A stretch of 35,181 bases of DNA from a virus (lineage: Duplodnaviria > Caudoviricetes). The stretch is from positions 1-35,181 of IMG/VR virus record IMGVR_UViG_3300032097_000001; one strand, 5' to 3'. Made by a program: the position numbers and the translations under genes. The stretch's first letter is position 1, and every line of letters begins with the position of its first letter. Under the pieces are notes generated by a model, which did not search any database, was not told the origin of the DNA, and saw only the letters and a list, made by a program, of their open reading frames with translations. Shown here one piece after another: positions 1 to 35,181 of this stretch.

Positions 1-53
1 GAAACGCCCGCGTGCCTCGCGCGGCACCAGCAGTTGCCGCGGCGTGTCACCAG

Positions 54-103
54 TGTAGCGCGCCGCACAAATTGCGACACCGGGCCATTAGGTTTGTGAC
101 ACG
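54..103. repeat. Phage right-type end (attR-like) with putative transposase-binding sites
   Basis: Begins TGT at 54. TGNGAYA motif at 73-79 (tgcgaca) and 95-101 (tgtgaca), 22 bp apart. The same motif sits at the same distance from the opposite terminus. Confidence 0.7.
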
Positions 104-117
104 GAATTCTGACCCTT

Positions 118-1158
118 TTAATCGTCCTTTACCAGCCGCTTAAACACCACACTCCCCAGCACTCGCCGCCGTATAGTTTCACTGTCCGCATGCCTTGCAT
201 GAGCCACCCACGAAGCGATGCGCTGACGGACATCTGCCGGGTCGATCAGGCCCCTGGCGTACTGCCACTCCATCTCCCGCATCCGGCGCTTCATGCGTCG
301 CACCGAGTCCTTGCGCAGCAGGCGCTTGTGGGGCCAGATCCGATAGCCCAGGAAGTTCACGCCACGGCTGGCAGGCAGCACGCTGGCCTTGCTGAACCGC
401 ATTCCCATACTGGCCAGCTTGTCGTCGAACGCCTGGCGCAGATCCAGGGCCTCCTCCTTTGTGCGCACCAGCACCACCATGTCGTCCATGTACCGCGCAT
501 AGCGCCGCAGGCGCAGGTCGCGCTTGGCCCATTGGTCGATGCGATTACCCACCAGGTTCGCGATCCACTGGCTGGTCAGGTTGCCCACGGGGATGCCTAC
601 CGGGTCCGGGTCGCAGGGATCGGCGGTGCTGTCGATGATGGCATCCAGCACCCGCAGGGTGGCTGTGCAGCGGATGCGGTCACGGATCACGGCCTTGGCC
701 AGATCGTGGCGGATGGAGAAGAAATACTTGCTGACGTCCATTTTCAGCACCCAGGTGTCGCCGCTGGCGACCATGCCGCGCAGCCACTTCTCGACGCGAT
801 CCGCGCCCACGTGGGTGCCCTTGCCGACGCGGCAGGCGTAGTTGTCGAAGATCATGGAGCGGTCCCAGATGGAGCCGCAGATATTGCAGATGGCGTGCTG
901 CGCCACCCGGTCACGGTAGGGCGCCGCCAGGATCTCGCGGCGCTTCGGCTCGTAGACCACAAAGGAGCGGTAGCGGCCAGGGGCGTAGGTGCCCCACAGC
1001 AGCTCCATCTGGAGCGCGCCCAGCTCCTCCCATAGATTCGTTTCGAAGGCTGCCACCTCTCGGCGGTCGCGCTTTCCGCGCCTCGCCAGGCGGTGCGCCT
1101 CCATCAGATTGTCCCAGTCGATGATCTGCTCGATCAGGTTGTTTTGTTTGCGTGCCAT
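118..1158 (-). CDS. brt: DGR reverse transcriptase
   Basis: RT motifs LKMDVSKYFFSI, GIPVGNLTSQWIANL (G-x5-SQ, typical of DGR RTs) and RYMDD. Adjacent to TR and avd. ATG at 1158 preferred over TTG at 1173. Confidence 0.96.
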   Translation of the reverse strand: MARKQNNLIEQIIDWDNLMEAHRLARRGKRDRREVAAFETNLWEELGALQMELLWGTYAPGRYRSFVVYEPKRREILAAPYRDRVAQHAICNICGSIWDRSMIFDNYACRVGKGTHVGADRVEKWLRGMVASGDTWVLKMDVSKYFFSIRHDLAKAVIRDRIRCTATLRVLDAIIDSTADPCDPDPVGIPVGNLTSQWIANLVGNRIDQWAKRDLRLRRYARYMDDMVVLVRTKEEALDLRQAFDDKLASMGMRFSKASVLPASRGVNFLGYRIWPHKRLLRKDSVRRMKRRMREMEWQYARGLIDPADVRQRIASWVAHARHADSETIRRRVLGSVVFKRLVKDD

Positions 1159-1329
1159 TGGGTATCCATTCAATTCAGGGCGCCCGGGCGGGGCTTTCGC
1201 TTGGCGCTAGTCGCGCCACCCGGGCTATCGTGTTCGGCCCACCGGAGCGGGACCGGGATAGATCGGCTGACCCCCTGTTAGGGATCTCAGGTGACGGCAA
1301 CACCGTTGCCGCCCTCTCTGGTATTGGTG
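1159..1329 (-). ncRNA. DGR spacer (Sp) segment of the avd-TR-Sp template RNA
   Basis: 171-nt non-coding gap between TR and RT. Inverted repeats at 1295-1301/1305-1311, 1202-1207/1213-1218 and 1182-1188/1219-1225. Same position as the structured spacer of the Bordetella BPP-1 DGR. Confidence 0.7.
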
Positions 1330-1457
1330 GTCACAGACGCAACGCAGGCCCACATTGCCATTCGCGTTCCACGGATTCGCGTTGGAGTTCAGGCAGCGAG
1401 AGCCGCAGTGGGCGCCGTCGTCGAATTGGCCGCCGCCGATGAAGCTGCGCCAAGAGG
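1330..1457 (-). repeat. DGR template repeat (TR)
   Basis: 128-bp ungapped match to 1854-1981. All 10 mismatches are at A on the minus strand. Rich in AAC/AAT codons (reads SWRSFIGGGQFDDGAHCGSRCLNSNANPWNANGNVGLRCVCD). Confidence 0.97.
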
Positions 1458-1485
1458 CGTCGAAACCCGACCTACCCCTAAAAGG

Positions 1486-1842
1486 TCAGGCGCCCAGTCG
1501 CTGGCGCCAGGCGCCGATCATGGCGCCGATCTCGGATAGCTGCTTGCTGGCATCTCCCACGCGCTTGATGCCCAGCAGCTTGCGTTCTGCTGCATGGCGC
1601 AGCAGGGCGTGAAGGTATCGGACCTGTTCATCTGCGCGGTAAACCTTGCTTTTCTGGTTGCTCATGGCCGCCTCGATCAGGCGCCGCACCAATTCCCACA
1701 GCTCGTCCTCTAGCCGGATGGCGTAGCGGTAGCGCTGGTGTTTCGGGATCTTGTCGATGTGCGGCGCCAGGTCGATGATCAGCCGCTCGGCCTTGTTGAC
1801 GATAACCAGACCCCGCTGTCGCGGGGCCTTTTCAGGGGTCAT
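1486..1842 (-). CDS. avd: DGR accessory variability determinant (Avd, four-helix bundle)
   Basis: About 118 aa, basic, with IPKHQRY and C-terminal LSEIGAMIGAW (EIGxxxGxW motif). Lies between target gene and TR. Confidence 0.92.
   Translation of the reverse strand: MTPEKAPRQRGLVIVNKAERLIIDLAPHIDKIPKHQRYRYAIRLEDELWELVRRLIEAAMSNQKSKVYRADEQVRYLHALLRHAAERKLLGIKRVGDASKQLSEIGAMIGAWRQRLGA
1809..1828 (-). promoter_or_regulatory. DGR target-recognition hairpin/cruciform downstream of VR
   Basis: Minus strand GG-CCCCGC-GACA-GCGGGG-TC: 6-bp perfect GC stem with a GRNA-type 4-nt loop, about 25 nt 3' of VR. Confidence 0.75.
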
Positions 1843-1844
1843 GG

Positions 1845-2915
1845 TCACAGGGCGTCACAGACGCAACGCAGGCCCACAATGCCAAGCGCGCCCCACGGAA
1901 TCGCGATGGAGTTCAGGCAGCGAGAGCCGCAGGGGGCGCCGTCGTCGAATTGGCCGCCGCCGACGAAGCCGCGCCAAGAGGACGCATCGCTAGCGCCATA
2001 GACATAGCTGCGCATTTCGCCGCGCGCGAAGGCGGCATCCTTGCCCACGTCCACGATGGACTTATCCCAGCCGGTGCGGTTTTCCAGACCCAGGTCGTAG
2101 TGGTCATCCAGCCACTCCCACAGGTTTCCTGCGGCGTCCACCACGTTGAACATGGAGACCGCCTTGGCCACCGCGCCGGTGTTGGTCGGGCCGGTGTTGG
2201 TGGTCGCAGACCAGGCCGTGTCGTTGTTGCCGTCGTTGCCCTGGGGCGCGCCCTCGGCGTAGGTCAAAAACTCCTCGGCGCTGGGGATGCGCTTGCCGGC
2301 ATTGCGGGCCAGCAGGTGGAAGTCGGAACGGGCGTAGATGTCGTCCTTGATCGGCGGCACACCGTAGCGGCTCACCGGGATGTTCTCCGGCCAGGTACCG
2401 CTGCCCTCGCTGGCCAGGTAGATATCCGCCCACAGCTTGCCGGGCACCACCTCCACCATCCCGGTGGGGTCACAGGTGGGCCGATGCTGCAGATCCCACA
2501 CGCTGTTGGGCACAATCTGGACGGCCGGTGTGATGCTGGCGTTGTAGCGGTCCGCCACTGCCCGAACGCGGCCATAGTGGAAGCCGCCGATCTTGCGGCT
2601 GTTGGCGCTGGTGTAGCCGCCCGGCACGGTGATGTTGGTGCTGGCGATTAGACCGGCGAGGCCGGCGTCGCTCTGCACCGCGTACAGGTACACGTCGTCA
2701 CCCAGGGCCAGCGCGTCCAGCGAGCCGTCCTGGTTGGCCACGGCGGTCGGGTCCCAGTCGACCAGAGGCTCCAGCACGTAGCCCTTGCCGTTGCCGCCGA
2801 TGTTCAGGATGCCTTCTGGCACATCCAGGCGCATGGCGCCAGATGCCTCGATAGCCCCCATCAGCCCGAAGTGTCCCGCCCCCTGGGCGGGGATTGCATA
2901 AGTCCGCTGGACCAT
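1845..2915 (-). CDS. DGR target protein, Mtd-like receptor-binding protein with C-type lectin (FGE-like) C-terminal domain
   Basis: GKRIPSAEEF, DAAGNLWEW and GGG...CGSRC...GLRCVCD motifs. VR encodes the last ~45 aa. Last gene of the tail module. Confidence 0.92.
   Translation of the reverse strand: MVQRTYAIPAQGAGHFGLMGAIEASGAMRLDVPEGILNIGGNGKGYVLEPLVDWDPTAVANQDGSLDALALGDDVYLYAVQSDAGLAGLIASTNITVPGGYTSANSRKIGGFHYGRVRAVADRYNASITPAVQIVPNSVWDLQHRPTCDPTGMVEVVPGKLWADIYLASEGSGTWPENIPVSRYGVPPIKDDIYARSDFHLLARNAGKRIPSAEEFLTYAEGAPQGNDGNNDTAWSATTNTGPTNTGAVAKAVSMFNVVDAAGNLWEWLDDHYDLGLENRTGWDKSIVDVGKDAAFARGEMRSYVYGASDASSWRGFVGGGQFDDGAPCGSRCLNSIAIPWGALGIVGLRCVCDAL
1854..1981 (-). repeat. DGR variable repeat (VR)
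   Basis: Copy of TR with substitutions at 1879, 1885, 1886, 1891, 1892, 1900, 1906, 1933, 1964 and 1970, each opposite a TR adenine. Confidence 0.97.
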
Positions 2916-3265
2916 TAGACAGCCTCCAGATCAGTAATTGCTTGTTCGACTTCCGGCACCGTGAAGCCCAGCCGGAAGATCTCCGCTTGCGGGCTCTCGA
3001 TGTGCTTCATTTGGACGCGCCGGGTCTCGCCGGTTTCCTCGTCCTCCACGCTCAACACGCGGTAGTCCGGCAGCTCGCCATCCGGGCTCTCGGCTTCGGC
3101 CAGCTCCCGGTCATAGACATAGGTGAAGCGCCCGACCAGCAGGCCCTCCAGGTGCCGCTTGAGCGTGGCCACACCTTGCGGGCGAATCTCGCCCTGGGTG
3201 GCCAGGCCCTGCAGCAGGTCATAATCAGCCCGCGTGCGCAGGCCATAACGGGGTACTCCCTGCAT
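2915..3265 (-). CDS. Hypothetical tail-associated protein (possible adaptor/chaperone for the DGR target)
   Basis: 116-aa ORF abutting both neighbours, with a GGAGG RBS. Function inferred from position only. Confidence 0.7.
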   Translation of the reverse strand: MQGVPRYGLRTRADYDLLQGLATQGEIRPQGVATLKRHLEGLLVGRFTYVYDRELAEAESPDGELPDYRVLSVEDEETGETRRVQMKHIESPQAEIFRLGFTVPEVEQAITDLEAV

Positions 3266-3535
3266 TTAGACTTCCTCCACAGTAATGACCGCCACACCAT
3301 CCACGCGGCTGACCGCGCGGCGATCGGCGATCGCATTGATTGCTGCTGCCAGCTGGGTCTCGTCCGCGATGTCGGCGTTAATGCCGGCATCCGCCAGGAC
3401 GTTCAGCAGCTCACGCTGCAGCATGTTGAAATAATCGGCCAGCATGGGCGTCGCGCGCACGTTGCTGGCCGGGTCTCCGTTTCTCCACTCACCCTCGGAC
3501 GTGGTCCGCTCGGTAAAGACACCTACCTTCTCCAT
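3266..3535 (-). CDS. Short tail-fibre N-terminal (baseplate-anchor) protein
   Basis: 89 aa from ATG 3535 (GGAGG RBS). The GEWRNGDPASNVRATPMLADYFNMLQRELLNVL...DETQLAAAI pattern resembles the N-terminus of Mu-type tail fibres. Follows gp48. Confidence 0.75.
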   Translation of the reverse strand: MEKVGVFTERTTSEGEWRNGDPASNVRATPMLADYFNMLQRELLNVLADAGINADIADETQLAAAINAIADRRAVSRVDGVAVITVEEV

Positions 3536-3537
3536 CG

Positions 3538-4164
3538 TTAAGCCTCCTGATAGCCCACATTCAAAATCAGCCAGGACGGTGCGGCTTCGTGCAGTGCGCA
3601 CTCCACCAGCTGATCGCCCCAACTCCGCAGCGGGTCGCCAATCTCCGACGCGCCGATCTCAGCCACGCGCACCACGCCATTCGGCACCAGCACGTCCCAG
3701 GCCCACAGCCAGTCCTCGCCGTTCATCGGGTCGCCGATCTCCGCGCCCCTGGTTCCTGCACCGGCGCCCAGCTCCATGGTCGCCTCGCGGTGCTCGATGA
3801 TCTGCGCGCCCTCGTAACCCAGCCCCTCGGCCAGGTCGATATAGTCCTGCTGGCGCATACCACCCCGGCCGACAATTCGCCCGATCAGCGCCACGCGGCG
3901 ATCAGTAAGGCTCTGTTCGGTCGGCGCACACTCGCTGGGCAGGCTATAGCTGCTCTCCCACTCAGGAAAAAGCGCATCCGCCTGGCGCGGGTCAGCCTCC
4001 GCCAGCAACTCCAGGCCGCGAGCATCCACTCGTGCAAACTCCTGGGCGGAGCCGTCCAGGAGTCGCTGCAGGTTGCTCTCGGGCTCGGTCGGCCAGACCA
4101 TGCCCGGCGGCAGCAGGCTGAAAAGCAGCCCGCGATAGTCACCACCCGTTAGTTCTGCACCCAT
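3538..4164 (-). CDS. Baseplate/tail protein, Mu gp48-like (YmfQ/DUF2313)
   Basis: LLPPGMVW, EADPR, WESSYSLP and RSWGDQLVEC motifs; synteny after baseplate J. Confidence 0.85.
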   Translation of the reverse strand: MGAELTGGDYRGLLFSLLPPGMVWPTEPESNLQRLLDGSAQEFARVDARGLELLAEADPRQADALFPEWESSYSLPSECAPTEQSLTDRRVALIGRIVGRGGMRQQDYIDLAEGLGYEGAQIIEHREATMELGAGAGTRGAEIGDPMNGEDWLWAWDVLVPNGVVRVAEIGASEIGDPLRSWGDQLVECALHEAAPSWLILNVGYQEA

Positions 4165-5201
4165 GTCACACCTCCCCAGATCGGCAGCACGCCGGTGGCG
4201 TGGATCACGTCAGCGGTAGGCGACTGCAGGTCGTAGTCCTCCACGCCAGGCGCCAGACTGATCGCCGCACGGATGCGGGAAATCAGCAGGGTGCCGCCGG
4301 GCTCGCCCTCGCGCTCCACCAAATCGGCCAGGGCCTGGGCAGCAGCGGTGCGCACCTCCTCGGTGTCCGGCGTGACGATCAACTCCGGCGCGAACGACTT
4401 GGTATCCGGCGCCACCACGTACACCTGGGCCTGTACGTTCTTGCGGTCCTCGATGTAGTCCAGAACCACGTCCAGCAGCTGCTGCGAAGGCAGCGGGCCG
4501 GTGCTCGCATCGTCCGCCATGATGCGGATCACCACCGATCCCGGCCCCATGCCCAGCGGGTCCTCCCAGGCACGGGTCACGCCCGGCACTTCCAGCGCCC
4601 AGCCTTCCCAGTCACCCTGGGCACCGCCACGCGGCACCCGCGCCCGGCGCAACAGGATGCGATCGCGCCAGCTGCTGGGCGTCTCCAGATCCGCGCCACC
4701 CCGGATGCCATCAACACCCACCACGGCCGCCGTGGAAACACCAGGCAACGGCGACACCAGGCGCAGCTCCGCGCCGGCGTCCTGGTCACCAGCCAACCCG
4801 GCGGCCAGCGCCTCCACGGTGGCCGTGGCCGTGCCGGCGGCAATCACCGCTTCGGCGGTGGTCTCGTATTCCTGGCCATCCAGCTGCAGCCGCGTGCCCT
4901 CAACGATCACCGCGTCGTCGCTGCCCTCAAAGGTCACCTCGCCGGTGGCCTTGGCCGCCTGGCGGCGTGGCACGCCAGCGCTGTGCAGGTGCAGCAGCTC
5001 GTCGTCGCAGGTCTCCGGGAACAGCTGGCGCTCCAGCCATTGCAGATACCCATAAAGGCCGTGCGTTACCCCGGCCTGGCTCGTGGCCAGGGCCTTGGTC
5101 AGGCGCGTGGCCAGCGCCGCCTGCGCACCCGGCAGCCGGGACAGCAGGTCCTGGTCGACCCGCGTCATCAGCTCCGGTAATGAAGGCCGTTTAAACGCCA
5201 T
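4149..5201 (-). CDS. Baseplate J-like wedge protein, Mu gp47-like
   Basis: MAFKRPSL start, GGADLE, WALEVPGVTRAW, GPGSVVI motifs. Confidence 0.92.
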   Translation of the reverse strand: MAFKRPSLPELMTRVDQDLLSRLPGAQAALATRLTKALATSQAGVTHGLYGYLQWLERQLFPETCDDELLHLHSAGVPRRQAAKATGEVTFEGSDDAVIVEGTRLQLDGQEYETTAEAVIAAGTATATVEALAAGLAGDQDAGAELRLVSPLPGVSTAAVVGVDGIRGGADLETPSSWRDRILLRRARVPRGGAQGDWEGWALEVPGVTRAWEDPLGMGPGSVVIRIMADDASTGPLPSQQLLDVVLDYIEDRKNVQAQVYVVAPDTKSFAPELIVTPDTEEVRTAAAQALADLVEREGEPGGTLLISRIRAAISLAPGVEDYDLQSPTADVIHATGVLPIWGGVTWVQN

Positions 5202-5212
5202 TTACCCCTCCG

Positions 5213-5656
5213 TTATGCAGCGTTTCGCCACACATAGTCGTATTGCCGTTCCAGCACCGCGCGATCGCCGCGCCGGATCACCACCCGCAGGCCCAGCGTG
5301 TCGCGGCGCATGTGATACGCCTCGACTTCCACCGCTTCGGCCACTTCATCCTCCACCAGCCATTCCAGCGCCTCCTCGGCGTATTCCTGGGCACGGCGGC
5401 GGACCTCCTCCTGTTCCTTCTCGCGGTGCAGCAGCCACAACCGGGAGCCGTGCGGGCGGTCGTTATAAGCGTCTGCCCAGTAGCCCCGGCGGTCGCTGGT
5501 GCCATCCGGCAGGCGGTCCTCCTCCAGGGCGCGGCGGTCGGTGAACAGTGACAGGATCACCGCCGTCTCCAGGCCCTCGTCGGTCGCCAGGTCGCCGCCC
5601 TCGATGTCCAGATCGAAGCGCTTGGCGCCTGGGTCAAACTTCAATGCAATGTCCAT
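5213..5656 (-). CDS. Baseplate protein Mu gp46-like
   Basis: GLETAVILSLFTDRRA, RGYWAD, GSRLWLL, YAEEALEWLVED. Confidence 0.92.
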   Translation of the reverse strand: MDIALKFDPGAKRFDLDIEGGDLATDEGLETAVILSLFTDRRALEEDRLPDGTSDRRGYWADAYNDRPHGSRLWLLHREKEQEEVRRRAQEYAEEALEWLVEDEVAEAVEVEAYHMRRDTLGLRVVIRRGDRAVLERQYDYVWRNAA

Positions 5657-6273
5657 CAGTCCATCCCCTGGTTAGGCGTGCTGGTCGTGCCGCCAGAGTC
5701 GCCCGGGTGGTTGTGCCCGTTGTAGGTATCGCGCATGCCTTGCATGGTGCCCTTCGGATCGGCCACGGAAGTGGCGGAAGACAGGGCGTCTGTAAACGCG
5801 CCGGTACCGTTCACCACCAGGTTGCCGTTGATCGTCACGTTGCCGTCGTGGGTCGTGGTCGCGGTGATGTGACAGGTCGGCGCGGTCACCTCCAGGTGCT
5901 GCACCGCTTGCACCTGGATCTTGTCGCGTTTGAACACGATCACGTTGCCCAGATCGTCGTACATGGCCACCTCGCCTTGGGCCAGTTCCTTCATGCGGTA
6001 GCGCCGGTCATCCACGGCCAGCGCCACCAGGTGCGCCCGGGCACCACCCACGGCCGCCACAATGGCCTCGGCCCCTGGGTGCGGGTGGCTGGTGTAGCCG
6101 TAGTCCTGGAAGCGCTCGGCCCACGCGGGCTCGCCGCCCAGCAGCGACACCTGCACGCCCTGCAGCTTCAGGCTGTCGTCCACCAGTTTCAGCACGCCCC
6201 GCGAAACCAGCAGGCGGATGCGCCGCCATACCGGCCCCATCAGCCGTTGCCAGGTGCGTCTCTGATCAGCCAT
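5656..6273 (-). CDS. Baseplate spike protein Mu gp45-like
   Basis: ERFQDYGYTSHP, DDRRYR, GEVAMYD and C-terminal YNGHNH (HxH metal-binding tip). Confidence 0.92.
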   Translation of the reverse strand: MADQRRTWQRLMGPVWRRIRLLVSRGVLKLVDDSLKLQGVQVSLLGGEPAWAERFQDYGYTSHPHPGAEAIVAAVGGARAHLVALAVDDRRYRMKELAQGEVAMYDDLGNVIVFKRDKIQVQAVQHLEVTAPTCHITATTTHDGNVTINGNLVVNGTGAFTDALSSATSVADPKGTMQGMRDTYNGHNHPGDSGGTTSTPNQGMD

Positions 6274-7340
6274 TACATCACCACCCAGCCAGTTGCTTGA
6301 TCGCCGCCGCCCTCGGCTTGCGGCTCCGGTACCGGCACTGGCTCGAAGGCCGCCGGCGGGGCCACGCGCAGCTCGGCGGTGCGCCCCTCGCTGCTCTCGA
6401 TCAGCTGCACATCACTGATCAGCATCTGTTCATCCAGCCCCAGGTAGGCATCGCGCACCTGCACCAGGTCACCTGGGCGCCACACGCCTTGCTCATGCCG
6501 CCAGGCGCCCACGGTGTAGGTCACGCCCCGGCCTTTGGCCCAGCGCATGCGCGCCTCCAGCTCCGCCCGGGCCTTGCAGTCGGCCGGGTCGGCCGGGGTG
6601 TCGCACACGATCAGCGTGGTGCGCGGCTTTCGCACGCGGGGGTCGGTCGCCTCGGCCCGGGGGCCGGCGGCGTCCTCGCCGTTCCAGCTGTCGGTACCGG
6701 GCGTCTGCCCCTCGACGATGTAGGTGTTGAAGCGGTCGCGGTCGCTGAACGCCCCGGAGCCTTTGCGAATGTTGCCGCCCAGCTCCAGCGGCGTGCGGAT
6801 CTCCCGCTGCACCGCGTGCACGATCACCAGACGGCCCTGGGCGTCGCTCACGATCCGGGCGCCCCGGATCTGCGCCGCCCGCTCGATAGCCTCGGCGATC
6901 GGCTGGCCATCCTCTAGGGCGAACTCCCGGAAGGGCTTGTCCGCGCCCACGGTGTCGATCACCTCGATGCCGTAGGGCGTGGCCAGGGCGGTGGCGATCT
7001 GCAGCAGGGTCTGGCCGTCGAAGCGCTGGTCCTTGCCGCTGCAGTCGATCAGGTCCGCCGCCTTGCTGCGGCCGCTGGCCGCGATGGTGTGGCTGGTCGC
7101 GTCGTAGTCCGGCAGCACCTCGTCCAGGTAGCCGGTCACCACCAGCTCGTCGCCCACGTGCACCGTGCAGGCTTCGCCCGGCGTCACCGGGCGCACCAGG
7201 CCAGACTCGGCCCAGCGCTCGGTCAGGGTCAGCTCGAAGCTGTCGGCGATCTGCTCCAGGGACAGGCGGATGCGCACCTCCTGCCAGCCCTGGTGGCGCT
7301 GGCTGCCAATCTGCAGCACTACCGGCTCGCGGTTACTCAC
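6273..7340 (-). CDS. Baseplate hub protein Mu gp44 (gpP)-like
   Basis: GWQEVRI, GRSKAADLIDCS, DRFNTYIVEGQ, WRPGDLV. Confidence 0.9.
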   Translation of the reverse strand: MSNREPVVLQIGSQRHQGWQEVRIRLSLEQIADSFELTLTERWAESGLVRPVTPGEACTVHVGDELVVTGYLDEVLPDYDATSHTIAASGRSKAADLIDCSGKDQRFDGQTLLQIATALATPYGIEVIDTVGADKPFREFALEDGQPIAEAIERAAQIRGARIVSDAQGRLVIVHAVQREIRTPLELGGNIRKGSGAFSDRDRFNTYIVEGQTPGTDSWNGEDAAGPRAEATDPRVRKPRTTLIVCDTPADPADCKARAELEARMRWAKGRGVTYTVGAWRHEQGVWRPGDLVQVRDAYLGLDEQMLISDVQLIESSEGRTAELRVAPPAAFEPVPVPEPQAEGGGDQATGWVVM

Positions 7341-8583
7341 TCAGCACCTCCAGCTCGATACCGCCGCGCAGGGCGCCGGGGTGGCGCGCGCCGTTGCGCA
7401 CCGTGATCTCGTCCGCCCGGGTGGCGTCGCCATACAGCCGGTGGGCCACCACCAGCGCCGGCAGGGTTGTCTGCGGGGTGTAGGTGATCAGCCCCGGCAA
7501 GGCCACCGCCCGGCGGCGCAGGTCCTCGGAGACCGCCGCGCGCAATGTCACCAGGGCGCCGTAAACGCTGTCGGTGATCGCCTCGTCGGTGGTGATCTGG
7601 GCGTCGATCAGCGCCAGGGTGTCGTTGCCGGCCGCGATCGCATCCTGGCGGCTCATCCAGTCGGTGTCCGCCACCAGTCGGGCCGCTGCCACGGTGGCCG
7701 CGCGGCCGTTCAGTTGCCGGGCCGCCACGGTGTTCTGCGCCCGCTGGATGCGCTCTGGGGTGTCCGCCGTCGGCGGTGTCACGCTGTCGCTGCTGGTGCC
7801 GGTGTCCAGCATCAGCCGGGCCGCCCGGGTCGGCGTGCCAGGCGTCAGCAGCACACGGCCACCGCCGCCGCTGTCCTTGTTGCCCAGGATGGTGTTGCCG
7901 CTGTACAGGTCCAGCGCCTTCACCGGGCGCAGCACCGCGTTGCGCAGGCGGTTGTAGCCACCCAGCACGATGCCCACCATGTTCATCGGCGCGCGGATCT
8001 GCGCCGCCACCTCGTCGGCGATGCCGCCCACCACGTCCTCGATGCCGCGCACCACCGCCGCCAGGTCACGCTCCACCGCAACCAGCGACCAGCCCAGCAG
8101 GCCGTCCACGCTCCACTTGTCGGCGAAGTCCTGGGCCAACTCCTCCTCGAAGGCGTCCGCCGCCCGGCGTACCTCGCGCTGGGTGTCCACCGTGGTGGCG
8201 GGGTAGGCTTCTTCGCCGGCCTCGGCAAAGGTCACCTGGAAGCTGCACACGCCGCCGTCGCGGGTGCTCTCGCTCCAGCGCACGTCGCTGGCCACCGCCT
8301 TGAAGCTGCCCAGGTACGGGTGCACCAGGGTGGCCGCGCCCGGCGCGTCCAGGGCCTCGATCAGGGCATCGCGCTGGCGGTCGTAGTCGTCGCCGGCCAC
8401 GAACAGCGACAGGCGCCACTCGCGGGCCTTGCGGCCCATGTCCTCGGCGTAGGGAATGTTCCGGCGCGGGTACTCATGGATCAGCCAGCGGCGGCCGCCC
8501 GTGGTGTCGGAGCGCTCCACATGGAAGCGCACGCCCCGGTAGGAACCCGCCAGCTCCGGGTCGATGCGATCACGCCAGCTCAT
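7333..8583 (-). CDS. DNA circularization protein Mu gp43 (gpN)-like
   Basis: MSWRD...GSYRGVRFHVE, GRRWLIHEYP, EDMGR, LVHPYLG; C-terminal PALVVAHRLYGDATRADEI. Confidence 0.92.
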   Translation of the reverse strand: MSWRDRIDPELAGSYRGVRFHVERSDTTGGRRWLIHEYPRRNIPYAEDMGRKAREWRLSLFVAGDDYDRQRDALIEALDAPGAATLVHPYLGSFKAVASDVRWSESTRDGGVCSFQVTFAEAGEEAYPATTVDTQREVRRAADAFEEELAQDFADKWSVDGLLGWSLVAVERDLAAVVRGIEDVVGGIADEVAAQIRAPMNMVGIVLGGYNRLRNAVLRPVKALDLYSGNTILGNKDSGGGGRVLLTPGTPTRAARLMLDTGTSSDSVTPPTADTPERIQRAQNTVAARQLNGRAATVAAARLVADTDWMSRQDAIAAGNDTLALIDAQITTDEAITDSVYGALVTLRAAVSEDLRRRAVALPGLITYTPQTTLPALVVAHRLYGDATRADEITVRNGARHPGALRGGIELEVLSE

Positions 8584-8584
8584 G

Positions 8585-8593
8585 TGCTAAGCT
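8585..8593 (+). promoter_or_regulatory. Possible extended -10 promoter for the antisense moron
   Basis: TG-C-TAAGCT, 34 nt upstream of the ATG at 8627. Confidence 0.35.
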
Positions 8594-8626
8594 CCTGTTC
8601 GCGCATGAATAAAAAAGGAGGTCACC

Positions 8627-8836
8627 ATGAAAACCACTGAAAAAGCGTCCGTTATTGGCGCCATTTCCGGCATCGCAGCAGGCGCAGCCCTGGCCTACTT
8701 CGTGCCAGAAGCCCACTGGGGCGTTTACGTTGCCGCCGGCCTGATCGTCATGGGCGGCGCTTACAGCGGCATCACCCAGCAGGCAGCCACTGACCGGCTC
8801 GCGGACGGCGACCTGCCCGCCAAAGGCAAGAGCTAA
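8627..8836 (+). CDS. Small two-TM membrane protein (antisense moron)
   Basis: Strong RBS aaggagg, 69 aa with two hydrophobic segments. Fills the gap between tape measure and gp43 on the opposite strand. Confidence 0.8.
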   Translation: MKTTEKASVIGAISGIAAGAALAYFVPEAHWGVYVAAGLIVMGGAYSGITQQAATDRLADGDLPAKGKS

Positions 8837-8838
8837 GC

Positions 8839-10788
8839 TCACGGCGCCACCCCCAGCACTCCAGCATCCACATCGAAGTCCATGCCCCCGTTGCGGCGCG
8901 CTTCCGCCACGCGGGGCCGCCCCTCGGAATCCACCACGATCCGCAACTCGCCGCCCACCTCGGCACGTGCCGGACCAGGCATCGCGCCCCGGCGGTTGTC
9001 GGCCACCGGCGCACCGGTTGGCATGGGCGCTTCCATACCACCGATACCCAGGCGATCCTTCACCCAGTCCGGCATCCACTCGATCAGCCCCGTGATGCGC
9101 TCGGACAGCCAGCCGGTCAGCGCTGACCACTGGGCGCTGATACCGTCCCACAGCCCGCCGATCCACTCCTGGCCCATCTCGGTCAGTGGCCGTGCGCCGA
9201 ACAGCTCGAACACCGCGTCGATACCCTTCATCAGCAGGGCGGCCGGGCTGAAGGCCAGCAGATCCTTGGCCACCTGGCCGATACCCTGGCTGAAATAGCC
9301 GGCGATGCCGTCCCACAGCCCGCCGAACCATTCCGCGATACCGTCCCAGTGCCGATAGATCAGCCCCGCCGGCGTCCAGGCCAGCAGGTCGCCCGCGATC
9401 TCGCCGGCGCCACGGCTGAAAAAGTCTTTCACGCCCTGCCACAGGTTGCCGAACCACTCGGCGATGCCGTCCCAGTTGCGGTAGATCAGGTACACGGCAC
9501 CAGCTACGGCCGCCACGCCGGTGATGATCCAGCCGATCGGGGTGGTCAGCAGGGCAAGGGACAGGGCGCGGATGCCGGCAATGGCGGCCGGCACTGCACG
9601 GGCGGCAAGGCCGACTAGACCGCGCGCCATGGAAGCCAGAGACGCAACCACAGCGCCCCCGATTCGCCCCGCAAAGGTCAGCGCCACACGGCTTGCAGTG
9701 AGAAGGCCACGCACCAACATGGGAATGACAGTGGCCGCACTGGTGACGATTGCCGCCCCCATTCGATACAGGGATACGACTGTGCTGCCGATCGCCAGCA
9801 GCAGGCGGCCACCCATCAGGGCAGCCAGCCAGATGATCAGATTGCCGTAGCCACCCACCATGCCGGCGGCCCAGCTCACCGCCGCGCCCACCATCTGCAT
9901 GCCGCGCCACACGTCGCGGATGCCGTCCACGATGTCGCCGGCCACCGCCTCGCGGTTGGCCTGGCCCAGGGCACCCATGCGGCCGATCCACTCATTAATG
10001 GCCGGCAGCAGCTCGCCCACCACCGACGCCTGGATGCCGAACAGTACCGTGCGCAGGTCACCCATCTGGCGGGTGTACTCGCGGCTGTTCTCGATCTCCT
10101 CCTCGGTCAAGATCGCGCCACGGTCCCGGCCGGCCTGCATCATCCGCTCGATCTCCTCGCGGCTGGTGGCCAGCATCTCCACCATCTGCTCGGCACCCTG
10201 GCCGCCGAAGATCTCGTCCATCACCCGCTGGCGGGCGGCGTCGTTCTCCAGGTCACCCAGGCGCGAACGCACCAGGTCAAACATGGCGGCCGTGTCGCCG
10301 CCGGTCTTGCGCAGGTCCTCGATGTTGATACCCAGGCGCCCGAATGCCTCGGCAGCCGGGCCGCCGGCGGTCACCACGAACTCGTCCGCACGCAGGCCCA
10401 GTTCCTTCAGGCCGTCCACCAGGGCGTCGTTCTGCACCCCGAACTGCTTGCCGACGTACTGCCACTCCTGCAACCAGGTGGTGCCCACGCCCACGCGTTC
10501 GGCGGCGTTCTTCACCTCATTGCCCAGGTCGGTCACCCCCGACACCAGGCGTTCCGTGCCCCACACCGCGCCGGCGGTGATACCCCCCATCCACAGCAGG
10601 CGCTGGCCCAGCCCTCGGGCACGCTCCACCACCGCGCCCAGGGACTGGCTCACGCGGCGGCCGGAGGCGGCCAGGCGGTCCAGCCCGGCGCGCTGCGACA
10701 GGCCGGAGAGCGAACGCTGGATGCGACGAACCGGGCGCGTCACCCGGTCCACCAGCTCCATGACAACACTGGTCACCATGTTAGCCAT
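8839..10788 (-). CDS. Tail tape measure protein
   Basis: 649 aa, helical and Ala/Gly-rich, hydrophobic central part, ~40-aa Trp repeats (IYRNWDGIAEWF / IYRHWDGIAEWF). Follows tail chaperones. Confidence 0.92.
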   Translation of the reverse strand: MANMVTSVVMELVDRVTRPVRRIQRSLSGLSQRAGLDRLAASGRRVSQSLGAVVERARGLGQRLLWMGGITAGAVWGTERLVSGVTDLGNEVKNAAERVGVGTTWLQEWQYVGKQFGVQNDALVDGLKELGLRADEFVVTAGGPAAEAFGRLGINIEDLRKTGGDTAAMFDLVRSRLGDLENDAARQRVMDEIFGGQGAEQMVEMLATSREEIERMMQAGRDRGAILTEEEIENSREYTRQMGDLRTVLFGIQASVVGELLPAINEWIGRMGALGQANREAVAGDIVDGIRDVWRGMQMVGAAVSWAAGMVGGYGNLIIWLAALMGGRLLLAIGSTVVSLYRMGAAIVTSAATVIPMLVRGLLTASRVALTFAGRIGGAVVASLASMARGLVGLAARAVPAAIAGIRALSLALLTTPIGWIITGVAAVAGAVYLIYRNWDGIAEWFGNLWQGVKDFFSRGAGEIAGDLLAWTPAGLIYRHWDGIAEWFGGLWDGIAGYFSQGIGQVAKDLLAFSPAALLMKGIDAVFELFGARPLTEMGQEWIGGLWDGISAQWSALTGWLSERITGLIEWMPDWVKDRLGIGGMEAPMPTGAPVADNRRGAMPGPARAEVGGELRIVVDSEGRPRVAEARRNGGMDFDVDAGVLGVAP

Positions 10789-10945
10789 GCTGTTTCATCT
10801 CCTCGGCCAGTTGCTCTGCCTGGTGGTACCACCACTCCAGGTCCTCCAGGTCAATCTCCAGCAGCTCCAGCGGGTTAAACCCCGTGAAAGCCACCGCCAC
10901 GGTGCGGACTAGCGCTTCCCAGTCCGCGGGGGTCTCGGCAAAAAA
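10781..10945 (-). CDS. -1 frameshift extension of the tail assembly chaperone (GT/E+E' type)
   Basis: -1 frame reached at T TTT TTG. Reads FAETPADW...FNPLELLEIDLEDLEWWYHQA, GpE-like. Stop overlaps the tape measure start. Confidence 0.8.
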   Translation of the reverse strand, partial: FFAETPADWEALVRTVAVAFTGFNPLELLEIDLEDLEWWYHQAEQLAEEMKQHG

Positions 10946-11274
10946 GGCTTCATCGCTTCCAGGCACAGCACGATGTCGCGCCCATCCATCTCGTCACAGG
11001 CATGCGGCGGGATGCCGGCCAGCTTGGCCACCAGGGCCATCGACTTGCCCATCTCACCCTCGGCCTTGTCCAGCGCCTTCAGGTGCTTACCCTTCACTTT
11101 CTTGGGCAGGGTCAGCGCCTCCAGGGTGCGCTCGCCGTCCAGCTTGCTGGCGGTAAACACCAGCGGCTCGGAGAGCGCCACCTTGATCGCTTCGCCCGTG
11201 TCCTCGATGCGCGCCAGCTCCTCGTCGGTCAGGTCCATGTCGCCGCTGGCGGCGTAGATCGCTTCAATGCTCAT
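10909..11274 (-). CDS. Tail assembly chaperone (Mu gp41-like)
   Basis: Between tube and tape measure; LVAKLAGIP...DEMDGRD pattern; slippery heptamer near the 3' end. Confidence 0.85.
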   Translation of the reverse strand: MSIEAIYAASGDMDLTDEELARIEDTGEAIKVALSEPLVFTASKLDGERTLEALTLPKKVKGKHLKALDKAEGEMGKSMALVAKLAGIPPHACDEMDGRDIVLCLEAMKPFLPRPPRTGKR

Positions 11275-11277
11275 GCG

Positions 11278-11634
11278 TTAAACCCTCTCGCAAGTGCGGG
11301 CGGCCATGTTCAGACGGATCTGGCCCTCGCCGCTGTTCAGTTCCGCTGTCTCGGTCACGAAAGCCCCGGTCAGCATGTAGTCCTGGCCGTTGTCGCACTC
11401 GAACAGCACGGTGGCATCGCGGATCTTGCCGATCTCGATGATGTCCAGCTCCTCGGTGTGCAGCACGGTGGCCTGCAGCGTTGGCGCTACCGGCTCCTCG
11501 TTGTAGTACACGCGCTTGCCGGCCATCTTGGTGGCGCGGTTGACGCCCCCCGGGTTCAGCGTGGCGCCGCGTTCGGTGGGGAACTCCTGGCCATCCACGC
11601 GGATGGTTGCTACCCCTGTGATTCGTCCGCTCAT
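11278..11634 (-). CDS. Tail tube protein (Mu gpM-like)
   Basis: 118 aa directly after sheath; ITGVATIRVDG and ATVLFECDNGQDY. Confidence 0.88.
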   Translation of the reverse strand: MSGRITGVATIRVDGQEFPTERGATLNPGGVNRATKMAGKRVYYNEEPVAPTLQATVLHTEELDIIEIGKIRDATVLFECDNGQDYMLTGAFVTETAELNSGEGQIRLNMAARTCERV

Positions 11635-11673
11635 GGGTGTTTACCCTCCTGTTAAACGGTGGTTAACCGGCGC

Positions 11674-13161
11674 TTAGCGCCGGAACTGGGTCTGCTGCGC
11701 ATGCACGCGGTACTGGCCGATCAGCATGGGCTGGTCCATCACGTTCAGCCGGCCCGGGTCGCTTGGGTCGATGTTCGCCCGCAAGCTCTCGGAGTAGCCC
11801 GCGTAGTCGCGCACCCAGCCATAGGCCCCCATCAGCGTCAGCCGGTAGAGGTTCAGCAGCTCGGTGCGGGCTACCTTGGGCGTCATGATCGGCTGGCTGG
11901 GGTCGTAGAACTCGCGGTCCTCGTCGGCGGCCAGCTTGTGGCGCGGGTACTTCTGCGCGAACAGGCTGATCTGCTCGAAGCGGATGCGCTCCAGGGTCTC
12001 CGGCGTGTTGATGTCCAGATAGGAATCGTCCGCCACGCCGCTGGCGTTCTCCTGGTAGGTGGTGATCTGGCGCTCGATCTGCACGCTGCCATCGCTGGCC
12101 ACGGTGTAAGTAGCGACACCATCGAACAGCAGCAGGTTGCGCTCGGCGTCGTTCCAGCGCACATCCTCCACCGGCGGGATCAGCCCCGGCAGGGTCAGAC
12201 GCTGCAGCGGCCGGGCCGGGTCGATGCCCAGCGACTGCGCCGCCACGATGGCGTTGGTCGCCGCCCAGATCCACGTCGGCGTCGGCGCCAGGTTGGTACC
12301 CATCAGGGTCACGTGCGGCGAGTTGCGCGCGCTCCCCTTGGTGCCGGTCTCGCTGTGATTGCCACGGTAAGCGGCAAACGCTCGGCCACCGATCTGGCGC
12401 ATGGGGCCGTAACGGTCGGCCAGCTCGCCCTCGATCGCCTCCAGGCTCACGGTGTCGGTGTAGGGCAATGTAATCCAGTTCCACCACTCGCTGCCCATGG
12501 CCGCGATTACCGGGTCCAGGTCGGGGTTCACCGCGCCGCCGGTCGGCTGGGTGTAGATCACCCGCAGACCACCCGGGCGTTGCTCGCCCTTCACGCTGTC
12601 GCGCAGGTCTATGTCGTCGCCGGTCTCACCGCCCCAGCGGCAGGTCAGCAGCACCTTGCTGGGCGTTACGCCATCCACCGCCGCCGTCACCGGCACGCGG
12701 TCGTCGGCATTCACCGCGTCCACGATGGCCGTGGCCACCGTCTGCGGGTCATCACCGCCGGTCAACTCCACCCACACGCGCCGGCCACCGATGTACAGGG
12801 CCAGGGGCCGGGTCTCCGTGGGGCTGTCGGTCACCTCAATGGCGCCCTCGGCCGCCACAGCTGTCCCGGCATCCTCCAGGGCGATCGCCCAGGTCTCGGT
12901 GTACAGGTCCACCTCTTTGATGGCGCGCATCATCTCGGCCAGCATGGAGCCACGCCCGAACAATTCGTCGGCCTGTTCCTTGCTGGTGACGCGCACCAGG
13001 GTGTTGGGGTCCTGGGTGCCAGTGACCAGCTTCTGGCCGATCACCAGCAGCTTGCCCATGAACACCGCGTTGCCCGCCAGGCGGTTGTCGAACTCGATGT
13101 ACCAGCCCGGCACACGCAGGGCCGCCGGGATCTCATTAAATACGGTCGCACTGATCGCCAT
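11674..13161 (-). CDS. Tail sheath protein (Mu gpL-like)
   Basis: IPAALRVPGWYIEFDN, LFGRGSMLAEM, DPARPLQ, ERNLLLFDG, ITTYQEN, KYPRHKLA. Confidence 0.95.
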   Translation of the reverse strand: MAISATVFNEIPAALRVPGWYIEFDNRLAGNAVFMGKLLVIGQKLVTGTQDPNTLVRVTSKEQADELFGRGSMLAEMMRAIKEVDLYTETWAIALEDAGTAVAAEGAIEVTDSPTETRPLALYIGGRRVWVELTGGDDPQTVATAIVDAVNADDRVPVTAAVDGVTPSKVLLTCRWGGETGDDIDLRDSVKGEQRPGGLRVIYTQPTGGAVNPDLDPVIAAMGSEWWNWITLPYTDTVSLEAIEGELADRYGPMRQIGGRAFAAYRGNHSETGTKGSARNSPHVTLMGTNLAPTPTWIWAATNAIVAAQSLGIDPARPLQRLTLPGLIPPVEDVRWNDAERNLLLFDGVATYTVASDGSVQIERQITTYQENASGVADDSYLDINTPETLERIRFEQISLFAQKYPRHKLAADEDREFYDPSQPIMTPKVARTELLNLYRLTLMGAYGWVRDYAGYSESLRANIDPSDPGRLNVMDQPMLIGQYRVHAQQTQFRR

Positions 13162-13373
13162 CAGTCAGCCTCCTTTTGTGTGGTCGCCTCGCCCTGGGGC
13201 TTGGCCTTGGTTTTCGCCGGCGGCTTGGCCTCGACGATCGAACCTTCCGCCTTACGGCGCGCCCAGTACCCGCTCCAGTCCACCCAGGCACCCTCGGCGG
13301 GCAGCGGGCGGCCGTTCTTCGGCTGGCGCACCACCAGGCCCTCGCGGGCCGGTTTGATGTATCGCTTGGTCAC
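13161..13373 (-). CDS. Mu gp38-like protein (DUF2635)
   Basis: IKPAREGLVVRQP...LPAEGAWV...YWARRKAEGSI; precedes sheath. Confidence 0.88.
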   Translation of the reverse strand: MTKRYIKPAREGLVVRQPKNGRPLPAEGAWVDWSGYWARRKAEGSIVEAKPPAKTKAKPQGEATTQKEAD

Positions 13374-13930
13374 GGTTGTGTCTCCTCGTTACCCGTTGGA
13401 ATGTCGGTGTAGCTCTCGGTATCCGGGCCATCGCCCACCTCATGGGTGGCGCTGTAGATGGCAAAGTCGGCCAGGTCGGCCAGGTCGCGCGGCGCCGGGA
13501 AGGCCATCTCCAGCCCGAACGCCATCTCGTAGACGGCCACGCCCTTGCGCTGGGCGCTGGCTGGGGTCAGCACCCGCAGCCCGTCGAACCGCAGGCTACC
13601 CAGCTGCGCCATCGGCTGCTGGTCCAGGGAAGGCACCACCCGCTGCACGATCTCGTAGGCACCGATCTGGCGGCTGTTGCCGCGCTGGCGCTCACGGCCA
13701 CCGCTGGCATGACTGGTCACCGCGTACACCACAAAGCGGGCGGACAGGCGGCCCCGGCCTCGGCCAGGGTTGCCGCCGTCGAAGTACACCCACACGCCTG
13801 GCATCTTGCGAAAGGCCAGCGCCAGCGCGTCCTGATCCCAGGGGCCGGGCAGGGTCTCGACGGTCTGCACCGTCTGCCCCAGGGCTTCCTGGATGGCGGC
13901 GATGATGGCGTCCTCAGCTGCGGCGATCAT
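13370..13930 (-). CDS. Mu gp37-like tail terminator/completion protein (DUF1834)
   Basis: MIAAAEDAII start, PGVWVYFDG, IGAYEI; synteny. Confidence 0.8.
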   Translation of the reverse strand: MIAAAEDAIIAAIQEALGQTVQTVETLPGPWDQDALALAFRKMPGVWVYFDGGNPGRGRGRLSARFVVYAVTSHASGGRERQRGNSRQIGAYEIVQRVVPSLDQQPMAQLGSLRFDGLRVLTPASAQRKGVAVYEMAFGLEMAFPAPRDLADLADFAIYSATHEVGDGPDTESYTDIPTGNEETQP

Positions 13931-14340
13931 CAGTAACCCCGCAGCGTGTCGTTATCGAAGGTCCGGCCGGAGCCGGTCACCACTCTGGGCTCGGCGCTGG
14001 CGGGCGGCGGCGTGTCCAGGGGCAGGTTGATCTCGCCCCGGGCGATCGCCTTCAGCTTCGTTACCGCGTCCTCGTAGCGCTGGCGCGCCTGCTCGGTAGT
14101 CACCCCTTTCTGCAGCCGGTACCGGGCGATGTCCGTGCACAGCAGCGACAGCAGGCGGGGCGTGTCGGTCACCGGCAGGCGGTAGCGGGCCGCCAGGTAG
14201 CCGTCGATCTCGGCGCCGGCATCCGTCAGGGCCTGCTCGGCCATGGCGTTATCCACCGCCCCGGTGTTTTCCAGGTCGGTCAGCTCGACGATTTCCGTCT
14301 CGCCGAAACGCTCGATCAGATCAGCTACGCTGGCGTACAT
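13930..14340 (-). CDS. Mu gp36-like head-tail connector (DUF1320)
   Basis: MYASVADLIERFG, EIDGYLAARYRLP, DIARYRL, RYEDA. Confidence 0.92.
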   Translation of the reverse strand: MYASVADLIERFGETEIVELTDLENTGAVDNAMAEQALTDAGAEIDGYLAARYRLPVTDTPRLLSLLCTDIARYRLQKGVTTEQARQRYEDAVTKLKAIARGEINLPLDTPPPASAEPRVVTGSGRTFDNDTLRGY

Positions 14341-14343
14341 CGC

Positions 14344-14745
14344 TTACCCCTTGGCCTTGGTGGTGGACTTGCTGGCCGCCTTCGGCTTGGCCTCCTGGTC
14401 GGCCTTGGTCTTGGCCTCCGCTTCGGCTTTCGCCTGGGCTTCCTTCTCGGCCTGCTCCTGGGCCTCCCGCTCGGCCTGGGCTTTGGCTTCCTCGTCAGCC
14501 TTTTCCTGGGCTTCCTTTTCCGCCTGGGCCTGGGCTTCCGCCTCGGCCTTCGCCTGGGCCCGTGCCTCATCCTTCGCCCCGGCGTCGTCCTCGGTGGTCT
14601 CGCGCACATCGCGGATCACACCCTTGCGGGTCAGACGGTCGATCTCCTCGGCGTCCTTCTCGACGTCCATCTCCACCTCGGCGGGCGGCTTGTGCGTCTT
14701 GCCGTCGCGGCGCAGCGGCTCGGTCACTGGAAATTTCATACTCAC
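14344..14745 (-). CDS. Mu gp35-position protein with long Ala/Glu/Lys/Gln repeat tail
   Basis: N-terminal PLRRDGKTHKP domain, then ~8-aa AQxxAExE repeats. Follows the capsid gene; gagg RBS. Confidence 0.75.
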   Translation of the reverse strand: MSMKFPVTEPLRRDGKTHKPPAEVEMDVEKDAEEIDRLTRKGVIRDVRETTEDDAGAKDEARAQAKAEAEAQAQAEKEAQEKADEEAKAQAEREAQEQAEKEAQAKAEAEAKTKADQEAKPKAASKSTTKAKG

Positions 14746-14758
14746 CTCGTCATGGTTG

Positions 14759-14778
14759 CGGCCCGCCGCAGCGGGCCG
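14759..14778 (-). terminator. Hairpin after major capsid gene (weak terminator or mRNA stabiliser)
   Basis: cggcccgc-cgca-gcgggccg, 8-bp stem with no U-tract. Confidence 0.45.
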
Positions 14779-14786
14779 TCAGTGGG

Positions 14787-15725
14787 TTACGCCAGCGCGG
14801 CCACATCCTGGATCAGGAAGCCGGACTCGATGCCTGACAGCACGGGGCTGCGCTCATAGGTCACCGGATAGATCCAGCTCTTGGCGTTGCGCTCGTTGTA
14901 GGGCTCCTCGACGATCGGGTGGCCTTCCAGGGTGTAGGTGTACCCGAAGGACGGTTCCGCTCGGGAGCTGATCTGTTCCGGCACGTAGGCCAACACAGCC
15001 GCATTGCCCCAGGCGTCCACCATCTGGTCGGAGCCGTCGTTCATGTACACTGCCTCGCCGATCACGATGCGGCGCAGGTTGAACAGCCGGGCCAGCATCT
15101 CGACGGTGATGGAGTCGCTGGAGGTGTACTTGAAGCGCTCCAAGATCTTCGGGTGCTCGCACAGGGCGTTGAAGCCACCCGCCGGGATCTCCAGCGTGTT
15201 GGGCCGGATGCCGATGATGGATCGCACCGCCTCGCGGTACTCGCGGATCTGCTTGGCCGGGTCGGAGTTGGGGTCACTCCACTGGTCGGTACCAGACAGG
15301 GTGATCTTGTTGTTCACGCCGTAGTTGCCCGCGTTGGTGGCAATCTCGGCCTGCTCGATCTCCAGCGACAGCGACATGATATTCATGCTCTCGTTGGTCG
15401 CCTGGGTGCCCAGGTCGATGCCTGGCACCTGGTTGGCGTCCTGCATGTGCTCCCACGGCACCTGGCCTTCCAGGGCGTCCTGCACCAGGGCAAAGGGCTT
15501 GCCCTCGTAGCCAAACTGCACCCGCTTGGTGTTGGAGCCAGGCGCGCGGCGGGTCTTGTACCGCTTGAAGCTCTCGCGTCCGAACTCGATGATCTGCCCG
15601 CCGCGCTGCTTGACCGGCACGCGGGGGAACAGGGCGAAGCCCACGCGCTCAGGGTGTCGATACCCCTGGGCGACGTTGGACAGAATCGGATCAATGACCC
15701 GGACCTGCTGGTTATTCATAGGCAT
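14787..15725 (-). CDS. Major capsid protein
   Basis: 312 aa; RVIDPILSNVAQGY, LSGTDQWSD, EPSFGYTY, SWIYPV. Follows protease and cement genes. Confidence 0.9.
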   Translation of the reverse strand: MPMNNQQVRVIDPILSNVAQGYRHPERVGFALFPRVPVKQRGGQIIEFGRESFKRYKTRRAPGSNTKRVQFGYEGKPFALVQDALEGQVPWEHMQDANQVPGIDLGTQATNESMNIMSLSLEIEQAEIATNAGNYGVNNKITLSGTDQWSDPNSDPAKQIREYREAVRSIIGIRPNTLEIPAGGFNALCEHPKILERFKYTSSDSITVEMLARLFNLRRIVIGEAVYMNDGSDQMVDAWGNAAVLAYVPEQISSRAEPSFGYTYTLEGHPIVEEPYNERNAKSWIYPVTYERSPVLSGIESGFLIQDVAALA

Positions 15726-15761
15726 GGTTTAACGTCTCCTTAACTCGTGTTTATGCGCCGC

Positions 15762-16106
15762 TTACTGGACCAGCAGCACTTCGATGAACTCACCGGCGCC
15801 GGCCGCCGAATCCAGCGCCTTGGCCGCCACAATCTCGCCACCCACGCCGGGGTTGGTGATGGCCAGGCCGTTTGCGTCAGACACCACGTCAGCCCCCACG
15901 GCAATCGCGCCGGCGGCCTCCACCACGGTGGTGCCCACCACGTCCAGGGCCAGATCCTGGCCATCGGTGGCGTCGAAGGTGGAGACACCCAGGGACTTGC
16001 CGCCAGAGGCGGACACCTGGGCACCGTCGAAGCCCACGAACCGGTGGGCGCTCACTGCGCCCAGGGCGGAGACGGTCAGGATCAATACGGGAATTTTCTG
16101 GCTCAT
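15762..16106 (-). CDS. Capsid cement/decoration protein (DUF2190-like)
   Basis: Small Gly/Ala/Val beta-rich protein ending AGEFIEVLL, between protease and capsid. Confidence 0.85.
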   Translation of the reverse strand: MSQKIPVLILTVSALGAVSAHRFVGFDGAQVSASGGKSLGVSTFDATDGQDLALDVVGTTVVEAAGAIAVGADVVSDANGLAITNPGVGGEIVAAKALDSAAGAGEFIEVLLVQ

Positions 16107-17221
16107 GCGGCACCTCCTCGCTGGACGGCGCGCACGGCCGTCACGTAGTCACACTCGTTACGCTCCTGGTACGCCAGCGCCTGGCGATGCAGTCGCACCT
16201 TGTCCGGGTCGGCCTGGTAGCCTTCCGGGGTCTCGAAGCTGTCGGCGTTGGCATCATCGCCACCGGCGCCGGCACGCTCGCTGTAGTCCACCGCCTGGGG
16301 CAGCTCTTTCAGGAACTCCTCCAGGAAGGCGCGGCCGTTGGTCTTCACCTTGTCCTTGCCCTCGCCGAACTCCAGCGCGCCCTCGGCGTCCTGGTTAGCC
16401 ATGAACGCCACCAGGCCGTCGCGGTGCTTGGGCAGCACGCGGCCCTCGGTCACCAACTGGTCGACCATCTTGGCGCTGTCCTCGGTTTGCTGTTGGCGGG
16501 TGCGCTCGGCGAACGCCGCCTCCTGTTCCTTGATGCGGTTCTCCCGCGCCTCGATTTCCTGGCGCTGGCGCTCCAGTTCTTGTTTGTCCACGTCGGTCAC
16601 CTCCTGGGTGGTCTTGGGTTGCGGTTTGGCGGGCGCGGTGGCCTCGCTGTAGGCGGGCGAATCCGGCACCTCCAGGTGCTCGATCTCCCAGTCGGGCAAT
16701 ACCTGGTCGGCGGCCTCGCGGCCTTTCTCGCCGATCAGGTGCTCGCGCAGGCTGCGGAACAGACGCTGCACCACCCCCGGGCGCACCTCGCCGAACTCCA
16801 CCTCGACCACATCCGTGTCGCCGTCGGTGAACTCGATCTGCTTCAGGCCCTTGATGGCCGGCGGCTGGGCGCCCAGAAAGCCCACGTGGCGCAGGTAGTA
16901 AACGCCAGGCTTAGGGTTAGCGGGGGAGTCGGGGCGGTAGAAGCTCGCGGACACCTTCTTGAAGCGTCCAGCCTCCACCAGCTCGGCGAACTGCGGCTCC
17001 ACCTGGTCGGGCTCGGCCTCCAGGCTCTCGCCATAGTTCAGGGATTTGACCCAGCCATAGGCCGGGTGGTCGTGGCTGGGGTGGCCCACAACCATGGGCG
17101 CTTCATGGAGCGCCGGATCGTAGGCATCGGCGGACGCGCGCAGCTCCGCCTCGGTAAACCCGATGGTCTCGCCGGACATGGCGGTGTGCTTGCCCGGCCG
17201 GAAAATTTCGATTCGCTGCAT
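16103..17221 (-). CDS. Prohead protease/scaffold (Mu gpI/Z position)
   Basis: IEIFRPGKH, APMVVGHP, PAYGWV, FKKVSASFY, YLRHVGFLGAQPPAIKGL; coiled-coil C-terminal half. Confidence 0.9.
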   Translation of the reverse strand: MQRIEIFRPGKHTAMSGETIGFTEAELRASADAYDPALHEAPMVVGHPSHDHPAYGWVKSLNYGESLEAEPDQVEPQFAELVEAGRFKKVSASFYRPDSPANPKPGVYYLRHVGFLGAQPPAIKGLKQIEFTDGDTDVVEVEFGEVRPGVVQRLFRSLREHLIGEKGREAADQVLPDWEIEHLEVPDSPAYSEATAPAKPQPKTTQEVTDVDKQELERQRQEIEARENRIKEQEAAFAERTRQQQTEDSAKMVDQLVTEGRVLPKHRDGLVAFMANQDAEGALEFGEGKDKVKTNGRAFLEEFLKELPQAVDYSERAGAGGDDANADSFETPEGYQADPDKVRLHRQALAYQERNECDYVTAVRAVQRGGAA

Positions 17222-17247
17222 AGCGGCCTCCCGTGATGATGGGGGCC

Positions 17248-17294
17248 AGTATCAGGACAATCGCCGGAGGCAATAAGGTGTAGGACTTCAGCAG
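17248..17294 (-). promoter_or_regulatory. Activator-dependent late promoter (P_I-like)
   Basis: Box CTGCTGAAGTCCTACACC, 23 bp, then GATACT. 15/18 identical to, and identically spaced as, the box upstream of the holin. Confidence 0.7.
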
Positions 17295-17485
17295 GCAGGA
17301 GGGGTGGCCGAAGGGCCGGAAAAGCGGCGCGGGTACGCGCGGACCATGTAACCACCAGACAAGGCAGGTGGCAAGTTGTTTAAGACCCGTTTAACGGCTC
17401 GCACAGCGGTTTAAAAACTTTCGGGCGGGCCTACGTTGCGCCCCACCCTTAGAACGGCTCTCAGGGGCCTTACAGGGCGCGCCCG

Positions 17486-17998
17486 CTATCGGGCCGTTTC
17501 GGGCAATGTGTGCCGGGTCAAGATGGCGTCGATCGCACGGCGGTCGTCATCGGACAAGCCCAGGTACGGACGCGCCGGAATCTCCACCTGTTTGACCAGG
17601 GCGAAGGCGCCACCGGAGCGACCGATCGCCAGCGCGGGCGCACGCTTGGCCCGAATGATACCGCCCAGCTGGTGGATGGCGCCATAGATCTTGTTAGTGC
17701 CTTGCTCCAGGGAGTGATTGCCCGCCTGGTAGTGGATGGAGCCGCGCAGGCCGCTGCCGCCGCTCTCGGTCAGGATCTGGTCGTTGCGCTTGTTAGCCTT
17801 GGTGAACTCGGACAGCGGCTCCCAGGGGTTGCCCTCGGGGTCGGTCTCGGTGCGGAAGCGCTCCTCCACGGAGCCCTGCAGGTGCTCGCCGATCTCCAGC
17901 AGCGCCGGGCGCAGGCTGCCCATGTTGCGCACGATCTGGTCCAGCACGTCGCTGGTGACCTGGTCGCGGATCTCGGTGTTCAGCTCAATGCCGGCCAT
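17486..17998 (-). CDS. Virion morphogenesis protein (Mu gpG-like)
   Basis: RFRTETDPEGNPWEPLS, GTNKIYGAIHQLGG, IPARPYLGLS. Confidence 0.92.
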   Translation of the reverse strand: MAGIELNTEIRDQVTSDVLDQIVRNMGSLRPALLEIGEHLQGSVEERFRTETDPEGNPWEPLSEFTKANKRNDQILTESGGSGLRGSIHYQAGNHSLEQGTNKIYGAIHQLGGIIRAKRAPALAIGRSGGAFALVKQVEIPARPYLGLSDDDRRAIDAILTRHTLPETAR

Positions 17999-18001
17999 GA
18001 C

Positions 18002-18793
18002 TTACTCCAGGTCGTCGGGGTCTTCGCGCAGGCGCGCGCGGATCTCGCCCATCATCGCGGTGCCCAGGGCGTCGGGCAGCTTGGCGCGCTTGCGCTCCAC
18101 GGTCTCGCGGGTGCGCTCGGCCACGCTGCGCCCCGGGGGGTAGTTCCAGCCCGGGTCGACACCCACCGGCACATCCTCCTGGCGCTCGCCGGTCGGGTCC
18201 TGCCAGGGCTCCCGCTGCACCGTCGGCGCATTGTCCGGGCCGTCCTTGCCCAGGCGCTCCAGGTCCGCCGGCCCCACGGCCACCACCTTGCAGCTGCAGC
18301 CCCAGCCATTGGGCGGGTAGTGTTCGTTCCACCAGGGATCGTCGGCGCGCAGCACCAGGCCGTCCCAGCTCAGGTGATCGGGGCGCGGGTCGGCACTGCC
18401 GCCGTGCAGGTAACGCCAGTACGGGCGGGTGCGCAGCAGGTCGGGGTCGGTCAGCTGGGCATGGCGTCCGGCGGCGTAGGCGCTGCGCAGGTTGGTCTCG
18501 TAGATCACCCGCGTGCGCCAGCCACGCCCGCCGCGATACTCCCAGCCGGTGCGCTCCACCGTCTCGTCGAAGCGCTCGCGGAACTGTTCCAGGGTGGTGC
18601 CCTGGCTGATCGCCTCGTCCACGGCCCCGCGCAGGTCGGCCAATAAATCCGCCTTGGCGGCGCCGGCCACCATGAAGGCGCTGTCGTGGGCGCTTTTCCA
18701 CACGTTGGTCCAGCGCTCGGTGGGCAGATTCACCTTTTTACGAAAGAAGGCGATCGCCTCCTCGAACGGCAGATCCTTGTACTCGACGGCCAT
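18002..18793 (-). CDS. Head morphogenesis protein (MuF/gp30, SPP1 gp7 family)
   Basis: LPFEEAIAFFRKK, AFMVAGA, IYETNLRSAYAAGR, PRPDHLSWDG, YPPNGWGCSC. Confidence 0.93.
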   Translation of the reverse strand: MAVEYKDLPFEEAIAFFRKKVNLPTERWTNVWKSAHDSAFMVAGAAKADLLADLRGAVDEAISQGTTLEQFRERFDETVERTGWEYRGGRGWRTRVIYETNLRSAYAAGRHAQLTDPDLLRTRPYWRYLHGGSADPRPDHLSWDGLVLRADDPWWNEHYPPNGWGCSCKVVAVGPADLERLGKDGPDNAPTVQREPWQDPTGERQEDVPVGVDPGWNYPPGRSVAERTRETVERKRAKLPDALGTAMMGEIRARLREDPDDLE

Positions 18794-20256
18794 TACTCGC
18801 CCTCGCTCACATCGGCCCGGCCGGACAGCTCAGCCGTGGCGATGGCCTTCTGCATGACCTTGGCCAGCTGGTCGCTGGGCATGTCCTCGTACAGCTCCAG
18901 CAGGCCGTCGCGCAGCTCCTCCATGGTCGCGGCACTGTCCACCAGGCGGCGCACCGGCTCCATCATCTCGCCCCAAGCGGGCTCGGCTTCGCGCTCCAGG
19001 CGGTCGGCCAGCCGATCGCTGCGGCGTTTGGCGCTCTCGTCGTCACGCTCAGCAAAGCCCAGGCCGGGCGGCCCGCCGGGGCCTGCTGGCGACGGCCGGT
19101 TGTCCACTTCCCAGCCCTCGCCGTAGGTCTCGGTGATGTAGCGCAGAGTGGGCCGGTAACCCAGGCGCGCCACACGCTCATCGCGCAGGGCCTTACGGGC
19201 CAGGTCATCGGTCTGGTCCATCTTGCGCCACATGCGCGGCGTCTTGGCGTTGGGGTAGTTCCAGTCGGTCAGCCACTTGGCCACCGACTGATTGAACGAT
19301 TCGCACACCACGTCGGCGTCGGCCTTCACGATGTCGTCGCGCACGTCGCCCGCCATGTCCTCGCCACCCAGGCGGCCGGGGGCGCTCTCGCTGGAGCCGG
19401 TATGGCCCAGGATCACCTTGGCGATCGCCCGGTCCATGCGGTCATACAGCGAGGTGTAATCGCCGGTACCGGAGCGGGCCGCCTCGATCAGCTCGATCTG
19501 CATACCCTCGGGCACGATCACGCCGGAGTCGCTGTGCACCGCCTGCAGTGCCTGCAGCAGTCGCTGCTTTTGGCTCTCGGTGCTGGACTGCGGGAACGTG
19601 CCCTTGGCGGTGGGCTGGCCGAACTTGTCCAGGAACGTCAGCCACAGGCGCAGGCCGTTGCGCTTGAAGAACACCGGCCAGTACAGCCAGTGACCCAGGC
19701 CCTGGCCGTAGGGCTCGTCGTCATGATCGGCGCCGGTGCTGAAGGTCCAGAACTTGCGATCGGGTAGCAGCTCGCCCTCGGGCGAACTGGTCGTCAGCAG
19801 GCGCAGGCGGCCCGCACCATCGAAGCGGAAGCGGCGGCGGTTGCGCACCTTGATGTCGTCCAGGGTCACGTGGCGGCCGTCGCGGCCCCACAGGCACTCG
19901 GCCACGGCGTAGCCGTAGAACACGCCATACAGCATGTTGCTGGTGGCCCGGTCGAAGCGCAGCGCCTTCAGCTGATCGCGCAGGAAGTCGGCGGCGGCCT
20001 TGTCCTGCCGCCCCGATCCGCCGGGCTCCACCTCCCAGTCGGCCTGGGTCACGGCCAGCTGGCGTTGCTGCCAGGTGGCTTTAACCTGGTCATCGCGCAG
20101 CAGCTCCTGGTACAGCCGCAAGTCGCCGCCACCCCGGGAGGCCAGCACGGTGTCCGTGGGCTGCATGAGCTGCAACGGGTGAACGTAGCCCCGGGTAATG
20201 TCGCGGCCATCCAGCGTGGTGGCCACCTCTTGCATGTCTGGCTTTTCGGTCGCCAT
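18793..20256 (-). CDS. Portal protein (Mu gp29, DUF935)
   Basis: FYGYAVAECLW, PYGQGLGHWLYWPVFFK, FLDKFGQP, IAKVILG. Confidence 0.93.
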   Translation of the reverse strand: MATEKPDMQEVATTLDGRDITRGYVHPLQLMQPTDTVLASRGGGDLRLYQELLRDDQVKATWQQRQLAVTQADWEVEPGGSGRQDKAAADFLRDQLKALRFDRATSNMLYGVFYGYAVAECLWGRDGRHVTLDDIKVRNRRRFRFDGAGRLRLLTTSSPEGELLPDRKFWTFSTGADHDDEPYGQGLGHWLYWPVFFKRNGLRLWLTFLDKFGQPTAKGTFPQSSTESQKQRLLQALQAVHSDSGVIVPEGMQIELIEAARSGTGDYTSLYDRMDRAIAKVILGHTGSSESAPGRLGGEDMAGDVRDDIVKADADVVCESFNQSVAKWLTDWNYPNAKTPRMWRKMDQTDDLARKALRDERVARLGYRPTLRYITETYGEGWEVDNRPSPAGPGGPPGLGFAERDDESAKRRSDRLADRLEREAEPAWGEMMEPVRRLVDSAATMEELRDGLLELYEDMPSDQLAKVMQKAIATAELSGRADVSEGE

Positions 20257-21813
20257 CTAGAAGCTCCCCATATCTGTGCCACCACCGACGGCGCCCCAGC
20301 CCACGTCCTGCTGGAGCCGCCCGGCCTGGTAGCCGCTGCGCTGAATGCCGGTGCTGCGAAATTCGATTTCCACCCCGTCCGTGCGGGTGGCGTAGTAGGC
20401 CAGGGCCAGCGCGATGGCGCCGTCGCCGTGGCGGTTTTTCTGGCCGGTGCTCTTGGGCAGACGGGCCACGCCATCCACCAGCTTGATGGCCCGCAGGTCA
20501 TCCAGCAGATGCGCGTCCTTGGGGATCTCCAGCTCGCCATCCTCAAAGGCCGCCTTCAGCGGTGGCATGTGTTCGCGGTACCAGCCCTCGGTAAACTGCA
20601 CCTCATGGATGCGCGCGCCGTAATGCTGGGTGGCCACCTCGGCCAGGTAGGCACCGTTGCCCCGGGCATCCAGGGCGCCCACGTGAAAGCGCGGGAAGCG
20701 GTCGCAGACATAGAACAGCACCTGCTTTTGCTGCTCGAACGGCATGTTGCCCAACTCCACCACGAACGGCACCCGGCGCTTGAGGTCCTGGCCTGTGACC
20801 ATGGGCACGATCACCGTCAGGTCAGAGACCCGCCCGAAGTCCTCGCCCACGGAGACCAGCAACTCCGGCGGCAACACGGCCAGCAGCGGGCGCAGCTCGC
20901 GCTCGCACCAGTCGCGGATCTCCGCCTCGCGCAGGTGCGGCGCCCAGTGCTTGAACTCGTCGGGCATCGCCAGGCGCAGCACCGGCGGGCCTTCCGCCAT
21001 GCGCGCCTCGATCAGCGCGCGGGAAAGCCAGGCACCGGAGCCCTGGGACGGGATGACATCCAGCTCCTCGCCGGCGGCGTCGCCATAGAAGGCGTACACG
21101 CTCTCCAGCCAATCGGCCTCACCCTCGGCGGTCCAGTCCTTGCCCAGGCGCAGACACACTCGCTGGTACAAGCCCTGCGCTATGGCCTCCTGGAAGGTGA
21201 TGCGCTGCACGCTGCCCCGGCGCTTACCGGCGCGGATGTCGTTGATTAACTCGTTGAAGGGGTTGCGCTCGCCGTTGTGGGTGCTGATCACGCGCACCTT
21301 GCCGCCCCAGATCAGCAGCGCCAGGGCCGCTTTCAGCAGCTCGCCCAGCTTGTCGTGGAACGCCGCCTCGTCGATCACCACCACGCCCTGCTTACCGCGC
21401 AAGTTGGCGGGGCGACTGGACAGGGCCACGATGCGGTGGCCGCTGTCGGGAAACTTGATGGTAAAGGTCTTGATGTTCTTGTCGTCGCCGGCTTCCTCCC
21501 AGATCCCCTCCTCGACGGTGCTGGCCGCGTGGTTGAACACGCGCGCCCACATGCCGCACGCCTCCACGTACTCGATGGCCATGTCCTGGTTGTAGCCGAT
21601 GTAATAGACATTCTGCCCGCCGGCGGCCTTGCTGCTCGCCGCGATCAGCACGTTGTCCGATGCCTCCGCCCAGGTCAGGCCCGTGCGGCGCGACTTCTCG
21701 GACACCTTCAGCTGGCTGTCATCGGCAATCCACGCCTGCTGGTAGCCCAGCAGCACCGGCGGCGGGGCGTCGGCGTCATGGGTGGCCGGCAGGCGGGCGG
21801 GAACGTCGGTCAT
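20257..21813 (-). CDS. terL: Terminase large subunit (Mu gp28-like)
   Basis: LLGYQQAW, EKSRRTGLTWAEA, LRGKQGVVVIDEAAFH, ISTHNG, GEDFGRVSDL, RHGDGAIA. ATG at 21813. Confidence 0.94.
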   Translation of the reverse strand: MTDVPARLPATHDADAPPPVLLGYQQAWIADDSQLKVSEKSRRTGLTWAEASDNVLIAASSKAAGGQNVYYIGYNQDMAIEYVEACGMWARVFNHAASTVEEGIWEEAGDDKNIKTFTIKFPDSGHRIVALSSRPANLRGKQGVVVIDEAAFHDKLGELLKAALALLIWGGKVRVISTHNGERNPFNELINDIRAGKRRGSVQRITFQEAIAQGLYQRVCLRLGKDWTAEGEADWLESVYAFYGDAAGEELDVIPSQGSGAWLSRALIEARMAEGPPVLRLAMPDEFKHWAPHLREAEIRDWCERELRPLLAVLPPELLVSVGEDFGRVSDLTVIVPMVTGQDLKRRVPFVVELGNMPFEQQKQVLFYVCDRFPRFHVGALDARGNGAYLAEVATQHYGARIHEVQFTEGWYREHMPPLKAAFEDGELEIPKDAHLLDDLRAIKLVDGVARLPKSTGQKNRHGDGAIALALAYYATRTDGVEIEFRSTGIQRSGYQAGRLQQDVGWGAVGGGTDMGSF

Positions 21814-21826
21814 ACCAGGCACCCCA

Positions 21827-22570
21827 TCAGGCCGACTCGGCCAGCTTGCGCAGCCGCTCGGTGGCCACGGCGTAATAGTGCGGGTCGATCTCCATACCCA
21901 CGAAGCCGCGCCCGGATTCCAGGGCGGCCACGCCGGTGGTGGCCGATCCCATGAACGGGTCCAGCACCGTGCCACCCTCGGGCGCCAGGCGGATCACCTC
22001 CTGCATCAGCGACACCGGTTTGCCCACCTGGTGCAGCTTCTCGCCCTTGCGCGGGGCGCAGCGCACCACGCCAGGCAGCGCCGGCGCATCCGGCCCAGCC
22101 TTGGCGCGCGGCCCCTTGCTCGCGGTCAGAACGAACTCGGACTGCTGACGATGCCAGCCCTTGACCGGCCGCGTGCCCTCGGTCTTGTCCCACACCAGGA
22201 TGCCGCGCAGCACGAAGCCCGCCACCTGGATGGCGTCGGAGACGGTCGGCAGCTGCCGCCAGTCGCAGAACACAGCGACCACCCCCCCCCGTTTGAGGGC
22301 GCGATAACTGGCGGTTAACCAGCGCTCACACCACAGGGCATAGGCTCGCTGGTCGCGTGTATCGCCCGGCCAGCTCGGGGCGACGTGACGCGCCCCGGTG
22401 TTCAGGTACTTGTTGCCGGTGTCCTGCACGCGGTCGCCCCGGAACATGCCGCCGCTTGAATAAGGCGGGTCCGTGATCAGTGCGTCCACCGACTCCGGCG
22501 CCAGTTCGGCCAGGGTAGTCAGGGCATCGCCTTGGATCAGCTGGGCGTTGTCAGCCTCCAGTGTCTGCAT
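21827..22570 (-). CDS. DNA N6-adenine/N4-cytosine methyltransferase (beta class)
   Basis: ITDPPY catalytic motif precedes VLDPFMGSATTGVAA SAM-binding motif; HQVGKP. Confidence 0.92.
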   Translation of the reverse strand: MQTLEADNAQLIQGDALTTLAELAPESVDALITDPPYSSGGMFRGDRVQDTGNKYLNTGARHVAPSWPGDTRDQRAYALWCERWLTASYRALKRGGVVAVFCDWRQLPTVSDAIQVAGFVLRGILVWDKTEGTRPVKGWHRQQSEFVLTASKGPRAKAGPDAPALPGVVRCAPRKGEKLHQVGKPVSLMQEVIRLAPEGGTVLDPFMGSATTGVAALESGRGFVGMEIDPHYYAVATERLRKLAESA

Positions 22571-22591
22571 GTTGGTCTTGTCTCCGTTCGG

Positions 22592-23143
22592 TTATTTGGC
22601 AATGCCCAGCAGCTCGCGGCGCAGGTTGTTGACCATCTCGGAAGACAGCCCGCCGCGCTTGGCCACTTCGGCGGCCTTGTCGGCGGCCTCCTGGGCCACC
22701 TCTCGGCGCACCTCGCGCGCCCACTTCTTCTGTCCCAGGCTCATGCGGCCGATGTCAGCCAGGGCATGGGTGATGCTGGCCATGTACTTGGCGGCCTTCT
22801 CGGGCTCGTGCTCGGCCTTGCGTAGGGCGATGGTGATGCGCAGCAGTTGCTCCTGGACGATCCGCGCGGTGGCGTCCACCAGGCTGCCCTTGCTGTCGTC
22901 GTCGGACTCGGTGAACGCCTTGGCCATCTCGGTGGTCTTGCGCACGTCGCCCATGGCCATCTCGAACTCTTCCTGCAGGTCCTGGCCGTAGCGCTGAACG
23001 GAGGAACGCGACACCTTGAAGCCGCGCTCCTCCAGCCAGCTGGCCATCTGCTCGTAACCCTGAAAGCCACTCGACACCAGGCGCTCGTTCAGTTCGTCGC
23101 GCAGCTCCGGCGGCAGCTCGTAGACCTTGGATCGCTTGGGCAT
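22592..23143 (-). CDS. Mu gp27-like protein (DUF3486; putative small terminase)
   Basis: MPKRSKVYELPPELRDEL, VSRSSVQRYG, GGLSSEMV...ILG-like end. ATG at 23143. Confidence 0.88.
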   Translation of the reverse strand: MPKRSKVYELPPELRDELNERLVSSGFQGYEQMASWLEERGFKVSRSSVQRYGQDLQEEFEMAMGDVRKTTEMAKAFTESDDDSKGSLVDATARIVQEQLLRITIALRKAEHEPEKAAKYMASITHALADIGRMSLGQKKWAREVRREVAQEAADKAAEVAKRGGLSSEMVNNLRRELLGIAK

Positions 23144-23144
23144 C

Positions 23145-23444
23145 TCACACCCCCGGACGCGGACGCGCCACGCCGGGGACGTTGGCCCGGCCGGCGGCGA
23201 CATCGCCCCCACGGGCGGTCAGGGTCACGATCCAGCCGGCGCGGGGCTGCTGGACGATCACCAGGCCCTGCTCCTCCAGCCAGGCCAGATCCCCATGCAG
23301 CCGGTCGCGACTGACGTTGTGGGCATAGGCCCCGGCCAGCTCGTCGTTCAGGCTGTACTCGTTGGTGGTGTACTCGTTGCGCCGGGACAGGATGCGCAGC
23401 ACGCCTAAACGGCGGCCCTCGGTCTCGAAATCTTGAAAGCTCAT
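23145..23444 (-). CDS. Mu gp26-like winged-helix protein
   Basis: RRLGVLRIL, VSRDRLHGDLAWLEEQGL, LTARGGDVAAGRANVPGVARPRP. Confidence 0.85.
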   Translation of the reverse strand: MSFQDFETEGRRLGVLRILSRRNEYTTNEYSLNDELAGAYAHNVSRDRLHGDLAWLEEQGLVIVQQPRAGWIVTLTARGGDVAAGRANVPGVARPRPGV

Positions 23445-23448
23445 ATGG

Positions 23449-23790
23449 TTACTTCTCCCTCCGCTCCTGCAGCAGGTAGTCGTGCAGCCGGTGCAGCAGC
23501 GCCGTGGTGCCCTGCAACTGGGCCGTCACCCCCTCCAGTGTTCGATTGGTCTGGGCCATCTCGGCCCGCAAGTTGTCCAGGTCGCCGTACCCGGGCCGGT
23601 TCTCCAGGGTCTGCTCCAGGCGCTTCACGTGCTGGTCCATGTCGGTCACTCGATCGTCTACCTGCTGGATCGCCTTGGTCGTTGCCCGCGTGCGCCCGGT
23701 CCACCACACATAGATCCCGATTACCGCCATGATTAACGTCTGCGCCACGTCCCAGAAAAAGCGCGCGCCGTCGATGTTTACAGCCTCCAT
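23449..23790 (-). CDS. Mu gp25-like membrane-anchored coiled-coil protein (DUF2730-like)
   Basis: ATG at 23790; one TM helix then coiled coil (RLEQTLENRP); synteny. Confidence 0.75.
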   Translation of the reverse strand: MEAVNIDGARFFWDVAQTLIMAVIGIYVWWTGRTRATTKAIQQVDDRVTDMDQHVKRLEQTLENRPGYGDLDNLRAEMAQTNRTLEGVTAQLQGTTALLHRLHDYLLQERREK

Positions 23791-24026
23791 CAGGCCCCCG
23801 TCGTCTTCTGTTGTTGTTCCTGGTCCGCCTGGCATTCCACGCAGCGGCAGGCACTTGGCCAGGCCGCAAGGCGGGCCGCCGGAATCGGCAGCCCACAGTC
23901 CAGACACGCCCCGTCTGGCGATCCCTCGCCACCTTCCTGCATTCGCTTGCGGTGCTGCTCCAGGGCGTGGTCGATCTCGCCCTGGCTCAGCTCGCTGGCT
24001 CGCTCGTAGTCCCGTTCATCAAACAC
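23790..24026 (-). CDS. TraR/DksA C4-type zinc-finger protein
   Basis: CLDCGLPIPAARL...RCVECQ. Confidence 0.9.
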   Translation of the reverse strand: MFDERDYERASELSQGEIDHALEQHRKRMQEGGEGSPDGACLDCGLPIPAARLAAWPSACRCVECQADQEQQQKTTGA

Positions 24027-24035
24027 GGCTACACC

Positions 24036-24626
24036 TCACCCGCCCAGGCGCTTGGAAATAGCGCCCAGTAGGCCACCGCCAGGCTGCTGCCCGGCTGCCA
24101 CCTGTTTGTCCTGGCTGCGCTTGGCCACGTTCACGCCCAACACAGAGAGCGCAACGGCCCACTGCATACCCAGCGCGGAGACCATATTCCCCACGGCGTT
24201 GATGATCGGGCCGGCCTCAGCGGGTGATGCGATCGCCGCGTACAGACAGGCGCCGATGATGCCGAACGCCTGGACCACCCAGGCCAGCGCCACGGCATAG
24301 CCGAAGGTGGGGCGCCAGCGGCGCACGTAGCCGTCGTTGCTGGCCGCCTCGGCGCGCATGGTCTTGTTGACCTGGGTCAGCCGGGAGGTCTCGGCCTCCA
24401 GGTGCATGCGGGTCAGCTCCTGCTCGTTCTCCATCTCCAGCTTGCGCACACGCTCCAGCGCCGCCGGGTCGGCCTTCAGTGCCTCGCCGATCGCGTCGGG
24501 CGTGGCATCGGTTCCCAACACCTTGGCCACCAGGCCGCCGACAGCACCGCCGGCCGGACCACCCAGCATGGAGCCCACCAGCGGCGCTGCCTTGGCGACA
24601 ATGCCGCCCACATCAGACCAATTCAT
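24036..24626 (-). CDS. 3TM holin-like (GTA-holin family) membrane protein
   Basis: ATG at 24626; glycine-zipper N-terminus, coiled coil, RRWRPTFGY, two TM helices, LGVNVAKRSQDK. Confidence 0.75.
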   Translation of the reverse strand: MNWSDVGGIVAKAAPLVGSMLGGPAGGAVGGLVAKVLGTDATPDAIGEALKADPAALERVRKLEMENEQELTRMHLEAETSRLTQVNKTMRAEAASNDGYVRRWRPTFGYAVALAWVVQAFGIIGACLYAAIASPAEAGPIINAVGNMVSALGMQWAVALSVLGVNVAKRSQDKQVAAGQQPGGGLLGAISKRLGG

Positions 24627-25135
24627 CAGGGTGTCTCCTCGATAAACTCGGCCACCCGGTTGGCCCAGCCAGCAGCAAACGCCGCCTGCGAGGGGTCGCG
24701 GGTGATCAGTTGTCCATAGAAACGGCAGCGCTCGGCGAGCACCCCGCAATAAAGATCCGTGCCGTCCTGGCTGTTGACGGCCGCCAGGGTTATCGGCCCC
24801 ACCTTGCCGTCGGTGTTCACGTCCGCCGCCTGCTGCAGCCAGCGTGCGGCACGCGCAGGGCCGTGGTTCACGGCGCAGTCCACCACCAGGGCGGCCAGGT
24901 CCTCGTCCTCGATGTCAGCGAAGCGGGGCTCCACCACATAGCGGGCGGCGTAGATCTCGCGGGCCTCGTCCTCGGTCAGGTCGCGGACCTCGTCCACGCT
25001 CACCGAACGGCCGCGCCAGCTGGCCAGAGTTTCCTGGGTGATGCCGTAATTGGTGGCGCCGCCCCGGTCGGCGGCGTGGTTCACGAAGCCGCCCTCGCGG
25101 CGCAGGATGTCGTTGATCAGTTGCTTGATGTTCAT
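24626..25135 (-). CDS. Endolysin, glycoside hydrolase family 108 with PG-binding domain
   Basis: REGGFVNHAADRGGATNYGIT, DCAVNHG, DGKVGPITL, FAAGWANR. Confidence 0.93.
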   Translation of the reverse strand: MNIKQLINDILRREGGFVNHAADRGGATNYGITQETLASWRGRSVSVDEVRDLTEDEAREIYAARYVVEPRFADIEDEDLAALVVDCAVNHGPARAARWLQQAADVNTDGKVGPITLAAVNSQDGTDLYCGVLAERCRFYGQLITRDPSQAAFAAGWANRVAEFIEETP

Positions 25136-25443
25136 GGCGCCCCCAGGCCGATGGCCACGATGGCCGCCGCCATGATCAGGGCACGGCGCAGCATGCTGGC
25201 GGCGATCAGCAAGGCGGTGTTGGGGCCGGCGTCACCAATGGGCACCGATCCCGGGCGGGAGTAATGAAAAATGGAGCGGTCCACCCAGTAGCCCAGGAAG
25301 GCGCCCAGGGCCAGCTTGGCCATGGCCCACACCAGGAACACGGGCAGATCGGGGTTCCACCAGGTCACCAGGGCGAGCGCCGCAAGGGCGACCAACAACC
25401 AGGGACTGGCACGGAGAATGTCGAGTAAGCGTTTAGTATCCAT
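25132..25443 (-). CDS. Putative holin (2/3 TM)
   Basis: Three hydrophobic segments, LGYWVDRSIFHYSRP, MLRRALIM; directly upstream of the endolysin. Confidence 0.85.
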   Translation of the reverse strand: MDTKRLLDILRASPWLLVALAALALVTWWNPDLPVFLVWAMAKLALGAFLGYWVDRSIFHYSRPGSVPIGDAGPNTALLIAASMLRRALIMAAAIVAIGLGAP

Positions 25444-25450
25444 GCCCCGC

Positions 25451-25497
25451 AGACTACGGGGTCAAGATGCAGCGGTTCAGATGTTGGGCTTCAGCAG
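25451..25497 (-). promoter_or_regulatory. Activator-dependent late promoter (P_lys-like)
   Basis: Box CTGCTGAAGCCCAACATC, 23 bp, then TAGTCT, then 7 nt to the holin ATG. Confidence 0.7.
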
Positions 25498-25549
25498 CGG
25501 GCGCCGCCGGGAGGGATGCGCGCAGATTAGCGCGTCACACGGCCAGGGT

Positions 25550-25939
25550 CTATAGGAGGGATTGTTGCTTCTCGTCCACGGGCTCATCAGCGGCCGCCAG
25601 GATCGAATACACCTGGCGCTCGGTCAGCCGGTAGCGCAGAGCCAGCAGGGCCGGGCTGTCACCCTTGGCCCGCTCGCGCCGCATGCGGCAGTTGCGCACA
25701 GCCCGGAGGGCGTGCAGGCAGCGCGGCACCTGGATGCACTCGCCGCCGTAGCACTTGGCCAGCTCGTCGGACTCGTCACGGCCCAGGGTGGACACCAGGA
25801 GGTGATCCTCCGGCATCTGCTGGGGCACGTACAAACGAATGCCGCCCCATGCCTCCACAAGGCGCAGGGCGGCTTCTACGCCTACCACTTCCACAATTTC
25901 CGCCGCGCTCTGCGGCAGTTGGTCGATGTCAATCTCCAC
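25550..25939 (-). CDS. mor: Mor/C-family transcription activator
   Basis: LVEAWGGIRLYVP, YGGECIQVPRC, LALRYRLTERQVYSIL; precedes the lysis operon. Confidence 0.9.
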   Translation of the reverse strand: MEIDIDQLPQSAAEIVEVVGVEAALRLVEAWGGIRLYVPQQMPEDHLLVSTLGRDESDELAKCYGGECIQVPRCLHALRAVRNCRMRRERAKGDSPALLALRYRLTERQVYSILAAADEPVDEKQQSLL

Positions 25940-26336
25940 GACTTCCCCCCAGGTTCAAACCCTTCATCATTTCCCACAGCTTGGCCAGTTGTGCCTCGGC
26001 CTTAGCCTTCTGCTCGGGCGTCTGCGGTGGCGGCGGCAGCGGCTTGCGCTGGGGCCGGCCCGGCAGGTGTGTCATCAGTTCGCGCGGTGCAGGCCAGCGT
26101 GTCACCCGCTGGGTCAGGGCACGGAACGCCTGGCGCAGCCGGGCGGTGTCCAGCTCCTCGTCCCAGGCGATGTTGCTGTACCACAGGGCCTCGACCCACA
26201 CCATCTCCACGCCGTCCAGGGTGTCGGCGGCCGGTGCGCTATCCAGGCGCAGCACGTACAGCTTGGCGATGCCCTCGGCCACCACTTCCTCGAACCAGTC
26301 CGCCGGCGGCGGTGTCTGTTTTTTCTGCTCAGCCAC
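25929..26336 (-). CDS. Hypothetical protein
   Basis: Coupled ORF in the early/middle operon (AFRALTQRVTRWPAPRELM). Confidence 0.75.
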   Translation of the reverse strand: MAEQKKQTPPPADWFEEVVAEGIAKLYVLRLDSAPAADTLDGVEMVWVEALWYSNIAWDEELDTARLRQAFRALTQRVTRWPAPRELMTHLPGRPQRKPLPPPPQTPEQKAKAEAQLAKLWEMMKGLNLGGSRGD

Positions 26337-26805
26337 GACGGTCCCTCATGAGTCGGTTTACCGCTTGCCGGGTCTTGCTCTCGGGCACCGCGTTGGCGGC
26401 CGGGCTCAGACTCCGGTCGGCGTGCTCGATGCGGGCCACCGGCGCGACCTTCGGGCGAGCGCCCACGCTCTCCAGCACCCGCTTGAAATAGTTGTGATTC
26501 TTCAGCGGCCGGGCATCTTCGCCCGCGTCACGCTTGGCGCGGATGGCCTCCACGGTTTCGGACAGGGCCGCGCCCACCAGCTGGGTGTCGCCGCTCATGG
26601 CCAGCACCTCACGGGCCAGGCGCAGCTGGCGCTCGTAGGCGGTGGCGCGTGTCTTGCCCCGGAACAGGCCGATGTAGGCGGCCAGCGGGCGGGAGGTCTC
26701 GCGGGGCAGATCCGCGATGATCCCCATCAGCTCGCGCAGGGCCTCGTCCTCGGCCACCTGCTCCAGGGTGAACGTGCTATGACAACTCGGGCAGCGAACG
26801 TCCAT
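26329..26805 (-). CDS. Hypothetical protein with N-terminal zinc-ribbon-like CxxC
   Basis: MDVRCPSCH, YIGLFR, PLKNHNYFKRVL. Confidence 0.78.
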   Translation of the reverse strand: MDVRCPSCHSTFTLEQVAEDEALRELMGIIADLPRETSRPLAAYIGLFRGKTRATAYERQLRLAREVLAMSGDTQLVGAALSETVEAIRAKRDAGEDARPLKNHNYFKRVLESVGARPKVAPVARIEHADRSLSPAANAVPESKTRQAVNRLMRDRRG

Positions 26806-26814
26806 AAAGTGCCT

Positions 26815-27414
26815 TTAACCTTCGTTTGAATCGGGTGTATCGGGCGTTTCCGCCAGCGGTGCAAGCAGCTCGATCAGCGACCGCAGGCTCGCCCGGTGGC
26901 GGGTCCAGTTGCGGCGCAGGGTGTACTGCTCGGTCAGCTGCTCGCGGGTCATACCCGCGCGCTCCAGGATGTCGTCCAGGGTGGCCAGCAGGCCGCGCTT
27001 TTCCTGCTCCACGTGCAGGGCACCCACTACGCCGGTCAGGTCGCCCGCCTTGCGCAGCCAGGCCACACGCTCGACGCCGGCCTGCTGCTTGGCGATCGCG
27101 TCGGCGTAGGACCAGGGCAGGCCCATGTCGGTCAGCTGCGCCTCGATCTTCTGCAGCATCTGCTCGCGGTCGATGTTGTGGGGCGTGCCGGGATACTGGG
27201 CCACACGCTTGCGCGGGCGCTTCTCCCAGCCCACGCGGCGCAGGTGGTCCAGCACCTTGCGGCTGCCGTCGGCGTCCAGGTCCTTGGCGGAATCGACCCC
27301 GGCCACCTCGCGCAGCATCAGGCGGTACCCGTCCTCGTCCAGGCCTAGGTCGCGGCGGGCCGCATGGATGGCGGCCAGTTGCTTGCGGCGGCGGATCTCG
27401 GCGGTGGTGCTCAT
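26815..27414 (-). CDS. gemA: GemA / Mu gp16 family protein (DUF1018)
   Basis: LAAIHAARRDLGLDEDGYRLML...SAKDL, KIEAQL...WSYADAIAK. ATG at 27414. Confidence 0.9.
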   Translation of the reverse strand: MSTTAEIRRRKQLAAIHAARRDLGLDEDGYRLMLREVAGVDSAKDLDADGSRKVLDHLRRVGWEKRPRKRVAQYPGTPHNIDREQMLQKIEAQLTDMGLPWSYADAIAKQQAGVERVAWLRKAGDLTGVVGALHVEQEKRGLLATLDDILERAGMTREQLTEQYTLRRNWTRHRASLRSLIELLAPLAETPDTPDSNEG

Positions 27415-27845
27415 TGGGCACCCCCTTGCACGGCCCTGCACCAGCCGCCGCAGGGCCGGCCCTTCTGGCCCTCCGCATGGCAGACGAACAGGGCGCGGGA
27501 TTTCACGGCGGCGGAGAAGTCGCGGCGGGTGTGCAGGCTCACCGATGCCTCGCTACCCTTCTGCGCAGCGCAGCCGCTACACATGGGCACAGCCTTGCGG
27601 GTCGCCTGGCGTAAGCGCTGACGGCTCAGGCGCTCCATCTTCCGGGGCTGGTAGCTCAGGCAGGTGACGCCAGCGCCCGGATCAGTGACCCAGCCGCCCT
27701 CCGGCCACGCTCCGCCAGCCTTCATCTCGATCATGCCCTCGACCACCTGGCAGCCGGCGGCGTGGACGCAATGCCCGCACAGCATTTCCCACACCTCCGG
27801 CCACTCCTCGGCGGTCGGCTTATAGGGCTCCCGGTGCATGGTCAT
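27411..27845 (-). CDS. Cysteine-rich hypothetical protein (putative double Zn-binding)
   Basis: CGHC..C..C and CSGC..FVCH..CGGWC; ATGA overlaps at both ends. Confidence 0.72.
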   Translation of the reverse strand: MTMHREPYKPTAEEWPEVWEMLCGHCVHAAGCQVVEGMIEMKAGGAWPEGGWVTDPGAGVTCLSYQPRKMERLSRQRLRQATRKAVPMCSGCAAQKGSEASVSLHTRRDFSAAVKSRALFVCHAEGQKGRPCGGWCRAVQGGAQ

Positions 27846-28246
27846 GACTGGCCCTCGCTTGTCTTCAATTCCAGATCCGGGAAGTGCTTCTTTAGGTGGG
27901 CGACGGCTGCACCCTCGGTCCCGAAATCCGGGACCACACCAATCACCCGGGGCGTCACCATGCGGTCAGCTTCTTTTTTGCCAAATGCCCGCTTGGCTCT
28001 CGCATAGACCTTTTTGGGGTAGGCCGCCCGTTTCATTGGTCGCCAGAAGCGGCCCTCGGGGTGCACCGGCTTACCGTCCTCGGTCTTTGTCCACTCGCCC
28101 TTCACAAGGCCGCCGACATAGACACGAACAAAGATCTGCTTTCCGTTGTGCACCTTGGTCAGCGCCAGCTCGTGGCCATCGGCCAGCAGCTCAACGGACC
28201 CGCCCAGGTGCTTTAAGCGCTCTTTGATCTCTCCCCACTTATCCAT
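27842..28246 (-). CDS. Hypothetical basic protein
   Basis: 134-aa ORF overlapping both neighbours in the operon; ggagg RBS. Confidence 0.75.
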   Translation of the reverse strand: MDKWGEIKERLKHLGGSVELLADGHELALTKVHNGKQIFVRVYVGGLVKGEWTKTEDGKPVHPEGRFWRPMKRAAYPKKVYARAKRAFGKKEADRMVTPRVIGVVPDFGTEGAAVAHLKKHFPDLELKTSEGQS

Positions 28247-28664
28247 GCCGGGCCTCCTTCTCCAGCTTGCGCATACGGCTGCTCAGCTTCTTCTCCACGG
28301 TCTTCTGCAGGTTCGGCACTGTCAGGCCGGCCCGGCACTGATCCAGATCGAAGTACTCCACCATCATCAGGCGGCCGGCCACGTCCACCGTGCCCACGCC
28401 GTCGGCGTTGGCGAAGGGGTTGGAGACCGCGTCTTCCTCGGCCTCGATCTCCTTTTCCACCGCCTCGATGGCGCGCATGTAGCGGTCGGCATCTGGGCTG
28501 CGCAGCACAACCAGGCCGCCCACCGTGCGCTCGTCGCGGTCGCGCACCGTCAGGGCGATCTGGCCGGCGCCGATCTCGTCCATGTCCTTCAGAATGTCCC
28601 CCACCGGCGTGGTGGCCACGCCGTCCAGGGTCAGGTACTTGGTAAATACGTTCATGGGCCACAT
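28239..28664 (-). CDS. Hypothetical protein
   Basis: 141-aa ORF with gaggag RBS and phage-typical codons; start could be 28655. Confidence 0.72.
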   Translation of the reverse strand: MWPMNVFTKYLTLDGVATTPVGDILKDMDEIGAGQIALTVRDRDERTVGGLVVLRSPDADRYMRAIEAVEKEIEAEEDAVSNPFANADGVGTVDVAGRLMMVEYFDLDQCRAGLTVPNLQKTVEKKLSSRMRKLEKEARHG

Positions 28665-28668
28665 CTCC

Positions 28669-29307
28669 TCAGACTGCCGCCAGGTCCAGCGTCACGGATT
28701 GGTACTGGTCGGACTCGCCCACCCGCTTGTAAATACGGATATAAACCGCCGTGCCGGCGCTCTGAATGGAGTCCTTCAGGGCCTGCATGGCGCGCTGCCA
28801 GCCGTCGTCGTCGATCTCCAGGCGCAGCAGCTCCAGGATGGCCGTGGTCTTGATCTGGCCTTTGCTGTCGGTGCGGAAGGCCCGGTCCACCAGGGCGCGG
28901 ATGTTGACGTTGGCGCCTTCACTCCAGCGCATGATGCAGTCGTTGATCAGTTCCTTGGCGGCCTCCAGCTCCTCGGTGAAGGTCACCCGCTCGGCATAGC
29001 TGCGCATGACCTTGTACTGGCCGTCGTAGGTGGCGGCGGTTACGTTGCCTTTCTTACCCCCCAGCTGCACGTCGTAGCGCTCGGCGGCAATGCTCACCAG
29101 GTCGGCGATGTCGCCCAGGGCCTTGGCCTTGAACGCCTTGAGGCGGGCGTGCAGCTCCTCGGCTTCCTGGGCCAGCTCGCGGGCCACTTCGTCGCGCAGC
29201 TTGTCGTGGTCGCGCACCTGTTCCTCGGGCACCAGGTGGCCGGAGGCGTTGCGCATGTACCCCTCGGGGATGGTCGGCTTGGTTTCGGTTGCTTCGGTCA
29301 CAGTCAT
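28669..29307 (-). CDS. DUF3164-family protein (Mu-like early gene)
   Basis: IPEGYMRNASGHLVP, GGKKGNVT..YDG, AAKELINDC..WS, LVDRAF, WQRAMQALKDS, LDLAAV. Confidence 0.9.
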   Translation of the reverse strand: MTVTEATETKPTIPEGYMRNASGHLVPEEQVRDHDKLRDEVARELAQEAEELHARLKAFKAKALGDIADLVSIAAERYDVQLGGKKGNVTAATYDGQYKVMRSYAERVTFTEELEAAKELINDCIMRWSEGANVNIRALVDRAFRTDSKGQIKTTAILELLRLEIDDDGWQRAMQALKDSIQSAGTAVYIRIYKRVGESDQYQSVTLDLAAV

Positions 29308-29328
29308 TCTCCTGTCAGTGGTAAAGGT

Positions 29329-29678
29329 TCAGCAGACCAGGCGCGCCAGACTCGGGCGCGCATGGCCAATGGTCAGGGTCTTGCAGCTCGGGCACTCGCC
29401 AGCCACCAGGCGGTGACTGACCAGGCCGCACCATTCACAGGGGCCAACCTCGACCGGGCGGTACACGGGATTACGATCGGCGCCGCGCGCCACCTGGGTG
29501 ATACGCCCCTGCAGGACCAGCTCGCACACCGCCCGCTGCACCGCGTGGTGCGGCTTGCCCAGGGCGTCCGCGATGGCGCGGCTACCCTGCGGATGGCGGT
29601 TGACGGTCAGGTGGTCCAGGATCTCGCCGCGCAATGGCTCTCCAGCTCGTTGATGGTCTTGTCCAGTTGCACGCCCAT
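29329..29678 (-). CDS. Winged-HTH plus Zn-ribbon protein; possibly frameshifted near 29636 or starting at TTG 29634
   Basis: HTH-like SRAIADALGKPHHAVQRAVCELVLQG and CEWC...CPSC. The coupled ATG at 29678 is 1 nt out of frame with the main ORF. Confidence 0.6.
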
Positions 29679-29989
29679 CACTTGGCCCTCCGTGCGAACA
29701 TGGCCAGCGGGCTGCGCTTGGGGTGGCGGTGGTGGTGCAGCACCTCGACCACCGCGCCGTTGCGCCGGGGCAGGTGCGCCACTTCCGCCTCGACCCGGGC
29801 GGCCTCCGCGTCCAGGCGCTCCTGGACCGTGCGCTGCTCGGGCAGCAGCGGGAACGGCTCCAGGGCCAGGTGCTCGTACCGGGCCGGATCGGCCAGGTAC
29901 TGGTCCAGCGTGATGCCGTGCCCCTTCAGGTGCAGCGCCACGTAACGGTCGGCGTAGTGTTCCAGGTACTCGTCGCTGTAGGTCTTCAT
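29678..29989 (-). CDS. Hypothetical protein
   Basis: 103 aa, ATGA-coupled to MuB. Confidence 0.75.
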   Translation of the reverse strand: MKTYSDEYLEHYADRYVALHLKGHGITLDQYLADPARYEHLALEPFPLLPEQRTVQERLDAEAARVEAEVAHLPRRNGAVVEVLHHHRHPKRSPLAMFARRAK

Positions 29990-30951
29990 GCTTCACCCCC
30001 AAGGTCCTGCCAGGCGTCGCGGATGTGATCCACGCCCGGGCGGTTGGTGCCGCTCGCGGCGGCGAACATGCTGGCCAGGCGCAGGGTCTGCGACAGGCCG
30101 CGAAGGGCACCCGGCCGGCGGCCGATACCCAGGCAAAGTTGGCGGGCGTCCTTGTCGTTGATGCCCCAGGCTTCCAGCAGGGCGGTCACGTCGGCGTCCT
30201 TGGCGCGGGACAGGCGCACCCGCTTGGCCACACGGCTGAACAGCTGGGCGAAGCCCACGGAGCGGCTGCCGCCGGTCAGCTGGCTGTACACGATCTCGTT
30301 ACCCACCAGGGCCAGGCCGATGCCGGCGGCGTCATGGATGGAGCGCACGGCGTCCAGTGCGCGGTGGGTCAGGTGCTGGGCCTCGTCGATTACCAGCAGG
30401 CCGCGCGTCTCGCGTACCCGCTCGATGATGTTGGCCTCGACCACGTGCACCGCGCCGGTGGAACGGATGCCCAGGGTCTGCGCGATGCGGGTCAGAATCG
30501 GCCCCGGTGCGGACACGGCCGGGGTGGCGGTGACCACCCACACGTTGGGGGCCTGGCGCTTATAGCGGGCGATAGTGGTGGTCTTGCCGACGCCGGCGCC
30601 GCCATACACCACCGACACCGCCTCGGCCATCTGGCTGAACGACAGCGCGGACAGCACGGCGCGGGCGGTCGGGGTCTCCACCCACTCAGGGCCGGCGGGC
30701 ATCTGGCCTTCCAGGGCGGTGGCGGTCTGGCGGCTCTCCAGCCAGCGCCGGATGCTCTCCTCGACGGCGGCCACGTTGCCCTTGTAAACGCCGTTTAACC
30801 ACTGGCTTAACCGGGCTTTACCCACGCCGGTCAGTTGCGACAGGGCGGTCTGCGACAGTGCCTCGGCCTCCATGATCTGGCGGACCTCGGCGATCAGCGC
30901 GTCGTCGTGCTTGTTGGGTGCTTTGCTGAACTGGGTTACGTTGTCGGTCAT
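29986..30951 (-). CDS. MuB: Transposition protein B (AAA+ ATPase, target capture)
   Basis: N-terminal HTH, Walker A GGAGVGKTT, Walker B LLVIDEAQHL, LALVGN, FAQLFSR, PGALR. Confidence 0.95.
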   Translation of the reverse strand: MTDNVTQFSKAPNKHDDALIAEVRQIMEAEALSQTALSQLTGVGKARLSQWLNGVYKGNVAAVEESIRRWLESRQTATALEGQMPAGPEWVETPTARAVLSALSFSQMAEAVSVVYGGAGVGKTTTIARYKRQAPNVWVVTATPAVSAPGPILTRIAQTLGIRSTGAVHVVEANIIERVRETRGLLVIDEAQHLTHRALDAVRSIHDAAGIGLALVGNEIVYSQLTGGSRSVGFAQLFSRVAKRVRLSRAKDADVTALLEAWGINDKDARQLCLGIGRRPGALRGLSQTLRLASMFAAASGTNRPGVDHIRDAWQDLGGEA

Positions 30952-31033
30952 CTGATATACTCCACTCGCTTTTTGATGGGCCGTTCGGCCCGTTGCCTTG
31001 GCCCTGCGGAGCGCTCACTCCCAGGGCCACCTT

Positions 31034-33013
31034 TTAAATCTGCTTTTTCTTCCAGTTGTCCATCTGCCCCAGGATGAAGTCGTCGAAGCTGTGCCGATCG
31101 GCCGGGCTCTGCTCGTCGTCTTCTGCCGGGTTCACGTCACTACCGGCCACCCGCTTGCGCTCGCCGAAGCTGCCGCGCACGACCTCTGTCTGTACCGGGG
31201 CGGTATCTTCGGGCTCGGGATCAGGCAGGTAGTCCAGGGTTTCCACTTCGGACATGCGCTTCTCGGCAGCGGCCTGGGCCTTGGCGGCCTTGGCGCGCTG
31301 GGTGCGATTGCGTGCCCACTCACGGGCAGCGCTGGAATCACCGAAGCCAACCGCGAACTGACAGGCGGCCTCGCCGATGTAGCGGCCGTCAATCTGGTAG
31401 ACGTGCACCGACTCGTGCAGCGCGTCAGGATCGAAGCGCACCACCACCTTGCGGCCGATGTGATCAATCAGGGCATCACTGCCATAGCGGTTCTTGCCGT
31501 TGGCACCGCTGCCGACCTTCAGGGCGATGCTGCTGTCGCGCTGCACCGTCACCGCCTCGGCGGCCATCAGCCACATACGGCGCTGGGCATTGGTTGGGCG
31601 GCGGATGCGGTCAGCGTTGCGCTGGTAGCTCTCGTCGAACGCCTGGTTAAAGCTCATCCGGCCGTCGCAGATCTCGGTGTCGCGGTTGGCCATCTCATTC
31701 CACATGCGGATGGCATCGGCCAGCACCTTGCAGAACTCGTCAAAGTTGATCGCCTTCTCGCCGTAGTTCTCCGGCTTGGCCATCGGGTTCGGGCCAGTGC
31801 TAGCGCCTCGGAACTCCCAGCGCTTGTCCACGTATTCGCCCAGGCCGCCCACGCCGAACGCACGCTCGACCGGCTTGGCCTGGCCGTGACCCTTACCCTT
31901 GAACACGCTGGTCCAGTGCACCTGCATGCCCAGCTGCGGCATCAGGCCGATCGGGTCTTCTTCCTTGATCTTGAAGCGGTAGCGGTTCTTGACCCCGCCG
32001 GTCATCCACTTGTTAGCGGCGGCGCGGGTGTTGTCGATGGTCACGTGCTCGGGAATGCCGAAGCGCTCCAGCACGTCGCCCAGGGCCAGGCGGATCATGT
32101 CGGTGTGCTCGGTGCGATCGGTGCGAAAACCGATGATCCGGCGGCTGTACACGTCCTGCCAGAACCAGGTCTTTGGCCGGTCGATGGTGCCGTCCGGGAA
32201 GCGCACGAACACGTTGTGTTTGTAGCCGTCACCGTTGATCCAGAACAGCGCGTGCAGGTCGCGCACCGTGCGCTGCTGGGAGGGGTACAGACGCATCAGC
32301 GCCTCCTCGCCTTCACGCATCAGCACGCGGGTGGTGGTGGGTATGTCGCTGGCCCAGCGGGTAAAGGTGCGCTTGGCCGGCACTGTCCAGCCGTGCTTCT
32401 TGGCGGCCTCCTGGGTCCAGATGTAGCAAGCGGCAATGCTCGGAGCCTCCGGGCGTAGGTACTGCGCCTTGAAGTATTCCCACGCCTCCGGGCTGCAATC
32501 GGCCTTGCTGGTGCGGCCCATGTAGCCGGGCACCAGGGCAGCCAGCCAGTCGGTCCGGTCCACGCCCTTCACCGACTTCTGCCAGCGGTAGATGGTGGCG
32601 CGACTTTCTCCGAACGCCTTGGCGATCTGTTCCACTGCGTTGGACCGGCCCTGCCCCTCGGCGACCAGGCGGTCCACGGCCTGCAACGCCTGCAGCCTGC
32701 GGGCGGCTTCGTCCTTCATGCCCTGGGGGCGGCGCTCGTAGGATGCCCACAGGCTCTCCCGATCCACCACGCCACGGCTGGCGGCCGGGCGGCTCACCTT
32801 CGGGGCCTTGGGCTCGGGCGCCTTGTCCTTCAGAAGGGCGGCCTGGGTCTCCACCGGCAGCGAGGCGAAGGCGTACTCGCGCCCGCCGCCACGGCCGGAG
32901 CGCTTGCGGCTCTCCCAGTTGTCGCGTTTGGCGCGCATATGAACGCCCTGCACAGTGCTCGGCATGCCAGGCTGCCCGGCCAGTTCTTTGGGGGTGTACC
33001 AGTCCAGACTCAT
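31034..33013 (-). CDS. MuA: Mu-type DDE transposase A
   Basis: N-terminal Mu DNA-binding domain (ELAGQPGMP...GGGREY..SLP), catalytic INGDGY / IDNTRAA / KPVERAF, C-terminal VVVRFDPDALH. Confidence 0.96.
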   Translation of the reverse strand: MSLDWYTPKELAGQPGMPSTVQGVHMRAKRDNWESRKRSGRGGGREYAFASLPVETQAALLKDKAPEPKAPKVSRPAASRGVVDRESLWASYERRPQGMKDEAARRLQALQAVDRLVAEGQGRSNAVEQIAKAFGESRATIYRWQKSVKGVDRTDWLAALVPGYMGRTSKADCSPEAWEYFKAQYLRPEAPSIAACYIWTQEAAKKHGWTVPAKRTFTRWASDIPTTTRVLMREGEEALMRLYPSQQRTVRDLHALFWINGDGYKHNVFVRFPDGTIDRPKTWFWQDVYSRRIIGFRTDRTEHTDMIRLALGDVLERFGIPEHVTIDNTRAAANKWMTGGVKNRYRFKIKEEDPIGLMPQLGMQVHWTSVFKGKGHGQAKPVERAFGVGGLGEYVDKRWEFRGASTGPNPMAKPENYGEKAINFDEFCKVLADAIRMWNEMANRDTEICDGRMSFNQAFDESYQRNADRIRRPTNAQRRMWLMAAEAVTVQRDSSIALKVGSGANGKNRYGSDALIDHIGRKVVVRFDPDALHESVHVYQIDGRYIGEAACQFAVGFGDSSAAREWARNRTQRAKAAKAQAAAEKRMSEVETLDYLPDPEPEDTAPVQTEVVRGSFGERKRVAGSDVNPAEDDEQSPADRHSFDDFILGQMDNWKKKQI

Positions 33014-33072
33014 GACCGGGCCTCCACGCCGGCGCGCTGCCGACTGGGGTGGGTGTCGTTACGTGCTGTCAT
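33010..33072 (-). CDS. Possible 20-aa translational coupling peptide
   Basis: MTARNDTHPSRQRAGVEARS with ATGA overlaps to both the upstream gene stop and the transposase start. Confidence 0.4.
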   Translation of the reverse strand: MTARNDTHPSRQRAGVEARS

Positions 33073-33551
33073 TCAGCGTCTCCTCCGAACAGCGCCAGCT
33101 CCGGGGCGTCGTGCTTGCGCACGTTCTCCCGGTGGCCGGCCAGTTGTTGCATCGCACGGGTAACCCCGTGCAGCACATCCGCCGCCTCGGCCTCGCCGCG
33201 ATAGAAGCGGGTCAGCAGCGACACGGCGTCGTTAAGCTGGTTCTGCAGGTCCAGCAGCTCGTCCTGGCTACCGGCGCGTCCGGCGGGGATGTCGATCACC
33301 AGCTTCTGCGCGCTGGTGGCGATGTAATGCGTGATGAACGTGGCGTCGCAGGCGAACTCGAACGGGCGGATGCGCTTGGACGGAATGGAGCCGTCGGTCA
33401 TCCACTTGTAAATGGTCCACTCGGACGTACCGATCAGCTCGGCCACCCGCGCCACGCTGCGGTTGTGTTTGTGCAGCGCGTAGTCCAGGCACAGCCGGAT
33501 CGCGTGCTGCATGCTGGCGGGCTGAACTGGTTTCCAGCGCTTGCGTGTCAT
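33069..33551 (-). CDS. HTH-containing early protein of unknown function
   Basis: ATG at 33551; SVARVAELIGTSEWTIYKWM HTH-like segment; between ner and A. Confidence 0.78.
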   Translation of the reverse strand: MTRKRWKPVQPASMQHAIRLCLDYALHKHNRSVARVAELIGTSEWTIYKWMTDGSIPSKRIRPFEFACDATFITHYIATSAQKLVIDIPAGRAGSQDELLDLQNQLNDAVSLLTRFYRGEAEAADVLHGVTRAMQQLAGHRENVRKHDAPELALFGGDAE

Positions 33552-33657
33552 TTGTACCCCCTCGTCCAGACAGCACTCCAAACGCCGTTTCGCTCTGCAT
33601 CTAGGCGGGCACCAAGGTGCCGACTAGGCTGATCACAAAACAGCAACGGAGTCAGAA

Positions 33658-33954
33658 TCATGCGGCCTTCCTTTCCGCCGAATCCCGATGCCCTTTGCGG
33701 TCACGGGTGGTATTCTTGTCCTGGTAACGACTCGGCCAGATTTCGGCCGGGTCGATGCCGATCGCCTCCGCGATTAGGCGCTCGCCTTTCGGCCACGGCC
33801 GGGCCAGCGCATTCGTGAGCGTGGTCGGTGCGGCATAGCCGTGATGCGTCGCCAGGCGGCGCAGGCTCCAGCCGGCCTTTCTTAGCGCCGCGACAATGTC
33901 CGCGCGGTGCCAATCTTGAGGGCCGGCTTTTTTGGGGTTGCTGCGTTTAGCCAT
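33658..33954 (-). CDS. ner: Ner/Nlp-family transcription regulator
   Basis: DWHRADIVAALRKAGWSLRRLA...ALARPWPKGERLIAEAIG..PAEIWPSRY. Start at 33954 or 33990. Confidence 0.95.
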   Translation of the reverse strand: MAKRSNPKKAGPQDWHRADIVAALRKAGWSLRRLATHHGYAAPTTLTNALARPWPKGERLIAEAIGIDPAEIWPSRYQDKNTTRDRKGHRDSAERKAA

Positions 33955-33996
33955 GTAGCAAGGTCTCTTGTGGGTTGCGTGTTGTGTCATGGCGAC

Positions 33997-34026
33997 AATG
34001 TAGCTCTATAGCGCTAGGCGAGTCAA
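33997..34026 (-). promoter_or_regulatory. Early promoter Pe (sigma70-like)
   Basis: TTGACT (34026-34021), 18 bp, TACATT (34002-33997), upstream of ner. Confidence 0.72.
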
Positions 34027-34186
34027 GCGCTTTAAGACTTTAAAGTTCTCTTTTGCGCTAGCCGGCGTGCCGCAAAGTCGTTTCTATATGGAAAACAACT
34101 ACTTATGTCTAAGGTTAAAGCAGATACGGAAGGTGAAAGCGAGGTTTCAACTTGCTCTATAGAACTTGAAACCAGCTTTAAAGCGC
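34001..34186. promoter_or_regulatory. Putative repressor/Ner operator array
   Basis: CTYTAWAG quasi-palindromic cores at 34004, 34038, 34155 and 34176. The first lies in the Pe spacer within a 14/16 palindrome. Confidence 0.55.
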
Positions 34187-34605
34187 GCATGGAGCTGTGC
34201 GCGCGGCGAGTGGGTAGCGTTTCAGCGCTTGCCAGGAAGGCTGGAATCTCTCAGGGAGGCATTCGCCGGTACGGCTCTGGCGGCGAGCCCACGCGGCCGC
34301 ACCTGCTCGCCTTGGCGGACGCTGCAGGCGTGTCGCTTTCCTGGCTTGCCACCGGACAGGGCGATCCCGACCAGGGCGCAGAGGTACGCATTCAAAGGGT
34401 TTCGGAGCCCGCAGAGGTGGGCCTGGATCTGCTGGAGAGCGTGACGCGCGCCGCGTTCGAGGAGCTGCAACGGCGCGGCCTGCGCCTGGAGCCTGCCGGA
34501 CAGGCCCGTCTGGTGCGCGTGCTGTACCGCCACTTCGCCAGCAAGGGAGAGCAGCCAGACCACGACACGGTAAGCAATATCATAGACTTAGCCGCATACA
34601 GGTAG
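34105..34605 (+). CDS. Phage repressor (XRE-type HTH, no S24 peptidase domain)
   Basis: Divergent from ner; SVSALARKAGISQGGIRRY...EPTRPHLLALADAAGVSLSWLATGQG. Confidence 0.88.
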   Translation: MSKVKADTEGESEVSTCSIELETSFKARMELCARRVGSVSALARKAGISQGGIRRYGSGGEPTRPHLLALADAAGVSLSWLATGQGDPDQGAEVRIQRVSEPAEVGLDLLESVTRAAFEELQRRGLRLEPAGQARLVRVLYRHFASKGEQPDHDTVSNIIDLAAYR

Positions 34606-34624
34606 CGGCAGCGCGGGGGAATTC

Positions 34625-35152
34625 ATGACAGACGAGGTAACAAAGGAGATCCAAGACATACTGGACCAGGGACAGGCCAGGCAGGACGACCGGGGTGGCT
34701 CAATCAACATCACGGTGGGCGACATCACGGGCGACAACAACACGGTCATCATCGGCGACCATCCGCGCCGGCGGCGGGAAGATAGGGAGGATGGCGACGG
34801 CAGCCACGGCCGGCGCGCCAGCGATCGCGCCCTCCACCAGGAGCTGCGCTCACTGCGCCGCCAGGTGCGCACCCTTAAACAGCTGGTAACCCACCTTTAT
34901 GCGCGGTGTTCCGTAAACGCTGTTAAACGCCCTGAATGCGCCGTCGCGCCTTGTCGCACTTCTAGCGGCACAACTGACGCTCACCAGGTCAATGTCTCAA
35001 ACTATCACCCGCCCGCATGCGCCGACCGGCAAGCTGCTGAATCCCGCGCCATGCGTGGCTTCCGCTCACATCAACCCACGCCAACCCACATTAACCCGGG
35101 TATCTCATTCCTTCTGGCCCCTAACACCCGGATCGTCCCGGCATGGGCGTGA
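34625..35152 (+). CDS. Hypothetical protein downstream of the repressor; frame stays open through the phage end
   Basis: gggga RBS; first ~90 codons look protein-like (INITVGDITGDNNTVIIGD, short coiled coil). The stop at 35150-35152 lies outside the inferred terminus. Confidence 0.55.
   Translation: MTDEVTKEIQDILDQGQARQDDRGGSINITVGDITGDNNTVIIGDHPRRRREDREDGDGSHGRRASDRALHQELRSLRRQVRTLKQLVTHLYARCSVNAVKRPECAVAPCRTSSGTTDAHQVNVSNYHPPACADRQAAESRAMRGFRSHQPTPTHINPGISFLLAPNTRIVPAWA
34952..35126. repeat. Phage left-type end (attL-like) with putative transposase-binding sites
   Basis: Ends ...cccctaACA at 35126. TRTCNCA motifs at 35101-35107, 34993-34999 and 34952-34958, with the first site set ~100 bp apart from the others as in Mu L1 versus L2/L3. 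Confidence 0.68.
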
Positions 35153-35181
35153 ATTAATGCGTGGGTGATGGCGAGACCCAA

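Follow-up and report, generated by a model that had tools for sequence, protein, structure and literature searches.

A BPP-1-type diversity-generating retroelement closing the tail genes of a Mu-like phage

Directly after gp47 and gp48, phage Mu carries its invertible G segment (S/U-gin-com-mom). What fills this slot in the phage treated here, and did it displace a Gin-type switch? The window is the whole 35,181-nucleotide stretch analysed. A sequence-only reading of it had claimed that a complete diversity-generating retroelement (DGR) occupies the slot, and that it was swapped in for the two-state Gin switch. Its first claim is borne out. We put at about 90% the probability that a complete BPP-1-type DGR closes the Mu-like tail genes here, where it likely rewrites the receptor-binding tip of an Mtd protein, itself likely anchored to the baseplate. 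What carries this reading directly is the genes themselves, a repeat pair differing only at adenines, the Mtd fold of the target, a reverse transcriptase (RT) beside that of BPP-1, and the phage ends.

The phage and its terminal cassette

A Mu-like transposable myophage makes up 35,073 bp of the window, with TG...CA ends at 35126 and 54 and with host DNA outside them (1-53 and 35127-35181). All features below lie on the minus strand. PHROG profiles find the MuA transposase (31034-33013) and MuB (29986-30951), which are 44% and 36% identical to the Mu proteins, and the head and tail genes keep the Mu order. The left end (35120-35126) has its TG at 35126-35125, where contigs split at 35126/35127 in 4/4 runs. 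At the right end (54-117) the TG is at 54-55, 64 nt from the RT stop as had been claimed, and contigs break at 54/55 in 3/4 runs, which are possibly the window's own source. The right-end motif also closes YPCBV-1 and three further loci (L009, L020 and L021), and the repeated TGTC(A/G)CAA sites there are, by analogy with Mu, likely transposase-binding sites. The two host flanks come from different host contigs and have no 5-bp duplication in common.

The baseplate wedge genes gp47 (4149-5201) and gp48 (3538-4164) are followed, in the order that had been claimed, by a fibre anchor (3266-3535), a 116-aa gene (2915-3265), the target gene (1845-2915) with its variable repeat (VR), avd (1486-1842), the template repeat (TR, 1330-1457), a spacer (1159-1329) and the RT gene (118-1158). 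The RT (346 aa, RVT_1) has the motifs YMDD and GIPVGNLTSQ. Its best PDB match is 8ub7 (E 1.1e-66), with group II intron RTs at 7e-16 or weaker, and in a tree of 23 RTs, including three group II intron outgroups, it falls in a clade with BPP-1 bRT (UFBoot 100). Identity as a group II intron or retron RT was rejected, with NCBIfam scores far under cut-offs and the tree also against it. Avd (118 aa, pI 10.3) scores 70.3 bits with the bAvd profile (cut-off 40) and 105.6 bits with NF033474 (cut-off 80).

TR and VR (1854-1981) are each 128 nt long. The VR lies at the target C-terminus and has 13 codons able to vary. The two repeats differ at 10 positions, 10/10 of them at TR adenines, a result with chance P 8e-10 given the 20 adenines in TR. 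Over 41 TR/VR pairs, the window included, 442/457 mismatches are at TR adenines, with the repeat offset picked by an A-tolerant score and with near-duplicates among the loci. These pairs came from 54 regions, 11 of which had no repeat, while two with long duplications were dropped (L023, a 1.73-kb exact duplication, and L044, with two Mtd copies).

Mtd is a receptor-binding protein with a C-type-lectin/FGE fold. The target (356 aa) is a full-length homologue of BPP-1 Mtd by the mtd_2nd profile, and its six PDB sequence matches are all Mtd (E 1.7e-17). Its structural model (pLDDT 92.7) matches Mtd over the full length at E 5e-21 and TM 0.70-0.71 (1yu0), so the claimed lectin-fold target with a VR holds by sequence and by fold. 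The protein likely sits at the virion tail tip as receptor-binding protein.

The spacer is predicted to form a BPP-1-type RNA with priming and stop duplexes (z -3.1; two-sided changes at 15/39 consensus pairs). The predicted priming A is at 1268, in GGTCA-GC as in BPP-1, and the predicted cPRT-stop duplex pairs a 5' arm at 1468-1478 with a 3' arm inside the spacer at 1255-1265. Computed duplex energies are -21.1 kcal/mol for cognate against -13.3 kcal/mol for non-cognate arms (12 distinct spacers). Motif and duplex occur in 19/19 loci tested, and the arms covary (0/20,000 permutations, among sequences that are related). With the Rfam Phage_DGR model (RF03022, cut-off 50) the window scores 24.4 bits over the full model and 0/6 relatives reach the cut-off, against 104.7 bits for the BPP-1 control.

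The published hairpin consensus is a GC stem of 7-10 bp with a GRNA loop, 4-34 bp after VR (PMC3240598). The window has CCCCGC-GACA-GCGGGG at 1811-1826, 27 nt past VR and within the start of avd. Its loop and distance match, and its stem has six perfect pairs and is extendable beyond a G-T mismatch. This hairpin is the best stem in only 19/42 loci, was seen in none of the 19 distant loci, and may be conserved for protein reasons, since it sits in avd coding sequence.

The tail tip and the 116-aa family

The 89-aa anchor, assigned to fibre N-termini by PHROG, aligns with Mu-type fibres solely in their N-terminal part (residues 25-83 of Mu S, 41%, E 1.5e-6) and ends in a short motif common to unrelated fibres. 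DNA likeness to a locus with a P2-type fibre (L039) begins in its last 15 codons and runs at 79% over 3.2 kb, and in three loci (L048, L060 and L061) the anchor is fused to Mtd. The Mtd protein thus likely hangs from the baseplate via this anchor.

The 116-aa protein has no Pfam, PHROG or NCBIfam match. It belongs to an unnamed family of 101 clusters that accompanies Mtd-type DGRs across unrelated tails, and that differs in size and avd co-occurrence from the DGR accessory family CH1, as CH1 is described. Its model (pLDDT 92) has no PDB match at E<=0.001 (best Z 6.4, a generic helical match), which is not proof of a new fold. One fold search returned a single uncharacterised viral protein (E 3e-5), and an Atlas fold search gave no usable match. 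The predicted complex with the target scored 0.00, a figure for single copies, with trimer and anchor left out, that weighs neither way. We regard the protein as a likely Mtd chaperone or docking partner; "adaptor", its name in the sequence-only reading, is a label only.

Could it instead be a fifth DGR accessory factor, working with the RT? Among 50 loci that include both flanks, the 116-aa gene occurs together with RT in 40 and alone in three, seven lack the two genes and none has RT alone, although these loci are not independent. The gene follows RT in L123 and L126 and the target in L125, and two clusters (2 and 6 members) have the protein fused to the RT C-terminus. These fusions, however, still carry a Met in frame where the family sequence begins and could be run-ons; no genomic context for them was found in viral contigs or phage records. 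Moreover, with a pI of 4.7 (family median 4.8) the protein sides with the acidic anchor and Mtd rather than with the basic Avd and RT, and its gene is retained in L012 despite an avd-TR-RT deletion. The family was undetected near the DGRs of BPP-1, BalMu-1, Bise, Mushu and ZX4290, and in every examined locus with the gene an Mtd-type gene is present or the locus is cut off before that point. An accessory role is therefore unlikely, though it keeps real weight beside a role at the tail tip.

Did a DGR replace a Gin switch?

The slot is that of the Mu G segment, and the anchor corresponds to the start of S. Mu Gin, Com, Mom and U have no match in the window (best E 0.057), nor were U' and S' found there, and 0/25 of the longest inverted repeats have both arms in 118-3535, in agreement with the absences first noted. 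The proposed history, in which the DGR replaced a Gin-type G segment carried by an ancestor, fares worse. It can point to the shared map position, to 20/38 tested Mu proteins that match the window with their order kept, and to one relative on this chassis (L013) that has an invertible three-tip cassette. But Mu itself is distant (gp48, 23%), and the post-gp48 loci of the nearest chassis, when compared, had Gin in 0/23. These 23 loci found with gp48 hold an Mtd/DGR module (12), a plain fibre (7) or a tyrosine-recombinase shufflon (1), or are cut off (3); an order-wide search found gp48 in only 3/401 genomes and added nothing on the slot. The shufflon is that of L013, whose recombinase is of the tyrosine type and which is sister to a DGR phage, L037 (UFBoot 100). 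In the tree, DGR carriers surround both the shufflon phage and those with a plain fibre, so the direction from DGR to other modules is likelier here. We judge the Gin-ancestor history improbable; the trees hint instead that the DGR is ancestral in the slot. The L013/L037 pair gives the interchangeability of inversion and DGR in this slot one more example.

From the comparison of loci we infer a portable tail-tip module (fibre C-terminal motif, 116-aa gene, Mtd, avd, TR and RT) that trades places with plain fibres and an invertible tip, and not specifically with a Gin cassette. A wider proposal is tentative, with the odds somewhat against it: Mtd-type DGRs may spread as a plug-in unit, in which the 100-120-aa protein, for which fold searches gave no clear match, and a 15-residue tag at the fibre C-terminus dock one hypervariable Mtd on Mu-type, P2-type and other tails, the unit being swapped in this clade with plain fibres and a three-state shufflon. 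If so, L037 and L013 are a natural comparison of hypermutation with inversion, and if protein and tag prove to be the docking unit, this would explain the movement of DGR cassettes between unrelated tails.

Predicted working and comparison with known systems

By analogy with BPP-1, an avd-TR-Sp-RT RNA would be made, probably as the end of a late tail transcript because the gene junctions overlap or abut; no consensus (sigma-70-like) promoter was found in window 1-4200. RT and Avd would bind this RNA, and cDNA synthesis would start in cis from A 1268, run through TR while making errors at adenines, and halt at the 1468-1478/1255-1265 duplex. The mutated cDNA would then replace VR beside the putative GRNA hairpin, allowing up to about 2e11 protein variants. 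That the element is a relic without remaining mutagenesis is very improbable. Contigs of three runs (X3, X6 and X9) contain no VR variants, but contigs drop rare variants, and while L012 has lost avd-TR-RT, here every frame is intact and the catalytic and RNA motifs are retained. The target also differs from its closest relatives by 9-14 changes in the last 45 residues and 24-53 in the first 311, its C-terminal end being the more divergent.

By the sequence-only reading's own yardstick novelty falls, because a close relative with the same cassette was already described. YPCBV-1 (OP380511.1) was reported in 2022 as a Mu-like Chromohalobacter phage with DGR genes (PMC9769972); what is available of that paper names only avd and RT, gives no TR/VR map and treats the target as an enzyme of metabolism. 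It is 78% identical in nucleotides over window 53-21813 (22 kb), and 45/55 of its ORFs match the window, with ORF49-55 in the same order at 66-88% aa identity, and its record likewise stops 64 nt past the RT stop. It differs in TR/VR sequence and lysis module and lacks a DNA methylase that the window has at 21827-22570.

It is scarcely credible that the target belongs with the non-heme iron enzymes of the SUMF1/EgtB kind, the auxiliary metabolic role put forward for YPCBV-1 ORF53 (PMC9769972), since its FGE-sulfatase match is weak (21.3 bits, cut-off 23.3) and FGE and EgtB structures match its model no better than E 7e-5 (TM about 0.3) where Mtd matches the whole length, while ORF53 itself occupies the tail-tip slot and ends in a VR with 14/14 mismatches at TR adenines. 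The proposed antioxidant "EgtB metabolic gene" of YPCBV-1 is really a receptor-binding DGR target, and its annotation is corrected here. As a plaque-forming phage that encodes a homologue of Mtd and an RT from the clade of BPP-1, YPCBV-1 offers a test bed for DGR activity while the phage replicates by transposition.

Because Mu-like phages that end in a DGR have already been published, this cultured relative among them, the window is an ordinary new example, and the system itself adds little. Mushu (PMC5883640), Hankyphage (PMC6199706, PMC12135933), BalMu-1, Vibrio ZX4290 and Pseudomonas Bise, the last two being other proteobacterial Mu-like records, all carry a DGR beyond the tail genes, close to the right end, and DGR activity has been reported for Mushu (PMC5883640) and Hankyphage (PMC12135933). 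They differ in RT branch, host and target, which makes several separate acquisitions by transposable phages likely. The BPP-1 element (mtd-avd-TR-Sp-brt) shares its order with the window, at 30% (Mtd), 31% (Avd) and 42% (RT) identity, as well as the GGTCAGC priming motif, the predicted stop duplex and the putative GRNA hairpin. BPP-1 itself, unlike the window phage, inserts at a tRNA site and carries an upstream fibre of 508 aa, and the anchor and 116-aa gene were undetected in its first 12 kb.

The phage genome and its host

The window holds a single myophage genome of the Mu-like kind, encoded on the minus strand. At E<=0.01, 20 of the 38 Mu proteins tested found matches, in the same order as in Mu and with MuA (44% identity) and MuB (36%) among them; sheath, tube and gp43-gp48 are supported by Pfam and PHROG. 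TG dinucleotides at 54-55 and at 35126-35125 mark the termini of a 35,073 bp phage (66.9% GC). Contigs break at 54/55 in three of four runs and at 35126/35127 in all four, with a different right flank in one run, but these runs may be the window's own source and so are not independent. No 5-bp duplication is common to the host flanks (1-53 and 35127-35181), which come from separate host contigs; flanks drawn from different insertion sites would be expected to look like this. The named relatives fall in Chromohalobacter, Halomonas and Marinobacter, so that the host is likely a halophilic gammaproteobacterium. A 133-aa ORF (14344-14745) that follows the major capsid gene has an Ala/Glu/Lys-rich 12-nt repeat tract and matched no family.

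A complete DGR at the right end

Judged from its sequence, the region at 118-3535 of this Mu-like phage holds a genuine DGR, complete and of textbook form, and the sequence-only reading had placed all its parts correctly. Between the template repeat TR (1330-1457) and the variable repeat VR (1854-1981) there are ten mismatches in 128 positions, and every one is at a TR adenine (P = 8e-10). Variable codons in VR number 13, allowing ~2.3e11 proteins, although that count includes one 3'-edge codon that may not be rewritten. The RT gene (118-1158) stops 64 nt from the phage end, as had been stated. Its product is closest among solved structures to 8ub7 (E 1e-66), identified as bRT and equal to it in length (328 aa); group II intron RTs are far weaker matches. 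In the proposed phylogenetic check, the clade that contains the RT and BPP-1 bRT came out as sisters, with FastTree support of 0.999 among 39 RTs and UFBoot 100 among 23, in trees whose deep DGR nodes have no firm branching order. Avd (1486-1842) scores above curated cut-offs. The target (1845-2915) matched six PDB sequences, all Mtd variants, and its model (pLDDT 92.7) aligns to Mtd with a TM of 0.70-0.71 across ~380 columns, versus only ~0.3 for FGE and EgtB.

Two findings count against DGR identity: the spacer scores only 24.4 bits with the Rfam Phage_DGR model, and the GRNA hairpin, inside avd, has a 6-bp stem (hairpin consensus from an excerpt of PMC3240598). The predicted spacer fold beats 199 of 200 shuffled sequences, and across 16 sequences two-sided changes affect 15 of the 39 consensus pairs. 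The spacer contains the BPP-1 motif GGTCAGC; the strand after it pairs with a segment upstream of TR in 19/19 loci, and predicted duplex energy across 12 distinct spacers averages -21.1 kcal/mol for cognate versus -13.3 for non-cognate pairs. These predicted elements match the BPP-1 priming and cPRT-stop elements described in passages of 10.1101/2023.10.23.563531.

The tail-tip slot and the 116-aa gene

It had been proposed that the phage swapped a Gin-inversion locus (S/U-gin-com-mom) for the DGR. The reported lack of invertase, com and mom is borne out, since Mu U, Gin, Com and Mom matched nothing in the window better than E 0.057; the Mu S match is limited to residues 25-83, in the 89-aa anchor ORF (3266-3535). 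An N6/N4 DNA methylase gene (21827-22570) between the terminase subunits, absent at that place in Chromohalobacter phage YPCBV-1, could be a stand-in for mom. The swap itself finds no backing among relatives: in the 23 loci retrieved with gp48, Gin never occurs, and the slot after gp47/gp48 holds anchor, 116-aa gene and Mtd in 12 (about eight distinct, several incomplete, and including L012, which lacks avd-TR-RT), a plain fibre in seven (about four distinct) and a shufflon in one, three loci being cut off. Among all loci L001-L111, Gin matched only Mu and L080, where ~5 kb separates it from an Mtd gene that has no RT.

The shufflon-like fibre tip (L013:8618-12406) combines a recombination site that occurs three times (9211 (+), 9668 (-), 9920 (-)) with two spare inverted C-termini and a tyrosine recombinase; its chassis is of the Mu type, with gp43-48 at 73-84% to those of the window. 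L013 also has an N6/N4 DNA methylase near its right end. In a gp43+44+46+47 tree it is sister to the DGR phage L037 (UFBoot 100), and the three plain-fibre phages group together (100) within a DGR-bearing clade (100). The simplest reading, that Mtd/DGR is old in this phage clade and was replaced twice, is not firm because several taxa were found via Mtd, deeper nodes have support of 57-79, and the gp47+48 tree gives the plain-fibre trio no firm position. Survey and trees thus mark the slot as a place where tropism modules in general are exchanged, and they leave descent from a Gin cassette unsupported. In L012 a natural deletion (L012:5672-6871) has fused the beginning of avd with the end of the RT gene and leaves a frozen VR, with Mtd, 116-aa gene and GRNA hairpin kept.

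The 116-aa gene (2915-3265) accompanies Mtd in 68 of the 77 loci with enough upstream DNA (80 Mtd loci in total), while just 18 of the 66 whose upstream sequence is long gave gp47 and gp48 matches. The protein encoded immediately before it ends in a short hydrophobic-[D/S/N/E]-G motif, a pattern composed after inspecting the sequences, in 33 of 47 distinct tails versus 52 of 5,515 control C-termini. P2-type fibres are among its bearers, and similarity between the window and L039, which has such a fibre, starts at the motif. Anchor and Mtd are fused in one ORF of 408-411 aa in L048 (9788-11011), L061 (9788-11020) and L060, where the motif is lost and the 116-aa gene is retained, moved upstream. 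These fusions tie Mtd to the baseplate and weaken a simple bridge role for the 116-aa protein.

The family comprises 101 clusters; the position of distant members varies (4 loci), some preceding the target and others following either the target or the RT, and two clusters of 2 and 6 members (proteins P0221 and P0234), whose genome context was not found, have it fused to the C-terminus of a DGR RT. For this acidic protein we consider a DGR factor less likely than a chaperone or docking partner of Mtd. In eight loci (L045, L049, L052-L055, L057, L059) an Mtd homologue (58-63%) is present but the 116-aa gene is not, and RT is absent from the seven of them with enough downstream DNA. The passages of DGR literature consulted do not mention the family; it may correspond to one of the PAG1-4 genes described in PMC5758913. 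Two loci have repeated Mtd genes: L023:6809-10269 is an exact 1.73-kb tandem duplication from anchor to avd, possibly an assembly artefact, and L044:8874-11039 has two diverged tandem copies without RT.

Comparison with known DGR phages

A 2013 paper reportedly deals with DGRs in Mu-like phages of Firmicutes. Published work describes active DGRs in the transposable phages Mushu (PMC5883640) and Hankyphage (PMC6199706, PMC12135933), and DGRs are also reported from prophages of Desulfovibrio that encode Mu-like proteins (PMC12724379). After a single cycle the Mushu VR is described as remarkably variable (PMC5883640), a result that already bears on the earlier idea of multiple genome copies as targets. 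A literature search on DGRs together with shufflons yielded two gut-phage papers. By gene content only, the BalMu-1, ZX4290 and Bise records show, close to their right ends, an RT accompanied by a gene for Avd or a four-helix bundle. RTs of these other transposable-phage DGRs sit on separate branches of the 23-RT tree.

The best phage match is YPCBV-1 (OP380511.1; RT identity 75.7%), presented in PMC9769972 as a novel Mu-like phage whose DGR genes may yield a hypervariable fibre. That paper takes ORF53 (L001:33159-34208) as an EgtB-like metabolic gene, a reading contradicted by its C-terminal VR (14/14 mismatches at adenines); it is a Mtd-type DGR target. The portable module, the DGR/shufflon sister pair (L037/L013) and the corrected ORF53 annotation are modest but testable side leads. 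Novelty falls, on the condition set by the sequence-only reading itself, because YPCBV-1, a close relative with the same cassette order, is already in print (PMC9769972), and the window's DGR is a fresh example. YPCBV-1 is 78% identical across window positions 53-21813, has ORF49-55 in the same order, and its record likewise ends 64 nt past its own RT stop.
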